64,000 nt of DNA, taken from IMG/VR virus record IMGVR_UViG_3300037067_009382, positions 1 through 64,000 of that record, one strand, 5' to 3'. The translations under genes and the position numbers were made by a program. This DNA comes from a virus (lineage: Duplodnaviria; Caudoviricetes). Positions 1 through 64,000 of this stretch are shown one piece after another. Within the stretch, counting starts at the first letter, position 1. Each line of letters starts with the position of its first letter. Below the pieces are notes generated by a model. That model saw only the letters and a program-made list of their open reading frames with translations, had not been told where the DNA came from and did no database searches.

Positions 1-640
1 ATGGTTATTTGGAAGCCAGGCGTACTAAGCGGGCAAATCGACGCAAAGGGGGAACGGGGGGAGGGCCCGTGGTATCACTGACTGCGTCCTCGAGCTTCCA
101 GCGGGTCAGCTAAGCATCTCCGGCATGGTCAAACCGCAACTTTGAAACCCACAGCTGCCCGTAGGGGTGTCATCGTTTGATATCAAATTGAAAGCGATCC
201 AGCCAGACATGAGAGGAATGCGTATGGTTTATCTTTCGATTCTACCAGCGGATAGGTTGGTTGGCAATATATTACTACCTGCTACGTACCTACGGGTAAC
301 TGAAAGCCTGGCAGCTGGGTAGTGGTCATCGTCTAACGGAACGTGGCGTAGGAAGTAGCGTTGCACGGTTGGCGTTCCTTCCTAAACCGTCATGAGAATG
401 AACCTTAGAGACTACAGTGATTTAGATATACATACGCGTTACCTATATAGCTTGAGCTGAGGGTGTTATAGCTAGTTGTATCTATTTCGTTGTCCAATAT
501 AGTGATTAGGAGGTGTGATCTATTCATTTTAATCCCCACACGAAGCCGTCATACCTATTCGCCCTTACCAATCCACAGCCAATTTGAATACAAGCTATAT
601 AGAAGACTCCGGTCGTAAGAAAACAGTGGATTGATATCAG
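1..640. other. Gene-free region with palindromes and inverted repeats (possible control region, origin or structured RNA)
   Basis: No ORF of 60 aa or more. Perfect palindrome TTTGATATCAAA at 176-187. 12-bp inverted repeat CTATATAGCTTG (443-454) / CAAGCTATATAG (591-602). Several short complementary segments. Confidence 0.5.
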
Positions 641-644
641 ACTC

Positions 645-821
645 CTATGTACTATAGGCAGCGTAGGGTTGTAGTTGAGCTATGAGAGCATTTACCTGTT
701 CGGGAGTTAATCTCAGGGTAGCATCAAGGTATTCGTTTACCAGTAACAGAGCGCAAGCGTATCCTTTATCCTCTGAGGGTGTGACAGTAATGCTAGTGGG
801 TTCACTTGGATTGACTTTCAT
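645..821 (-). CDS. Hypothetical protein (58 aa, MKVNPSEPTS...)
   Basis: Translated by hand (below the ORF-track cutoff). GGAGG RBS upstream. Overlaps the end of the preceding ORF. Confidence 0.55.
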   Translation of the reverse strand: MKVNPSEPTSITVTPSEDKGYACALLLVNEYLDATLRLTPEQVNALIAQLQPYAAYST

Positions 822-1035
822 CTTTATTCCTCCCGAGCGACATTACGATATGAGATTTAGGGTGGGTGGTAACGTTGGTGAATTGTAGATCGTTTACGCT
901 AATGAGTTCGATGTGTTGTCCGGTAAATGGACAGTCAGGTATTAGGCATGGTATTAACTCAACGGTGAGAGGTAAGCGATTGGGATGCGTTTCTAATACC
1001 CAACCAACACCATGACAGAGTGTGCAGGTGTTCAT
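802..1035 (-). CDS. Small Cys-rich hypothetical protein
   Basis: CxxC and CxxxxC motifs; translationally coupled to neighbours. Confidence 0.6.
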   Translation of the reverse strand: MNTCTLCHGVGWVLETHPNRLPLTVELIPCLIPDCPFTGQHIELISVNDLQFTNVTTHPKSHIVMSLGRNKDESQSK

Positions 1036-1268
1036 AATCTGATGGTGAATGGACGACCTTCAGTAATAGAGGGATTGTGAATATTGAGAGTGTAGTTGAT
1101 GCTTAGTGAGTCGCCATTCCTTAGCTTAGGCTGGGGAGATAGAGTTTTGCGAAGGCGTTTCCTTATCAGTTTCCCACTCGCGGTCTTCATTACAGTGGTG
1201 ATGCAAACAGAGATAGCATCAAGTGGAGTTTCGGAGATTGGTAGAGTTAACCGTTCGGTTGTCTGCAT
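1032..1268 (-). CDS. Hypothetical protein
   Basis: Likely start MQTTER after a GGAG RBS, directly after the HAD gene stop. Confidence 0.55.
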   Translation of the reverse strand: MQTTERLTLPISETPLDAISVCITTVMKTASGKLIRKRLRKTLSPQPKLRNGDSLSINYTLNIHNPSITEGRPFTIRL

Positions 1269-1269
1269 G

Positions 1270-1653
1270 TTACTCCTTATCGATCCACGATGTGAATTTC
1301 TTGATCTCGGATGCGGTTGGGAACTTCCCAGTGAAGCAGAATCCACGATCGTCGATGATCATCCAGAAGGGTATCTTGTGTAACGGGAAGCCTATCTTAG
1401 CGATTTCCTCTGAGGATAGTCCAAAGCGTTCTAACCAGAACTTCATGGCATCGATTCCACCTTCCTGATGGTTACGGGCTGATAGAATGTTGATTGACAG
1501 TTCTGGATCCTTTAGCATTTCCCTCAGCCACTCGATTGCTCCCTCTGTGGGTTCATCGAGAACGACTTTAGCATTGAACTCATAACTCCACCCACTCTTG
1601 TACGAATGGAGAGTACCATCGAAATCAACAAGGATAACTTTCTTGTGGTGCAC
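1270..1653 (-). CDS. HAD-superfamily phosphatase (5'-nucleotidase / PNKP-like)
   Basis: HAD motif I ILVDFDGTLH, motif II LSAR, motif IV IIDDRG. Confidence 0.8.
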   Translation of the reverse strand: MHHKKVILVDFDGTLHSYKSGWSYEFNAKVVLDEPTEGAIEWLREMLKDPELSINILSARNHQEGGIDAMKFWLERFGLSSEEIAKIGFPLHKIPFWMIIDDRGFCFTGKFPTASEIKKFTSWIDKE

Positions 1654-1984
1654 TTGATCCCTCCAGAGTTTCAGATTCGAAGATCTTCATCGGATCGAGT
1701 AGTTTCAATCCCGTTTTAACTCCAGCGACATGCATAGCAGGAGTAGATGAGTAAATCCAGTTCAGGTTAACGATATCCTGATCAGTAGGTTCGACTTCCA
1801 TCTTATCGAGCATGGGTAGAATGCATTTTCTACCAAACAACCAAGGCATAGTCGATTCACCAACGATCTCCATACTCTCTTTCGACATGCCTGCGTTGTC
1901 ACTCGATTCCATAAATATGCTGCGTACCCTCTGAGCAGTGATTCGAAACTTAGTAATGTACGCTTTACGTTCTTCGATGTTCAT
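1625..1984 (-). CDS. Hypothetical protein
   Basis: 119-aa ORF coupled to both neighbours. Confidence 0.55.
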   Translation of the reverse strand: MNIEERKAYITKFRITAQRVRSIFMESSDNAGMSKESMEIVGESTMPWLFGRKCILPMLDKMEVEPTDQDIVNLNWIYSSTPAMHVAGVKTGLKLLDPMKIFESETLEGSSAPQESYPC

Positions 1985-2472
1985 TTCTTCTCCCCCACTA
2001 GCGCAACCTTGGTTACGTAGTTGACTGGTTGTCGTTCATACGTGACGCTAAGCTTATCGAGTGTAGCGAAAACATTAACACCCATCGCTTCTGGTATCAG
2101 TGTGAAGACGTAGTTCTCTGGTTTAGCGTAATCATCAAGCCAGAGACCAATCAATCGTTTCTGTAATGTTCGTACCTTCGGTTGCCAATACAATAAGCAT
2201 CGGGCCTGTCTATCAGACAACTTCGGATGCAATCTTTTCATTTTCTCCACGTGGCTTGCTAAATCGAACCGTACAATAATGAATCGTGTAGCTGATGAGT
2301 TCAGGTTGATAAACTTGTCTACGGTTACAACGTTCGGTGGACATGATGCATGCAGTCCATAATTAGGACAACCCTTCGGATGTTCGGGATAGGGTAAACA
2401 GCACCACTTACGTGCATCCATATCGATAACGAGATGATCACGTACAGAGTGGATACTGCTTTCGAGATCCAT
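1981..2472 (-). CDS. DUF2284-like predicted metal-binding protein
   Basis: WCCLPYP..GCPNYG...SCPP and C-terminal PEAMGVNVFATL pattern; start at MDLES with TAATG coupling. Confidence 0.65.
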   Translation of the reverse strand: MDLESSIHSVRDHLVIDMDARKWCCLPYPEHPKGCPNYGLHASCPPNVVTVDKFINLNSSATRFIIVRFDLASHVEKMKRLHPKLSDRQARCLLYWQPKVRTLQKRLIGLWLDDYAKPENYVFTLIPEAMGVNVFATLDKLSVTYERQPVNYVTKVALVGEKK

Positions 2473-2693
2473 TATCCGAAACTCCTTCCACACTCTTTGC
2501 ATACTGGCTTAGGTTTGAACTCTGGAACGTGTTCATCTGAAGTGTACACAGCACGAAACTCAGCAGGTGGTGTATGAGATGAACGGATGGCAACAATCTT
2601 CACTCCAGGTTTGAAATCTCGTATTCCTACGATCTCCCATCCATCGAAGTCCTGTTTCGATTCTGCAACCCAGTTACCTTGTTCCTTCTTCAT
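2472..2693 (-). CDS. Hypothetical protein with C-terminal CxxC
   Basis: Ends CKECGRSFG; coupled ORF. Confidence 0.55.
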   Translation of the reverse strand: MKKEQGNWVAESKQDFDGWEIVGIRDFKPGVKIVAIRSSHTPPAEFRAVYTSDEHVPEFKPKPVCKECGRSFG

Positions 2694-3043
2694 AAGACGT
2701 TCTCCACTACGACAAAGTGTTTTGGATCGTAGTACAGTATCAATGTGTTGGGTGGAACCTCTTCACTCGCCCTAACTGGAATACCCATACACGTATCCTC
2801 TGAAACCTTAGTCTCACACCCCATTGCTGAAAGCAATCCATTCAATCGTGCTTTCGCTTTATGCCAATCGTCAGGGTTGATACGTATCTCCCTAAAGACA
2901 GGATCGGGACACATTTCTTTAACCCTATTGATTGCTCGATCGAGAATGTCAAGTGTAAGTTCTTCTGCCATTAGTTCATTATACCACTCATGCGGTATAC
3001 CAAAGGCAATCCGTACTGTTCCTTTGCTTCGTGTGAAGTGCAA
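2690..3043 (-). CDS. Hypothetical protein
   Basis: ORF in the operon; start uncertain. Confidence 0.5.
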   Translation of the reverse strand: MHFTRSKGTVRIAFGIPHEWYNELMAEELTLDILDRAINRVKEMCPDPVFREIRINPDDWHKAKARLNGLLSAMGCETKVSEDTCMGIPVRASEEVPPNTLILYYDPKHFVVVENVL

Positions 3044-3210
3044 AGTAACTCGAGTAACTCTCTCATGGGTAGCGGTTCGATCAACTTCCGAATCGAGAGA
3101 TCGGCTACACTAATAACACCAGCTGAGACGAGGTTCACTACAATTCGACAAGCGATATCTTCTCTCTGGGTTTCGTATGCTGTTAAGTCGAGAGCCTGAT
3201 TCTCCATCAC
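2971..3210 (-). CDS. Hypothetical protein
   Basis: 79-aa ORF, coupled. Confidence 0.5.
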   Translation of the reverse strand: MMENQALDLTAYETQREDIACRIVVNLVSAGVISVADLSIRKLIEPLPMRELLELLCTSHEAKEQYGLPLVYRMSGIMN

Positions 3211-3380
3211 TACACCTTCTTGGATGCATCACGTATACGTTGCTGAAGGGAACCAATACGGGTAGCCTTCAGTTTCGGATCCGCTACGTTCTTCTTGTGT
3301 TGAGGTGACTGTTCGTGTTCTTCCCAATTCTCGACCATCTCTCCACACAGACCGCAATGGACTTTCTTTATAGGTTCCAT
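3210..3380 (-). CDS. Small C2H2 zinc-finger protein (56 aa)
   Basis: Hand translation MEPIKKVHCGLCGEMVENWEEHEQSPQHKK...; C-x2-C-x9-H-x5-H; GAGGGG RBS. Confidence 0.6.
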   Translation of the reverse strand: MEPIKKVHCGLCGEMVENWEEHEQSPQHKKNVADPKLKATRIGSLQQRIRDASKKV

Positions 3381-3389
3381 AGGCCCCTC

Positions 3390-3587
3390 CTAGTTCTTAT
3401 TGAAATCGGTTGAATGTGCTACGAGTCTGCCGTTAGTACGTATCTGGGTGAGTGCTAACTTCTCGGGTTGTGTTAGCATGTTCAGATCCTGCTTCAGCTT
3501 CAAAGCATCAAGGCAGTCTTCTAACTCCCTTACATACAGAGGACATTCTTCGTACTTGCACGTTGTTCCTGTCTTCGAGCAATACAT
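3390..3587 (-). CDS. Small Cys-rich hypothetical protein
   Basis: C-x6-C-x4-C-x9-C; RBS; lies just downstream of a promoter. Confidence 0.6.
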   Translation of the reverse strand: MYCSKTGTTCKYEECPLYVRELEDCLDALKLKQDLNMLTQPEKLALTQIRTNGRLVAHSTDFNKN

Positions 3588-3610
3588 TCCTCTACCTCCC
3601 GTTCAATTTT

Positions 3611-3639
3611 ATTATACGGGAGAACGGTGGTAATATCAA
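3611..3639 (-). promoter_or_regulatory. Sigma70-type promoter
   Basis: TTGATA-N17-TATAAT on the minus strand in an intergenic gap. Confidence 0.75.
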
Positions 3640-3643
3640 GGCA

Positions 3644-3949
3644 CTAGTTTTTACTGGGCTTCAGTTCGATCTCCTTGATAGTAACGTCTTTGACTTCGAG
3701 TACCATACCTATCGAGCTAGCTGTCAGTTTCATCCTCTCGGTATCGAAAGCAACTAGCAAGATAAATAGTGTCTCTGGGCAATCACAATCAAGTCCGATC
3801 GTCCTTCCACTAATCTTTACGAACAGATGAACAGGTTTCCCACAGAGGTCGCACTTCTCTTTGCATTCGGTTTCCTCTGTCCTCGTCACGTCAAAGCTCT
3901 CCTCAAGTAACCTTATCAGTTTCTCTAGGTACTCCGGATTCGCTTGCAT
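3644..3949 (-). CDS. Zinc-ribbon hypothetical protein
   Basis: CDLCG...CDC motifs. Confidence 0.55.
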   Translation of the reverse strand: MQANPEYLEKLIRLLEESFDVTRTEETECKEKCDLCGKPVHLFVKISGRTIGLDCDCPETLFILLVAFDTERMKLTASSIGMVLEVKDVTIKEIELKPSKN

Positions 3950-4121
3950 CCCACACCTCCACTTCCTTCATTTCTATCGGCTGTCCTGCTAGACACTGAG
4001 GATGAACAGGACACAGTGAACATGTCTTGCCCGAAAACGCTTTCGGATTCTCGTAACACTCAGGAGCGAGATACAGAGTCGTTGCGTGTAACCTTACGTA
4101 CGGCTTTATTTCCTTCCCCAT
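3903..4121 (-). CDS. Small protein with a C-x11-C-x2-C-x5-C module
   Basis: CYENPKAFSGKTCSLCPVHPQC; likely start MGKEIK (TAATG coupling). Confidence 0.6.
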   Translation of the reverse strand: MGKEIKPYVRLHATTLYLAPECYENPKAFSGKTCSLCPVHPQCLAGQPIEMKEVEVWDASESGVPRETDKVT

Positions 4122-4309
4122 TACTTCGCCTGGTATATGAACAGAATGTGACAATTGGGACACTGTACACCCATTCGACCATCGGGTAGCTTTTGGCATA
4201 TGAAGTGAAACGGAAACGCTTCCTTCTTCAAATGCAACTCATCACCGAAACACTGGTGGTCGAACTCAAGGGTATGAATTATCTGCTCAACTATTGGTGT
4301 TCCTCTCAT
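4121..4309 (-). CDS. Small hypothetical protein (CPNC)
   Basis: GAGGAG RBS; CxxC. Confidence 0.55.
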   Translation of the reverse strand: MRGTPIVEQIIHTLEFDHQCFGDELHLKKEAFPFHFICQKLPDGRMGVQCPNCHILFIYQAK

Positions 4310-4358
4310 ATTCCTACTCCTCGAATGAATACGTCAGATTTATATATAACCCCGTGGT

Positions 4359-4949
4359 TTATCTTCCGTTTTTACCAGGGGATTCCTTACTAGCTGTATA
4401 TTTGTGTAGCTCCAAAATACCCAATTCCTTTATCTTTGGGGCATACGTCGGTTTCAGATACACGTCAACGAAGTTTTGGTACGTTGTAATGTAAGCAACG
4501 TTATGGGGTAAGTCACGAGGCTCAACTGAGAACATCATGTAGTACGCTTCGTGTTTGACTAGTGTAATCGGAGAACAGAGCGAGTAGGGAAACGCAACTA
4601 ACCATGGTTGGAAGTTGCGTGCGAAGATGAGTAATGGTATCTTGTCGAAGCTCTCTTGAGCCTGTTGGGCTGCTTTGCCATACCATTCCTTAATGATGTG
4701 CTTGTTACCGGTCTTGAGTAATCCTTCTATCTGCCACCCTTCTTGTTTCTTGCACTCAATCAAAAAGGGCCAGATGGCTGAGAGCTTGTCTGCTGCAACG
4801 ATATCTCCCTTCCATTGTATACGTGCACCACTATCGGGTGCTCTCGGAAGGAAGCGCTGTTGATCGAATCCACCTAGATCCTTAGCGAGTTGCTTTGCAA
4901 CGATTAGCTCCCAACCACAACCTTTATCTCGACATCCACCTGGCCTCAT
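4359..4949 (-). CDS. PD-(D/E)xK nuclease, putative Holliday junction resolvase (Hjc-like)
   Basis: G..WE..VAK.L, GDI and FLIECKKQE motifs. Confidence 0.75.
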   Translation of the reverse strand: MRPGGCRDKGCGWELIVAKQLAKDLGGFDQQRFLPRAPDSGARIQWKGDIVAADKLSAIWPFLIECKKQEGWQIEGLLKTGNKHIIKEWYGKAAQQAQESFDKIPLLIFARNFQPWLVAFPYSLCSPITLVKHEAYYMMFSVEPRDLPHNVAYITTYQNFVDVYLKPTYAPKIKELGILELHKYTASKESPGKNGR

Positions 4950-4958
4950 ATTTCACCT

Positions 4959-5183
4959 CTAGTCAGGCAGTTTCTTCGTTGGCCATTTCTCCATCGCTTC
5001 GGCTTGAGCGAGAATGCTTGCAGTTCCCTCTTCATCGCCTGTAGCTCTCTTGTACTGAGAGGCATAGAATTTCACTACACCCGCAGCAAGTTTGTCTTGC
5101 GCGCGAAGTACGAATAAAGGTTCCGCATCAGGTACCTTCTTCTTTTCGAGTGTAACCTTTCCGTACTTTCCATCAACACCCAT
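4959..5183 (-). CDS. Conserved small phage protein (EPLFVLRAQD)
   Basis: AGGAGG RBS before MGVDGK. Confidence 0.65.
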   Translation of the reverse strand: MGVDGKYGKVTLEKKKVPDAEPLFVLRAQDKLAAGVVKFYASQYKRATGDEEGTASILAQAEAMEKWPTKKLPD

Positions 5184-5208
5184 AATGAAACCTCCTGTCG
5201 ATAATATA

Positions 5209-5847
5209 TTATACCGTGCCGAACACAACCGGGACGCGTTCTGCAAACTCGATATGCAACGGATGCATAACCTCAACCATCTGAGGATGTGCCTTCTCAC
5301 TATCACGCAATCTAAATATGTGACGCCATTCTCTTAGGTTGTGCGTGGCAACCAGTTGAGTCTTTGTACCTTGTGGTAACCACCATCGTGCTTTCTCAGG
5401 ACGCTCCTTACCAGTTCCTTTATCTGCCCAGATCTTCAACCACTTCAGGTATAAGGCTTCTTCAATCTCGGCGTCGTGAATGAACTCTTGCATCTCGTCT
5501 TCGGGTGCATCGATCATCCAAGGTGGAATGATAAACCTTACCCCTTTCTTGCCATAGTTACAGTACCGAGTTGATTCCTGAGAGTAGCTTGCGATACGAT
5601 GCCTTACCCATTCATGAGAGACACCACGATCGCATGTAATGATAACTGTTACTCCGAGGTGCTCGATTACACTCTCGTGTCCACGATCGATAATGTTGCG
5701 AATGAACTTCGCTCCCGACTCAGCAGTCTCTCCAGGCTTGGATTGATAGCAAACCTTCCCATACCGTTCAAGCAATCGAAGGATGCGCGTCTGATCAAGC
5801 ATCAGTTCGGGTTCCATTATTTCGTAACCGGGTTTGACAAGTTCCAT
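5209..5847 (-). CDS. thyX: Flavin-dependent thymidylate synthase
   Basis: GHESVIEH and the ThyX signature RHRIASYSQESTRY; NLREWRHIFRLR...AHPQM. Confidence 0.95.
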   Translation of the reverse strand: MELVKPGYEIMEPELMLDQTRILRLLERYGKVCYQSKPGETAESGAKFIRNIIDRGHESVIEHLGVTVIITCDRGVSHEWVRHRIASYSQESTRYCNYGKKGVRFIIPPWMIDAPEDEMQEFIHDAEIEEALYLKWLKIWADKGTGKERPEKARWWLPQGTKTQLVATHNLREWRHIFRLRDSEKAHPQMVEVMHPLHIEFAERVPVVFGTV

Positions 5848-6338
5848 TACGTTGCTGCCTCCTCTACTCGATCCATATACTTTCGGAAGGCCTTCTCTAG
5901 AACCTCGGGTTTGCAATATTGGTGGTCGCCTAGATCGATCATGCCTTTATCGTTAACCTTAAACATGGCTGTGATCTCTAATGCCTTCCTCGGGGAGTTC
6001 TTTTCAAACTCATCCTCTTCGTTCGCAACCATCAGGTCGATATAGTTTACCATATCGTCCAGAGTATCAGTTCTGCTTTCGTTCTGTGGGGGCCTGTTGC
6101 TATGCTTCAGATTCGCATCTCGTACCTGTTTCAATACGAACAACATATTGGCTACACCACTACCGGTATGGCCAGTAAAGTTATCGATCTCGAGCTCATT
6201 TGCAATCGCGGCTACCTTCTTGAAGGATGACAGACGATCCTGGTCTACCTTATCGTAGTCACTACCCTTCTTGAACAGGAGGTTCTTGCATCGAGTGATC
6301 CGATCCTCTACCAGTTTCAGAAATCGATCGTTCTTCAT
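5847..6338 (-). CDS. Nucleotide-modification-associated domain protein (DUF1599/Nmad1-like)
   Basis: KKGSDY..D.L..F and DTLDDMVNY helical motif. Confidence 0.6.
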   Translation of the reverse strand: MKNDRFLKLVEDRITRCKNLLFKKGSDYDKVDQDRLSSFKKVAAIANELEIDNFTGHTGSGVANMLFVLKQVRDANLKHSNRPPQNESRTDTLDDMVNYIDLMVANEEDEFEKNSPRKALEITAMFKVNDKGMIDLGDHQYCKPEVLEKAFRKYMDRVEEAAT

Positions 6339-7050
6339 CCCTTGCTGACTCCTTCTTAAAATACTCAACCCACTCGCTCGATGTTTTGCAAATGGGTACT
6401 TCTAATTTGTCTGGAAGGTGTTTGGATTCTTCAACCGTCATTACTCTTGCTGGGGGCATGTTGTATAGTCGTAGGAGAGTATGGTCTAGTCCTACAGTTA
6501 CATATGCTTCTGCTAACCTTCTCAGATCACCTTGACGATTCTGGGTAAAGCAGTTTTGCATCTTGTAATCCTGAATCAACTGGGCTGCCCTTCCTAATGA
6601 GGATGCCTTTAACTCACGTAACGTTTGATCGAGCTCCAGACGAAGCATATCCTCATTCATGCGCCACTGCTTCTCTGTAACTGTCTCACGTCCAATTTCC
6701 TGAAGACCAAGAAAGCCTCCCATCGTACGATGTACGCGAGTACTCTCTTCGAGCTTGTAAGTTCGCTCAGCCGGAATCATGTACGATAGACGAACACCCT
6801 CGGGAGTCATCATCGTAACACCCGTATCTGTAATATAGGTTGATGGTTCAACTTCATCCAGACTCTTTGCTCCAGCTCGTACGTATCCGGAAACCCTTAT
6901 GGTCTTCCAGCAAGGAAACTCAGTCTTGAGTCTTTCCGTATCCGTCACGAGTATGGGTGTGAGCGAAGCACTCTTTACCTTCAGACCAGTAATCTGTTGG
7001 ATCCTTCGCTCCAGAAGCATTACATCTGGTATGTCGTTGAGTTTACCCAT
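6262..7050 (-). CDS. Hypothetical protein
   Basis: 262-aa ORF with RBS. Confidence 0.7.
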   Translation of the reverse strand: MGKLNDIPDVMLLERRIQQITGLKVKSASLTPILVTDTERLKTEFPCWKTIRVSGYVRAGAKSLDEVEPSTYITDTGVTMMTPEGVRLSYMIPAERTYKLEESTRVHRTMGGFLGLQEIGRETVTEKQWRMNEDMLRLELDQTLRELKASSLGRAAQLIQDYKMQNCFTQNRQGDLRRLAEAYVTVGLDHTLLRLYNMPPARVMTVEESKHLPDKLEVPICKTSSEWVEYFKKESARDEERSISETGRGSDHSMQEPPVQEG

Positions 7051-7053
7051 CTA

Positions 7054-7662
7054 CTATCTCCTGTTGGGCAATACAATGCCTGGTTTAACGATTTGAGGTT
7101 GCTTCGCCGTAGCCTGTTGCTGAGCGATCATCTCCTGCTGGATCCAGGTTTCTTGTCTTGTGAATGTTCCGAGATCACTCATGTGAGCGATCAACGATCT
7201 CATCTGACCAACCCAGGCTAGAGACATATTTGCGAAATGATACTGGAAGACGGTTGAGTCATCAGGATTCCAGATGATAAGCATCAAGGGTAGCTTATAG
7301 TCACCGTGCTCACATACGTGCTGGGTAACTGCTTCGGTTAACTCAGCTTCCTTCGCTGATGCATTCTTCCAACCCAATGTCGGAACAGCAAAGGGATCGT
7401 TACCGGTACTCTTGACTGCAGATTTGATTAGTCCATTCAACCATCCGACCAAGGCATCGTATTGACCAACCCAACCCTTACTCTGGTTCATGGCTATCAA
7501 CGCGAATCTTGCGGATTCTGTGCCCTTCCAGGCAACCAAAAGCATTTGCCTTTTATCGGTTACATCGAAGGCACTCTCGATCGCTTCCTGGATCTGCTTC
7601 ACCTCGATCCTGGATCGAAGCTCAACCATTCTGGGTGTGATGCGTTCGTTAGTTTTGTCCAT
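7054..7662 (-). CDS. Hypothetical protein
   Basis: 202-aa ORF with RBS. Confidence 0.7.
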   Translation of the reverse strand: MDKTNERITPRMVELRSRIEVKQIQEAIESAFDVTDKRQMLLVAWKGTESARFALIAMNQSKGWVGQYDALVGWLNGLIKSAVKSTGNDPFAVPTLGWKNASAKEAELTEAVTQHVCEHGDYKLPLMLIIWNPDDSTVFQYHFANMSLAWVGQMRSLIAHMSDLGTFTRQETWIQQEMIAQQQATAKQPQIVKPGIVLPNRR

Positions 7663-9616
7663 TTTCCTCTCCTATTTTTGATACGCCATTCTTTTTCGTT
7701 ACGTGTGCAATGTTATCGAAGTACATTTGTAACTCTGGATTATGTGAGATGACGAACACCGAATCCTTGTGGGACAATTCCTGCTTCAACAGCTCGATAA
7801 ACCTCTCTAGTCCCTCAGTGTCTAAGTTAGACGTCACTTCATCGAAGAACGCGATTCCTAACGCTCTTCGGTGACGACTAGCAATTAGTTCTTGCAAGGC
7901 TAATGCTAGACACAGATTGATCCTTTGACGTTCACCTGCTGATGCTCCATTGAAAATATCTTCACCAACTCCGTTCAGAACTTGGATGGACATCTTCTCA
8001 CGTGCCTCTCCGGTCTTGAGTTGTGACTGTGTGGAGACAATGATTCGATATTCGTCACCTAACATGATCCGTCCAAACTTATTGGCACTCTGTTCGAGTA
8101 ACGGCGTGACGTTGTCGAGTATGAAAGATTTAAGTCCTTGATTGGAAAATCCCTTCTCCCAGAACTGGAAATAAGGAAGTAGAGCCTTGTTAGCTTCGTT
8201 TTTACCCTGGAGTGTCTTTAGCCTGTCATCTAAATCCACCAGCTCATCTTGTTTCTTGAAATACAGGTCTTGATACTCAGGCTTCTCTTCGCGAGCCTTC
8301 AATAACTGCATCTGGATGTCGCGATAGCGTGCAGACATCTGTCCACGCTTCTCGTCATCCTTCTGCGCAAGGTTAATAGCGGATTGGGCTTGCACCTTCG
8401 ACAGATTCAATCGAGAGATTTGGTCGTCGTACTGTCTGAACTGTGCATCCCTATCGGATAGTTGCTTACGCAAGTCTCTCAGTTGCACCAGATCGACATT
8501 ACCCTGAGAGAGTTGTTGGCGCAGTGATATGATAGACTCATTGATCTGGTCGATCAGCTTCGTCTTTTCTTCGACAGACAATGGCTTCTCGCAAAGTGGA
8601 CAATCAGCACCTTCGGTACTCTCAAGATATTCAAGGCGCTCGGTCTCTGCCCCAATTTGAAGCTCGATTGTTTGAAGCTCACTTCTCTTGCGTACCTCCT
8701 CGTCATTCTTCTGGAGTATGGCTGAGCGAACTACTTCGCGTTTCTGCAATTGTAATTGTAACTTCGTAAGCTGCTCGTCGATGCGCCCTATCTCTGCTTT
8801 CTTCGCAGCGATAGTTTCTTCCTGCTTGACGATCATCTCATCGGACTCTTGCTGTATGGCTGTTAGTTTGTTTTGCAATTCGGTAACGGATGCTTGTCTA
8901 CGATTCTCATAGTTCGCAATGCGTTCCTTTAGCTGTGCAGCCTCTTCCGCAACCTTTCGCATCTGCCCATCGAGTATCTCTATCTCGCGCGTGTCGGTTG
9001 AGATGTCCTTCTCGACTTGACGTTTTCTTTTTCTCGCCTCTTCCAAACACTTCTCGAGCGACTGCAATCCGAGAATCAAATCGAGTACATGTTTCCGATC
9101 TGCATCGGTGGCATTCGTAAAGTACGTAACCATCCCTTGTCCGAGAACCAGAGTCTGGATGGCTGTATCGAAGTCCAATCCTAAGATGGCGTCGATCTTC
9201 TTCTGAGTGTCTGCTACTGATGAACCTGTTAAGTCGATCTCTTGCTCCCCAGATGGATCTTCTCGTGTGGGCCCCTTACCTGAGATAAGGTGTAACTCGT
9301 TTTGGAACCGCCTGTGCTTTCGATATCGCTCAACCACATACATGACACCGTCGTCGTCTATAAACGAGACCTTTGAGAAGCAATCCTTCCCTGTGGCCCT
9401 GTTAACGATATCGTCGGAGGCAATTCCTCGTAAGGTTTGCCCCCAGAGAGCAAATGTAAACGCGTCTATGAGGGATGTCTTTCCAGAACCATTACTGCTA
9501 GCGGCGTCTGAATCGCTGTTCTGTCCCAATATCAACATTAAACCGCGGTTGCTTAAATTGAACCGCAATTCCTTATACGACATAAAATTCTGTGCAACGA
9601 CTTCGGTGAACTTCAT
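7649..9616 (-). CDS. sbcC: SbcC/Rad50 (T4 gp46-like) SMC ATPase
   Basis: Walker A SNGSGKTS, coiled coil with CPLC zinc hook, signature SAGERQR, Walker B FFDEVTSNLD. Confidence 0.95.
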   Translation of the reverse strand: MKFTEVVAQNFMSYKELRFNLSNRGLMLILGQNSDSDAASSNGSGKTSLIDAFTFALWGQTLRGIASDDIVNRATGKDCFSKVSFIDDDGVMYVVERYRKHRRFQNELHLISGKGPTREDPSGEQEIDLTGSSVADTQKKIDAILGLDFDTAIQTLVLGQGMVTYFTNATDADRKHVLDLILGLQSLEKCLEEARKRKRQVEKDISTDTREIEILDGQMRKVAEEAAQLKERIANYENRRQASVTELQNKLTAIQQESDEMIVKQEETIAAKKAEIGRIDEQLTKLQLQLQKREVVRSAILQKNDEEVRKRSELQTIELQIGAETERLEYLESTEGADCPLCEKPLSVEEKTKLIDQINESIISLRQQLSQGNVDLVQLRDLRKQLSDRDAQFRQYDDQISRLNLSKVQAQSAINLAQKDDEKRGQMSARYRDIQMQLLKAREEKPEYQDLYFKKQDELVDLDDRLKTLQGKNEANKALLPYFQFWEKGFSNQGLKSFILDNVTPLLEQSANKFGRIMLGDEYRIIVSTQSQLKTGEAREKMSIQVLNGVGEDIFNGASAGERQRINLCLALALQELIASRHRRALGIAFFDEVTSNLDTEGLERFIELLKQELSHKDSVFVISHNPELQMYFDNIAHVTKKNGVSKIGEENGQN

Positions 9617-9966
9617 CTACACCCCTCTTGCCTTCTACAGTAATTCAACGACGGTTCGAAGTGAGGTACCAGAGTGAGTAACGGTTTGTCCTTTTCCTCG
9701 ATCCCGTTCCTGAAGTGGTAGGTGTTGCAACAGTACTTGTGGCGGAGTACTCTTAGCGCTTCGAATTGCTTATCCGTTACGTTGCACATACACTTTCCAC
9801 ATTGGGGACAGTATATACCGTGGCAGGTATCACAAGTCTTTGTCTCGGCGATTGGCATGGCATATCCACACCAGTAACATGGGTGAGCTTCATTGCTAAA
9901 GTCACGTTTCCGCTTCGCTCTAACACAAGCTGGACTACCCCACACGTGTTTCTTTCTACTGTCCAA
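9613..9966 (-). CDS. Cys-rich zinc-binding protein
   Basis: Four CxxC-like pairs. Confidence 0.6.
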   Translation of the reverse strand: MDSRKKHVWGSPACVRAKRKRDFSNEAHPCYWCGYAMPIAETKTCDTCHGIYCPQCGKCMCNVTDKQFEALRVLRHKYCCNTYHFRNGIEEKDKPLLTLVPHFEPSLNYCRRQEGCR

Positions 9967-11011
9967 CTGCTCTCACGATCTCCCTACCAACTTTTATCAG
10001 TTCTTCTTTATTATACCCCTCGGTCGGTACTACGTCAGACTTAACGTATTGCTCAATCAACTCATCCGTTCCCATTGCGATGCTCAACTCTGTTCGCTTC
10101 TGGAAGGAAACGGGTTTCTCAACTTCAACCACCAATGAACTCGGCTTAACAGCGAGCACTGTCTGCTTCACCTCGTCGATATTAGTTCCGTCTCGCACGT
10201 ATACCTTTACGATATTCCCCTCGATGGCTTCCCATATCTCGGGCTTGCCATCCTTAAAATCTTTCCACTCAACGCTTACGAACTTTGGTGCCTTCACCTC
10301 AACGAACTTCACTGTATGGTTCCTGAAGTTGACATCCAGAAATCCTTTCGGATCATTCACGTCAGCGAACGTTAACGGATACAGACAACCTGGATACATT
10401 ATATTGAGTCCCAACCACTGCCTCATGTGGTAGTGGCCAGAGAACACATATTCAAAGTTACGCCACAACAGGTCTTCTTTCTTCAACGACTCGTACAAAG
10501 TGATATCGCCCAGTGCGAAAGCACCATCTATACCCTGATGCAATAGTAGTACCTTAGGATTAGGTCCGCTGGCGAATTCTTTGATGTGGGCTTTGACTTC
10601 TTCTGCGTTGCTGCTAAATGGAATACCACAAAAGTCAATTCCGAGCTTCCTTACAGTTCTAGGAGTATCGATAACTTCGGCGAATCGACTAAATGTCTGT
10701 ATGGAATGTATATTGCCGTACATAGAGGCGAGATCATGGTTGCCCACTACCATTACAAGTTCGGCAACTTTACTCAGCCTCTCGTACGCTTCAAAGGTTT
10801 GGTTAAACACGCTAACACTTACAAGTCCTCGAGCCTGAAAGACGTCACCCAGAAAGAGTATCAATTCAATGCCGTGAGACTTAGCGTAGGACTCAACCTG
10901 AGCGATTGCATTTAGCCCATCCTCTAGCCGAGAGTTATTTCCACTCGGCAGTGTAACGCTATGGGACTGATAATTGTGTGTATGGGCATCTGCAAATACT
11001 ATCGCTCTCAA
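9956..11011 (-). CDS. sbcD: SbcD/Mre11 (T4 gp47-like) metallophosphoesterase nuclease
   Basis: ADAH, LGDVF, GNHD, LLHQ and SGHYH motifs. Confidence 0.95.
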   Translation of the reverse strand: MRAIVFADAHTHNYQSHSVTLPSGNNSRLEDGLNAIAQVESYAKSHGIELILFLGDVFQARGLVSVSVFNQTFEAYERLSKVAELVMVVGNHDLASMYGNIHSIQTFSRFAEVIDTPRTVRKLGIDFCGIPFSSNAEEVKAHIKEFASGPNPKVLLLHQGIDGAFALGDITLYESLKKEDLLWRNFEYVFSGHYHMRQWLGLNIMYPGCLYPLTFADVNDPKGFLDVNFRNHTVKFVEVKAPKFVSVEWKDFKDGKPEIWEAIEGNIVKVYVRDGTNIDEVKQTVLAVKPSSLVVEVEKPVSFQKRTELSIAMGTDELIEQYVKSDVVPTEGYNKEELIKVGREIVRAVGQ

Positions 11012-11131
11012 TTCAGTACCTCATCTAAGAACTTCGGTAATTTCTCTTCCAACAGTTTTTGCTTCTCCTCGAGTCGTTTCGGAAAGGTGTCATCCTGGGG
11101 CAAATCAAGCGCAACCAACTGTACTACGGCT

Positions 11132-12214
11132 TTACTGATCTTGAGTAGCAGGCTCGCCCTCAGTAGTGACAGTTGCAATTCCCTCTTCGCTTGCATGGAT
11201 CTCTGCTGCACGTAGTGCCTCCTCGACCATTCCTTCTAAATCAATTTTCAGCTCGGCAAGTTTTACTTTGGCGTCTCTTGCCATGAATCCTGGGTTCTTA
11301 CCAATCTTGTAATAGGAACCCGCGAGGTTCACAATCCCTAGCTTCATCCCGAGCTTCAGTAAAGATTCGGTCGAATCGATACCGTGCTTGAAATCGATAA
11401 GGAATTCGGCTTCCTTAAAAGGAGGCCCGATCTTGTTCTTTATCACCTTAGCCCTTACTTTAATGGCATAGGCTTCTTTCGTTGCTTCTTTCGTGAGAAT
11501 ATCGATCCTGGCAAGATCGATCACTACTGAAGAGTGGAACATCAGTGGATGTTCTGCGATCATCGTTACGGGTGAGCCAAAGGTAACACCAACGTTGTCT
11601 CTCACCTGATTAACGAAGACCATGCAGATCCTTTGCTTGGCTAATTTCTTAACCATGTTCCGCATTCCCTGTGAAACGAGTTTGGCTGGAAGTCCGTATG
11701 TCGAATCTCCAACCTCACCCTTCAACTCTGCTTCCGGTGGTGTTGATGCAACTGAGTCCCATACGATCGTCACAAGACGTTCCTGATGTGATGCGCGTAT
11801 GGTATCAACCATCTCGTTCATCTGACCCCAAGCCTGTTCCATAGTATCAGGTTGACCTACTATCAGGTTAGGCAGATCGATTCCTAAAGCTCTCGCTCTA
11901 TCGGGATCGTAGCTGTACTCCGTATCAAGGAGTACAGCTATCCCACCACGTCGTTGTGTTTCAGCAAGGACATGAGTTGCCAGTGCAGTTTTACCTGAGC
12001 TCTCCTTTCCTCGTATACAAGTGATACGACCTACGGGAAAGCCTTTACCACCACTGATTGCCCAATCGAGCATTCGGCATTGTGTGCTGACCCAATCTTT
12101 GATGACTGAATCAGCTTCGCGTTCTCCCATCGTCAGTACCGAATCTTTGCCGAACTTCTTCGTTACTGCACCTACGATGGAATTGATATCTGCACTAAGC
12201 TTCTCGTCTGCCAT
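11132..12214 (-). CDS. recA: RecA/UvsX recombinase
   Basis: Walker A GKESSGKT, IVWDSVA, FVNQVR, VIKNKIGPPFKEAEF. Confidence 0.95.
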   Translation of the reverse strand: MADEKLSADINSIVGAVTKKFGKDSVLTMGEREADSVIKDWVSTQCRMLDWAISGGKGFPVGRITCIRGKESSGKTALATHVLAETQRRGGIAVLLDTEYSYDPDRARALGIDLPNLIVGQPDTMEQAWGQMNEMVDTIRASHQERLVTIVWDSVASTPPEAELKGEVGDSTYGLPAKLVSQGMRNMVKKLAKQRICMVFVNQVRDNVGVTFGSPVTMIAEHPLMFHSSVVIDLARIDILTKEATKEAYAIKVRAKVIKNKIGPPFKEAEFLIDFKHGIDSTESLLKLGMKLGIVNLAGSYYKIGKNPGFMARDAKVKLAELKIDLEGMVEEALRAAEIHASEEGIATVTTEGEPATQDQ

Positions 12215-12218
12215 TTAT

Positions 12219-13337
12219 CTATCCTTCGGCTTTCAATTTGCTTGCCAGCTGAGATGAAGCCGGTTGTCTCATCGGTTGCCTGGCTGGAGTTTTCGGTTTC
12301 GGATTCATTATCTCATCGCACCCTTTCTGAACGGCGCAATGTTGGCAGGCCGGATCGGTTGTATCAAGGAGCTTACCATAACAGGTAGGCATCTCAGATG
12401 TCGCTTCAGAAACGGCTGCACCAACCTCATCACCAATCGCTGGAGGTTCTTCTGAGGCGGGTTCTTCAACGACGGTCTGAGTAGGAGGTTTTGCAGCAAC
12501 TGCTGGTTTAACCGCCTGAACAGGTGGTTTCGTTGCAGTACCTTGAGTCTTGCCGGGTGAGACACTCACAGGTGGTTTAGCAGCCTGCGGAGACGCTTTC
12601 GTTCCAGTTGTACCGGGTTGAGCTTTCGCGCCTGGTCTATTCGAAGCTGGTGTCGGTCCATCGAATTGATCGGCCGCATCTTCGGCACTCATGCCTTCGT
12701 AGATCGCCTGCATCTGTTCGTAGGACGTTGTCTTCACGAAGCTGTCCAGGTTCTTCAGATTCGAAAGCAAATCCATATTCGGAATAGCGGTCGGATTCTT
12801 TCTCGCTCTGACCTGATACTTCGTATTCTCCCGGGTTGAGCCTTCGCGCTCGATAACGATATCGTAACCTGTTTCGGGATGGGTTATATCACCCCAGTCC
12901 GGATCGGCAAAGTAGGCAAGTAAGTCCTGAAGGATCTTGATGCCGCAGGTGTAAACCTGAACGCCCTTGTCAACGTTATCCAGGTCGACGATGTTCAGAT
13001 AGACGCGAGTGTTCGCTCTGATCTCGCTGGCTGCCGATTGATCTCTCGGATCCTGGCTCTGCTGTAATCGTGCATAGGCTTCGCAAATGTAACAGGGTTT
13101 ATCGAGTTCCTTCTTCAGGCATACAACCATTTTCGAATCAGGTCCGACATTCCAGTGAACGGCCGTCTCTCTCCAGAAGAGTTTCCCTTCAGCCCATGGA
13201 GGCAAGATACGGATTAAGTTCCGACCTGCTTTAGGCGTCCAGAAGTCTCCACCTGTCTGAGATTTGATTCTCTCGTACTGGCCAAGTACGGAATCGATAT
13301 TCGTTGGATGATATGTTGGGCCACCATTCTGTACCAT
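12219..13337 (-). CDS. Single-stranded DNA-binding protein (T4 gp32-like) with a Pro/Ala linker and C-terminal 4-Cys module
   Basis: FWTPK.G.N.IRILPP, H..C..CxxC zinc site, WGDITHPETGYDIVI; position next to uvsY/recA. Confidence 0.8.
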   Translation of the reverse strand: MVQNGGPTYHPTNIDSVLGQYERIKSQTGGDFWTPKAGRNLIRILPPWAEGKLFWRETAVHWNVGPDSKMVVCLKKELDKPCYICEAYARLQQSQDPRDQSAASEIRANTRVYLNIVDLDNVDKGVQVYTCGIKILQDLLAYFADPDWGDITHPETGYDIVIEREGSTRENTKYQVRARKNPTAIPNMDLLSNLKNLDSFVKTTSYEQMQAIYEGMSAEDAADQFDGPTPASNRPGAKAQPGTTGTKASPQAAKPPVSVSPGKTQGTATKPPVQAVKPAVAAKPPTQTVVEEPASEEPPAIGDEVGAAVSEATSEMPTCYGKLLDTTDPACQHCAVQKGCDEIMNPKPKTPARQPMRQPASSQLASKLKAEG

Positions 13338-13358
13338 ATTATTCCTCTCCTTATAAAA

Positions 13359-13895
13359 TTATTGCTTAACGGGTTGACGTATTGGTTGGCGTACTGGGGG
13401 TGAGCTAAACTGCTGGTCAGTCGCAACGACCTTCTTATCACGAAGCTCAACTCGGTTACCCTCATATGAGAGTCCTGGAGCGAGGGCTTTGATCATGTCT
13501 GCTCTCTGTGCGAATGACCAGGTGGCAGCTTCGAGAACTCCCACCTTGTACTTGAGTTCATAAACATCGGTGGTCTTCTTTTGCCACTCAGGATCGCGTT
13601 TGATCATTGCGTTCATCTGCGCTTCTGTTATCTTTCCACCTGCTGCCTCCTCACGAAACTTTCGATCGAGTTCGGCTTCGTAGACATCTAACGCCATCTT
13701 CGCTTTATTGTACTGAAGACGTGTCAGCTCTGTTAACGATGCCCACCATGCATACAGTTGTGGCTGGTTCTCCATTTCCTCGGAGATATTGCTTCGATCG
13801 ACTTTGAGGTCGAACATTATATCTCCTTCGTAGAGTCCGTAGTCTGGATGCACAATGCTCACTTTTAGGATCGTGCTGTTCTTATCGATTGCCAT
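13359..13895 (-). CDS. UvsY-like recombination mediator
   Basis: Helical protein with K.TE..M...IKRD pattern, adjacent to SSB and RecA. Confidence 0.6.
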   Translation of the reverse strand: MAIDKNSTILKVSIVHPDYGLYEGDIMFDLKVDRSNISEEMENQPQLYAWWASLTELTRLQYNKAKMALDVYEAELDRKFREEAAGGKITEAQMNAMIKRDPEWQKKTTDVYELKYKVGVLEAATWSFAQRADMIKALAPGLSYEGNRVELRDKKVVATDQQFSSPPVRQPIRQPVKQ

Positions 13896-13922
13896 TTCTG
13901 CTCCTCACATCTATATTATACG

Positions 13923-16139
13923 CTAGGTGCACTTAGAGTACCCACAGGCCGGACAATGTAGACACCCTTCTTGCATTATCAGCTTAGTGGAACACTCAGG
14001 ACAGAATCCAGGTACGCCCATTACTTCTTCTTCCCTCTCCTTCTTCTTCAAGGGTTGGCTGAGGGCTAAGGATCGACCTGACGTCACATCCTCATGCGTA
14101 TCCGACCATCTCTTCATTGCCTTCGCAATAGCATCTGAGCAAGAGAGTACTGCCTTATTCTCACCATCGAAAGCAAACTGCTGACAGCGATTACCTGAGA
14201 GGTGTTTGATTATGACTTCGTGTGAAACTCCAGCACGAAGTGCGATCGAAACGAGTCTCGCAACTGATTCGATCCAGGAACTGATACACGCACCAGACTT
14301 ACCAGAGGTTACCAATATCTCACGCAACCCATCTTTGTCTGAGTTAAGTGTGACGTACATCTGGCCACAACCGGTAGGACACTCTTCAGTGTATCCTTGA
14401 ATGATACGTGGTCTAACTCTAACGGCTGCGGTTCCTTCTTCGGATGCTCTCGGATTTGCCCCATCCCGTTCAATAATTTGTGTCGCCCGACTCCCATCTC
14501 TGTAAACCGTGATGGATTTGCATCCCGTTTTATATGCGAGCATAAAAGCGTTGTTGACATCTTCCTCGGTAGCATCATTCGTCATGTTAATTGTCTTACT
14601 GATGCCCGAGTCGATATACTTTTGAAACTCTCCCTGAATGCGTACATGATTGGCTGGCGAGATGTCCAGTGTGGTTAACAATACGCGTTTCCAATCATCG
14701 GGTAGCTTCTTCTTGATCTCGGCGTCGTTAGATCCGTTAGTATCGACTTGCAGATACTTTAATACCGCAGCAACTGCCTTGTTCCAAATTCGCATGTGTC
14801 CCACGCCCACTACATCTCGTTCGTATGAGAAAGCAAAGAGGGGCTCGATACCGGCAGAACAATCTGCTAACAGCGAACAGGTACCAGTTGGAGCAATAGT
14901 CGTAACTGCCAAATTGCGTAACGAAGCCTCATCCTTCAACAGAGTATCGGGTTGCTTCGGAAACGCTCCCCTCTCCTTTCCTAAAGCGAGATTCGTCCTC
15001 CAGGCCGTTTCTCTAAACTTAGAGCCCACCTCGTTAACAAACTGGAAAGCCTTCTGACTGTCGTATGGTATCTTCATCAGGATCAAGGCATCGGCAAATC
15101 CCATAAGTCCTAAGCCGATACGCCGATACGCCTTCACCATCTTGGTTATCTGAGGAAGTGGGTATTTGCATACATCAATCACATCGTCGAGAAACCTTAC
15201 GGCCAGAGCGGTTGTCTCAGCAAACCCTTCAAAGTCAAATGTCGCATCCTCACCTACTCCCCTTACGAAAGCGGATACATTAACGTGCCCAAGGTTGCAC
15301 GCATCGTATGGTGGTAGGGGCTGTTCACCGCAGGGGTTGGTTGACTCGAGCTCAATCTCGTTCCTGATAGGTGATACCTTGTTGATGGTGTCGAGAAATA
15401 CTACACCAGGCTCGCCATTCTTCCAGGCGTAATGAACTATGAGATTGAACAATTCTCGTGCATCAATCGTTTTCCAGACGGACTTAGTATGTGGGTTAAT
15501 CAACTCCCACTGGGTATTTCCTTGGACAACTGCTTCCATAAACTTGTCCGTAATGCCTACCGACAGGTTAAAGTTGGTAATGTTGCCTTCTTTCTCCTTG
15601 CACTTAATAAACTCAACGATGTCTGGGTGATCGCACCTAAGGATACCCATATTGGCACCTCTACGAGTTCCACCCTGCTTAATTGCCTCTGAAGTACCGT
15701 CGAACATCTTCAGGAACGATATCGGACCGGAACTCACGCCATTAGTTGACGATACAATATCGCCACCAGGTCGCAATCTGCTAAAGGAGAAGCCAGTTCC
15801 ACCTCCGGTCTTTTGAATTTGACCCATTTCCATTTGAGCCTTCAAAATACTGTCCATCGAATCCTCAATGGGCAAAACAAAGCAAGCAGCGAGTTGTCCT
15901 GTTCTCGCTCCGGCATTTGACAACGCTGGACTGTTACACATAAACCTGAGAGATGAGATGAGGTCTGTAAACTTCTCCTCGTACTCTACCCTCTTATCCT
16001 CGGGTTCTGCTTTCGCCACTGCTATAGCAACACGCTTAAAGACTCCCTCGGCTTCTTCTATCCTTTCGCCTTTCGTGTTCTTCATGCAGTATCGCTTTTC
16101 GAGAATGTCCTTAGCGTGCGGTGCTAGTTGTGTCATCAA
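13923..16139 (-). CDS. nrdJ: Class II (adenosylcobalamin-dependent) ribonucleotide reductase
   Basis: ACFVL, RRGANMG, TNPCGEQ, CNLG, TIAPTGT; C-terminal TSCPD-like domain and CPEC..CPAC; no nrdB partner nearby. Confidence 0.92.
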   Translation of the reverse strand: MMTQLAPHAKDILEKRYCMKNTKGERIEEAEGVFKRVAIAVAKAEPEDKRVEYEEKFTDLISSLRFMCNSPALSNAGARTGQLAACFVLPIEDSMDSILKAQMEMGQIQKTGGGTGFSFSRLRPGGDIVSSTNGVSSGPISFLKMFDGTSEAIKQGGTRRGANMGILRCDHPDIVEFIKCKEKEGNITNFNLSVGITDKFMEAVVQGNTQWELINPHTKSVWKTIDARELFNLIVHYAWKNGEPGVVFLDTINKVSPIRNEIELESTNPCGEQPLPPYDACNLGHVNVSAFVRGVGEDATFDFEGFAETTALAVRFLDDVIDVCKYPLPQITKMVKAYRRIGLGLMGFADALILMKIPYDSQKAFQFVNEVGSKFRETAWRTNLALGKERGAFPKQPDTLLKDEASLRNLAVTTIAPTGTCSLLADCSAGIEPLFAFSYERDVVGVGHMRIWNKAVAAVLKYLQVDTNGSNDAEIKKKLPDDWKRVLLTTLDISPANHVRIQGEFQKYIDSGISKTINMTNDATEEDVNNAFMLAYKTGCKSITVYRDGSRATQIIERDGANPRASEEGTAAVRVRPRIIQGYTEECPTGCGQMYVTLNSDKDGLREILVTSGKSGACISSWIESVARLVSIALRAGVSHEVIIKHLSGNRCQQFAFDGENKAVLSCSDAIAKAMKRWSDTHEDVTSGRSLALSQPLKKKEREEEVMGVPGFCPECSTKLIMQEGCLHCPACGYSKCT

Positions 16140-16157
16140 TACTCTCCTACCTATAAA

Positions 16158-18734
16158 TTATACGTGTCCACCCTCGGCTTCGATCTTAGCAACTAGCTCT
16201 GGGCAGTACTCCTTAATCATGTTCTCACCTTCCCATTTATCTGAGATGTATGGGTCGCAGTAGAACGGAACGTCGAAGGACGGATGAGGTTGCCTCTCAA
16301 ACTCTTCCATAAACATGGGCATGAAATCGCGTACCTGATCTTCGCGTACCCAGTCGTTGAGATGAACGTGTACGTGTAGCGTCAAGTGAGCGTCGAATCC
16401 CATCTCGCGAATGCGCCTATCGATAGCGATACACTTGAGGTGGACACAATCGGATGCTCCTCCCTGTACTGGTGTATTGACTGCCTGGCGGTCCATTTCA
16501 CTATAGACTTCGTCCTCGGTCTCAAGTTGTTTGATATCACCAAAGTAATCCTCGGCCTGATGAATGCCTTGCAATCTTCTCCTGCGTCCAAATATGTTCT
16601 CGACGAAACCTTGATCGCGTACGAGTCGGTGCTGATTCTTGATCCATCTATCCAGAATCGGAAACTGCTCGTAGTACTCGGCAATGTATACCTTCGCCTG
16701 ATCCTCAGTAGTAGGATTGTCGGCGGAGCTCATTTCAACAGCCATCGTAGCTGGCCCCATTCCATAAAAGACACCAAAGTTGATGGTCTTGTAGATGCGT
16801 CGAATTGCCTTCGTAATCTTTTCTTTGGGCAACTTTGAGAGCTTTAACGCAACCATCATGTGAACATCAAAACCCCTACCACCATTCTGGAAGCCGTCAA
16901 GCAAGAAGGGCTCTCGCGATAGTACTGCACCCATTCTCAGTTCGACCTGAGAGGCATCTCCTCCACAGTTCTTATAGCCCGGTGTAGCTATGCACATGTG
17001 CCTGAGGTTCTCTTCGCTCGCAGGTAATATAATTGAATCGCCTATCTTGAACTCATCCTTCTTGCTAGGGATGTTATGATAGTTCGGTGACGAAGACAAC
17101 CTACCTGATACTGTGCCTGTTTCTAGTACACCGGGGTAAAACCTATGAGTTTGAGTCTTTTCATCCCACTCGATATTCTTTAGCAGTCCACTCTCACCAT
17201 CTCGCCCATCCAAGTACGTTGTGATGACCTTGTCGTGCTTCCTACAAGCGAGAAGGCTTACGAGCACTGGATTGTTAGGAAACTTGCCTAAGAGGGCGAT
17301 AATGGTATCTGCATCGGTTGAGGGATTCTTCTTCGCTGTCTTTTTGAGTACGGGAAAGCCCAGCTCGTTATATAGCTTCTTCGTCAACTGCTGGAAGGAT
17401 CGATAGTTAAACTCACCAGTGTGCCTCCAGAGTTCAGCTTGCAACAGCTTATGGGCTTCCTTATGTTTAGCGGAAAGATCCTTCATCAAGTCGAGATCGA
17501 TCGCGATTCCTCTATCCTCAAACTTCCTGAGAATAGGTGCAAGTGGCATCGTTATGTTTTCAAAGACCCACTTGACTCCCTCTCCCTGCTGATCGAGTGC
17601 ATCCTTAAGAGTGACGGCACAACGTTTCTCCGAATCGGAATCCTTTCCGTTATACTCCCACAACACCTCATTCTCGTACCACTGAGCAGGGTGCTTCTTG
17701 AAGTCGACCATGCTCTTATGGACGGGCATATCGGTGTAGAATGTCATAATCCACTCAAGATTATGGGGCATATTCTCATCGATCAGGTGATGAGCAAGCA
17801 TCGTATCGAACTTATAATTCGTCGTGGGCATCTGCAGGTCGTGTGAGATCTGGCTAATGTCGAAGTAACCATTTTGGGCTTCCTTCGCCTTCTCACTCTG
17901 CAATATTCTACTGAGCTCGAACATCACTAGATCGTAATCCTCTTTGTTCCAGAAAGCACGAGGTACATCAGGATTGTCTGGGTCGTGTTGCAGTACCGGA
18001 ATTACGTAGGAGTAACCCTCAACTGCACAGAATGATATGCACATAATCCTCGCCTTGCGAGGATTCAATCCCGTCGACTCAATATCAAATGTGAACGAAT
18101 CTACCTTAGAGCTCTTACATAAATACTCAGCGAGCTTATACACTGACTCAACGGTCTTGCAAACAAATACACGACTCGGTACAGGTGGGGCAACTCTATC
18201 CTCATACACCAGCTTAGCGAATCGTATGTCGTGTTCGATAACTGGAATGTATGGCCAATTGCGAACGGCGTATGCTGGGTGGAGGGTTGGCACCAGCTTG
18301 GCATTAAATTGATCGCTCCAGAACTCTTGACAGCGTGCCTTCATAATTCCTATCTTCGGATCGCCCAATGCTTTCCAAGCAATAGTGCCGAGAGGAATGA
18401 TCACTTTCGGTTTGCACTGTTCAATCTCTTCGAGCAGATAGGGTAGACAGTTTTCGATTTCGATTGGCTCTGGTTCTCTGTTCTGAGGAGTGATGCATCG
18501 TAGCAGGTTCGTGATCCTTACCTGACTTCTCCTCCACCCCACGTTCGTAATACATCGGTTGAGAATAAAGCCCGAATCGCCAACCATTGGCTTTCCTTGC
18601 ATATCCTCTTTACGTCCTGGGTTGGTGCCAACGAACATAATGCCACCATGCTCAGTTGGCCCTACACCATTTACAACTTGAAGGCGACAACCAGCAAGTT
18701 GGGCACACTTATTACACGTCTCAGGCGCCGACAA
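16158..18734 (-). CDS. polA: Family A DNA polymerase with N-terminal family-4 UDG-like domain and 3'-5' exonuclease
   Basis: UDG: CxxC..GTNPG..HPAY. Exo I DIE, Exo II NGYFD, Exo III YNGKD. Motif A DASQVELR, motif B KTINFGVFYG. Motif C degenerate (VHVHL). Confidence 0.92.
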   Translation of the reverse strand: MSAPETCNKCAQLAGCRLQVVNGVGPTEHGGIMFVGTNPGRKEDMQGKPMVGDSGFILNRCITNVGWRRSQVRITNLLRCITPQNREPEPIEIENCLPYLLEEIEQCKPKVIIPLGTIAWKALGDPKIGIMKARCQEFWSDQFNAKLVPTLHPAYAVRNWPYIPVIEHDIRFAKLVYEDRVAPPVPSRVFVCKTVESVYKLAEYLCKSSKVDSFTFDIESTGLNPRKARIMCISFCAVEGYSYVIPVLQHDPDNPDVPRAFWNKEDYDLVMFELSRILQSEKAKEAQNGYFDISQISHDLQMPTTNYKFDTMLAHHLIDENMPHNLEWIMTFYTDMPVHKSMVDFKKHPAQWYENEVLWEYNGKDSDSEKRCAVTLKDALDQQGEGVKWVFENITMPLAPILRKFEDRGIAIDLDLMKDLSAKHKEAHKLLQAELWRHTGEFNYRSFQQLTKKLYNELGFPVLKKTAKKNPSTDADTIIALLGKFPNNPVLVSLLACRKHDKVITTYLDGRDGESGLLKNIEWDEKTQTHRFYPGVLETGTVSGRLSSSPNYHNIPSKKDEFKIGDSIILPASEENLRHMCIATPGYKNCGGDASQVELRMGAVLSREPFLLDGFQNGGRGFDVHMMVALKLSKLPKEKITKAIRRIYKTINFGVFYGMGPATMAVEMSSADNPTTEDQAKVYIAEYYEQFPILDRWIKNQHRLVRDQGFVENIFGRRRRLQGIHQAEDYFGDIKQLETEDEVYSEMDRQAVNTPVQGGASDCVHLKCIAIDRRIREMGFDAHLTLHVHVHLNDWVREDQVRDFMPMFMEEFERQPHPSFDVPFYCDPYISDKWEGENMIKEYCPELVAKIEAEGGHV

Positions 18735-19572
18735 TAGTCCACTTCCTTAGTACACCGATATTGTGTACGGCGATATTAAAAGCCTCGAGAGTTAACTCCT
18801 CGTCTGCATCGAGATAGCCCTCGACTCTTTCTCCTTTCCCTGTTAGAGTATTATACCGCTTTCCTGCTTTAGCCAAGCGAATGGGTGCACCTGTATCGAA
18901 GCTCTGAATCGGCATTCCGGGCATCTTAAGGTACTTGCTAATCTCGACCGGATCGACTATCGACATCAAATGAATCTTGATGCTGTCGTCGTACTCCTTA
19001 TGCAGTGAGAGGTTTGCGACGATAGCCTCTCTCATTGGTGCCCACACGTCCTTCTTATCGTGTTCGCAACCGACTCCGAGAGGAAACGCTATCGTCCTAA
19101 CGGGCTTGACTTCTTTATCTTTGGCCCAGGCCTTTTCGTTCTGCTCAAGTGACTTCTCCAACAGATACCGATAGCAGTCAAGAGCCTCGTTAAAGTTCTT
19201 GCCCTGCACTACGAACTGAAAACTGCAATCCCTTAACACCGGATGCCAGTCTTGCATCTTCATCCATTCGATTGCATTCTCGATCGTCTTCTTCGGGTCG
19301 CCAAAAACATCGGGAACGATAACTTCTGTGGGTTGAACCATCCCGATTACAACACACAGATCCTCTAACGTCATTGGTGGCTTCCCACCAGCTTCCCACA
19401 TGCCGTTATCGAGCATGCTCTTACGACCCTTCTGATTCTGGGAGACGTAGTACTCCCTGTAAGCCTTATGGGTCAATACAACTGGTGCGAGTATGAAGTC
19501 GAAGTCGGTCAGTTCTCCAAGCGTCTCGAGGTGTGCTTGAGGTATTTCCAATCCCATTTCAAGCTTTTTCAT
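18721..19572 (-). CDS. dpdA: DpdA-like TGT-fold DNA transglycosylase (7-deazaguanine insertion)
   Basis: MLDNG (TGT DSG-like Asp), IVPDV, VVQG, IHLM, SFDT (second Asp-like); context with folE/queD/queE/queC. Confidence 0.65.
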   Translation of the reverse strand: MKKLEMGLEIPQAHLETLGELTDFDFILAPVVLTHKAYREYYVSQNQKGRKSMLDNGMWEAGGKPPMTLEDLCVVIGMVQPTEVIVPDVFGDPKKTIENAIEWMKMQDWHPVLRDCSFQFVVQGKNFNEALDCYRYLLEKSLEQNEKAWAKDKEVKPVRTIAFPLGVGCEHDKKDVWAPMREAIVANLSLHKEYDDSIKIHLMSIVDPVEISKYLKMPGMPIQSFDTGAPIRLAKAGKRYNTLTGKGERVEGYLDADEELTLEAFNIAVHNIGVLRKWTIVGA

Positions 19573-19700
19573 AATTCTCCTCTTTGTGCATGCACGAGTC
19601 ACACACGGGCTTCCTCCTTATTCGCCAATTGGTATTGCGATTACAAAATACGCACTCCCTTTCGGAATATGCGTAGCTTGCCGTCTCGTTGGTATGAAGC

Positions 19701-20210
19701 CTAAACGGCTTTCTTTCTCGAATAGGCCCCCTTGTAGATAATCTTGCCCTCGTTCTTAAACCCAACGAACTGCGCGAACCTGGAATATCGCTGCACATCA
19801 AAGTCCCTCCAAGGATACACCGGACAAGCGAGAACGTTCTCATAGCCCGGATCGTATACCATTGACATACAAAATATACCGTTACGGATTAACGTTGAAC
19901 GGCCAAAGATCCAACCTGATACGTCCTGAGGTAGTTTGCATGACTCCACATAGTAGGCCATGTAGGGAGTACCTTTCTTGAGGTGATAGTAGTCCTTTCG
20001 CTCTCCCCAACCTAAACCAAGCCTCTGCTCGGTGCAGTTCTTCTTTCCATCCATACGTAACTCACCGGCTCCGGCGAACTCTGCGAAGTAATCAATCCGC
20101 AGGTCGATACCGGAAGGTTGAATTTGTTGATCAGGTAGAATCAATAGCTTACCAGGGTCAACAGTGATGATTCCCTGGTCGTATAGTTGTCTAGGGCTTA
20201 TAATACTCAC
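19701..20210 (-). CDS. dut: Trimeric dUTPase (dCTP deaminase-like fold)
   Basis: IQPSGIDL, GRST, YDPGY, RFAQF; the deaminase Glu after DPG is not evident. Confidence 0.7.
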   Translation of the reverse strand: MSIISPRQLYDQGIITVDPGKLLILPDQQIQPSGIDLRIDYFAEFAGAGELRMDGKKNCTEQRLGLGWGERKDYYHLKKGTPYMAYYVESCKLPQDVSGWIFGRSTLIRNGIFCMSMVYDPGYENVLACPVYPWRDFDVQRYSRFAQFVGFKNEGKIIYKGAYSRKKAV

Positions 20211-20763
20211 GAAATGCCTCCATGGCTAATTTTACGCGATCCATCTCTTTACCACTAATGTTAAAGACCATCGTTCCTGAGATGCGTGCCTCATCGCGGA
20301 GTTCGATCATCATCTCATCGATCTGCTTATGAAACGTCTCCGATGGGTGCCTATCCCAGGGCAGGGCGAACTCGATCGGGATATACAGCAAGAGAGCGCC
20401 CTTGATCTCTTCCTTATAATAATCCTTCAGGAGATCCAGAAACTCCTCGGGCATGGCATTGAAGTTTGAGTACACGAGTTGCCGAGCCATATTGTCTGGA
20501 ATGAGAAGTACGTCGGAGTTGGCTTTACGCAACTCGCTCAGATATATCCGCAACAGAACTAGCTGTGCTTTTATTGCCTGAGATTGAGACTCGAAGATGT
20601 TAAGCTTGTAACCCTTCTTTCTCGCCTCGTCCGCAAAGCCATCAAGCATCTTAATGGATACTTTAGCGTACTTCGGATCCTTTTTGATTTCGTCCATCAT
20701 GTGCTTCGCTAGGGTGGACTTCCCTGTACCGTGCGAGCCCAAAAAGATTACCTTCTTTACCAT
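20191..20763 (-). CDS. P-loop nucleoside monophosphate kinase-like protein
   Basis: Walker A GSHGTGKST; YIPIEF..P.D. Confidence 0.7.
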   Translation of the reverse strand: MVKKVIFLGSHGTGKSTLAKHMMDEIKKDPKYAKVSIKMLDGFADEARKKGYKLNIFESQSQAIKAQLVLLRIYLSELRKANSDVLLIPDNMARQLVYSNFNAMPEEFLDLLKDYYKEEIKGALLLYIPIEFALPWDRHPSETFHKQIDEMMIELRDEARISGTMVFNISGKEMDRVKLAMEAFREYYKP

Positions 20764-20780
20764 CCTGAGTCCCTCCTCAA

Positions 20781-21413
20781 TTAGAATTCCGATTTACGAT
20801 TCATCAACGAGATGAACTCTTGCTTCGCGTGAGGCTCATCTAAAAACACACCTTTGAGAGCAGAGGTCATCATTACCGCATTCTGTTGCTTCACTCCACG
20901 CATTCGCATGCAGAGATGAATGCCCTCCATGATAACGATCACACCTTTCGGTTTAATGCGTTCTTCAATGCAATGGGCAATCTCATCGGTTAACCTTTCC
21001 TGTACCTGTAGTCGTCGCGCATAGACTTCAACCAGGCGAGACAGTTTAGAGATTCCAAGTAAACTCTCCCCCGGAATGTAGCCGATATGTACCCTTCCAT
21101 AAAAAGGAAGCATGTGGTGCTCACACAGCGAGTAAAACTCGATGTCCTTGCACATAATAATCTGATCGTATTTCTCCTTGCCGAATTTGGTTATGAGCTT
21201 GTCAATAACGCTCTCCTGCTCATAACCCAATACGATTTCGTCTAGGTATGCACGAGCAACTCTCGAGGGAGTTGCCTTCAATCCCTCCCGGTCAGGATCT
21301 TCACCGAGAAGCTTCAATAACTCATATACGTGACCCTCTATCAGTTTCTTCCTTTGGCTCTTGTCGATTGATTCCAACGCTATACTCCTTTTCGCTTCGT
21401 TCCGTAAATGCAT
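20781..21413 (-). CDS. folE: GTP cyclohydrolase I
   Basis: TPSRVARAY, SLCEHHMLPFYG, GISKLSR, QVQERLT, HLCMRMRG. Confidence 0.97.
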   Translation of the reverse strand: MHLRNEAKRSIALESIDKSQRKKLIEGHVYELLKLLGEDPDREGLKATPSRVARAYLDEIVLGYEQESVIDKLITKFGKEKYDQIIMCKDIEFYSLCEHHMLPFYGRVHIGYIPGESLLGISKLSRLVEVYARRLQVQERLTDEIAHCIEERIKPKGVIVIMEGIHLCMRMRGVKQQNAVMMTSALKGVFLDEPHAKQEFISLMNRKSEF

Positions 21414-22078
21414 TTGTGCAACTGAAGAGAGTACTTGCCATTGTATGGCCCACTAGCCAATAACTCAGCAGCCATCTCTTGCCACCAGGATTGACCTACT
21501 CTCGGATACTCCTCATCACCCTTCTCTTTCGGAACGGCCCATACTGGTGAGAAGCAGGGTTGGGCTTTACAATTGTACCGAGCAACGATGTGGCGATGAT
21601 GATCAATCGCATACGTTAAGTCTTCCATGTCGGCACAGGCGTAAAGAAGCTCGTCCTGCTCTCGGAGCATCGAATAATTCTCGAAGGCCATCTTATCGCT
21701 CATTCCAGAGCTTGGACACTTAACATCCACAGCGAATGAGACATTGTGACGATCCAGCAAGTCCATAACAGACATAGCGCCGTTCGTCTTAATGGTAAAG
21801 TAGTAGTTGTATGGGGTTAACATATCGACGAGCCCTTGAATGTCCTGAAGATGGAGTAATGGCTCGCCACCGGTAAAGAAGACATGCCGGATCGGTTGAA
21901 GTTCCTTAATTCGAGTGAGCACGTCGCTCAGTCCCCTATCCTCTCCACCCTTCTTTGCGTATTCTGTATCGCACCAGGTACAAGCTAGGTTGCAACCGAT
22001 AGTGCGTACGAAGATTGTCGGATACCCTTGTGTCATCCCCTCACCAGAGTGAGATGCAAAGATTTCGCTTATCTTCAC
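21380..22078 (-). CDS. queE: 7-carboxy-7-deazaguanine synthase (radical SAM)
   Basis: GEG...G.PTIFVRT.GCNLACTWCDT, TGGEPLL, LQLHK. Confidence 0.95.
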   Translation of the reverse strand: MKISEIFASHSGEGMTQGYPTIFVRTIGCNLACTWCDTEYAKKGGEDRGLSDVLTRIKELQPIRHVFFTGGEPLLHLQDIQGLVDMLTPYNYYFTIKTNGAMSVMDLLDRHNVSFAVDVKCPSSGMSDKMAFENYSMLREQDELLYACADMEDLTYAIDHHRHIVARYNCKAQPCFSPVWAVPKEKGDEEYPRVGQSWWQEMAAELLASGPYNGKYSLQLHKCIYGTKRKGV

Positions 22079-22145
22079 CGTTTCCTCTCCTTGCTATAGT
22101 TCGATTTTACCCACGGATTAGATGTGGCTCAATATAATTATACCG

Positions 22146-22550
22146 CTAGACCCGATAGAATTTCACACATGCCTCTGGTGATTCCCAAACGCAACATCTC
22201 GAGAGGTGCATATCACCGGCGGCGTCAGGATGGATGTTTTTGTATGCGAGTATGCGTGGTTCGATCTGGTTAAACAACCACTGACTCAAAAACTCTGCTG
22301 TGGGATTTCGCTCGTTCAGAGTCTCGTTCAGCTGAAAGTGATCCAAGGTACCATCGATGACCTCTTTCATCATCGCTTTTACGTCGGTGAAGTCAATCAG
22401 CATATTCCTCTTATCGAGTGAGGAACCCTCAATGACTATCTCGACGTCCCACCGATGACCATGCTCTCTATTGCACTTTCCATCGTAATCCTTTAGCTGG
22501 TGTGCCGCATCGAAATGCGTCTTATACTGTAACCTATATTTCTCGGCCAT
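22146..22550 (-). CDS. queD: 6-carboxy-5,6,7,8-tetrahydropterin synthase
   Basis: FDAAH.L, C.REHGHRW, DHFQLNE, PTAE, VWESP. Confidence 0.95.
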   Translation of the reverse strand: MAEKYRLQYKTHFDAAHQLKDYDGKCNREHGHRWDVEIVIEGSSLDKRNMLIDFTDVKAMMKEVIDGTLDHFQLNETLNERNPTAEFLSQWLFNQIEPRILAYKNIHPDAAGDMHLSRCCVWESPEACVKFYRV

Positions 22551-22562
22551 TGATTCCCTCCC

Positions 22563-22832
22563 TTATGTAGTCGGTGTAGTCGGTGTAGTCGGTGTCGTGA
22601 CCGCTTTAACTTCATCCTCGGGAATCGCCTTTCTGAAGTAATGTTGTATGATCAAGGCGTTCCAGGATATCAAAGCACCAAGTAGTGCGTCGCAACCTGC
22701 TGATGCAATGACACCAGTTGATGTAGGTGTCTGCATTGTCTTCCAAGTCACCCAGACACAAAATACTGCCCAGATAAACGTTATCGCGAGCAGTAACAAT
22801 GCGTAGAGGTGCTTAAAATTATTGCTCTTCAC
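22563..22832 (-). CDS. Small two-TM membrane protein (holin-like?)
   Basis: Two hydrophobic segments; C-terminal (TPT)n repeat. Confidence 0.55.
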   Translation of the reverse strand: MKSNNFKHLYALLLLAITFIWAVFCVWVTWKTMQTPTSTGVIASAGCDALLGALISWNALIIQHYFRKAIPEDEVKAVTTPTTPTTPTT

Positions 22833-23394
22833 TGATTGCCTCCTTACCCTTTCGTTCTATTCTTTTCTCGGCCTTATCGAGAACGGACACAATTTTATCG
22901 GTAAGTGTATTCAGCTTCGTGTTGTTGTCAAACGTAATGAGGTAACCGTTCGCCTTCAGACGATCCTTAATATAATTCCACATCGTCTGGGCCTTGTCGT
23001 CCGTCGACTTGAATTCCTTTATCAGGTACTTCTTAATCTCGTCGGTTGTACGAGGTTTCTGAAGAAGGAGGTCAACCACGGCCTGGCCTTGTGTGCCCCT
23101 ATTAAATCCATACGAGGTGAGGTTTGGATTCACCCACCGAACGCCTTTCATAGATTCGTCATCCGCGGGGGTGACAGTTGCGCAGATCTGCTGGCACGCA
23201 GTCTTGATTTCGCAGGTAACGCAGTCTTGAGCACCCTGTTCAAATAGATAACCGAAGCAATCATCGTCACCACGGTCTTCCATTTCTTTGGTCTGCAAAA
23301 TAATTCGCGGGATGTCAATCTCGTTGCACGTATTGGCAACGGGTATCTTCATTTCCTTAGCGATCTCACGCAATACGGTAATTCTATCTGCCAT
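22819..23394 (-). CDS. Putative DNA-binding protein with a 4-Cys module and a C-terminal winged-helix-like domain
   Basis: CFGYLFEQGAQDCVTCEIKTAC; SYGF.RGT segment shared with the ORF at 25806. Confidence 0.65.
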   Translation of the reverse strand: MADRITVLREIAKEMKIPVANTCNEIDIPRIILQTKEMEDRGDDDCFGYLFEQGAQDCVTCEIKTACQQICATVTPADDESMKGVRWVNPNLTSYGFNRGTQGQAVVDLLLQKPRTTDEIKKYLIKEFKSTDDKAQTMWNYIKDRLKANGYLITFDNNTKLNTLTDKIVSVLDKAEKRIERKGKEAISEEQ

Positions 23395-23402
23395 CGATTA
23401 TA

Positions 23403-23981
23403 TTATACCTCTTCAAGGGTCTTTATGGTGTCGCGAATTTCATTGCGACATAACTGCACTCGATCGAGTGAAATGTGAAGAATATTAGCAACGTGTTTTT
23501 GCTCGATTCGAGTTCCACCTTGTCCGAGAACCTGTTTTGTTAATTCCTCTCCTGGTTCGATGTAGCACTCCATTACCTGTCGGGCCATTGGTGAGAGTGT
23601 AGCCTGTAACTCCCTATACAATTCCGTCTCAGTAACATCGCGCATATCTGGACTGGGGAGGCAGATGCCAACTTCCTCATCGTCTTCCTCATGATCGGTT
23701 TCGTCGATCGGTATTCCGGAGTTAACCCGCTGGTCGTTATACCACTTCGCCAGAACGTCTTTGATTTCGTTTCTGAGTGAGGTTGTCAAGAAAGTGTTGA
23801 ACGCAACTTTCTTACCCGATTTGAATCCCCTGTACGCTGACATAAATGCCTTGGACATTTGTTGCACCGCATCGTCCCACTCGATTCCGCACTTCTGTGT
23901 TAGCTGTTCAGCGTGCCATTTAATTAGTCCCTCGAATTTAGAGTAAAGCTCGTCTGCGGGTTGTAAAGTGCTATCTGCCAT
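23403..23981 (-). CDS. Phage sigma70-family sigma factor
   Basis: Region 2 pattern (WDDAVQ..F..AY..F...VAFNTFL...LRN) and a C-terminal HTH (region 4). Confidence 0.8.
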   Translation of the reverse strand: MADSTLQPADELYSKFEGLIKWHAEQLTQKCGIEWDDAVQQMSKAFMSAYRGFKSGKKVAFNTFLTTSLRNEIKDVLAKWYNDQRVNSGIPIDETDHEEDDEEVGICLPSPDMRDVTETELYRELQATLSPMARQVMECYIEPGEELTKQVLGQGGTRIEQKHVANILHISLDRVQLCRNEIRDTIKTLEEV

Positions 23982-24016
23982 CGTTTTCCCTCCGTATTCT
24001 GTTTCACTTCTATTAT

Positions 24017-24045
24017 ATAATAAGGTATTTCGGCTAAGATATCAA
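24017..24045 (-). promoter_or_regulatory. Sigma70-type promoter upstream of the sigma gene
   Basis: TTGATA-N17-TATTAT, with a TATAAT 5 bp further downstream. Confidence 0.6.
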
Positions 24046-25031
24046 GCCACCCGAGATACTGGTTTTCTCATCTTCTTTATCAGTTCTTCTAAACTGCCCG
24101 CAAGGCGTACTCTTGACATATACGCATCAAACCCTTCCTCATCTGAGTATGGTGCCCAGCTAAACAGTTGCTTGAGGAACATGGGATCGATTTCGTCTGG
24201 ATCAAGTCCTTCGGGTAACAATACAAAACGCGTCGGAATGAATCGAGCCATTTCCTTCGCGTACTTAATATCCTCTGCGGTTGCGTCGGCATCAAACATA
24301 ATTGAGAGTCGTCTAACTCCCGACTTGAGAATCAGGTGCTTTTGCTCTTCACCTATCTTCTTCCCGAACGCTGCAACGCAATTTTCTCCCACAGCGATTG
24401 CGTCAAAGATTCCCTCAACCAAGACCATCTCATCGAATGTGCGTGCCCTGTCGTAGTTAAATAGATATCGCGAGAACTCCGAACCGATTGGATTCTTATA
24501 CTTCCGCTCGGCAGTCTTCGTTATGTCTCTGGCTTGCCAGCATACGAGTTTTCCGAACATGCGAATCGGAACGATTAGACGCAACATGTACTCCCCAGTA
24601 ATGCAATAACCCATCTCGTATTTCTTGGCTGTTTCCCACGAGATGCCCCTACCGAGCATATAGTTGACGATCCTCTGAGGGTGTCTCTCACTCGGTCCGT
24701 CTAGTAAACAAAAATGTGGAGGGAATTGCCTCTCCACATATTCGAACACGGGTTCTTCATATACCTGCGTCTTCGCGGCTATGTCCAGCCCTAAACGTCT
24801 ATACGCCTCATCGAGCGAGATACCATTGCCATCTGCAACCAGTCGAGGTAGGTTGGGTGAGTAACCACACTTCTTGCAGTTGCCTATCCCCAACTCTACA
24901 TTAAAGTAGAGATGGCTACCGGCGTCACCACAGGCTATGCAATTGACTCTTACCTCTGGACGGTTAGCCCGCTTGAATCCAGCGAACCCACGAAGGATAT
25001 CTTCAGCATTGACCATCGTACCTTCCACCAT
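24042..25031 (-). CDS. DnaG-type DNA primase (Zn finger + TOPRIM)
   Basis: CIACGD...CKKCG; LVEGIFDAI; FDADA; DPDE. Confidence 0.9.
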   Translation of the reverse strand: MVEGTMVNAEDILRGFAGFKRANRPEVRVNCIACGDAGSHLYFNVELGIGNCKKCGYSPNLPRLVADGNGISLDEAYRRLGLDIAAKTQVYEEPVFEYVERQFPPHFCLLDGPSERHPQRIVNYMLGRGISWETAKKYEMGYCITGEYMLRLIVPIRMFGKLVCWQARDITKTAERKYKNPIGSEFSRYLFNYDRARTFDEMVLVEGIFDAIAVGENCVAAFGKKIGEEQKHLILKSGVRRLSIMFDADATAEDIKYAKEMARFIPTRFVLLPEGLDPDEIDPMFLKQLFSWAPYSDEEGFDAYMSRVRLAGSLEELIKKMRKPVSRVA

Positions 25032-25498
25032 AAGCCAAAGAGGTTTTGCCAGTACGCTCTATTACGGTTCGTCCTCGCGTGACATGAAGGACAGAGCGAG
25101 ACTAAATTTTCTTCGGCTAAATTTGTCTTGTCGTAATCGACGTGATGCACATCAAGAGGGTGTATACATTCCGATTGGGGCATACCACAGATCTGACATC
25201 GATGACCGTCACGAGTCCTGATTCGTTCTTTCAACTCCTCGTTAAACTCTAAAGGCCATGGGGCATTTGACAGTCCACCACACCACTGAGGAGATTCGTT
25301 TCCACGTAACGCATTAGCGTTCATCCGTGAAATCATATCCTCGGCTAGTTCGGGATCGTTCCACCTAGCAAGAGCGAGCGAGCGATTAGCATCAACCTTC
25401 TCGGGTTGAAGTTGCGTTTGCCTTATCTGCTCGTTCCTCTCCCTAGGCCACCGATAACCCTTAGATGGTCCCGGTTTCTTTCCGTGATCAACGTACAT
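24950..25498 (-). CDS. HNH endonuclease (free-standing, homing-type)
   Basis: RDGHRCQICG...LDVHHVDYDKTN...NLVSLCPSCHARTN. Confidence 0.9.
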   Translation of the reverse strand: MYVDHGKKPGPSKGYRWPRERNEQIRQTQLQPEKVDANRSLALARWNDPELAEDMISRMNANALRGNESPQWCGGLSNAPWPLEFNEELKERIRTRDGHRCQICGMPQSECIHPLDVHHVDYDKTNLAEENLVSLCPSCHARTNRNRAYWQNLFGLWWKVRWSMLKISFVGSLDSSGLTVQR

Positions 25499-25787
25499 TA
25501 AAGTTAATCCCATTCCTTTGGAGCCACCGAGTTTGCTCTAATACTATTTTCAAATCGGGAGCGAAGTGGCCATCACGTACTATCTTTCCTGCTTGTGCCG
25601 ACGTTAACTTGTCGTCTCTGACAGCCAGTAATAAATCCTTAAGGGCGTTTTCCCTATCCAATGGACGGGTTGCGCCCTTAATCTTATCGATCCACTCTTT
25701 GACCTCATTTCCCTCGGTCTCATCGATTAGTGTTGCCTCTTGAACCGAACGACTATTATGGTCATATAACCTTGAAGACTTGCCCAT
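25488..25787 (-). CDS. Hypothetical protein
   Basis: GAGGAGGG RBS; 99 aa. Confidence 0.65.
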   Translation of the reverse strand: MGKSSRLYDHNSRSVQEATLIDETEGNEVKEWIDKIKGATRPLDRENALKDLLLAVRDDKLTSAQAGKIVRDGHFAPDLKIVLEQTRWLQRNGINFNVR

Positions 25788-25805
25788 GGTGTCCCTCCTC
25801 TCTGT

Positions 25806-26105
25806 TTACATACCAAATTCGGCGAGAGTCACTTTGCCGTCAACCGACAAAAATAACACTCGTTCCTGGCCCACAATGTGTCCGCCCTTTCGAAGCTTCG
25901 TTGATACGAAGTCAACGATACTCCTGAATTGATCATCAGTCATGGCTCCGAACTCTCTTTCGAGAGCTCCCTTCAGTGAAGAGGCACTCATCGGTTTCGC
26001 TGCTAGCAGGTCGCTAACCAACGCCGCTTTTGTTCCGTGTCGGAAACCGTAACTGTTCTTTGGCCCTTTACCTCTGGGCGATCGTTTGACTGTTGATTCT
26101 GCCAT
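25806..26105 (-). CDS. Small basic winged-helix-like protein
   Basis: NSYGFRHGTK..LVSDLL; paralogous to the C-terminus of the ORF at 22819. Confidence 0.65.
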   Translation of the reverse strand: MAESTVKRSPRGKGPKNSYGFRHGTKAALVSDLLAAKPMSASSLKGALEREFGAMTDDQFRSIVDFVSTKLRKGGHIVGQERVLFLSVDGKVTLAEFGM

Positions 26106-26125
26106 TTCATTACTCCTAAAAGAAT

Positions 26126-26170
26126 ATTATAGCGTGCTTCGGTGAAGAAATCAATAGGCTCGGCGAAGAA
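26126..26170 (-). promoter_or_regulatory. Sigma70-type promoter with flanking direct repeats
   Basis: TTGATT-N17-TATAAT; TCGGYGAAGAA at 26139-26149 and 26160-26170. Confidence 0.7.
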
Positions 26171-26176
26171 TTGAGT

Positions 26177-27439
26177 TTATTCCTCCTCCGCCTTACGAAT
26201 AAATCTAAATGAGCCCTTATCGATTAGCTGATCGCATCCAATATCCGTAGGCCCACGTCTATTCTTCTGTACGGAGAGATAAATGCGATCGCGTGCCTTT
26301 GCGGTAATGGAGATGATCAGGTCGGCCGTCTTGGCTTTACCAAGTGATTCAGCAACCGATTGAACACCAACAACCTCGGCTGCGTAAGCTTCACGGTTTG
26401 CCTGAGATGCTGTCCACACGAACACATTTAGCCGTTGAGCTAACCTACGGCATTCCTCATATATGGTTTGCATCTGGTCGTGCTTTTGTTGCTGGAAGGC
26501 CATCTTATCTGCAGGTACCATAATGTCGGCATAGTCAAGTATCACGTAGTCGACTCTGTAGTCTTCCTTCTGGCGAAGCATTTCGATGTGACGCTCTACG
26601 TCTCTTATGCTCGCACCCTTCGTGGGAAACTCCTTAATGATTAGATTCCCACCCATACCCTTCATTTTACTCGTTACTGAGTTGACGACCTTCAAGCGAT
26701 TATGCTCCAGCTCTCGATAGGGTACGCCTGACATCATCGAGTAGAACCTATTTGCTACAACCTTCTCGGACAACTCGAATGTGTAATAGACTCCCCTATA
26801 CCTTTGCACTATCGCCTGTCTCGCAACCTGCAATAACGCGGTTGATTTACCAATGCCAGGAAGTGCCATAAAGAATCCTAACTCTTTACGGGCAATGTTT
26901 GCAAAGTTCCTATCCAGATCGGGCACACCCAGTTGTAGTAACTCTTCGTCAAAGCTGGATGTAATTCTGATGTCCTGGGGAATGTGTATGCCTGTGTCTA
27001 TCGTCAGACCGACGTTCAATGCCTTTTGCATTAAGTCGGGTATCGCTTCGAGCTTGCCATTCTCTCTGAGTGTGATGGCTTCGTCGAGGGCCAATTGCAT
27101 AGCTCTATCCCGAGCGAACTTAACAACGTGCTCAATTACGTATTCGCGAGTTGCTTCGTCAGGAATAAGCTTCTCGAGGGTTGCGTAGTACTCCTCTTCG
27201 GGCCCTCGTCCAAATCTGTTCTTCAGTATCGCTTCGAGTTCGTGCTTTACCTCGACGATCGTGGGACGCATACGATACTTATCGTAGTGAGTGCACACCA
27301 CTTCACAGATTGCCTTATGATAATCGGTAGTAAAGAACTCTGGTCTGAGAAGTGTTGAGGCCTCTTTTATGAACTGGTCATCATACAGAAGGAGACTCAA
27401 TACCTCCTGCTGCATATCTAAATATCCCTGCTGAGCCAT
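26177..27439 (-). CDS. DnaB-like (SF4) replicative helicase
   Basis: Walker A ALPGIGKST, Walker B VILDYAD, WTASQANR, AESLGK, KNRRG. Confidence 0.92.
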   Translation of the reverse strand: MAQQGYLDMQQEVLSLLLYDDQFIKEASTLLRPEFFTTDYHKAICEVVCTHYDKYRMRPTIVEVKHELEAILKNRFGRGPEEEYYATLEKLIPDEATREYVIEHVVKFARDRAMQLALDEAITLRENGKLEAIPDLMQKALNVGLTIDTGIHIPQDIRITSSFDEELLQLGVPDLDRNFANIARKELGFFMALPGIGKSTALLQVARQAIVQRYRGVYYTFELSEKVVANRFYSMMSGVPYRELEHNRLKVVNSVTSKMKGMGGNLIIKEFPTKGASIRDVERHIEMLRQKEDYRVDYVILDYADIMVPADKMAFQQQKHDQMQTIYEECRRLAQRLNVFVWTASQANREAYAAEVVGVQSVAESLGKAKTADLIISITAKARDRIYLSVQKNRRGPTDIGCDQLIDKGSFRFIRKAEEE

Positions 27440-27555
27440 TGCGTCTCCTTAGGATGCCATCTTATCTTTTGAACCAACACCGTCACGAATTGTGACCTTT
27501 ATAAATCTACCCTTCTTCCACCACATAAGTCTATGCCACCAACGACGTCTACCTT

Positions 27556-27987
27556 CTACTGTAACGCGGTGGTTGCGGTTGAAGAGGTTCCTAAATATGG
27601 AGGCCATTCTTGTTCTCCTTCTTTCCACTTACTGCCCCAGACAAGATGAGCCCACAGCATCGCAGTCAAGATGCCAATAATCGTTGCGGGTATACCGTTC
27701 CAGTGAGACCATACAACCATACCCGGAAACCATATCGCTGTAATGAGCCAGAACCAATTCTTGTGGGGGAATATCCAGTCACGCATAATATACGTATACG
27801 GACGTCGATCGATGGGCTGTAACCAGAACTCGGTATGGAACCAGAACCAGGCGTACAAAGAAAAGCTGGCTCTGACTAACCTCGTCTTGTGGTCGCGTCT
27901 TACCTTTAACTTATACGCGTCCAAACCATAACGCGTACGGTTGGTCTTCTCCTCAAGGGTCATGTTTGGGTGTCTATCTTTTCGCAT
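27556..27987 (-). CDS. Trp-rich membrane protein
   Basis: Two hydrophobic segments in the C-terminal half. Confidence 0.6.
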   Translation of the reverse strand: MRKDRHPNMTLEEKTNRTRYGLDAYKLKVRRDHKTRLVRASFSLYAWFWFHTEFWLQPIDRRPYTYIMRDWIFPHKNWFWLITAIWFPGMVVWSHWNGIPATIIGILTAMLWAHLVWGSKWKEGEQEWPPYLGTSSTATTALQ

Positions 27988-28002
27988 ATCCCTCCTTATC
28001 TA

Positions 28003-28569
28003 TTACGCGTGTGTATTTTCACCTGTACTCGCATCCTCGCGAGCTTCGGCTTTAGTACCCACTGAGCAAAGTGTCGATATTCCACGGTACTCCTCATCCA
28101 GATCGAGACCGTATCCTACTACGAAGACATTTCCTATTTCGAAGCACCGGTAGTCGGGCTTGATATTCGCAACCTCACGTCGGCAAGGTTTATCGAGTAA
28201 CGCACAAATCTTTACTGACTTGGCCCCGTACTGAGTAAGAAGTTTGGTTAACGCTGCCATACTCTTACCCGTATCGACAATGTCTTCCACGATCAGTACG
28301 TCTCTTCCGTTAACGACAGGTACCCAGGCGATATCAACATCGAGAGTGCTCACCGTTCCTTGATATGTCGCCATCCTTACGAACTCGAGGTTATACTTGA
28401 AATTTAGCTGTCGAGTCAGGTCTGCTGCAAATATATATGCACCCTTCAGAACAACGATAAGCATTGGATTCTTATCGTGATAGTCCTTATGTAACTGCTT
28501 AGCTAACTTTCGGATGGCGTTGCTGATCTTCCCCTCGTTGATGAATGGCAAAAGAACTTGCTCTTGCAT
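28003..28569 (-). CDS. hpt: Hypoxanthine-guanine phosphoribosyltransferase
   Basis: VLKGAYIF, PRPP-binding LIVEDIVDTGKS, LLDKP, FVVGYGLD; start MQEQV. Confidence 0.95.
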   Translation of the reverse strand: MQEQVLLPFINEGKISNAIRKLAKQLHKDYHDKNPMLIVVLKGAYIFAADLTRQLNFKYNLEFVRMATYQGTVSTLDVDIAWVPVVNGRDVLIVEDIVDTGKSMAALTKLLTQYGAKSVKICALLDKPCRREVANIKPDYRCFEIGNVFVVGYGLDLDEEYRGISTLCSVGTKAEAREDASTGENTHA

Positions 28570-28762
28570 TCTCCCGTTCCTCCTCGGTCTTCTTGTACTC
28601 TTCCAGATCCTCTGGAACGCAGCTGGCGAAGTGGATCTCACCGCGAACATCTCTCGCAACGACCCAATCAGACCCTAGAGCTTCAACTCGCTTATCTTCA
28701 TACGAGTCTCGACCAAAGTGGCCCCCGCAGTATCCATATAACACATCGCCAATTCGAACCAT
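28499..28762 (-). CDS. Conserved small phage protein (GDVLYGYCGGHFGRDSY)
   Basis: RBS; overlaps the start of hpt. Confidence 0.6.
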   Translation of the reverse strand: MVRIGDVLYGYCGGHFGRDSYEDKRVEALGSDWVVARDVRGEIHFASCVPEDLEEYKKTEEERENARASSFAIHQRGEDQQRHPKVS

Positions 28763-28993
28763 CTAATTCTCCAGTGCCTTTGCATAGCAGCAGGCAAAGG
28801 TCAATCGCTGAATTTCACTTCTCGCGGGTGGGCAGAAGCCAATGCATCTCCCACTCAACTGGCACCCATTACATATTTGAGCAACAACTGCTTCTTGGGC
28901 CTGCTGTGCGCACGACTTAATAGTCGTCTCGTACATCGACAGTTCCAAATCGCGAGCTTGTTGTGGTGTTAGTCTGAACTTGCGTCCCATCAT
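28763..28993 (-). CDS. Small protein with a C-x2-C-x5-C-x3-C (SPASM-like) motif
   Basis: CNGCQLSGRCIGFC. Confidence 0.5.
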   Translation of the reverse strand: MMGRKFRLTPQQARDLELSMYETTIKSCAQQAQEAVVAQICNGCQLSGRCIGFCPPARSEIQRLTFACCYAKALEN

Positions 28994-29018
28994 AGGTATT
29001 ATACCGCCTTCTATTTCA

Positions 29019-29516
29019 TTACTCAAAACTAGGCAACTCAACCTTCACCAGCCCCTGTGCCCTATACCGTTGCTCCGTCTCGAGCAAGTCAACCAGAAGG
29101 TCTAGTCGATACTCTTCTTGCTCAGTACTTACAAGCCCATGACCCTCTACATACTCTACGGGTGGGAGCATTCCAACCTTACGTTGTACGAACTTGATAA
29201 TGTTCTGAAGGTAGGCATCGTTAATTTGTACCAGTGGGTGCAATCCACCCTGTCTATCTTTCCAGGTAAACTTCTTACGCAACTCTTTGAACTGTCCCGG
29301 ATCGAGCGTTGAGAAGTCGATAAAGATCCCATCGGGTACAGGCCCGAAAGCTTCATCGGGTATATCAAAGTCATCAGGGCCTGTGAAGTCCGCACCGAAC
29401 CGTCCCGCTCCTGCGGGATTATCATGATCATGGCAGAAGCAAGGAGAGCCAGGTAACAATGGATATTGTACACTGGCGTCTCCTCCGCATATTTTACAGT
29501 TACCGAGATCCGACAT
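29019..29516 (-). CDS. Hypothetical protein
   Basis: Likely start MSDLGNCKICG. Confidence 0.6.
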   Translation of the reverse strand: MSDLGNCKICGGDASVQYPLLPGSPCFCHDHDNPAGAGRFGADFTGPDDFDIPDEAFGPVPDGIFIDFSTLDPGQFKELRKKFTWKDRQGGLHPLVQINDAYLQNIIKFVQRKVGMLPPVEYVEGHGLVSTEQEEYRLDLLVDLLETEQRYRAQGLVKVELPSFE

Positions 29517-29910
29517 GGGCCTGCTCCTTAAACTGTTTAAGGCCTTCAACGCTAACCGAATAGGTGTTCCGATCCCTTGTAAGGATCTTTTGATTGACCA
29601 TCTGTTGAACAACATCACCAGCCACTCCTTGATCGAACGCCCCAAGTAAGATTGCATCGTAAGAGAGCGTCCGATTCTGACGCAGTACCCACTCGGCCAC
29701 CTTTTCCATGTCGTTAATGAGCAACTCGGTACCCCAGTTTCGAAGCTGGATAGGTGTGGCCCGTTCATTGTGATGCTCAGCCCTTATCAAGATACCGATG
29801 TTTGCTTCACTATCTGCCTCCTGGATCGTTCCGCCGTATGCAAGTTTGAACATATCGGCTTTCTCCAGTACTATGGTGACACCATTGGTTCCTGTTTTCG
29901 TAATTCTCAT
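29500..29910 (-). CDS. Hypothetical protein (possible C-terminal winged helix)
   Basis: RBS; 136 aa. Confidence 0.55.
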   Translation of the reverse strand: MRITKTGTNGVTIVLEKADMFKLAYGGTIQEADSEANIGILIRAEHHNERATPIQLRNWGTELLINDMEKVAEWVLRQNRTLSYDAILLGAFDQGVAGDVVQQMVNQKILTRDRNTYSVSVEGLKQFKEQAHVGSR

Positions 29911-29926
29911 CGTAACCTCTTTCTGT

Positions 29927-31294
29927 TTACTTGGCGGTCTTATTTCTCTCCGCTACAGCTAAATTATACGCGAGAGTACGCTCGAGGGTCTCTAATTCTG
30001 AATCGGCATTCTCCATATCAATCTCGGGTGGAGTCATGTCGCTATACAGATAGTTGCCCATCATCGATTGCAATCGCGTAGCTAACCTGGCTTGCATTGC
30101 CGTTAGAGCCGATAAGAACTTCTGGATAGTGAATCCGGACTTCCGATAAAACTCATCCTCGGTCTCGGTCGAGCGCGAGATCATCATGAAGATTAAAGCG
30201 TTTGCTTTAAGCTCCTCATAATTATATTGTGACACCAACCGCTTTGCTGTCGCGCCCGTCACTTCAGTAGTAGGCATTGACGATCCTACTATCTCGCGAT
30301 AGCGTCCTGAATACCACCGAATGAACTCTTGCGTTCTCGGGTGGGTCTCTTTTGACTTGACGATCTCCGTCCCTCTGAGAAGAAGTACTGATTCGCGTTG
30401 GTAAACTATCCTCTTTGTCTTCCCCACAGGAATTTCTTTAGTCACCACCGATTTGTTCTTACGGAGAGTGTCAAGAGCGGATTGATCGATATGTAGTACC
30501 GCTAATGCCTGGTTTCCTGTTAACCACTCATTCGTGGGCAACTCGCTGGGCGTCTCACCTGTATGTGTCTTCACTTGATCCTTTCCGTCCTCCGAATGCA
30601 TTCTTGCTCGTCCCCAGGCACCAGTATCACCTGGTTGTGGTGTCATGGTATTGAAACCTACTCCAGGAGTAGGTTCCACCTTTTTTGCCTCGTCTGAAGT
30701 AGGTTGTTCTTCAGTTATTTCACCAGGCTCTGTGCCTAAAACATGAGCTTCATTGTCAGATAAGGGGATATTATATATCCCCTCTTTTGGTAGTGATGTA
30801 CGTGTAGAACCATCGACATTGCGAATTTCTTCAGATTCCTCCGGATTTGAATTCAAACCCACTTGCGATTCAGTGGATTTCACTTGCGAATCTTCTTCAC
30901 CCCGCACCATGCCCTGTGCCTTAACTTCAACAGCGATTCTTTTCATGTCGCTGTCCAATAAATCCTTCTCTCTCCGTATGAGGTATTCCGCAAGGTCTTC
31001 CAACTTTATCCTGCGATGACTCCCAGGTGTACGCGTGGCCTGAATCTTACCGCTGTCGCATAAGTGTGCGATTGTAACATCGCTGTATCCTAAGAATTTC
31101 GCAGCTAGCCCCGTGGTGATGCACCCATCGAGTAACTGGTAAGCATCATCAGGAGCCATACCCATTTCGATAGAGTTCTCCACCATTTTGTTCAGGTTCT
31201 TCTTCATCGTCTTGTCGTTCTTATACACGTCGACGATCGTGCGTGTGATCAATGTAAACCACTGATCCTGTTGCTCTCTTGTGTATGCTTTCAT
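29927..31294 (-). CDS. DNA-binding protein with excisionase/MerR-like HTH domains
   Basis: ITTGLAAKFLGYS..TI...CDSGKIQATRTPGSHRRI; second HTH WLTGNQALAVLHI; acidic linker. Confidence 0.75.
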   Translation of the reverse strand: MKAYTREQQDQWFTLITRTIVDVYKNDKTMKKNLNKMVENSIEMGMAPDDAYQLLDGCITTGLAAKFLGYSDVTIAHLCDSGKIQATRTPGSHRRIKLEDLAEYLIRREKDLLDSDMKRIAVEVKAQGMVRGEEDSQVKSTESQVGLNSNPEESEEIRNVDGSTRTSLPKEGIYNIPLSDNEAHVLGTEPGEITEEQPTSDEAKKVEPTPGVGFNTMTPQPGDTGAWGRARMHSEDGKDQVKTHTGETPSELPTNEWLTGNQALAVLHIDQSALDTLRKNKSVVTKEIPVGKTKRIVYQRESVLLLRGTEIVKSKETHPRTQEFIRWYSGRYREIVGSSMPTTEVTGATAKRLVSQYNYEELKANALIFMMISRSTETEDEFYRKSGFTIQKFLSALTAMQARLATRLQSMMGNYLYSDMTPPEIDMENADSELETLERTLAYNLAVAERNKTAK

Positions 31295-31491
31295 TTTCCC
31301 TCCTTGGGTTTTATTTGTAGGGAGTGGTCGTCAAATCGAAACTCGTACTCCCTTCCTGCTTCCAGAACCTGTGTCTGGTCGGGTATGTAAATGATGTGCG
31401 TTTTGTCGTCTTCGCTCAACTCCACACCAGCAAGTCGAGCCGTAATTGTTTTCGGTGCCACTACTTCTTGCCTCCAGGATATTCTGAACAA
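31291..31491 (-). CDS. Small hypothetical protein
   Basis: 66-aa coupled ORF. Confidence 0.55.
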   Translation of the reverse strand: MFRISWRQEVVAPKTITARLAGVELSEDDKTHIIYIPDQTQVLEAGREYEFRFDDHSLQIKPKEGK

Positions 31492-32957
31492 CCATCCCAG
31501 AATCCATCGACCTCATTCTTATATTTATACGGATCCTTTACGCTGTTCATTTTGAAACCCGTCCGTCTCATAAAGTCTGGGCCACAAGTACCACAGGGAT
31601 TCTCTTCGGCTTCGTAGCAAGACCAAGCAAGATCGAGTGGTGCTTTCAACTCGAGACCCATTTTGATGATCTCATGCTTCATCAGGTGACCAACCGGCAT
31701 CTCAACCTGCACCCTCTTTCCGAGATTGACTGCATATGGAAGAACAGTTGAGAACTCGTCTGTAAAGATCGCTTCGTTATCAGGATACGCACCACTCTCC
31801 TCAAGATTGTTTCCGAGAGCGATAACGTCAAAGCCGTGAGCCTCTGCAATACCCACAGCCAGAGAATAGAAGATAAGGTTTCTTGCGGGTACCCACTCCC
31901 AAGCGAGTTCTGCCGAAGCCTCTCCCGCTCTTTCAGTCATCAAAGGCTGTCCCGATTCGGTTAATCTCGAGTGTCCAATGACGCCCTTGAAGATGTCTCC
32001 CATGGGGCAGAACATATACTTGCAACCGAGAGCTTTAGCGATTAGTGGAATCGCCTCAACTTCCTTCTTCTCGGCCCTACATTTATACTGATAATGAAGA
32101 AGGGTCACATCATGTCCCTCGCGTACGTATTTGGTTGCAACAACAACTGAATCCAATCCACCACTGCAAATCGCCAATACTCTTTTCTTGTCGTTACGCC
32201 GAACCACTGGGTAAAGCGATTGTTTTCCGATGTGGCGAGAGAGAATATCGATCTGCCATATCATATAAGGGCCACATTGCTCGATCGGCGACCTATCATA
32301 TATGGGAATTCGGTCTGTTTCCAGATAGCGTGGAAAGGTGCTAAAGAAAAAGCATTCGAGCTCCCTGTCGAACAGAACGTAGAGGGGCTTGTAATTTGCT
32401 GCCAGAGTTACCAAATGAGGATTGCGCTTGTCGTAGATTGCAAATGCAAAAGAGCCAACGACATCCTTCGTCAGGATCTCGGTAAGCTTCTCCCTGGATC
32501 TACCATCCCAGAATCGATGAAGATATTCCGCAACTGAGAGGGTGTCGATCTTCGTACTTGGAAGATCCACCTTCGCCTTCTTCCTCAGTTCGGCATCATT
32601 CGCGATTGTACCGTTATGGGTAATCCAGACCTTTTCGGATGCGTCACAGAATGGTTGGATATCGAACTTACCCTTTGTTCTTATCCACTCAGTAGTGGGC
32701 TCCGCTCGATTGTTCGCGATAGCACATATCGTATCGCGATTGATGAAACCGTTGGGCCACTTCGCTTGACTCGCTTTGCCCAACTCCTTGTAGGTAAACA
32801 CCTCACCATTCTGCTGAAACGCAGCGACTCCAAAAGAGTCTCTACCACGTTCCTCCGCTTGACAGATGATTGATTTCAGTCTGTTTTCAATGCGAAGGTA
32901 ATCGCTGCTGTGTCTCGGCTTCTTTAGGATAACCACACCCGAGATTGCACATGCCAT
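31461..32957 (-). CDS. queC: Gat-QueC: class II glutamine amidotransferase fused to preQ0 synthase
   Basis: N-terminal Ntn GATase (C..SG, RGRDSFG, NNRAEPT, HNGTIAN); QueC SGGLDS, VPARNL, YPDN, SCY..CGTC. Confidence 0.93.
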   Translation of the reverse strand: MACAISGVVILKKPRHSSDYLRIENRLKSIICQAEERGRDSFGVAAFQQNGEVFTYKELGKASQAKWPNGFINRDTICAIANNRAEPTTEWIRTKGKFDIQPFCDASEKVWITHNGTIANDAELRKKAKVDLPSTKIDTLSVAEYLHRFWDGRSREKLTEILTKDVVGSFAFAIYDKRNPHLVTLAANYKPLYVLFDRELECFFFSTFPRYLETDRIPIYDRSPIEQCGPYMIWQIDILSRHIGKQSLYPVVRRNDKKRVLAICSGGLDSVVVATKYVREGHDVTLLHYQYKCRAEKKEVEAIPLIAKALGCKYMFCPMGDIFKGVIGHSRLTESGQPLMTERAGEASAELAWEWVPARNLIFYSLAVGIAEAHGFDVIALGNNLEESGAYPDNEAIFTDEFSTVLPYAVNLGKRVQVEMPVGHLMKHEIIKMGLELKAPLDLAWSCYEAEENPCGTCGPDFMRRTGFKMNSVKDPYKYKNEVDGFWDGCSEYPGGKK

Positions 32958-32973
32958 TTTCTGTTTCCTCCTC

Positions 32974-34413
32974 TTATTTTTCCAGGCTTACTTCGAACCC
33001 TGGCTGTTCTTTCAAATATGTATAGCGTGAGATTCCGTGCAACGTTAGGAATCCGTGTTTCGGCTTTTGATCCTTTCTCTTGGGTGGAGTTCGATCCACA
33101 TCCATCAGATCGAGAAAGTCGTAGACGAATAACCTCATTCCTTCCTTCGCGCGTAGACCCCTGCCTATACGCTGCAGTAACTTGATTGGTGATTTCCCAC
33201 CGCCAAGCATTATTAGAGTATCGATGGACGGAATATCGACACCCTCATCCAGAATCGTACTGGAGATGAGAAGGTTCATGCCGTCCTTCGACTTAAACTC
33301 CTCGAGTGACTTCTTTCTGTATTCCGACTCGCACCCACCGTGAACAAACGCAACAAGAATTCCCCTTCGCTCGAGCATTGCTTGTAATCGCTCACCGTGA
33401 TCGATCTCGGTTACCAAAAGCAATACCTTTCGTCCCTCTTTGTAATGCCCGATCGCGATATCGATTGCCTTTGCGTTCCTGAAGGTGTTGACTACAATGC
33501 CATTGTGATACGCATCGGGCCACTCGAGATCCTTCTCGAGAACGGGTTGGGAGATTGGAATGAACTTAACTGTGGGTGCAGCGGAGACACCGCTGTCAAT
33601 TAAGTCCTTGTTGGTCGTAGTCCAAAGCACAGGCCCTGTCGCAGCCTCAAGCATCAGATCGCGATTGTCAGTTCTGATAGGTGTGCCACTGAATCCGAAG
33701 CGATATACCGCTGGACAGCGTAAAGCGATATCGTACCATGTCGATGCGCCCATATGGTGGCACTCGTCGACCATTATGCAGTTGAACTGATTCAACCACT
33801 CCGTACGATAGAACTTTGCCTCTTTTGTATCGCCCTTCATCCTTCTTGCGATTGTCGGAACCATTGCGATTGTAATTCGGCCTTTGTCGTTCCATGCCGA
33901 ATCTCCAATCAAGCCTACTGGCTCTCCTAACCACTCATGCAACCTTTCTCCCGTCTGGTGAAGAAGTTCTAACCGATGAGTCAGTACGATCACCTTTCCT
34001 GGGATACATTGTGCGAGTGCTGCCATGACCGCAGTCTTTCCTGCGTTAGTTGCCATGTGATAAATACCATAACGGAATTTCAGCCCTTCTTTCAAAGCAC
34101 TCAATTGATAATCGCGTAATTCTAATCCATGTAGACCTTTGTATCCGTCGATTTTCCCTGCGTTAAAGTCTTCAACTATAGAATAATGCAGTCCCTTTTT
34201 ATCGAATGTAGAACACACGCGTTTTAGTAGTCCGGTTGGGAAGCTTTTATCGAGTTTTCGATACAAGTGCTTCTTACCATCCCAGATGTGCCTTCGAAAT
34301 TGAGGCGAGTAAATATACCCCTCTTCGTAGAAAGCAGTCGCGTTATCAATTAGGCTAATTGCATCGGGGGTTGTACAAAATGTCCTGTTTGGTCTGACGA
34401 TAAATTCTTGCAT
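32974..34413 (-). CDS. SF2 helicase, UvsW-like
   Basis: LRDYQ, ATNAGKT, DECHH, SGTP, GVDIP, QRIGRGLR. Confidence 0.92.
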   Translation of the reverse strand: MQEFIVRPNRTFCTTPDAISLIDNATAFYEEGYIYSPQFRRHIWDGKKHLYRKLDKSFPTGLLKRVCSTFDKKGLHYSIVEDFNAGKIDGYKGLHGLELRDYQLSALKEGLKFRYGIYHMATNAGKTAVMAALAQCIPGKVIVLTHRLELLHQTGERLHEWLGEPVGLIGDSAWNDKGRITIAMVPTIARRMKGDTKEAKFYRTEWLNQFNCIMVDECHHMGASTWYDIALRCPAVYRFGFSGTPIRTDNRDLMLEAATGPVLWTTTNKDLIDSGVSAAPTVKFIPISQPVLEKDLEWPDAYHNGIVVNTFRNAKAIDIAIGHYKEGRKVLLLVTEIDHGERLQAMLERRGILVAFVHGGCESEYRKKSLEEFKSKDGMNLLISSTILDEGVDIPSIDTLIMLGGGKSPIKLLQRIGRGLRAKEGMRLFVYDFLDLMDVDRTPPKRKDQKPKHGFLTLHGISRYTYLKEQPGFEVSLEK

Positions 34414-34441
34414 GCTATATTATACGGAACTTGCGAATTAG

Positions 34442-35143
34442 CTACCGCACCGTCTGAATAACGTAGAACGTAAGAGTATACTCTGTGAGTAATCCTTTCC
34501 CACCTTCGCGGATCCAACTGATGGGACCGAGCAGTCCTCGATACGTTACACCATCGTCATCATAGAACTTTGTGAGGAGTATTCCCGTAGCGGGTGTCTC
34601 CCAGTAGTACCAAGACCTAACAGCCTTCTCAAGCGCTAACCTCTCAGCCTCAGTTTGGACGATACCATTTATCTTGATCGTCTCGTTACAGATGCCAAGC
34701 GAGAAGAGGTAGGAGAAAAGTTGAAGATTGCCAAGGCTAACTGCTCCGGGCATGGGTACTTGAGCGGACGTAAGATCGAGCGTGTGCTGCGTACTCTTAA
34801 TCGTCAGCTGAATATTATCACCATGGGAGCTAAGAAGCTCGTTTACAAAGAGACTGCCATATAGCGTAAATTTTTGACCATACCCAAAGTCCTCACCGAA
34901 GAACGCTACCGCTCTGAAGAAGTAGATGACGTTCTTCTCTAATCCCGACACGTAAACCGAGATGGGGCCTGTACCGAAAGCCACCGTCCAGAAGGACTGC
35001 TGATTATACCCTTCGACAAAGCGACTATACTCGAAGTAGACGTAAAGTGCTCCATGGCCTCCCATATCAGTTACATTTGCGAGAAAGTTACAATCCGTTC
35101 CCGTGTAGGCACTGTATCCAGTTGTTACTATCTTTACGGCCAT
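34442..35143 (-). CDS. Tail-tip protein: FnIII-like domain plus Dit-like domain
   Basis: N-terminal VYFEY..SGLE..YFFRAVA; C-terminus aligns with the ORFs at 42270 and 39092. Confidence 0.6.
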   Translation of the reverse strand: MAVKIVTTGYSAYTGTDCNFLANVTDMGGHGALYVYFEYSRFVEGYNQQSFWTVAFGTGPISVYVSGLEKNVIYFFRAVAFFGEDFGYGQKFTLYGSLFVNELLSSHGDNIQLTIKSTQHTLDLTSAQVPMPGAVSLGNLQLFSYLFSLGICNETIKINGIVQTEAERLALEKAVRSWYYWETPATGILLTKFYDDDGVTYRGLLGPISWIREGGKGLLTEYTLTFYVIQTVR

Positions 35144-35152
35144 GAGTGCCTC

Positions 35153-36409
35153 CTATACTGTTATCTGGGGTGTGTACGTTACCATTAGGTTCTCTCCGTC
35201 GGCAAGAGCTATTGCGGGACTTACGGTATCGCGTGCTATACACGCAGAGTACGCATTCGCAACGCTATCCGAGGTCGCATTATAGAATGCGGTATAGGAA
35301 CCATAAAGTCCTACCTCACGAACGTTAATAGTCTCGCCCGAGAGATTGCGAAATATCCTTCCAAGGGTAAATTGAGCGTTCGGATTGGCAACTAGCAATC
35401 CGAAGATATCGCTTCCTCCATACTCCACCTCCGCTTGGCATGTTCCTCTTAATGCGAAATACGGTGTGGAGGTGGTAGTAATGCTAAGGGACACACCTGC
35501 GTCAGTAGAAGTCAATACACAGCACCTCGGATTTGTTAAACTTGATTGATATCTTATCGCCCCATAAACGGATGCTGCTCCGAGAGCGCAACTTATCATA
35601 AAGTGGTAGGGAATACCTGGATGAATGTTGATGGGCGTGGGCAGTGTAAATTCTCTCAACTCGTAAGTTGGACTAGTGGGCAGAGTATCACCATTAGTTG
35701 TTGTTAAACCATTCAAATCGGTTGTACTCTGCTTCCATGATACACTTGAGGAATCATCGTTAAATTTGCCCCTTCGGATGTGGAGTGTCAACGTTCCTGG
35801 ACTTCCTAATCGATACATCAAGAAGCGTACACCCGTAAGGCGAAATCCGCGAGTAGCATAAACGACGCATCCCACCCATGTATTAGCCGCGTTAGTAGTC
35901 ATTGCGCTATTTGAGCCTACCTGATAGTTGTCAAAATCAGCAGCGGCTCCTACGGATGCACCCAGTCCGTGATATATCGGCTGAAGTAATGAGCGTTGCG
36001 TAGGTGAAACGGCTCCACCATCAGCACCAATAACGATTCCAAGATTATCTGAGCGTGCAAAGAGGTGATTCTGTATGACCTGATTCCAGTGTCCACTTGA
36101 TGTAGAGTGAGATGATCCAGCCCACAACTGAGTACCCGATCCTCCGAATTGAACAACCTGCATAGTCGATTTGTGGTTTCGAGTATACTGAGGATATGGA
36201 TAGGATCTTCCCTCGCCGTTAAGAGAAGCGTTAGCAATATCGGCTACAGGATACCTCAAGCTGTAGGGTACGTCAGCCATCATTAAATATAGAAGGTCAA
36301 ATAATCCTTGGGTAAAGCTTCGGCTATAGTCCCTTCGCTTTTCAAGAATACTCCCTCCCACACTCAAACCGTCACACTTCAGTCGGGTAAGCTCAAGCAT
36401 TGTTTTCAT
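35153..36409 (-). CDS. Tail fibre / receptor-binding protein, paralog B2
   Basis: Tail-collar-fibre-like core (GIVIG..G.AV..Q; R.FRNLSG....EVGLY) with an inserted beta domain; paralog of the ORF at 37118. Confidence 0.65.
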   Translation of the reverse strand: MKTMLELTRLKCDGLSVGGSILEKRRDYSRSFTQGLFDLLYLMMADVPYSLRYPVADIANASLNGEGRSYPYPQYTRNHKSTMQVVQFGGSGTQLWAGSSHSTSSGHWNQVIQNHLFARSDNLGIVIGADGGAVSPTQRSLLQPIYHGLGASVGAAADFDNYQVGSNSAMTTNAANTWVGCVVYATRGFRLTGVRFLMYRLGSPGTLTLHIRRGKFNDDSSSVSWKQSTTDLNGLTTTNGDTLPTSPTYELREFTLPTPINIHPGIPYHFMISCALGAASVYGAIRYQSSLTNPRCCVLTSTDAGVSLSITTTSTPYFALRGTCQAEVEYGGSDIFGLLVANPNAQFTLGRIFRNLSGETINVREVGLYGSYTAFYNATSDSVANAYSACIARDTVSPAIALADGENLMVTYTPQITV

Positions 36410-36420
36410 TCAGATCCTCC

Positions 36421-37107
36421 CTAGGCCGTAGCCTGTTGTCGATAGTTTACTGTCAATGTCTCTCCATTGTTAATAGTCACCCCGCCTGCAATAACATCTC
36501 GAATTACAAGGGCGTAAACCGCTGCAGGTCTAGATGAGGTATAGAGAAGCATTATCGGATTCATAAGGGTCACTAGCCCTATCTCGTTGACCGTTATAGC
36601 CCCACCACTTGCGTTCGAGAAGTCCCGAGTGATAGTGAAGTACGAAAGTACGGCTGTAGCAGTGGGAAGACCAAAGGCAACGTTTCCGTATTGAAGTTGA
36701 CCCGCGCCAGTTCCATGGTCAATTTTCGTACCGAGGGCGTAATCGCTAATCGTAGGGGCTGTCGAGTCCGTACCTACTTGAATACCATACAGGGTATCAC
36801 CCGTAAGGGCTGAAGCATCAAAGTTATGATAGTCGTTTGCTATTTCCCACACGACGTTGCTCGTATCACGAACATCAAGAGGCTGTACCTCGGGAAGGCA
36901 ACCCATCTGAACAAAAAGTAATTCTGCAAATTGTCGGGTAAAGCTTTCACCTTTTCGCACACTGTGGTGCTTGACGTTCCCGGCTTTGTCTTTAACAGTT
37001 AGCTCCAGGACAAGTCCTACCTCTCCCTTCTCGAATATAATATTGTCGGGAGTGAGTACCTGAGTATCTCTAAGTTTTAGTTTCACCTCGTGTTTCTTTC
37101 CTTGCAT
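36421..37107 (-). CDS. Tail-tip protein, paralog A2 (DUF3751/tail-collar-fibre-like)
   Basis: VGTDSTAPTISDYAL; TRDFSNASGGAITVNEIGL; paralog of the ORF at 38369. Confidence 0.65.
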   Translation of the reverse strand: MQGKKHEVKLKLRDTQVLTPDNIIFEKGEVGLVLELTVKDKAGNVKHHSVRKGESFTRQFAELLFVQMGCLPEVQPLDVRDTSNVVWEIANDYHNFDASALTGDTLYGIQVGTDSTAPTISDYALGTKIDHGTGAGQLQYGNVAFGLPTATAVLSYFTITRDFSNASGGAITVNEIGLVTLMNPIMLLYTSSRPAAVYALVIRDVIAGGVTINNGETLTVNYRQQATA

Positions 37108-37117
37108 ATGCTTCTCC

Positions 37118-38359
37118 TTATACCGTTATCTGGGGTGTGTACGTTACCAATAGCATTTCGGTGTTACCAAGTGAGATCGCGGGACTAACGAGATCTCGTG
37201 CGAGGCACACAGCATATGGCAGAATTCCACCTTCAGATGCATAGTATGCCTGTCCTACCGCCCCATATAGCCCAATCTCGTTAATAGTAAGGGTGCTACC
37301 ACTCAAATTCCTAAACAATCTTCCAATTGAGAAGGAGGCATTAGGATTCGCCACTGTTAATCCATAAATATCGCATCCTCCGTATTGTACCTCTCCTAGA
37401 GAGGTACCCCTTAGAGCGTAATACATTAAGTTAGTTGCACTATACGAAAGGGTGGCACCACTATCGGCCGAAGAACCATAACATGCCCTTTCGACTTGCC
37501 AACTGGTTGCTACTGTATATGCTGTCGAGTCATATCTCATACCCACATAATTGCTACCATTAGCAGCTGGGGCACCTATCATAATCGCATAGCCCATACC
37601 TGGATGAAGGTCAATCGATGAGGGGAGAGCAAACTCTCTTAACTCATAGGGCGATCCTGTTGGGAGTGTGTTCCCGTCAGAAGTGGTCACACCATTCAGG
37701 TCAGTCGAATTCATCTTCCAGGCAGTAGCACTCAACTTAACAATTCTACGTACGTGCAACTCCATTGTTCCAGGATTATTCAATCGATAGAGAAGAAACC
37801 TCACAGCAGTTAGTCTAAATCCCTTCTTAGGCCAGACACATATACCCCTCCAGAGAATAGAAGAGTTAACGGTAACTGTTGAAGTGTGGTTGGTCCAGTT
37901 ATCGAAATCCTGCGCGACACTTATCGCCCCATCCATCCCATGAAATATTTGTTGCTCTATATAACGTTGATTTGGTGCAACCGCCCCCGTACCTGATCCA
38001 ATGACTATTCCATAGGAATCACAGGGTAGAAAGTGTTCGGGTTGACATGCCTGATCCCTTCTTCCCGATGAGGAACTCTCGTAAGAACCGAGCCAAATTA
38101 TCTGACCGGAACATCCGGGACCGCCTACCTGAAGGCCTGAGTGCATATAATTTGTATAGGACGCATCGCGTCCATAGTCAATATTGACCAAAGCTCCAGT
38201 AATATCTTCAGTTACATAGGGATATGTATAGTCTCTTACAGCTGATTCTACATACATCTGGTCAAATAGTCCCTGAGTAAAGCTCTTGCTGTACGCCTTT
38301 CGTTTTTCAAGAAGGCTTCCCCCAGCCCTCATTCGGGAGATTTCAACTAGTGTCCTCAT
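37118..38359 (-). CDS. Tail fibre / receptor-binding protein, paralog B1
   Basis: Aligns end to end with the ORF at 35153; both end TYTPQITV. Confidence 0.65.
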   Translation of the reverse strand: MRTLVEISRMRAGGSLLEKRKAYSKSFTQGLFDQMYVESAVRDYTYPYVTEDITGALVNIDYGRDASYTNYMHSGLQVGGPGCSGQIIWLGSYESSSSGRRDQACQPEHFLPCDSYGIVIGSGTGAVAPNQRYIEQQIFHGMDGAISVAQDFDNWTNHTSTVTVNSSILWRGICVWPKKGFRLTAVRFLLYRLNNPGTMELHVRRIVKLSATAWKMNSTDLNGVTTSDGNTLPTGSPYELREFALPSSIDLHPGMGYAIMIGAPAANGSNYVGMRYDSTAYTVATSWQVERACYGSSADSGATLSYSATNLMYYALRGTSLGEVQYGGCDIYGLTVANPNASFSIGRLFRNLSGSTLTINEIGLYGAVGQAYYASEGGILPYAVCLARDLVSPAISLGNTEMLLVTYTPQITV

Positions 38360-38368
38360 TTATGCCTC

Positions 38369-39067
38369 CTAAACGGTCGCTTGCTGGCGATAGTTTACCG
38401 TTAATGTTTCTCCATCGTCAACGGTAATGCCTCCACCAATTACATCACGAATTGTGAGAATAAAAACATTATTAGGTCGCGTATTGCTAAATACTTGATT
38501 GGTTGGGTGCATATCTACGGCTAGTCCTATCTCGTTGACTACGATAGATCCACCACTTGCGTTCGAGAAGTCTCGAGTAACGGTAAAATATGAGAGTACC
38601 GCGGTAGCTGTAGGAAGGCCAAACGCAACAGCACCATATTGAAGTTGACCCGCACCGGTTCCGTGGGTAATTAGGGTTTCCATCGCGTAGTCGTTAATTG
38701 TAGGTGCTGTTGTACCAGTGCCAACTAGAATACCATAGTATGTGGCACCCACTGCTGCTGGACATCGAAATGCGTGCACACTCATAGCATAACCGCGCTC
38801 TACACCATCAGTACAGATAGCATAGTGGGGTCTCATCGTGACAACGCCACCCATCTGGACGAAAAGTGTATCGATAAAGCCCCTCACGAAGCTTTCACCT
38901 CTTCGTACACTGTGATGCTTGACGTTTCCCGCTTTATCCTTTACGGTTAGCTCGAGAACAAGCCCCACCTCTCCTTCCTTAAATACGATCTGGTCGGGAT
39001 CAAATACCTTCGTATCCTGTCCCTTCAGATTGATAACGTTCTTTCCAACGGCTCTCTTATCTGTCAT
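38369..39067 (-). CDS. Tail-tip protein, paralog A1
   Basis: Shares long identical blocks with the ORF at 36421 (GEVGLVLELTVKDKAGNVKHHSVR; HGTGAGQLQYG). Confidence 0.65.
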   Translation of the reverse strand: MTDKRAVGKNVINLKGQDTKVFDPDQIVFKEGEVGLVLELTVKDKAGNVKHHSVRRGESFVRGFIDTLFVQMGGVVTMRPHYAICTDGVERGYAMSVHAFRCPAAVGATYYGILVGTGTTAPTINDYAMETLITHGTGAGQLQYGAVAFGLPTATAVLSYFTVTRDFSNASGGSIVVNEIGLAVDMHPTNQVFSNTRPNNVFILTIRDVIGGGITVDDGETLTVNYRQQATV

Positions 39068-39091
39068 TCCGAGCCTCCTTACTATATTATA

Positions 39092-40981
39092 CTACGGATA
39101 CAGGAATCCGGCACGAATGTATGTTGCCCATGGCGGAGAGTAACCAGCGCCAGTATCGGTTATTCGCGCCCGAATAGGATAACCTGTCAATCCCGCCACA
39201 GTTACGGTAGTCCATCCTGCCTGAGGAGTATGCCAAACTTCATTCGGTCCGAAGTTCCTAAACCCATCGGTTCCATCAACTAAATCAACACAGGATTGCC
39301 AAGCGCCATCATAATATTCCCACTCGAGTACGAATGTTCCGGTTGCCACTACTCCCACATCGACCTTTAGAAAATCGTAAGGGCGCTCATATAAGAAGTA
39401 AAACGCATCATTTACGTTTAATCCTGCAGAGGGCAGAATCTCGACATCATTATCGGTATACCAAATCTCGAACATATAATCTGAGCCTGTAGCGGTCGAC
39501 CATGTAGTACCACTGTTAGAGGAATACTCACGATTGCCTCCGGCATAGGTGGGTGACGAATCATCCCTCCTCCAATAGAAGGATGAGGCCGTAGGAGAGT
39601 AAATGATCAATGCGTACTTAGTGCCTGAAGTAAGAGCCAACTCAGCCCCAAAATCGAACATATGCCAAGCAAATCCGCTAGTGGGGATCCAGTTAATAGG
39701 ATCCATGGAGTCGGATGGATTGATTGTGACTTCAATCAAATTAGCCCCCGTAGGGTGTCCTACTCCATCGGTCGCACGAATTGCAACAGTAACGGATGTT
39801 GTAGCGTTTCTTCTTTGCAATCGAAGCTTAACTGCCCTCAGCGGAATATTTGCTGAGGGAGTGAATGTTTGCCCTTCCCAAACCGCAGCTCCCACACTTG
39901 CACTAACATCATCGCCAGCGATATAATATTGATCGACTAGATACTCAGTAATTGCTTCGGCCGTATAATCGTATAGCAACCCAGCGATATCTAGCACGGC
40001 ACCATCTAGGCAACCTATAATTGTTGCTAGTCGATCGAATGGTGCAGTAACGGATGCGTCGTGATCGGCCGCATATGGTGCATCCTCTGAGTGGGTTCTG
40101 TCAATGTCTGGATTCAGAACGTTAAACCAATCTGGGTTAACTAGTCCAGTGTTATCGAGTTGCAAACCATAATCGGTCTCAAGTTGCCCCGGTAGATCGG
40201 CTGAGTAATCGGGTGTAAACTTTGTGTGGGTATGTGTGGAGTAAATTTCACATATCGTTGAGCCCCTGATCAGTGCTATGCCCGTTGCAGCCTCGACCAG
40301 TACAATATCAATTTCCTGATCGGGTATAAACTTCTCGACCACATCACTCAGTCCAAGAAATTTATACAGATTCTTAAACCACTCCGGATGCTCATCCATA
40401 TCCACTGCATCGGTATATCCCAGATTTCGATCGGGTAAGGGTATCTTTTTGTAGCACCAGATAACATCGACGATGGATGTAATGCTTTCATCGAAAACGT
40501 AAAAATCTACGCGATAGAAATATGCACCAGGTGTCTCTCCTTCCTGGGTAATGTCGAGAGGACCGAAGATGCCCGTCCAGGTATAACCTCGATCGTCAAC
40601 AATATGTATGGGATTTATGCTTCCCGAGGGTGTTTTATAGTAGTACCAACTCTTAACAGCGATCTCCAGGTTTCGTCTATCAGCCTCGGAGTATACGTAT
40701 CCCTGAAACCTTATGACTTCCTTACACTGCCCCAGCGAAAGCAGAAAGGAGAACGTATTTAGATAACCGGCGGAGATGGCCGAAGGCAGTGGTATCTGGG
40801 TCGACATCAACTGGATCTCATGAGTCATTTGCACGTTCCAGAGTGCTAGGGTCATCGGAATGGGTGTATAAGGATTGGTGATTACGATTCCACCAGGCTC
40901 TAACTCGGAATAGCAGACGACCTTACGCGGATTGGTAGTTTCAATCAGTCGCGCTTCTTGAATTACAAGAGGATCGGCCAT
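39092..40981 (-). CDS. Large tail-tip protein with a Dit-like domain and a choice-of-anchor-R-like beta domain
   Basis: Residues ~50-165 align with the Dit-like domain; QTFTP..L.AVKL.L..GT.YA..Y.GG..YSS.SGTTW domain. Confidence 0.6.
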   Translation of the reverse strand: MADPLVIQEARLIETTNPRKVVCYSELEPGGIVITNPYTPIPMTLALWNVQMTHEIQLMSTQIPLPSAISAGYLNTFSFLLSLGQCKEVIRFQGYVYSEADRRNLEIAVKSWYYYKTPSGSINPIHIVDDRGYTWTGIFGPLDITQEGETPGAYFYRVDFYVFDESITSIVDVIWCYKKIPLPDRNLGYTDAVDMDEHPEWFKNLYKFLGLSDVVEKFIPDQEIDIVLVEAATGIALIRGSTICEIYSTHTHTKFTPDYSADLPGQLETDYGLQLDNTGLVNPDWFNVLNPDIDRTHSEDAPYAADHDASVTAPFDRLATIIGCLDGAVLDIAGLLYDYTAEAITEYLVDQYYIAGDDVSASVGAAVWEGQTFTPSANIPLRAVKLRLQRRNATTSVTVAIRATDGVGHPTGANLIEVTINPSDSMDPINWIPTSGFAWHMFDFGAELALTSGTKYALIIYSPTASSFYWRRDDSSPTYAGGNREYSSNSGTTWSTATGSDYMFEIWYTDNDVEILPSAGLNVNDAFYFLYERPYDFLKVDVGVVATGTFVLEWEYYDGAWQSCVDLVDGTDGFRNFGPNEVWHTPQAGWTTVTVAGLTGYPIRARITDTGAGYSPPWATYIRAGFLYP

Positions 40982-40989
40982 ACTATCTC

Positions 40990-42273
40990 CTACGGAGCAT
41001 ATAATCCCCAGCTCACGTATCTAACTGATTTCTCGAGTTTCCTCATCCGAGTACTGTAATCCAGAGGATCTTCCTTCGCAACGCCATAGACAGCGCTTGC
41101 GGCTGCACCCTTCTCGATTACCTGAAGAGTTGCAACACCACTTGGCTCTCGGTAGCTAATACTCAGCACTAGGAAGTCACCAGTAATTCCCGCTTCGGGA
41201 ATCGTTATGCTCACCATGTGGCCCGCTCGAAGTGAATAGTATCTCCCACCACTAAAGTACGTGGGAAAGAATTGAACGCTTACCGTTCCACGTAAAGGAA
41301 CGTTGCGTGCCTTTGCAAGCTCACCCACTCCTCTCGTCCAAGCCTCGTCTACGGAAGCAATTGAGGGATCCTCTAAAATCGTTTCCTTAACGCACGAGTG
41401 TAGTGATTGATTAAGCAAATCCTCAACCTCAGCGACAGGAACGTCAATCGAGAGTTGTGTACTACGTACGATACATAAATTCTTATGCTCAACAGCATAG
41501 CCAGAGAATCGATAGTCGGGCATGATAGGAAGAACATTTACGGATGCACCAGGTGAAGCACCGTAATGTAAGTGCAAAATTGAGGGCAGGCTATAGCGTG
41601 GGAAGTACCACATGGAAGGTCTTCCGGCTGGATCTAATGGACTGCCATCATCTACGAAAAAGTCAAAGCCGGTCAATTCCGTTCCTGTATACGGGCCAAC
41701 AGTCTGTGGATCTTCTGCAGCAAGATCCTCTATTGCCTGAAGAGCTGTTATGCTCGAGCCTTCATAATTTCGTCCTGCGTATCCACCTACGTCAGGAAAT
41801 GGTACTACGCTGTGTTGGAAGTTCGCTGTAAAGTGATTCACGTCGGCATAGTCGTCGGCATAGTTAGCGATAATCCTAGCGAGTAGTGATCTCGAGTAGA
41901 CAGGTACTGCCCCATATGCGAGTCTCCTGTCGGAGTACTCATAGCGATCAGCTACGATATGTAAATAGTCCCTGGTAGAGAGTTTCATAATTTGTCCGTA
42001 CGAATCTTCCCAATCCTCCTCCCTTACGTCAATTCTTCCCAGGAACACGACAGAGTTCGAAATTGGTTCAACAAGCCTGATCCTTTGGAAATCGCTATAT
42101 ACACCCGAACGACTTCGTGCTGGATTTGAGATGACAAAGTTAGTGGATCGACATCGAGCCGTAATCTTGTCAGTATACTCGAGCTCGAGCTTGCCAAAGT
42201 CGTCTCTCCATATGTCCGAGCGATAGGCACCATATTCATATTGAAGCTTAAGGCCTGCAGTAATATCCGTCAT
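40990..42273 (-). CDS. Tail hub / Tal-like protein
   Basis: Follows Dit; VFLGRI, GFDFFVD, C-terminal LRAGHMV....GDFLVLSISY hub pattern. Confidence 0.6.
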   Translation of the reverse strand: MTDITAGLKLQYEYGAYRSDIWRDDFGKLELEYTDKITARCRSTNFVISNPARSRSGVYSDFQRIRLVEPISNSVVFLGRIDVREEDWEDSYGQIMKLSTRDYLHIVADRYEYSDRRLAYGAVPVYSRSLLARIIANYADDYADVNHFTANFQHSVVPFPDVGGYAGRNYEGSSITALQAIEDLAAEDPQTVGPYTGTELTGFDFFVDDGSPLDPAGRPSMWYFPRYSLPSILHLHYGASPGASVNVLPIMPDYRFSGYAVEHKNLCIVRSTQLSIDVPVAEVEDLLNQSLHSCVKETILEDPSIASVDEAWTRGVGELAKARNVPLRGTVSVQFFPTYFSGGRYYSLRAGHMVSITIPEAGITGDFLVLSISYREPSGVATLQVIEKGAAASAVYGVAKEDPLDYSTRMRKLEKSVRYVSWGLYAP

Positions 42274-42734
42274 ACTGGTATCACCAATCCTGTCCTTTCT
42301 CGGGCCATGAACTTAATCATATAATCGACCCAGTCATCTTGCCCGGCTGTTCTGTCAAATCTTATGTACGCAAGTACGCCCGTAAACGTGATGGTATCGT
42401 CGATTGACAGAACTGTCCAATCACGCTGCCATCCAGTTTTTGCTGAATCGACCCACCACTTTCGTACTGCCTCGGCTAATTCATATTTGGTTGGCTCATA
42501 TAAACTTGCACGATCGCTAAATTTTAGGCGTCCCCAAATGACAATGATCTCTGAGAGACCACCAAAGTCGAGTGCGAGCCTTCTCGGAGTACCATCCGCA
42601 ATATCTCCTGGAAGAGGTGTTACGATAGTGGACTTGTTCATTTGGTGATTCCACTTATTCGCACGCAGGTAATACTTCGTGTTAGGTGTAACTCCTCTCT
42701 CAATTGTTACCGATAGATCAGTAGCGCTAGCCAA
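42270..42734 (-). CDS. Distal tail protein (Dit-like)
   Basis: Directly after the tape measure; P.PG..LALDFG...I.I.G pattern. Confidence 0.6.
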   Translation of the reverse strand: MASATDLSVTIERGVTPNTKYYLRANKWNHQMNKSTIVTPLPGDIADGTPRRLALDFGGLSEIIVIWGRLKFSDRASLYEPTKYELAEAVRKWWVDSAKTGWQRDWTVLSIDDTITFTGVLAYIRFDRTAGQDDWVDYMIKFMARERTGLVIPV

Positions 42735-43842
42735 TCAATTGCCTCCGTGTCATGTCCCTCGTAGCCTTCTCCATCATGGGAGAGAACTCTTCAGGACGTA
42801 TGCGTTGTACTGTCTCCACTGAGAAGTTGTTCGTCTGGTTAATCATCATGGAGCTCCCACCATTTCCACCACTCGGATTAACGACTGATACCTTTCCAAT
42901 TGCTACCCTGTGAGCCGAAATCTGGTCGATCATCGAGGGTGAATGCTCCTCAGTCAACTTGTTATACAGGAAAGGCCCTAGCCATCCAGCTAGTGCTCCT
43001 ATACCAGCACCGATTGCAGTACCAATTCCGGGAGCGATCATTGAACCAATTATGCCACCCATCCAGGCACCACCACCGATTGACATTCCAAATCCTAGAC
43101 CCTTCTCGAGTCCACCAGCGGATTTATCCGTAGCCATTAGAGCACCACCAGCTGCAAGTCCCACAGGCCCAGCAAACTTTCCTACGGTTCCTAGAACGCC
43201 TCCTGCCTTTCCTAACATTCCACCCAGTAGGGGTAATCCAGCACCTTTCGTAAGTAGCTTTCCGAGTAATCCAGCACCACCAGCTGCAAGAGCCGCGGTT
43301 AACATTGGGCCTGCAATATTTGCTCCACCAGCTCCAGCCGTACCTCCAAAGAAGGCACTTAAGCCTCCTGCGAGACCTCCTTCCTGGAAGCCTTGTACAA
43401 CTCCTTGAATCCAGACGGCGAGTTGCTGAATGACTGGAAAGAGTTGCATTAAGAACATCATGATTAGGTTAAAAATTGGCGTAAGTGGGGCGAGCAACAT
43501 ATCAATTGCCGCTCCGAATATCTTACCCATAGCCCCAAGATAGGCATTAGCGATGGACGATTGACGGACGAGCGCACCAATACCTACCAAGGCCAGTAAG
43601 GGCTTCATGAGAGACTTAAAAGAAGCACCAGCTTCTACCTGACGCGCTTTAGGATCGGTCGAACCAGAAGGCAATCTACCAGCAGTAGTTGGAGCGGGCG
43701 GAACACCTCTTCCTCCAGCAGTAGTCGGAGCTGGTGGAGGTACCCTTGTTCCTTCCATTTGCCGTTTTAAGTCATCGGCATCGACTGTAAACTTAACTCG
43801 GACTTCCTGTACTCCTGAAGATCCACCTGGTCCCATTACCAT
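42727..43842 (-). CDS. Tape measure protein (short, 371 aa)
   Basis: Follows the G/GT chaperones; VKFTVDA N-terminus, amphipathic LLAPL helices, Gly-rich TM-like segments. Confidence 0.7.
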   Translation of the reverse strand: MVMGPGGSSGVQEVRVKFTVDADDLKRQMEGTRVPPPAPTTAGGRGVPPAPTTAGRLPSGSTDPKARQVEAGASFKSLMKPLLALVGIGALVRQSSIANAYLGAMGKIFGAAIDMLLAPLTPIFNLIMMFLMQLFPVIQQLAVWIQGVVQGFQEGGLAGGLSAFFGGTAGAGGANIAGPMLTAALAAGGAGLLGKLLTKGAGLPLLGGMLGKAGGVLGTVGKFAGPVGLAAGGALMATDKSAGGLEKGLGFGMSIGGGAWMGGIIGSMIAPGIGTAIGAGIGALAGWLGPFLYNKLTEEHSPSMIDQISAHRVAIGKVSVVNPSGGNGGSSMMINQTNNFSVETVQRIRPEEFSPMMEKATRDMTRRQLIG

Positions 43843-43855
43843 CTTTGCACCTCTC

Positions 43856-44439
43856 TTAATGCGCCTTGCGTTGTGCCGCTTCTAATTCTCGCATCATCTT
43901 ATCTGTCGCGATCGTCCAATAGTCTATAAATTCTTCCTCGCCCATCTCGCTAATTTCCCTGTAGGGGACTCCGTACACTAGCAAATCCAACTCCATCTGA
44001 CGACGGAGAGTCAATGCTAGGCTTGGGGTGAGTCTTGTTGCTCCCCGGAGCTCCCCAATTCTTTTTTTGCTTTGTCGATCAGCCTCTCAGTATCAAACGG
44101 TTGAGGGCAGATCTTCTCGAGTTCCTTACCGAAGTCGCTCGAGAGCTTAGTCATGAAAATGTCTTCCAGGGCAAAGCCTGGAGGTGGTACAAGGATCTCA
44201 CGAAGTACCTCTTTGTAGTACTTGTCCCAGTTGAACAATGTTGAACCGTCCTGAGCATACTGAGTGGATGCCGCTAGGATTCTGTTCTTCTTCGTCCACC
44301 CTAAGGACTTCACTTTGAATGGGCCCCATTTCTTGCCTCTGAAGGGGATCCATACCTCGCTCGGAGGAATTGAATCCACGAGCAGCTGGCTGAAGTCTTG
44401 ACCGACTTCCATTGCGTCTACCTGTGCTTTGTCTACCAT
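43856..44439 (-). CDS. Tail assembly chaperone GT, made by -1 ribosomal frameshift
   Basis: Slippery GCAAAAAAAG (plus 44061-44070); the -1 frame is open to the TAA at 43856, giving ...AKKRIGELRGATRLTPSLALTLRQMELDLLVYG...RKAH. Confidence 0.8.
44017..44439 (-). CDS. Tail assembly chaperone G
   Basis: Between the tail tube and the tape measure; 140 aa. Confidence 0.8.
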   Translation of the reverse strand: MVDKAQVDAMEVGQDFSQLLVDSIPPSEVWIPFRGKKWGPFKVKSLGWTKKNRILAASTQYAQDGSTLFNWDKYYKEVLREILVPPPGFALEDIFMTKLSSDFGKELEKICPQPFDTERLIDKAKKELGSSGEQQDSPQA

Positions 44440-44463
44440 CTGTTTTCTCCTCTCCTATATTTA

Positions 44464-45510
44464 TTATGCGTAGTTCGATGCACTCAGGGCATCGTAAACA
44501 GCCATGTCCATACTCGAGAACTCCGCCGTAAGCTCGACAGGAATTAACGGAGTTTCTACTTGCTGAATAGGGTTGCTTCTGATGTAGGCTCCCGGAGTTG
44601 CAAACGCTGCAATTCCACCTGGGGGGATGGTAAAGCCAATCGTGTCTGTGGCGGAGTTCGCTCTCATAAATTCGAGAGAGACTACGCATCCGTAATACGC
44701 TGGCGTTAGCGGTCCTGCCTTCATGCACTCCTCAAAGAGAACTACATCATCGATATCGTATGTCATCGACAATCGATAGTTCCTCGGCCCCTCATCGATC
44801 GAGTAAATGTTCGGATCCGTCCCACCAGTATCCCTTGTGATATAGAATGGGGCCTCATTCCCGTTCTGTATCTCTAGACGGAAGGACTTCACGCGAGCCA
44901 ATTGAACACCCGCTATAGTTATTCTACCCTCAAAGAACATGTAAGGCTGAGTTTGTAGAATGCTTACGCTGTGTTCGACCAGTGACGCATCATAACCCCG
45001 GTATCCGGCCTTGTTATGCACCATCTTCTGCGCCTGGATGTCGTCAAGGCTCATCGTTAGCGGTCCCTGTTCGGTCGCTTCGAATGTCGCCCTGTTGACC
45101 TTACAACCCAGATACCGACGTATCAACTTGCATGTGAGCGCAGAGTCGTAATTCATACAGTCGATAGTGAAACTGGGTATCTGACTCGATTCCGTAATCT
45201 GGTGGACGTAATTCGGAGAAGCCCCAGTGGTGGTGACAGACCCTAAGATGAACTTAAGGAACTGTCCATTCTGCAACCAGATGTTCGAGATACTGCCCTT
45301 ATATTCAGCTCTGGGTTTAGGCATGATCTTCCAGTTGCGCCCTTCACCAATTACCCTCTGAGGATCGAACATGTTCTCCAGATCGGGTAGAGAAGCGCCA
45401 TGCATTATACCAAAGCGCCTCCATGTGCCTCCTGCGAACACCCCGTAGGAGGATTCTGTTTGGAAAAATACTTTTTCTAGTTCGCCCTTGAAAGGCGTAG
45501 TTGGAACCAT
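44464..45510 (-). CDS. Major tail tube protein
   Basis: ESSYG, PSFTI, YLGCKVN, FFEG, F.LEI.NG pattern; position in the tail operon. Confidence 0.8.
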   Translation of the reverse strand: MVPTTPFKGELEKVFFQTESSYGVFAGGTWRRFGIMHGASLPDLENMFDPQRVIGEGRNWKIMPKPRAEYKGSISNIWLQNGQFLKFILGSVTTTGASPNYVHQITESSQIPSFTIDCMNYDSALTCKLIRRYLGCKVNRATFEATEQGPLTMSLDDIQAQKMVHNKAGYRGYDASLVEHSVSILQTQPYMFFEGRITIAGVQLARVKSFRLEIQNGNEAPFYITRDTGGTDPNIYSIDEGPRNYRLSMTYDIDDVVLFEECMKAGPLTPAYYGCVVSLEFMRANSATDTIGFTIPPGGIAAFATPGAYIRSNPIQQVETPLIPVELTAEFSSMDMAVYDALSASNYA

Positions 45511-45523
45511 AGTTCCACCTCCT

Positions 45524-46006
45524 TTAGAAATCCGCTAGATCGATTCCATCTATTACAACCCCGTAGTTCTCTAACGAAAAGCGCATTTCGAATTTCCAGT
45601 TCTTCCTGCGCGACTCGGGTGACTCTTGGAACGACTTAAACCGTATCCACTGAAAACCAGTAGCTGGTGCGTTATGTTGATTCGCGTACAGAATACGTTT
45701 CATCTCGTTAATCACGTCCAGCCCCCTCTGTCTTCCCGTTACGGTGAAAAGCTCTATCTTCAAATTGTCGAACCTATTTTGATACTCGTGCGGGACACCT
45801 TCATACTCTTCGGTATGCGCTGGAGACTCATACTGAATGGTGGCTCTGTCTCGTTTCGACAGATCCATCCTTGGGCTTGGAGTCTCGTTCCAAATATACA
45901 CATAGGGCTTCGGTACTCTACCTCCGTACGTCTGCCACTGACTCTCAAACAAAGCTATTATCAGGCTGAGCGGCTCAACGGCCGCCGAGTATGTTAACTC
46001 GACCAT
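45524..46006 (-). CDS. Tail terminator / completion protein
   Basis: Size and position upstream of the tail tube. Confidence 0.55.
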   Translation of the reverse strand: MVELTYSAAVEPLSLIIALFESQWQTYGGRVPKPYVYIWNETPSPRMDLSKRDRATIQYESPAHTEEYEGVPHEYQNRFDNLKIELFTVTGRQRGLDVINEMKRILYANQHNAPATGFQWIRFKSFQESPESRRKNWKFEMRFSLENYGVVIDGIDLADF

Positions 46007-46024
46007 ACGAGCCTCCTTAAGTTA

Positions 46025-46654
46025 CTATCGAGAGATAAGTCTGCGATAGCGTCTCACGAAAGTATCTACGTCCTGCTTCCATATCTGCGCCTTGGTGGCG
46101 AGGTCAATCATACTTGTGCCAGACGGGAATATATTGGTATAGTCGGATGCGGCGATAAGGTCAAGAGCTGCCTTCTTCGTACACGCATCCTCAACCGTCT
46201 TAGGAACAAATGTATTCCCGTGGGTATATGCGACCTGAATGGAGTTTTTGAAGCGACCATAGATCCTTGGTAGACCATATCGGACATACCTCGTTGGATG
46301 CCAGAACCAAGAGACAAAGATTATCTGGCCGAACTGGTAGTCGACTATGAAATCTTTGTCTCTTCCCTCAGTTAATGTTTGCCATGACGAACCGGTATAA
46401 AGTTGTACACTCTGCACGGATTTGATTGGGACGTTCAGTAACTTGATGCCACCAATCTTGTAATCATGATACTCAGCAGTTATAGGAATGCCTGCAGTTT
46501 TCCACGTTTGGTGAGTTTCCTCATCCAAGTAGTCTTCTGCCCTGAGTATCAGATCCTCAATTCCTTCACGCGATGGGGTACCTGGTGAACCCACTTGTTC
46601 TATCTGCAAGAGGTTTACCACTTTATCTACGGTTGAGTAGTTCAGTGTTACCAT
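46025..46654 (-). CDS. Head-tail adaptor (gp6/gp15-like)
   Basis: I..AEDYLD..T; LLNVPI.SV; I.V.Y.HG...VP..VEDAC. Confidence 0.7.
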   Translation of the reverse strand: MVTLNYSTVDKVVNLLQIEQVGSPGTPSREGIEDLILRAEDYLDEETHQTWKTAGIPITAEYHDYKIGGIKLLNVPIKSVQSVQLYTGSSWQTLTEGRDKDFIVDYQFGQIIFVSWFWHPTRYVRYGLPRIYGRFKNSIQVAYTHGNTFVPKTVEDACTKKAALDLIAASDYTNIFPSGTSMIDLATKAQIWKQDVDTFVRRYRRLISR

Positions 46655-46712
46655 ATTCTACCCCCATCTAGCCTCATTGTTTCCCAGCGGAAAACTCTTC
46701 GGCTGCATTATT

Positions 46713-47270
46713 CTATGCACCAAGATATGTGAGTTCCCAAAGAACCTGAAGTGTGTCGCTCAGGCCAACGTTTACGGTTGGTGTTACTTGGGCGTACGCA
46801 AGCATATCCGCTGCAGCTTCGACTGCGTTATTGATTAAGCCTGCTTCGTTAATGCCTGTAGCGTTTAGCGTACCGGCAGCGAATGTGGCCCTGTACTGAG
46901 TAACGTTGTCGTTCGCAGCACCGAAGGCACCTTTTACTTTCGGGTAGGTTGCATCCATTGCATCAGGAGAACCCGTTGGAGTAACAAGTGCTGTCTGTGC
47001 TTTTGCACCACCGGCATAGCCAGTACCAACTTCGATATAGCCGTTCGCGTTATTGACCTTCGTCCGTGCAGGGACGTCGGACATCTGATCGGCAATCAGT
47101 GCATCACCCTCATCCGTTACGATGTTGTGATTGATGGAGCGTGCCTTCACTCTTCCATCAGGCCCACGGACGGTAGCAATCACTCGACCAGTGATTCCCA
47201 CTTTCTCATGTATACCTGGAATGAGGTAGCTCAGGTCGGACAAAGCATTTCGGAACTTCATTGGTGACAC
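46713..47270 (-). CDS. Tail-collar-fibre-like structural protein
   Basis: HNIVTDEG, IEVGTG, QTAL, INEAGL. Confidence 0.6.
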   Translation of the reverse strand: MSPMKFRNALSDLSYLIPGIHEKVGITGRVIATVRGPDGRVKARSINHNIVTDEGDALIADQMSDVPARTKVNNANGYIEVGTGYAGGAKAQTALVTPTGSPDAMDATYPKVKGAFGAANDNVTQYRATFAAGTLNATGINEAGLINNAVEAAADMLAYAQVTPTVNVGLSDTLQVLWELTYLGA

Positions 47271-47273
47271 CTC

Positions 47274-47621
47274 CTACGCTGTCTTTTTCATTCCTGCTCC
47301 GTGCAGAATCAGGAATCCTTCAATTTTATTATAGTTCGTGGTGAGCAATACTTCCACGCGGTAATGTGACCCAGGTGTTGCACTCTTCAGTACTGCGATG
47401 CAACCTGTTGACGTAACGACAGTTGTTCCTGCCTTCAGGATCGTTGACGTAACGTCAGTTTCGCCTGTTAACTCGTAAACCTTTATAGACGCTGCCGATG
47501 GAATCTCGCCAGTATCAAGTACTCCCTGAGCGTTGAATTCGCATCTCTTCTCCTCGTCCTCAGATATAAACAGAGGTGAATTCTCGAACTCCATTGACTC
47601 GGGTGTTAAGGGTCTCGTCAC
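47274..47621 (-). CDS. Fibre adaptor-like structural protein
   Basis: Small beta-rich ORF between fibre-like genes. Confidence 0.45.
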   Translation of the reverse strand: MTRPLTPESMEFENSPLFISEDEEKRCEFNAQGVLDTGEIPSAASIKVYELTGETDVTSTILKAGTTVVTSTGCIAVLKSATPGSHYRVEVLLTTNYNKIEGFLILHGAGMKKTA

Positions 47622-48427
47622 TTTCCATCACCTCCCATTCGTTTCCAGAACTTGTATGGCGTCTCGCGATACTTGAAATAGAACTTCTTCGCGATACCTT
47701 TGTATTCGTATATGAACGCATCCACAATCCCTACGGTATTCGTAATGACCCTTATGCCATCGTATACCTTAGTGATCAGGTCAGTCACTCCCACGGCGTC
47801 TGAGATTAGTCTGACACCAGTATAGGTCTTGGTGAGCAAGTCTGTTACACCCACTGGATCCTGAATCGTCTTGACAATCTCTCGGGCCAGAGCGATAGCG
47901 TCCGTTATTCCGACAGTGTTAGAGATCGTCTTTACGCCGTCGTACACTTTAGAGACAGTATCGGTAACCCCGACGGTATTCGTAAAGGTTTTATAGAACG
48001 TTCCCACTTTCGTGATTACGTCTGTCACTCCCACTGTATCGGCGATTGTCTTTATCCACGTTCCTGAATAGGAGACCACACTCGTCACCCCGACGGTATT
48101 TAGAATCGAGCGGTAGCCTGCGTATACCTTTGCGATAGTTGTAGTGATCCCGACCGTATTTGCGATTGTACGAACGTAAGCAAAGGGCGGATTCAAGTAA
48201 GCGTTGTCCAACGTAAGGTATTGCATTCTCGGTTTCAATATAGTTGGCTGTGCGATTGGGAAGCCCCATCCACCAATATTCGGAATGCGGAAGTAAGGCA
48301 ATAACCAGCTCATATCCTCGTTCGTGAATTGCTGTACACGAGCGTAAGTAATAATTGGTTGCTGGTCTCCTAACTCACTGCAGTCGGGAAACCATTCTCC
48401 TAAGGCATCAACCGCAATTGGACACAT
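47618..48427 (-). CDS. Fibre-like protein with eight 20-aa repeats
   Basis: [T/P/A]VG[IV]T recurs with an exact 20-residue period. Confidence 0.7.
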   Translation of the reverse strand: MCPIAVDALGEWFPDCSELGDQQPIITYARVQQFTNEDMSWLLPYFRIPNIGGWGFPIAQPTILKPRMQYLTLDNAYLNPPFAYVRTIANTVGITTTIAKVYAGYRSILNTVGVTSVVSYSGTWIKTIADTVGVTDVITKVGTFYKTFTNTVGVTDTVSKVYDGVKTISNTVGITDAIALAREIVKTIQDPVGVTDLLTKTYTGVRLISDAVGVTDLITKVYDGIRVITNTVGIVDAFIYEYKGIAKKFYFKYRETPYKFWKRMGGDGK

Positions 48428-48669
48428 TGACTACGCCTCTCTATTTCTTCGATCTGCTTCTCTGTCGGTACACATTTGTCACACTCTGGCTTTCCGCAAG
48501 TTGGCTTGTTGCACTTCAAACACCATCCTCTTTTTGTACCACTGCCCGGACGAACTATAAAGTGCCCTCCACAATGGCAACACTGAAGGGTATCTGCCTC
48601 GAACTTCTTCCCATCGGGAGAGAATGCCTCGACATACCCGTTCGGTTTTCTTGCGGTGTGTTGATACAT
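48400..48669 (-). CDS. Small zinc-ribbon protein
   Basis: CCHC..CLKC..C....CDKC. Confidence 0.65.
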   Translation of the reverse strand: MYQHTARKPNGYVEAFSPDGKKFEADTLQCCHCGGHFIVRPGSGTKRGWCLKCNKPTCGKPECDKCVPTEKQIEEIERRSQCVQLRLMP

Positions 48670-49122
48670 TTATTCCTCCCAGTGTGCTGTGACTTCAACA
48701 TCGGGTGTGGCAGCTGCTGCAACGTCAACTGTGAAGATGCCTACACCTTCAGCAACCACGGCAGGAATAATAATCTCGCCACCGGGATAGGCTACCCACC
48801 GGAACGTGGCTCTCTGGTTCATTCCGAACTCGAGTAGAATCGCACTTGCGGTATAGGTTGGCTCAACGGTATGATTTACGTTGCAGACCAACTGAGCACC
48901 TGGTGCTGACGGATCGAGCGGAAGAGCAGTAAATCCCGTTCCTGTACCGATAGCAGTAATGCGCTGTACTGTCGTCTTCACAGTGATGTCAGCGGGTGCT
49001 GAAATCTGACTCTGAATCAGTTCGTACAGTTTTCCTCTGCGCGCCACTATGCCCGTTAGAGTCATAGTAGTATCGGCTGGATTGGCAACTGTCTGAGTCC
49101 CTACGCCTGCGTATTTGTCCAT
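48670..49122 (-). CDS. Putative virion structural protein
   Basis: Thr/Ala-rich beta protein in the late operon. Confidence 0.6.
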   Translation of the reverse strand: MDKYAGVGTQTVANPADTTMTLTGIVARRGKLYELIQSQISAPADITVKTTVQRITAIGTGTGFTALPLDPSAPGAQLVCNVNHTVEPTYTASAILLEFGMNQRATFRWVAYPGGEIIIPAVVAEGVGIFTVDVAAAATPDVEVTAHWEE

Positions 49123-49134
49123 TTTACCCTCCTA

Positions 49135-49464
49135 TCAGGTATTGTCGCCCTTCTTGTAATATTTTAGTATCATACGGATGTGCTTTACGACTTCCCAAGC
49201 TCCGACTGAGACAAACATCATCGAAGCAAATGGAAGTACAACTCCTGTCCATCTCATCCAATAGTCTGGCTCGGGAATTCCAAGTATATTCAGGATCTGG
49301 AGTATACCTATGAATGGTGCGAGTCCTAACCCTATTGTTATGAGTACCCATCCACGCCACCAATTGGTTAGCTTGCACGCGTAAAAGCAGGTTGCAAACG
49401 CACCGAGGGTTGCGACCGTTTTTGTTATAAACATAGCCAACTCCCACCATGTCCATTCGGGCAT
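49135..49464 (-). CDS. Three-TM membrane protein (holin candidate)
   Basis: Three hydrophobic helices, basic C-terminus. Confidence 0.55.
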   Translation of the reverse strand: MPEWTWWELAMFITKTVATLGAFATCFYACKLTNWWRGWVLITIGLGLAPFIGILQILNILGIPEPDYWMRWTGVVLPFASMMFVSVGAWEVVKHIRMILKYYKKGDNT

Positions 49465-49473
49465 CTCCTACTC

Positions 49474-49926
49474 CTAGACAGTTACTCCCAGCTTGATTGT
49501 CAATAGTGAATAAAATTCCGAAAGGGTACATCCCGCTTCGTGTGCAATCTTCTGCATCTCGAGCATTCCCATCTTTTGCGAGACAAATATCAGAGCATCG
49601 CTAGGACTAATGTCTGGATGTTCTTTCTTCACCAGGGAAATAACCTCTTCCATTCCCTTAATGCACTCCTCACCCTCTGGGGTTAGTTTGTATCCCGAAC
49701 CCCTTCGTGCTAGGTGGGGTTGCTTTTCTAATGTCTGGTCTACGAACAGTGACCAGATAACGTCCATTTTCATTTCCAATCCTGCCACCTTCTCGGGTAC
49801 TCCCTTATTTGCCTTTATCACTGAATCGACAGTGCCCTTCCAATAGGCTAGTCCCCCAATGACACCCAGGATCGAAATAACTCCTAAGATGATTGCTATT
49901 AACGACTGGGCATTTTCCATAATCAC
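49474..49926 (-). CDS. Single-TM membrane protein
   Basis: N-terminal hydrophobic helix then a soluble helical domain. Confidence 0.6.
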   Translation of the reverse strand: MIMENAQSLIAIILGVISILGVIGGLAYWKGTVDSVIKANKGVPEKVAGLEMKMDVIWSLFVDQTLEKQPHLARRGSGYKLTPEGEECIKGMEEVISLVKKEHPDISPSDALIFVSQKMGMLEMQKIAHEAGCTLSEFYSLLTIKLGVTV

Positions 49927-49941
49927 TCCTCCGTCAAGTTA

Positions 49942-50496
49942 TTAAATAGTGTATCCGTGCACGCCAACTACAAAATCGAGAGTGGCGTTATCAGTCGCGT
50001 TCATTGTTTGGAGCCAAATCTTAACTGGCAAACCTCCTATCGTAATCGGAATCAATTTCGTGGGTGTCGTTAATATCTTTCTTACGTTATCGGCTGGTGC
50101 TCTGAAGAAAGGAAACTCGCTGTATTGTCCCGCAGTAATCGCATCGGCGAGAGTTCCTGTCCCATAAACGATCCTGCACAGGTACAGAGAGCTAGATGAG
50201 TTTGCAACGATCAGCACCTCATTGAAATCACCGCTAGCCATTCCAGGTATAGGAATATCATCAGTACCAAATAATTGAGCCTCATCCCCAGGATCGGCCC
50301 CGTAAACACCGTTACCGGATATAGCCCTGTACAGAAGAGTCAATCCTGAGGCAAGGGGTGTACACCAGTGAGTGGCGTCCTGTGGATTGAGTTTTCCGAA
50401 CCACCGAACGTTATGATGATCGTGCTCCTCGGCAATCTCAGCATCCCTTTGGGTCGCTATCATTAAAAGGTCTTGTCCGTTTACTCCTACAACCAT
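49942..50496 (-). CDS. Putative virion structural protein
   Basis: HDHHNVRWFGK; late operon. Confidence 0.6.
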   Translation of the reverse strand: MVVGVNGQDLLMIATQRDAEIAEEHDHHNVRWFGKLNPQDATHWCTPLASGLTLLYRAISGNGVYGADPGDEAQLFGTDDIPIPGMASGDFNEVLIVANSSSSLYLCRIVYGTGTLADAITAGQYSEFPFFRAPADNVRKILTTPTKLIPITIGGLPVKIWLQTMNATDNATLDFVVGVHGYTI

Positions 50497-50500
50497 TCCT

Positions 50501-50983
50501 TTACCCCCATCGAGTCCAAACTATTAACCCTAACTGGAGATCACGCAAGAGAAGGTTATCCTGCTTCGCTTTCGCGAGAAGCCATCGATTAAGGTAGGTA
50601 TCACTCTTGCTAACCTCGGCCACAATGTTGATATTGCCCATAATCTCGATCGCTCCCCTTTCGGAACTTCCCTCTATGGAGAGCCCATCATCGGCCATCT
50701 TAATCGAATCAATATAGGCACCATTACCTGTTTGAATGACTTGGCTGGTATTTGGGACAGTGGCACCATCAAGTCCGTTGGGAGCTGCATTAGTATTTAT
50801 CAGTCTCCCTATCCTTAAAATACGGAAAGCGTATAACACTACACTATTGGGAGGCAAGTCGACAACAATAGGTGCTCCCGCAATAGTTGTAGGAGTCGTA
50901 TCTAGCGTAACGAGTGGAACTGCATCGCTCCAGAACTCGAGTCGTGCTAGACTGTGACATTGTCCATTTATTCCAACACTCAT
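50501..50983 (-). CDS. Putative virion structural protein
   Basis: Late operon, RBS. Confidence 0.6.
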   Translation of the reverse strand: MSVGINGQCHSLARLEFWSDAVPLVTLDTTPTTIAGAPIVVDLPPNSVVLYAFRILRIGRLINTNAAPNGLDGATVPNTSQVIQTGNGAYIDSIKMADDGLSIEGSSERGAIEIMGNINIVAEVSKSDTYLNRWLLAKAKQDNLLLRDLQLGLIVWTRWG

Positions 50984-50992
50984 ACGTCACCC

Positions 50993-51475
50993 CTAGGCTA
51001 AGTAGCCTCCATCGACCTGAGCTTCGTATTCAAAGATAACCGTTAAATCGACCGGAGTTGCGCCCGTACCGGTAAGGGTCATTACTATTGTCTTAGTTGC
51101 GTCAAGTGACGCCGCACCTTCCCACCAGACCTGTTTATCTTCTGCATCAATATTGGCCTGTGCGCCCGTAGTTGAATCGATAAACGTTATTACCTTGCCA
51201 GCGCCACCTTTAAGAGTAATGTGAGTCAAATCGGCTGTGGTGGCACCATTAGAGCGAATGACAATCCTCTTCAGGAAACATCCCTGAGTGGTTACAGTGG
51301 CAACTACTACATCACCTGCATCGGCAGCTTCGGTAATTGCCTTCTCGAATATTTGAATACGACCCGTAACCTTCTTATTGACATTCGTCAGCAGGGTGTC
51401 TATCTTGGTATCGACTGCTAGGAGGGTTACTTGTGAAGCATCACCTGTCCCTACGGGAAGTGGTATTGTCCTCAT
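50993..51475 (-). CDS. Putative virion structural protein
   Basis: Thr/Ala-rich beta protein. Confidence 0.6.
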   Translation of the reverse strand: MRTIPLPVGTGDASQVTLLAVDTKIDTLLTNVNKKVTGRIQIFEKAITEAADAGDVVVATVTTQGCFLKRIVIRSNGATTADLTHITLKGGAGKVITFIDSTTGAQANIDAEDKQVWWEGAASLDATKTIVMTLTGTGATPVDLTVIFEYEAQVDGGYLA

Positions 51476-51485
51476 TTTCTACCTC

Positions 51486-51965
51486 CTACACTACCTTCAA
51501 ATCGTTAAACTGAATTTCGATGTCATCTACGTGCATTGTATCTCCACCATTGTTAACAATCCGCACGTGAAGTCTCTTTTTCGCAACCTTCGTTCCGAGC
51601 GCATTAACGAGTTCCTCATCCTCAAGGATAAAGCCCTCAGTAATGACATCGAAATCGGTTAGGTTAATGGCCGAGTTTTGATAGCGTAAGTACGGATCAT
51701 TAGCGGCGTCGTGGGGCCCATCTTTCTGGAAGAATTCCACCGTGTAGTTGGTAGCATCTAAGCCCGAACCCACAATGTTGACCGAGAGGATATTCGCCTT
51801 CTGTACGAAGCCATCTACCTCTACCTCTACTGAGCCTACAACACCACCCTTGGCCACTTCTCCGACGGTAGGAAGTCTACCAGTGTTAAAACGCTTAACG
51901 AGCGATTGTTGCGTTACTTCCGCAACGGTCTGATTTCGAGGTTGTGTTAGTGTTCCAGTAGCCAT
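51486..51965 (-). CDS. Putative virion structural protein
   Basis: Late operon, AGGAGG RBS. Confidence 0.6.
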   Translation of the reverse strand: MATGTLTQPRNQTVAEVTQQSLVKRFNTGRLPTVGEVAKGGVVGSVEVEVDGFVQKANILSVNIVGSGLDATNYTVEFFQKDGPHDAANDPYLRYQNSAINLTDFDVITEGFILEDEELVNALGTKVAKKRLHVRIVNNGGDTMHVDDIEIQFNDLKVV

Positions 51966-51976
51966 TACGCCACCTC

Positions 51977-52279
51977 CTAGGCTTTATCTACGGTTCGAAA
52001 TTCGAACTCTCCTTGCTGAAAGAGTGCGTCATGTTCTACCTGAGAGACTGGTTGCCATACGTTACGAGGGAAGACACGCTTCTCAGGCCCCAGCGTGCGT
52101 ACACCTTGTCCCTCAGCAAAGGGTCCGATGTATCTTGCCTCGAGAACCTTCTCTTTTACGATTGTGACTGCTACAGGCTCGATAATCTTCTCGGGCTTGA
52201 CAATCACCTCTGTTACGGGTATCTTGGTGGTTGGTTCCTTCTTTGCAACCGGTTTAGTAACCTTTTTACCCTTGGGCAT
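51977..52279 (-). CDS. Small protein with a Lys/Pro-rich N-terminus
   Basis: Start MPKGKK after a GGAGGGAG RBS. Confidence 0.6.
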   Translation of the reverse strand: MPKGKKVTKPVAKKEPTTKIPVTEVIVKPEKIIEPVAVTIVKEKVLEARYIGPFAEGQGVRTLGPEKRVFPRNVWQPVSQVEHDALFQQGEFEFRTVDKA

Positions 52280-52301
52280 TTCACTCCCTCCATATAAAAC
52301 T

Positions 52302-52340
52302 ATAGCCGTCATGCTGGAGAGGAACTAGCATGACGGCTAT
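52302..52340 (-). terminator. Perfect 14-bp hairpin, putative intrinsic terminator
   Basis: ATAGCCGTCATGCT / 11-nt loop / AGCATGACGGCTAT, followed by AGTTTT on the minus strand. Confidence 0.7.
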
Positions 52341-52425
52341 CATGGTTGTTCCTTTCCGTGGCCACCGAGCGCTTGGCATACAGGAAAGGTACGTGTTACT
52401 CGGTTATTCAATTACCGGGGTTCGT

Positions 52426-53406
52426 TTAGACAGGTACGGCTACGACAGGATCGGCCGCGTCGGTTACCCAGTTTCTCCACTGGTCGCCCGTAGACGGTTT
52501 GAAACCTTTCGCAACAGTGATATTCGCAGTGGCATCTCCGAACCAGTTATCCAGAACCCTGTTCCCACCACTCACGTCTGAGGTGAATGCGAGGTTTACA
52601 GTGTTCGGATGGTTAACGGCATGGTACACGTCGGTAAAGACGTTATGCATTACCAACCCCTGATTCATGTCCATACAGACATCGTTCTTGTTGCTCCGGA
52701 AGAGGTTGCGACGAATCACATCTCTCAACGGTGCGGCAATACCAGGTGAACCTGGGGGTGCATAAATCGCATAGGTCAGCTCGTTAAACTCACTGTCCTC
52801 TACGATATAGTGATGGTTACCACCCCAGTCCTCAATCCCGTTTCCGCCAAAGGAACCGATTGCGACGTTTCCGATGAACTTACAGCTTCTCACAATGAAG
52901 TGGGAGCTATCGGGATAGGTAGCTGATTCTGCCCTGTGTGCCCTAATGGCTGAATAGCCTGTTTCAGGTACGAATAGAATGTTCTGGAATTCCCACCCCT
53001 GATTCCTGATAGTGAGCAGCGGTGCGTTTGCGGCGACGGCTTCTTCGCGCCATCTTACGCCATCGTCATGGCGAGTGTTACCACCCGTCACACCGATAAC
53101 TCTTACGCCGGTAATTCCCAGAGGAGCAGTTATCTGTTCTCGAATATCGCCCCAGACGCAAATGACATCGTTATCAGCGATTTTCTCGAAGACCCTCTCC
53201 ATGTGCTTGAAGGGAGTCGTAGGAGTTTTACCGCTGGCACTGTCACTGCCTCCGTTATTGACGAACCAGACATTTCCGATGCCTACAGGACCGAGACCAT
53301 CCCCGAGCATCGCATCGCGTAACGTTGCGCGAGTCGAAATCCATGACAAAAGGGTTCTCACTCCACCTGAAGCTTGAAACCCAACGCCGTAAGGATTGCC
53401 TTTCAT
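52426..53406 (-). CDS. Right-handed beta-helix (pectin-lyase-like) virion protein
   Basis: WFVNNGGSDSASGKTPTTPFK opening; repeated N/D-x-F strands. Confidence 0.7.
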   Translation of the reverse strand: MKGNPYGVGFQASGGVRTLLSWISTRATLRDAMLGDGLGPVGIGNVWFVNNGGSDSASGKTPTTPFKHMERVFEKIADNDVICVWGDIREQITAPLGITGVRVIGVTGGNTRHDDGVRWREEAVAANAPLLTIRNQGWEFQNILFVPETGYSAIRAHRAESATYPDSSHFIVRSCKFIGNVAIGSFGGNGIEDWGGNHHYIVEDSEFNELTYAIYAPPGSPGIAAPLRDVIRRNLFRSNKNDVCMDMNQGLVMHNVFTDVYHAVNHPNTVNLAFTSDVSGGNRVLDNWFGDATANITVAKGFKPSTGDQWRNWVTDAADPVVAVPV

Positions 53407-53594
53407 TTTCGTTCTCCGAGTACTCTCTCCAGAAGTTTTACCCCTTCGAGTTCTGACTTAGAAAGTTGTTCCTCTAAGGGTTTGTGAGAGCACTTACGGC
53501 ACAGTGCTATATATCGTTTCGTCCGCACGTGCCCTGTGCTTCCACATCGGCTACACTTCAGAAGAGTCGGTTCAGACCTACGCCTTCTTCCCAC
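53403..53594 (-). CDS. Small zinc-binding protein
   Basis: CSRC...CRKC. Confidence 0.55.
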   Translation of the reverse strand: MGRRRRSEPTLLKCSRCGSTGHVRTKRYIALCRKCSHKPLEEQLSKSELEGVKLLERVLGERK

Positions 53595-53624
53595 TCTCGT
53601 TTCCTTATTTATTTGTTAACCGGG

Positions 53625-54962
53625 TTAGTTCAGATCAACGATCTTCGCCTGTTTCCGGAAGTCGTAGCACTTTAGTTCCATCGTGGTACGGAACAGACCC
53701 ACAATCGCAAGTTTCCCTACGATGATAGGATCTCTCTGTTCGAAGTACTCGGTGGTGAATGCAACGCCAACTTCCAACCATCTGGTATCCAGGACATAGA
53801 AGTTGGAACCGGCCAGGGTGAAATCGGCCTTCGTGGATTTCGGAGTATCGACATCGGCGAACAGAGCGATACCATCGTAGGTGCTGACTTGGAAGCCAGC
53901 TCTCTGACCGGGAATGTTTTCTTCTCCACCACGTTTGACCTGAAAGTCGCCTGTCTCCATATAGCGTCTTTGCGCCTGGAGAGCCTGTTTGAAATGACGC
54001 TGTTGATCGGTACCGGTTAAGAGCAGATCGGGTTCACCACCGTAGAATCTGACCCTCTCGATAGCCTCATCAACATAGTCGGTATCGAAATCGCGTGGTA
54101 CACCATCACCGTCAAAGACGTTACCTGCATTGTATGCCAGAGCAGTTCTGGTAGCGCCGCCAGGTGTAGCAGCGGTGAAGTTGTAGCAGTCGACGTTCTG
54201 GTTGTTGGCACCGGCTACAGTACGGCCATCTTCCTCGATGATGTCATCGAGTGAGGTCATACCTTTTCTGCTCTTGACGGTAATAGCATCGCTTTGGACC
54301 AGAGCCGCAGCGGCACCACCACCAACTAGAGTAAAGCCGATCACACCGGTTGTGGTATTGATAGCGGTCAGGAGAATGCCTCCTGCGGCCGCATTCTGGC
54401 TTTCCCAAAGGATATCGCCAATTCTGAAGGCAGAGGGATTGGAAACCGCGGCAACGCCTGTCAAGCCGGCAGTTTTGACAACATCGACAGCGGAACACAA
54501 CAGTTCCTGTTGGAGTTCCTTGACGTGGTCAATTTCACCGAACTGTAACTCTTTTGCCATCGCGTCTCCGATACCGCCCTCTTTGGTTGCAATCCATTGA
54601 GCCAGTTCGGATGAACCGACGGGTGTCACTACCTGGCGAGGCAGTGAATATACTGATTGGTAAGTCTGCTTACCAACATCGGGCAGGGCCTCAATCTCTC
54701 CGATAGGTTTAGATTGAGCGTTCCTCGCAGAACGGATACGCCAACCGATAACGTTACCCCAGGTGTTATGACGCAGGAGATTGAAGAACTTCCTTTGAGA
54801 GTTCAACGAGTCCCACACCTTTGCACCGTAGGTGACATTAAAGAAGTCGGCAACCTGCAGCGGGTCGTCAGCCTTCAACAGGTATTCGCCTGCTAGCCCG
54901 AAGGGACGTGACTGTGATCGCTGAATAAACTCCAGCACCGTTTGTTTAAGCTGTGGACTCAT
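53625..54962 (-). CDS. Major capsid protein (HK97 fold) with an internal insertion
   Basis: Follows protease and scaffold; GEPDLLLTG, VSTYDGIALFAD, YVLDT, ELKC..F..Q; N-terminal LLKA. Confidence 0.85.
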   Translation of the reverse strand: MSPQLKQTVLEFIQRSQSRPFGLAGEYLLKADDPLQVADFFNVTYGAKVWDSLNSQRKFFNLLRHNTWGNVIGWRIRSARNAQSKPIGEIEALPDVGKQTYQSVYSLPRQVVTPVGSSELAQWIATKEGGIGDAMAKELQFGEIDHVKELQQELLCSAVDVVKTAGLTGVAAVSNPSAFRIGDILWESQNAAAGGILLTAINTTTGVIGFTLVGGGAAAALVQSDAITVKSRKGMTSLDDIIEEDGRTVAGANNQNVDCYNFTAATPGGATRTALAYNAGNVFDGDGVPRDFDTDYVDEAIERVRFYGGEPDLLLTGTDQQRHFKQALQAQRRYMETGDFQVKRGGEENIPGQRAGFQVSTYDGIALFADVDTPKSTKADFTLAGSNFYVLDTRWLEVGVAFTTEYFEQRDPIIVGKLAIVGLFRTTMELKCYDFRKQAKIVDLN

Positions 54963-55766
54963 TTACATCCCTCCTCTTAAAGGTAGTCCACGAGTGTTGC
55001 CCAGGAAAGCTCTATACGCTGGGTCGATTGATCTTCGCATCGCTATAATATTTTCCCAGGATTGACCCGTGACCTGCTTCGCTACGTTCTCAGCCTCGGT
55101 TTGCTCATCGCCAGGAGCTTCCACGGACTTTCGAATTTCGCTCGGCTCGGCTTTTTCTACATTGGCCGGTAAGGCGCCTGAGGCTGTGACAAAACCTTCT
55201 TCCGCCATCTTCTGTTGGAAGCGAGCATTGACCATTTCCTCAACTTTGTCAGCCGGGATCATTTTTGCAATAGTCCCGTTGAGACGACTGATTTCCTGAT
55301 TAGCATTATCGAGCTGTTTCGCCAGTACCTCTTCGCGCTTGGACGCAATATTCCCGTAGGGGAACGGGAAGGCTTTCTTGACATCCTTGGCTTCCGAAAT
55401 GGGGTAGGGGTACGGCTTCTCTTTATCGCCCGGTTCACATTCTTCTGCATTGGTGACTTCAGGCTTCCAAGGACCTTCGGCGGAAACTTTCTTGGGAGCG
55501 GTTTGAGTAGTCTGTTCCATTTCTTTCTTGACGGCTTTCTTTGCCTCGGCCATCAATTCGGGCGGGAACCCTTTCTCATCCTTTTCCTTCGCCTCTTCCT
55601 CTTTTTCCTTTTTGTCTTCTGGTTCATCCTTCGCGGGCTCTTCAGCCTTAATGACCTGCCTTAATAGGCTGTTGGTCTCTTCTTGGGCTTTGAGCAGTTG
55701 CGCGAGGGGTCCGCCCTCAGTGGACTTTTCGAGGGTGGCTGTGTTGGTCTCGTTCTCTTTCTTCAA
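54963..55766 (-). CDS. Capsid scaffold protein
   Basis: Highly charged and helical; between protease and MCP; many K-[A/S] sites. Confidence 0.75.
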   Translation of the reverse strand: MKKENETNTATLEKSTEGGPLAQLLKAQEETNSLLRQVIKAEEPAKDEPEDKKEKEEEAKEKDEKGFPPELMAEAKKAVKKEMEQTTQTAPKKVSAEGPWKPEVTNAEECEPGDKEKPYPYPISEAKDVKKAFPFPYGNIASKREEVLAKQLDNANQEISRLNGTIAKMIPADKVEEMVNARFQQKMAEEGFVTASGALPANVEKAEPSEIRKSVEAPGDEQTEAENVAKQVTGQSWENIIAMRRSIDPAYRAFLGNTRGLPLRGGM

Positions 55767-55953
55767 CGTGACCCTCCTCTTTTGGACTTTCTTGTCTTCA
55801 AGGTACTCGACCTCCTACCATTAGAAGACCCAGCGCTAGAGACACTAGTGCGATGTACTGTGTGCCTCTATTATTAAGTATAAGTGTTGCGCCTGGCCCA
55901 AAACAAGGGGACTCGGGGTAATAAAAGGAGAGTTTTAAGGGATTTGCGGAAAA

Positions 55954-57498
55954 TTACGAGGCTAGATACAACCCTTTGGTATCTAGCGTAGCTGAATCGG
56001 CTTCTACGTCATCGCACTTCAGTAGGATGAACTTCGCTGCCTGGTTCTTTCCTTCCTCGCAGATCGTGACTTCATGCAACTCGAGGTTGGTTACATCCCA
56101 CCAGCAAACATTATTCTCGCATACGTACTTCCGCCCGAGTGCCTCGCCCCCGATTGAGAAGCTCCGTAGTATGCCTTTCCTGATGAGGTCTATGACATCA
56201 CGAGCGATCTTGACATCGTCTCGAAGGATGCACACCACAAATAGACCAATATCGTCTACCTGGCTAATCCATTTCTTTCCATCGTTGTCAGTATATTCTG
56301 GCACTACTTCTGCTACTTGAGCATTGCGGTGCTTGATCATTACGTTGCGGAACTTAGGTTGCTCCATAAACTTCGCGAAGGCTTTCTTCAAGGCATACAG
56401 TGGAATGCGATGTCCTTCTTTATCACGCACCACCGGAGAAGCGTATCCGGCGATAACAACTTTCTTCTTTTCGGCTTTCTCAATAATGAATGCCTTATCC
56501 ATCAATCCTGTATACATGGGTGTCGCAGTATCAAAGACGAGAGTATCTTCCTTCAGCAGATAGTTGCCCGTTACGATATAATGCATCCCGGCGAAGCCTA
56601 ACTCGATCTTCTTCTGGGAGTTAAGTCCATCCACGACCCTGATTGTTGCCTCACGCATTGGCTCACTATCGGAAATACCAAATAGCTCGCACAGGTACCA
56701 ATTTCGTGGTCTTCCTGCCTCGAGCGAAATTAACTTGTCGAGGGCCATTGCGATCTGTACCCTATCGTCGGGATGATTTAGGTCATCAGCAGCGTCCTCG
56801 AGCACACTGTATACCTTACCAGCGTCTGCACGCTTCATCTCGAGTTCTTCTGAATCAACCCCACCTGCTCCAAGCTTGTCGATGTCACGTAACTCTCTAT
56901 CGTGAGCGAGATATCGCTTCCGAACATCGTCGGCACATTTCATTACGCGGGGTCTGAGATTAGTTGCAACAACGTTCAACTGATTATCAGTCACGGTCTT
57001 ATCAGGATTGGCTAAATCCAAATACGTTTGGAGCATCTTGAAATAATGCTCGTGAGGCCCACCATATCCCTGGATAGACTGTCTTGGGTGTCCACCCATA
57101 AACTCGCTAACACTAAAAGGCCCCTCAATCGAAACGTCGGAGGCATCTTCACCCCAATGCACCTGATCCACTGGATGGGGTTCATCATATCCCACGTGTC
57201 TATGCTCTTCAATAGTAGGATTTACCCGTGGAAGAATTTTGCGGATAATAAATTGTTGGGCAATTCCAACTGTCTCGATAGCCTTATGCATAGCCTCACC
57301 GGGCATATAGTCGACCTTCTCGTTTGTCCCTATCGTCAGAGGTAAGGACTCATCGGTCGTATCTGGTTCGTATTTCTCTACGGGACGCTTTGAGATTTCC
57401 TCGTGCAACTTCTTCAGTTCGGACTCGTCCATCTTTTTGAGATCCATACTACGCTCCTTTAGGCCCCGCCTCTTGTGTATTATACGTTTCGCCATCAC
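55954..57498 (-). CDS. HK97-type prohead protease with a ~340-aa N-terminal extension
   Basis: IAGYAS..DKEG, catalytic His (IKHRN) and Ser (SFSIGG), LHEVTIC..G.NQ.A. Confidence 0.88.
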   Translation of the reverse strand: MMAKRIIHKRRGLKERSMDLKKMDESELKKLHEEISKRPVEKYEPDTTDESLPLTIGTNEKVDYMPGEAMHKAIETVGIAQQFIIRKILPRVNPTIEEHRHVGYDEPHPVDQVHWGEDASDVSIEGPFSVSEFMGGHPRQSIQGYGGPHEHYFKMLQTYLDLANPDKTVTDNQLNVVATNLRPRVMKCADDVRKRYLAHDRELRDIDKLGAGGVDSEELEMKRADAGKVYSVLEDAADDLNHPDDRVQIAMALDKLISLEAGRPRNWYLCELFGISDSEPMREATIRVVDGLNSQKKIELGFAGMHYIVTGNYLLKEDTLVFDTATPMYTGLMDKAFIIEKAEKKKVVIAGYASPVVRDKEGHRIPLYALKKAFAKFMEQPKFRNVMIKHRNAQVAEVVPEYTDNDGKKWISQVDDIGLFVVCILRDDVKIARDVIDLIRKGILRSFSIGGEALGRKYVCENNVCWWDVTNLELHEVTICEEGKNQAAKFILLKCDDVEADSATLDTKGLYLAS

Positions 57499-57664
57499 CT
57501 TCCGGACTCGGTGGAATCTCGTCGATCTTAGTGACTCCCTTTGGTTCGGGTGTCACCCTAAATCCGAATTCTTCCTCGGCTGCAAAAATCTCGTCACGAA
57601 ACTTTTTCCTCTCTTCGGGTGTCATCATATGTCTCTCCTTAATCGGGCTCGGCTCCGAATCCAT
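57449..57664 (-). CDS. Small acidic protein
   Basis: 71-aa coupled ORF. Confidence 0.55.
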   Translation of the reverse strand: MDSEPSPIKERHMMTPEERKKFRDEIFAAEEEFGFRVTPEPKGVTKIDEIPPSPEGDGETYNTQEAGPKGA

Positions 57665-60341
57665 CTACAAACTTCTCCATTCCAGCGCGATCGATATGCC
57701 AAATCTCACTACCGCTCGAAGTCTTCAATTTCATCGTGAACCCTAACTTTTTATAGAACCCCTTTGCGCTCTCGACTGGGATGAGTGTCACTTCTTGAAT
57801 CTTCTCATCATCGAGCGTATTCATAAACAGCTCGGCCATCAGACGTGAGCCAATATGTGTAACATGCCGTGCATCAGTTGACTTAGGATAATTCCAGGGC
57901 GCTGAAGCCAAGAAGTCAACGTGCACAGCATCGCCCTTCGGTCGTTTGAAGTACGCCATAACTCCTTGAGTTTGGCCCTTCGCGGTAATATGCATTCCCT
58001 GGTCGTTTCCTCGAGAGATTTCGGCCATTGCTCCAACTCCGTCAGCAAGTGACTCCCTAACCTGGGCGCGTTGTTCGGGAGTGATCGCCCTCTTGACGAT
58101 TGCATCGTGCGCTTCAGTCCATCGTGCCTCTGCATCGCCAAGTCGCTCTTGATCAGTTGAGTGTACTGTATGGGGTAGATCTAGCACATCATCGGAAGTG
58201 GTTGGTCTACCGGCTCCAACGTGCTTGGGTGCCTCTGTAGGTGCAACTGTCGCAGGTAGCTGTGTTGCTTCAGGTTTCAGTCCGAGCTGTTTAGCCTGCT
58301 CTGGTGTTACCCAGAATTTTTGATAGAACGTCTTCCCACCTCGTGTGATAGGTTTATTGACAAGAACCTTACCTACGTTAGAGAAGGCTTTCTCCATCTG
58401 GGTAATTCTATCCTCGGGCTTGATTTCTACACCCTGAGGAATGCCATCGAACACCTCTTTCAGCGTTTCGGGATTTCTTAGTCCATAGTTCTCGTGTAGT
58501 ATCTCTTTGAATACTCCCAGGTTATAATTATCGATCTCCGCTTCGGTTATCCATTTGTAGTCGGTATGCTCTTCGGACAGCTTAACATCGCCCGTAGCAC
58601 TTGCTTCGTAGAAGATTACGGGTTTAGTCTCCTTCCCGAGCTTGAGCACCTTTACAGTAAAGCAATCGGGATCGGATATCATTAGACCCGCTTCCTCTTT
58701 AACTTCGCGTGCGAGTGCATCCTCAAGCTTCTCTTCGTCCTTCAAATGTCCACCGGGTAGATCCCACCAATCGCTACCCGCATCTTTCAATATCAAGATC
58801 TTGCCATCCTTACGAATGACAGCCTTAACCGAAAGTTTAATGTCCTGAGCTTTAGTGAATGGGATGCCTCGTTTACTCATTTCGTCTTCGAGCACCACTA
58901 TCATTACGTCATTGGGCAGGGCGTTCTCTGGTGAGAGCGGATCCCAGATCGTCATAGGTTCGTCGGTGCTAATTCCCTCACTAGATTGTCCTGGAAACAG
59001 ATTCGCGATCGTTCTCTTGCGGCCACTACCACCAAACGTTGGAGTGAAGCCTGTAGATGTAACTGTCGCTCCACCAAAGCCTCCATCTCCGCCACCCTCT
59101 TTCTCGACGTTACCATATCGAGTTGTGGTTCGTTCGCCCTCTCGATAAATCTCATCTGCCACGCGCAGCGCATTGGTAAGGTTAGTAGAGCGTTCGGACA
59201 TCTCCTTCTGTACACGTTTCAGAGCTCCTGTGTACTGTTGCCAAAGTTCAGCAGTACCTCTATCCTTATTCGCTAACGCATTCTCGATCTCACTATCGAG
59301 AATGCCTATCGCCTCCGCAATCATGTCATTATCGTATAGTAGTCGTGCCTTTGCAATACCCCGAGAGGTATAGCCTGAGATCGGAATCTGAGATAGGCGG
59401 TCGAGAGGTGTTGTATCGTCAGGTTCACTCTTCATTATTATATTAGTGGCTCGTGGTAGGTATGCGGTAAAGGTTTTGAACTCACCCTTTCGTATTGTAT
59501 CGGTTCCGGCCATTTCCACACCTAGTATGCCACCTACGGAAACATTCATATCAGTATTAACACTCTGCCCTAATCGCAGGTAGTACTTACCTTCAAATTC
59601 AATTGCGTCTGCTTTAGGCATTCCCGAAGATTTTGCAACGCGCGTGTCGTCAATTCTCACTTGACCAGTCTCGGGTGCTCTAGCAGGCCCCCATCCACGA
59701 GAGTAAAGCTTACAGCGTCCCTTCGGACTAATCGAGCCGATAACCTTAACGCATCCACCTGAATCCTTTGCGGGCTCACTCGCTCCTTCCTTCTTGATGA
59801 AAGACTTACATGTCGCACACCTATCTGAAGAGGAGGAGTTGTCCACATACGAAGCCTCATTCTTGGAAATCTTAGCCTTAGCCAGATGGGCTTGCAAAAT
59901 GAGATGGCTCGTTAACATAGTACCGGCGAGCAACTCCTCGAGCAATAGCTCATCTCCCTTGGAGAGCAGTTCACCTAATTTTCCCATCCCTATTGTTTCG
60001 GCCCATTCTTTACTGATCGGCCCTACGGCTACCTCATAGCGGAACATCTTATCGCTTGGAGCTGATTTCGCAACCACTAGCATCTTTGCAGTGGTTCCAC
60101 TTACAGGCCCGTTATACTCTGTCGGTAGGGCCTTCTTAACTCCGTGGGTTGCTGAAATAGCAGCAACGATTGAAGCTAGGCCGTCTTCGGAGTAATCGTT
60201 AAACCTCTGGGCGAATTCCTCTTTCGTTATATCACCTGGTAGTGATTCAACATCGCACCAGTAGGTAACCGCCTCCTGTGACATGCCTTTCAGAAGTTCT
60301 TTTACGCTTGCTTCATAATCAATCATACCATCACTCCCCAT
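57639..60341 (-). CDS. Multi-domain head-associated protein: HiPIP-like 4-Cys domain, NUDIX hydrolase, shared tag, GNAT-like domain
   Basis: CATC..GCVKVIGSISPKGRCKLY; intact Nudix box GGHLKDEEKLEDALAREVKEEAGL; C-terminal VDFLASAP..GSRLM..GFYKKLGF. Confidence 0.8.
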   Translation of the reverse strand: MGSDGMIDYEASVKELLKGMSQEAVTYWCDVESLPGDITKEEFAQRFNDYSEDGLASIVAAISATHGVKKALPTEYNGPVSGTTAKMLVVAKSAPSDKMFRYEVAVGPISKEWAETIGMGKLGELLSKGDELLLEELLAGTMLTSHLILQAHLAKAKISKNEASYVDNSSSSDRCATCKSFIKKEGASEPAKDSGGCVKVIGSISPKGRCKLYSRGWGPARAPETGQVRIDDTRVAKSSGMPKADAIEFEGKYYLRLGQSVNTDMNVSVGGILGVEMAGTDTIRKGEFKTFTAYLPRATNIIMKSEPDDTTPLDRLSQIPISGYTSRGIAKARLLYDNDMIAEAIGILDSEIENALANKDRGTAELWQQYTGALKRVQKEMSERSTNLTNALRVADEIYREGERTTTRYGNVEKEGGGDGGFGGATVTSTGFTPTFGGSGRKRTIANLFPGQSSEGISTDEPMTIWDPLSPENALPNDVMIVVLEDEMSKRGIPFTKAQDIKLSVKAVIRKDGKILILKDAGSDWWDLPGGHLKDEEKLEDALAREVKEEAGLMISDPDCFTVKVLKLGKETKPVIFYEASATGDVKLSEEHTDYKWITEAEIDNYNLGVFKEILHENYGLRNPETLKEVFDGIPQGVEIKPEDRITQMEKAFSNVGKVLVNKPITRGGKTFYQKFWVTPEQAKQLGLKPEATQLPATVAPTEAPKHVGAGRPTTSDDVLDLPHTVHSTDQERLGDAEARWTEAHDAIVKRAITPEQRAQVRESLADGVGAMAEISRGNDQGMHITAKGQTQGVMAYFKRPKGDAVHVDFLASAPWNYPKSTDARHVTHIGSRLMAELFMNTLDDEKIQEVTLIPVESAKGFYKKLGFTMKLKTSSGSEIWHIDRAGMEKFVDGFGAEPD

Positions 60342-61384
60342 GGCTTCATTTCCGGAGCCAGTACTGTCTTAATCACGTTTCCGATTCCCACTACGAATCC
60401 ATCTTGCGAAATGTGGTGATACCAATCCTTGGGCGGTAACTGCTTCTTTGAGAGATTCGCAATGCTCTCTTTGATTACTCCAAAGCCCGTTCGTTCTATC
60501 TCCCTCTGCCATGCATGAGTCGAAACTCTTAATGGTTGGGCTTGAGGCACGGCCGTATGGGTCGTTGAGGCGGGTTCCTCAGGTTTAACGTGTACAGTCT
60601 GCATAAACGTCTTCCCGTCACGAGTTACCTGTACCTTCTGAGGTTGTGTTCCAACGGGTATAGCCTTCTGGAATTCAAGTGTAGCCTTTCTCGCGAATGA
60701 GGCAACACCCTCGAGATCACTAAGCGTTCCTCTCCCAGAGGCCAGATTTCTATCGAACATCATGTGCCTAAGTTCGGCACTCTTCCGAACCATATCACGA
60801 ATCGCGATCTTTGTTTCGTCGTCAGTCTTCTCAAGCTTATCTGGTGAGGCATCAAACCTCTCCCAGACGTTCAATTCCTCTTTTACTAGCTGAAGGCGAT
60901 CCAGTATTTCATCTGAATCCATCTTCAACCCCTGGCGGATCATCCTCACAGCCTCATTCAGATATCCCGATACAGTAGACCAGTGGGAATCCGTACAACT
61001 TACGCAAGAAGGGGATTTTTCACCCAGGGTAATTTCGGATTTTACCGTGTCTTTGCCTTGAGGCTGTATATTAGTATTGTCCTCTTCTGCTAGTAATCCC
61101 GCTTGATTTCGATTGATCAATTCCGCAGTCAAAACCGCGGCGAGTATCTCGGCATCCTCTTGTTTGATCTTTCGGCGTGCCTGTTTTGCAACAAGACTCG
61201 CCCAAGCCTCGCGCAGCTCGTCTTCCTTTATGTCGTCAAGACAGTGCTCGTCTTGGGCTATTTTATTGAGGGCTTCTTCTCCACGAATGAACGCTAGGGC
61301 ACCCACCTTTCGCGCTATCTGGGATGAACCATACGGTCCACTCTTCCCCCAGTAATATCCGTCCTTCTTTTCTAGTATTGCCAT
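60323..61384 (-). CDS. Head-associated protein carrying the shared tag
   Basis: FQKA...QKVQVTRDGKTFMQTVHVKPE. Confidence 0.7.
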   Translation of the reverse strand: MAILEKKDGYYWGKSGPYGSSQIARKVGALAFIRGEEALNKIAQDEHCLDDIKEDELREAWASLVAKQARRKIKQEDAEILAAVLTAELINRNQAGLLAEEDNTNIQPQGKDTVKSEITLGEKSPSCVSCTDSHWSTVSGYLNEAVRMIRQGLKMDSDEILDRLQLVKEELNVWERFDASPDKLEKTDDETKIAIRDMVRKSAELRHMMFDRNLASGRGTLSDLEGVASFARKATLEFQKAIPVGTQPQKVQVTRDGKTFMQTVHVKPEEPASTTHTAVPQAQPLRVSTHAWQREIERTGFGVIKESIANLSKKQLPPKDWYHHISQDGFVVGIGNVIKTVLAPEMKPWGVMV

Positions 61385-61392
61385 TTCTTCAC

Positions 61393-61902
61393 CTACCGTA
61401 TCCTATCTAATCTGTGCATCAAGAAATCGGGCATGTGCCTGATCCCATCAGCTACTGCATACGCCATATAGTATTTTGGTGCCTCCGCTGGAATGGGGTG
61501 TTCCTGTGTACCGACTACTCTGAATCCGATATTCCTTCCACCATATCGCAAGTGTGCGATCGCACCAGTTTCGTATACCCGTTGGTAGGGTTGAATCGCT
61601 ATTGAGCGCTCTCCATGACCACCTCGAGCACGTATGTGACCTTGAACCAATCGAGGAGTGGGATTTCGTATGACCCATTCTCTATGGCCCCATTCAACTG
61701 CTGCCGCATGAATTGCTCTATAGCCTACCTCAAATCCATCGTGCGTATTCCGATCGAAGTATCCTGAGTGTAGCAGTGTCGCATCATCGGTGAATCGCGA
61801 AACGTTGCGCTGCGATTCAGCAAAGATAAACTCGCCGGTATCCTTAACTCCCTCTACGAGGGCGTCCACAATCTCGTTAATTGATTCCTTCGATATGTGC
61901 AT
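61393..61902 (-). CDS. Neck / tail-completion protein (HK97 gp10-like)
   Basis: LLHSG..VGY.A.HA..VEWGH...P.YYM..AV. Confidence 0.6.
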   Translation of the reverse strand: MHISKESINEIVDALVEGVKDTGEFIFAESQRNVSRFTDDATLLHSGYFDRNTHDGFEVGYRAIHAAAVEWGHREWVIRNPTPRLVQGHIRARGGHGERSIAIQPYQRVYETGAIAHLRYGGRNIGFRVVGTQEHPIPAEAPKYYMAYAVADGIRHMPDFLMHRLDRIR

Positions 61903-61909
61903 AAAACTC

Positions 61910-64000
61910 CTACGAGGTTACGACGATACCTTTGATATCCTCGTTATCGATTGGAGTAGCTTTCCAACCCGCCTCGCGCAATTTAGCGGCCCTTCGACTT
62001 AAGTCGCCCTTTGTCTCACCCGAACCTGCTGCGACTACTGCAAAGTGTCCAGTCTCCTTTCCCTCGGCGTCATAAGTATGATAGGTTGAACCATATACGG
62101 TATAGCCCTTACTCGTAGAGCTATTTAGTTGGTCTGCCGCTTCCCTAGCTAAGGATTCGGCCTTATTCCGATCGAACGTCTTATGGCCCTGACCCTTTAA
62201 GTTTTCGAATACCTTCACCTTACCAGTCTCTTCAGGACTGAGTTTGCTTGGTTCTTCCGATCCACCACGTTCTTCGGGCTTGCCATAGGTCTCTTCAAAC
62301 TCTGACAAATCCTGTTCGGCGTTACGCTTCTCCTCAGGAGTTTTGGCACCATTTATTCGTGAGACTATACTTCGGCGCTCACCACGATAATTCTGATCAG
62401 TGAAGATAGGTCGTGAAGGCTCGTAAGGCTTTCGCTCAATACTAGCGGGTTTATCACCTTCGAAGCCTCCCGTACCCTTAAAGCCTCCCTGATTAGGGTT
62501 CAGTTTGATCTTTGCTTCACCCTCGGTTGCTTCTGGTTTTACAAATACGGTCTGAGTGAAGGTCTTTCCACCTCGGGTAACTGAAATCTTCTTCGGAACG
62601 AGACCCGCTTTGAACAATCCTTCTTGTGCACCCGAATCCTGCTTGATGACCTTCTCGTGAACCATTTCATCCTCAGCAAAGATTTGACCGTCAGCTCGGA
62701 GCACGTATCTATGACCCTTATGGACGATTGTTGCATCACCATCTTTGGTCAACTCGACAACCTTCGCATCATCGCCAAGGCGTCGTAGAATATTTCGTTG
62801 CTCGTCGGAATAGAGTTCCTGCTTTTGCAACCAGGCGATTCTCCGGGCCTGAGCAAAGTCTTCCTCAGTCAGGTCACCCTTCATTTTGCGAATCTCGCCT
62901 AGTTCGAATTTGAACGTCCTTACGTAGTTCTCGTCCTGCTTGAACATCTTATCCCACAGATCGTCGACTACTGAGTTGACCGCTTTCGCGACTTCCATCT
63001 CGTCGGCGGGTTCAATTATCTCGATCGGATGAACGGGTTCCTTTGCTTTTGAGCTCCTACCAGGATCTTGCGGTTGCAAGTTTGTAGGCTGAATCGGACT
63101 CATAATATCGCTCTTCTTGATTTTGGCAACGTCAAACTCCGTCGCTTCTTGCCCAGCGGGAGTCATCGTCATCGGATGAGGTGCGATCTTCAGTCTCGAT
63201 TTATCAGCAATCGCTGGGCGGGTTTTACTCGGAGGGACTGCCCCTCCCTCTCTCACGGTTTCGTTTGGTGCGTCACTCTTCATTATCTGGGAGAGTCTAA
63301 CTGAAGCACCACTGTTGTGATTGACACTCTTTTCGACACTCTTCAGTTTCGTATAGTAATCAGGAACTTCTCTCAAGTGGGCGTAAGCGATCTTCGCTGT
63401 CTCTTTCGGATCACCATGAGTGACATCCTTATGCTCAGTCTCGACCTTCATCCCCATCTTAAATTCGTCGAAGTTATATCGATTGAAGTTAATGCCGATT
63501 GACTGCCCAAGCTTGTACAGCTCGTCATCAGACATCTTTGCTAATTTCACTCCCGGATCGATCACTCCGAATTTAGTCGCTCCCGGAGGTTGGCTTGGAG
63601 TCTGGATTGTCCCATTAACTCTTACGCCATCAAAGGTAGCAACGTCAGGAGGTGCATTAGTCCCCTCCCTTGACGTATCGGGTTCGGCTGAAACACCCAC
63701 CTTCTCTTCAGGTTCCTGTTTCCTGAGGTGAAGGTTGTCGATCGCTTTATTGATAAGCGCTTCAGCATCGAGGGGCACGTCCTCCTTTCCAATAAACGAT
63801 CCTTCTTGCGCTGGCATCTTCATATGCCCTAACGCTGTTCGCTTTATCGGTTCGGCTGGTTCAATTCCTGGTGTCATTTGAGGTATGGGAACAAACGATG
63901 ATGGATCCTTTTTCTTAATGGATCGCCCACCAGTCCTCAGAACGAGTGATTTGATCAACGCAGCCTCTTCTGACTTCAGAACAAACAGTTCCGCTATCTC
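61910..64000 (-). CDS. Large head-associated protein, 5'-truncated by the window; DUF5661-like domain and shared tag
   Basis: Frame is open to the window edge (EIAELFVLKSEEAALIKS...); FKMGMKVETEH..TAKIAYAHLREVPDYYTKL; LFKAGLVPKKISVTRGGKTFTQTVFVKPE. Confidence 0.75.
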   Translation of the reverse strand, partial: EIAELFVLKSEEAALIKSLVLRTGGRSIKKKDPSSFVPIPQMTPGIEPAEPIKRTALGHMKMPAQEGSFIGKEDVPLDAEALINKAIDNLHLRKQEPEEKVGVSAEPDTSREGTNAPPDVATFDGVRVNGTIQTPSQPPGATKFGVIDPGVKLAKMSDDELYKLGQSIGINFNRYNFDEFKMGMKVETEHKDVTHGDPKETAKIAYAHLREVPDYYTKLKSVEKSVNHNSGASVRLSQIMKSDAPNETVREGGAVPPSKTRPAIADKSRLKIAPHPMTMTPAGQEATEFDVAKIKKSDIMSPIQPTNLQPQDPGRSSKAKEPVHPIEIIEPADEMEVAKAVNSVVDDLWDKMFKQDENYVRTFKFELGEIRKMKGDLTEEDFAQARRIAWLQKQELYSDEQRNILRRLGDDAKVVELTKDGDATIVHKGHRYVLRADGQIFAEDEMVHEKVIKQDSGAQEGLFKAGLVPKKISVTRGGKTFTQTVFVKPEATEGEAKIKLNPNQGGFKGTGGFEGDKPASIERKPYEPSRPIFTDQNYRGERRSIVSRINGAKTPEEKRNAEQDLSEFEETYGKPEERGGSEEPSKLSPEETGKVKVFENLKGQGHKTFDRNKAESLAREAADQLNSSTSKGYTVYGSTYHTYDAEGKETGHFAVVAAGSGETKGDLSRRAAKLREAGWKATPIDNEDIKGIVVTS

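Follow-up and report, generated by a model that had tools for sequence, protein, structure and literature searches.

A recurring, predicted β-hairpin module as a putative header of injected cargo proteins in unrelated phages

The window described here is the whole stretch of DNA that was analysed, 64,000 nt long, corresponding to positions 1 to 64,000 of the IMG/VR virus record IMGVR_UViG_3300037067_009382 (Duplodnaviria; Caudoviricetes). Three of its minus-strand ORFs, whose products are called here proteins A, B and C, carry one copy each of the motif T-R-[G/D]-G-K-T-F-x-Q (hereafter the tag); a six-frame scan of all 64,000 nt confirmed these three copies, which had been reported in a first-pass annotation, and found the motif nowhere else in the window. 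The bit scores listed below were obtained with a profile of 153 tag copies from foreign metagenomic proteins, from which this phage and its close relatives had been excluded. The features of the locus are as follows:

53625..54962, minus strand: major capsid protein (MCP), with a hydrophobic-x-K-A site at aa 28-31
54963..55766, minus strand: acidic scaffold candidate, with 6 hydrophobic-x-K-[AS] sites (1.1 expected)
55954..57498, minus strand: prohead serine protease, S78 domain at aa 341-490, preceded by a 330-aa N-terminal extension
57639..60341, minus strand: protein A (900 aa), comprising an N-terminal region, NUDIX, tag, linker and GNAT-like domain
57642..58307, minus strand: linker and GNAT-like payload after the tag of protein A, together with the tag homologous to a Herelleviridae protein encoded after TerL
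58308..58412, minus strand: tag copy of protein A (aa 644-678), 35.9 bits
58533..58823, minus strand: NUDIX hydrolase domain of protein A (aa 507-603; PF00293, E 2.7e-13)
60323..61384, minus strand: protein B (353 aa), tag followed by an 83-aa tail
60575..60673, minus strand: tag copy of protein B (aa 238-270), 36.7 bits
61910..64000, minus strand: protein C (746 aa in full, its start lying past the window at genome position 64150), comprising DUF5661, tag and tail
62525..62629, minus strand: tag copy of protein C (from aa ~520), 47.2 bits
62540-62599, minus strand: hairpin strands predicted by AlphaFold2 in the tag of protein C
63329..63511, minus strand: DUF5661 domain of protein C, found again in other tagged proteins
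67454-67543 of the genome, 3.4 kb past the window end: fourth tag copy, in a 288-aa ORF, 23.3 bits

The gene of protein C comes after a MuF-like gene, and the 288-aa ORF lies directly after a gene that we take to be TerL, so that the four tagged genes of this genome are situated between the presumed TerL gene and the prohead protease. A related contig contains six tag copies in four genes in the interval from MuF to the protease. Protein A combines two unrelated effector-type domains (NUDIX and GNAT-like) in one polypeptide; its counterpart in a relative is fused with a protein-B-like part, and this relative encodes a 1555-aa protein with further modules after its NUDIX domain. No family match was obtained for protein B, its 83-aa tail included, or for the tail of ~200 aa that follows the tag in protein C. 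Pfam matches to ART-PolyVal, InPase, LPDs and PBECR were found only in tagged relatives and in none of the proteins A, B and C. The three C-terminal parts are indeed different, as the first-pass annotation had it: GNAT-like in protein A and unrelated tails in the other two. All-against-all BLASTP also bore out that the tagged proteins are otherwise unrelated, the tag being the only part common to A, B, C and the fourth protein, bar one short N-terminal leader shared by protein C and the 288-aa protein. The profile did not pick up a fifth, decayed copy that had been suspected close to the start of protein C; the leader ahead of it resembles the N-terminus of the protein encoded after TerL.

After the four copies, the best match in the genome scores -1.5 bits with the foreign-copy profile, and the best scores in 20 shuffled genomes were -2.2 bits or lower. 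Since the copies themselves score 23-47 bits, they are not chance matches. The tag of protein A belongs to a subtype with a K-Q-A-x-Q-L-G extension. In the three window proteins the tags are internal or C-proximal, none N-terminal; whatever lies upstream, for example the NUDIX region in protein A, would therefore have to travel with the tagged part or be removed.

The repeats in the window are copies of a widespread protein module of ~35-40 residues that is absent from family libraries (neither Pfam nor NCBIfam has a model of it). A profile run against 1.84 billion proteins identified 234 protein clusters at E<=1e-3, 18 of them at E<=1e-10. The module has the pattern [hydrophobic-x-K-(A/G/S)]-x3-G-L-V-P-x-K-x-x-V-T-R-G-G-K-T-F-x-Q-T-[V/F]-[W/Y]-V-[K/R]-P-[E/D/G]. 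These clusters support the proposed build of tag plus payload, both by a strong N-terminal bias and by the diversity of effector domains. The first copy lies within the first 45 residues in 97 of 148 proteins (66%) and within the first 80 in 125 of 148. Fifteen proteins have 2-3 copies, the first usually N-terminal and the later ones 300-600 aa apart, and in long proteins the tag recurs ahead of successive domains, for example in the order tag, ART-PolyVal, tag, InPase, DUF5661, DUF6582, tag, LPD1 (protein P0011). The payloads counted among 91 tagged proteins scanned include Zeta toxin, PARP, ADP-ribosyltransferases, PI3/4-kinase, InPase, SAM lyase, 2H phosphoesterase, HipA, GNAT, MuF_C and LPD3; the MuF head domain itself was found in 0 of the 91. 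NUDIX with ART-PolyVal, DRAT-like domains, topoisomerase IB and a DarB-like protein (from the Thermus phage Lalka27a) were also seen among the payloads.

Most well-sampled genomes have 2-6 copies, and lineage-specific residues are common to copies from the same protein or genome; Lalka27a and phiMa, both with complete genomes, have one copy each. The tag stays highly conserved between phages whose hosts are as different as Bacillus and Thermus, keeping 50-60% identity between tag-bearing phages, whereas the TerL, portal, protease, scaffold and MCP of these phages have no detectable mutual similarity. It occurs in many uncultured and a few cultured phages, and all ten matches looked up by cluster were metagenomic. 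Among the tagged proteins of culturable phages are a PARP protein and gp74 of YungSlug and phiMa_19. Single copies compared with cultured phages by tblastn gave weak matches only, to be taken as leads rather than evidence. With narrow patterns, only one MAG contig matched among species-representative genomes, and a 5.8-billion-protein word index, queried with the 51-aa tag region and with longer targets, yielded nothing but the query protein. No solved relative turned up in the PDB when its sequences were searched with the tag profile or GH15 ORF083, ESM Atlas scores for the tag stayed below 0.9 and were uninformative, and a literature search with the motif string found no paper.

The hairpin suggested in the first-pass annotation is supported by AlphaFold2 models of two different copies, which show two strands of 9+9 or 10+10 residues with pLDDT 89-98. 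The module is thus predicted to fold as a long, basic, amphipathic two-stranded β-hairpin that turns at G-G or N-G. On average the tag core carries a net charge of +4.6, with 2% of D+E; one face of the modelled hairpin consists almost purely of V and F residues, one face has conserved T, Q and K, and the turn is flanked by R and K. A flexible linker comes after the hairpin, the 30 residues following the core being enriched in disorder-promoting residues. Complex prediction for the tag alignment with the MCP, the scaffold candidate and the protease domain gave a score of 0.00, which is neutral on binding.

The hydrophobic-x-K-A site that had been noticed before each window copy (MEKA, FQKA and LFKA) proved to be a family-wide feature: of 154 copies, 108 (70%) have a hydrophobic-x-K-[AGS] site within the 13 residues that precede the hairpin, vs 3.6% of control windows. 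Judged by this recurrence in the sequences, the site is part of the conserved module. Like sites are present at the MCP N-terminus and in the scaffold, both in this phage and in the unrelated Bacillus phage YungSlug, whose scaffold has 11 of them and whose protease ends in a C-terminus that mimics the MCP N-terminus, after a site of the hydrophobic-x-K-[AGS] type. From the sequence patterns, cleavage between the K and the A, which would leave the hairpin N-terminal, appears plausible, with the prohead serine protease at 55954..57498 as a candidate processing enzyme. In many proteins the upstream site is merely 4-8 residues from Met1. In two complete tag-bearing Thermus phage genomes no S78 protease was found at E<=0.01, and their tag copies have no K-A site.

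The head-module setting noted for this phage extends to other genomes. In about 9 of 14 contexts (genomic context was drawn from ~14 loci, not from the 234 clusters) the tagged genes have TerL, portal, MuF, protease or MCP as neighbours. These contexts comprise this phage and its relative, two genes of Bacillus phage YungSlug, Thermus phage phiMa, four more contigs of viral or metagenomic origin and a Herelleviridae core gene. Several tagged genes (L011, L014 and the DarB-like gene of Lalka27a) are not adjacent to head genes.

The Herelleviridae gene provides the link to virions. The tag and GNAT-like module of protein A are homologous to phrog_1917 (hhalign probability 97.0%, E 8.3e-11, 193 columns), a family annotated as Herelleviridae "virion structural protein", encoded directly after TerL and including A511 gp75, P100 gp6, CKA15_094 and GH15 ORF083. 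YungSlug gp74, a family member carrying a canonical tag, matches phrog_1917 at E 1.3e-26; direct hmmscan against phrog_1917 gave no match for protein A or for the 288-aa protein after TerL. The family has the same layout as the end of protein A (tag-like hairpin, charged linker, GNAT-like domain), but in most of its members, unlike in protein A, the tag is degenerate (14-23 bits) and ~90 additional aa are present at the N-terminus. These degenerate tags were missed in a whole-genome scan with a narrow 10-copy profile, and their homology to the tag rests on the wider profile and on hhalign. CKA15_094 was detected with 10 peptides and 45% coverage in Listeria phage virions purified twice on CsCl, with the authors' caution that the detected proteins need not all be genuine particle components (PMC12282133). 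Virion association, as the first-pass annotation had anticipated, is in this way supported for one homologous family. We found no published function for phrog_1917; the tag gives this core virion protein of Herelleviridae a first structural feature.

Taken as a whole, we consider it fairly probable that the tag is a portable header that recruits or retains injected cargo in the capsid; its part in packaging, its partner and the cleavage are what we infer. The cargo units would be enzymes and effectors whose genes belong to the head-morphogenesis cluster; they would be packed in the capsid and reach the host with the DNA. Proteins with a single cargo would bear the tag at the N-terminus and polyvalent proteins would bear it ahead of every successive module, which the prohead protease may cut into tag-plus-cargo units at the upstream hydrophobic-x-K-A site. 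Most likely the hairpin would act as a handle that recruits the cargo or retains it in the capsid, with an interior head component or the packaged DNA as candidate partners. The conservation of the tag in phages with dissimilar head proteins argues against a lineage-specific capsid surface as its receptor. The header is also weakened by the internal or C-proximal position of the window copies, by the tagged genes that are not adjacent to head genes, by the degenerate tags of most Herelleviridae proteins and by the caution attached to the virion detection. A more specific form of this explanation, which we put forward only tentatively, is that the hairpin is a portable, receptor-independent handle whose target is either packaged DNA or something generic inside the procapsid, its mature N-terminus being exposed by cleavage between K and A; such a handle would work in unrelated capsids because the bound target is invariant.

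Several other explanations have to be weighed against the header. The hairpin could be a nucleic-acid-binding β-ribbon that tethers the cargo to the genome, some other feature giving entry to the procapsid; this partly overlaps with the handle, the tether acting in the capsid and after ejection. The strongly basic core, poor in acidic residues, the conserved T, Q and K on one face and the R and K around the turn would suit such a ribbon. The tag is also far more conserved than any head protein that accompanies it, in keeping with a ligand that does not vary, such as DNA, the DarB-like and topoisomerase IB cargo act on DNA, and DarA-Hdf of P1 contact DNA within the head (PMC12810830). Nonetheless, we regard it as rather unlikely: there was no match to a DNA-binding family, save for a weak one of one copy only to the ArdC-N/BHD/Tc-38 ssDNA-binding fold (protein A alone, 18.5 bits, E 0.0017, vs a curated cut-off of 23.2), and the Tc-38-type match was absent from 10 of 10 tag copies scanned alone. 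The narrow sequence needs of a free-standing hairpin can likewise account for the conserved T, V, F, W and G-G, and DNA binding alone could not place proteins in the procapsid before DNA entry. It is less probable still that the module is mainly a processing signal, i.e. a docking or cleavage element of the prohead protease for polyvalent precursors with no role in loading. Such a role would agree with the frequency of the upstream site, with its recurrence at the MCP N-terminus and its enrichment in scaffolds, with the mimicry by the YungSlug protease and with the cleavage of the HK97 capsid protein after a lysine, but with many tags so close to Met1 cleavage would separate nothing, the two Thermus genomes lack both the S78 protease (at the threshold given above) and the K-A site, and a protease site would not require 25 conserved residues downstream.

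The near-pure V/F face, which must be buried, raises the question of whether the hairpins bind each other, forming a shared β-structure and a bundle of cargo anchored by one member near the portal. Lineage-specific residues shared by copies of one protein or genome and the 2-6 copies of most well-sampled genomes speak for this, but the single copies in the complete Lalka27a and phiMa genomes speak against it, and we judge it improbable. Even less credence can be given to a tag that has no capsid role and acts only after injection, steering the effectors to a conserved host structure. High conservation across phages of Bacillus, Thermus and other distant hosts would be expected of such a tag, yet the position of the genes in late head modules and the virion detection of the homologous family favour a role in the virion, and no similarity to known host-binding motifs was found. 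Finally, the repeat could be a DNA-level recombination junction for cargo cassettes, in line with its position at domain boundaries and with the ~47 nearly identical nt that two of the relative's copies have in common; it could also be a match due to chance or low complexity. The window copies, however, differ at many synonymous positions (mean column identity 67%), which indicates selection on the peptide and not a DNA repeat, and, with profile scores far above those of shuffled genomes and protein-level conservation across unrelated phages, both options are extremely improbable.

The selection of cargo for the capsid and for injection is understood only in a handful of model phages (T4, P1, P22), which each use a signal of their own; the module described here would mark effector cargo across unrelated phages. 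If the header is real, phages from Bacillus to Thermus would share one "address label" for injected effectors, which would allow a sequence-based search of metagenomes for such effectors, including the anti-defence enzymes (ADP-ribosyltransferases, SAM lyase, DarB-like proteins). The processing of polyvalent proteins would become testable, and the label might be reused as a compact tag for loading chosen proteins into phage heads and for protein delivery by phages.

An analogy can be drawn with the cargo-loading peptides of encapsulins, which are short and conserved, are joined by flexible linkers and dock varied enzymes in a shell of the HK97 fold. Unlike the tag, these peptides are usually C-terminal, shorter and not hairpins.

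N-terminal capsid-targeting signals exist in P1 DarB and T4 IPIII (PMC9024508). The first-pass annotation had likened the tag to the capsid-targeting sequence (CTS) of T4, and this holds in functional terms only: the CTS (of IPIII and Alt) and the P1 DarB signal are short and N-terminal, load diverse proteins and can carry foreign ones (PMC9024508), but neither is related to the tag in sequence. In T4 the protease removes the CTS, whereas the putative cut of the tag is upstream, so that the tag would remain on the cargo. The CTS lies at the extreme N-terminus of internal head proteins; the tag lies in the first 45 aa in 97 of 148 proteins of its family, and at aa 644, 238 and ~520 in the window. 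A search of the whole P1 genome with the tag profile found nothing at E<=10; the P1 authors found no consensus in the N-termini of the P1 Dar proteins (PMC9024508), and the tag, in contrast, is conserved across unrelated phages.

The closest known counterparts of the tagged proteins are the polyvalent proteins of Iyer, Burroughs, Anand, de Souza and Aravind 2017 (PMC5512222). In the main text of that article, where we found no mention of the hairpin module, they are multi-domain effectors encoded next to portal and terminase genes, with packaging and injection as their predicted fate; MuF and ArdC-N are named there as header-like domains, and processing is assigned to autoproteolytic metallopeptidases. 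ART-PolyVal, InPase, LPD1/3, MuF_C, NUDIX-type and kinase domains occur in both sets of proteins. At least two unrelated effector domains in one protein, a trait of polyvalent proteins, are present in protein A and in P0011 (ART-PolyVal, InPase, LPD1), and the late or packaging context is seen in the location of the genes between the presumed TerL, portal, MuF and prohead protease. The cargo of the tag would accordingly belong to the repertoire of injected polyvalent proteins, and is probably packed in the capsid and injected.

The motif with the T-R-[G/D]-G-K-T-F-x-Q core, which the first-pass annotation had reported as a tag of three head-associated proteins, was found by a six-frame search of the window exactly once in each of proteins A (~58300-58397), B (~60578-60672) and C (~62531-62616) and nowhere else in the window, while a whole-record search revealed a fourth, close to the N-terminal end of a 288-aa ORF. 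A non-circular profile of 153 copies, all from foreign metagenomic proteins, gave 47.2 bits for the copy in C, 36.7 for B, 35.9 for A and 23.3 for the 288-aa ORF; no other match in the genome exceeded -1.5 bits and the maximum in shuffled genomes (n=20) was never above -2.2 bits. All-against-all BLASTP bore out that the proteins are otherwise unrelated, the tag being the only similarity among the four, with the exception of a 30-residue leader (43% identity, E-value 1.5e-4) that residues 47-76 of protein C (window 63730-63819) share with the N-terminus of the 288-aa ORF (genome 67529-67618). Behind the leader, protein C has a short R-T-G-G-R stretch, perhaps a decayed tag, which the profile did not detect as a copy. 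At the DNA level the copies diverge at many synonymous positions, indicating that the conserved entity is the peptide.

The source record in IMG/VR is 90.4 kb long and ~64% complete according to CheckV, the window being its first 64 kb, and nearly all of its genes lie on the minus strand. The head module reads, in the order of transcription:

515-aa ORF, candidate TerL on the basis of size and position
288-aa ORF, immediately behind the TerL candidate and beyond the window end
portal candidate (weakly similar to a portal confirmed by Pfam; C-terminus MuF-fused in the relative)
MuF-like protein
61910 to beyond 64000, minus strand, protein C (746 aa, DUF5661)
169-aa ORF
60323-61384, minus strand, protein B (353 aa)
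57639-60341, minus strand, protein A (900 aa, NUDIX and a GNAT-like end)
55954-57498, S78 prohead protease
acidic scaffold candidate
major capsid protein (MCP)

The portal and MuF-like ORFs share 91 nt, read in different frames (genome 64172-66759, outside the window), and in a related contig (L005:2-1312) the portal C-terminus and MuF form a single uninterrupted ORF with ~75% identity on both parts; the overlap could reflect a fusion split in this phage, a sequencing frameshift or programmed frameshifting. The prohead protease carries a 330-aa N-terminal extension, for which no family match was found and which keeps 71% identity in the relative. Downstream of the relative's protease, an HNH/NUMOD3 homing-endonuclease-like gene (L005:13429-13947) occupies the place held by the scaffold gene in the window.

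An HMM search, a check of the kind proposed in the first-pass annotation, established that the tag is a family and not a local oddity: a 35-column HMMER profile of ten copies, run against 1.84 billion representative proteins, retrieved 234 proteins at E<=1e-3, 18 of them at E<=1e-10. The extended consensus consists of hydrophobic-x-K-[A/G/S], ~3 residues, and G-L-V-P-x-K-x-x-V-T-R-G-G-K-T-F-x-Q-T-[V/F]-[W/Y]-V-[K/R]-P-[E/D/G]. No Pfam or NCBIfam model covering the module was found, a literature search with the motif strings returned no paper, and the clusters of tagged proteins that we looked up are all tiny, unnamed and metagenomic. A degenerate tag-like stretch that may or may not be a true copy (14.9 bits, E-value 0.004, conserved R replaced by E) is present at the N-terminus of an 805-aa "helicase" of Bacillus phage YungSlug (L006:20297-20536).

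AlphaFold2, supplied with alignments of 52-54 tag copies, predicted a two-stranded antiparallel hairpin around the G-G turn, with 9-10 residues per strand (pLDDT 89-98) and low confidence on both flanks, in agreement with the β-hairpin proposed earlier. According to the consensus, one face is rich in V and F and the opposite one carries T, Q, K and an aromatic residue. Net charge averages +4.6 over the tag core, which is nearly free of acidic residues, and disorder-promoting residues make up 57% of the 30 residues behind the tag vs 46% of the rest of the protein.

The first copy lies within 45 residues of the N-terminus in 97 of 148 representative proteins and within 80 in 125. Fifteen proteins contain 2-3 copies, and in most of these the series opens at the N-terminus and continues at intervals of 300-600 residues. 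For instance, a 1502-aa protein has the order tag, ART-PolyVal, tag, InPase, DUF5661, DUF6582, tag, with LPD1 near the end. The cargo census (Pfam scan of 91 tagged proteins) comprises Zeta toxin, AAA_33, PARP, PI3/PI4 kinase, ADP-ribosyltransferase exoenzyme, GNAT, InPase, SAM lyase, 2H phosphoesterase, HipA, MuF_C, LPD3 and metallopeptidases. Loci examined separately contributed a 2074-aa DarB-like protein, topoisomerase IB, a DRAT-like domain and the combination of NUDIX with ART-PolyVal. The topoisomerase IB catalytic core, of the eukaryotic/poxvirus type (E-value 9e-22), lies with DUF5661 in a 1055-aa tagged protein (L016:3-3170) encoded 2 kb upstream of an SU10-type MCP, and may represent a virion-carried topoisomerase. 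The tag behaves as a header ahead of each cargo unit.

In the relative, six copies are spread over four genes that lie between MuF and the protease: a DUF5661 protein; a 1555-aa ORF (L005:3208-7875) in which B-like and A-like parts are fused and two more modules come behind them, with a tag before each; a 292-aa tag-plus-GNAT protein; and a 421-aa protein with one domain flanked by tags on both sides. Genes B and A of the window (57639-61384) thus correspond to a single ORF there, which lacks the tag and tail of B and has the two extra modules after the NUDIX part. Visual inspection suggests an HD-like and an ADP-ribosyltransferase-like module, with no family matches for either, and the domain of the 421-aa protein also looks ADP-ribosyltransferase-like. 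Close relatives differ in cargo content.

Gene context was tallied over ~14 loci: about nine are near head genes, three are not and two were left unclassed. In the first group, no more than ~3 kb separates the tagged genes from TerL, portal, MuF, protease or MCP genes. It consists of this phage and its relative; YungSlug, with one tagged gene behind TerL and a PARP protein (tag at residues 2-30) encoded directly upstream of portal, protease and MCP; phage phiMa of Thermus, immediately behind a MuF-like gene; contigs L013, L028, L012 and L016; and the Herelleviridae core gene after TerL. Head genes are not adjacent in L011, L014 and the DarB-like gene of Thermus phage Lalka27a. The Herelleviridae gene provides a link to virion proteomics. 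YungSlug gp74 belongs to phrog_1917 (E-value 1.3e-26), a "virion structural protein" family. It is a core gene of the Herelleviridae, located directly after TerL and present in 528 phage records; in its members the corresponding position is occupied by a degenerate tag, behind which come a charged linker and a GNAT-like domain. Profile-profile comparison matched the C-terminal module of protein A to this family from the tag onward (probability 97%, E-value 8.3e-11, 193 columns). ESI-MS/MS of twice-CsCl-purified virions detected the Listeria phage member CKA15_094 (10 peptides, 45% coverage; PMC12282133), whose membership was confirmed from its locus tag and 97.8% identity; the authors caution that being detected does not by itself make a protein a genuine part of the particle. 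The reading as a modular tag-plus-payload system of capsid-associated effectors is supported by architecture, cargo content, gene context and this one proteomic link.

The suggestion that protease cleavage exposes the hairpin as a new N-terminus is plausible. Of 154 copies, 70% have a hydrophobic-x-K-[AGS] site within the 13 residues ahead of the hairpin, vs 3.6% of control windows, and hence the site is part of the module. Hydrophobic-x-K-[AS] sites exceed expectation in the scaffold candidate (6 vs 1.1), protein A (10 vs 3.2) and protein C (8 vs 2.7). The scaffold candidate of the unrelated YungSlug has 11, and the MCPs of both phages have one ~20-30 residues from the start (residues 28-31 in this phage); the scaffold, protease and MCP genes compared lie in window 53625-57498 and, for YungSlug, in L009:11730-14631. 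The YungSlug protease ends in a repeat of the MCP N-terminal sequence right behind such a site. This pattern fits what would be a readable cleavage code of the S78 protease. However, many tags start just 4-8 residues past Met1, and a search at E<=0.01 returned no S78 protease from two complete tag-bearing Thermus phage genomes, whose tag copies are devoid of the site; these points count against a general cleavage role.

As to the binding partner, TerL, portal, scaffold, protease and MCP of this phage revealed no BLASTP similarity (E>0.01) to those counterparts that were available from YungSlug, L013 and Lalka27a, yet the tags of these phages are 50-60% identical, which argues against a lineage-specific receptor surface. 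Candidate explanations are then a ligand that does not vary, for example DNA, binding of the hairpins to each other, or simply the narrow choice of sequences open to a hairpin that stands alone; for the tag itself we infer a role in loading, retention, DNA binding or ejection.

The capsid-targeting sequence of T4 had been offered as an analogy, and an N-terminal capsid signal has been defined experimentally in DarB of phage P1 (PMC9024508). The tag profile has no match in P1, hence any resemblance to the P1 and T4 signals is functional at most. The cargo has the same domain repertoire as the polyvalent-type injected effectors in the main text of PMC5512222, where we found no description of the module. 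The class of packaged/polyvalent phage effectors is already known, and what is new is the widely shared header module.
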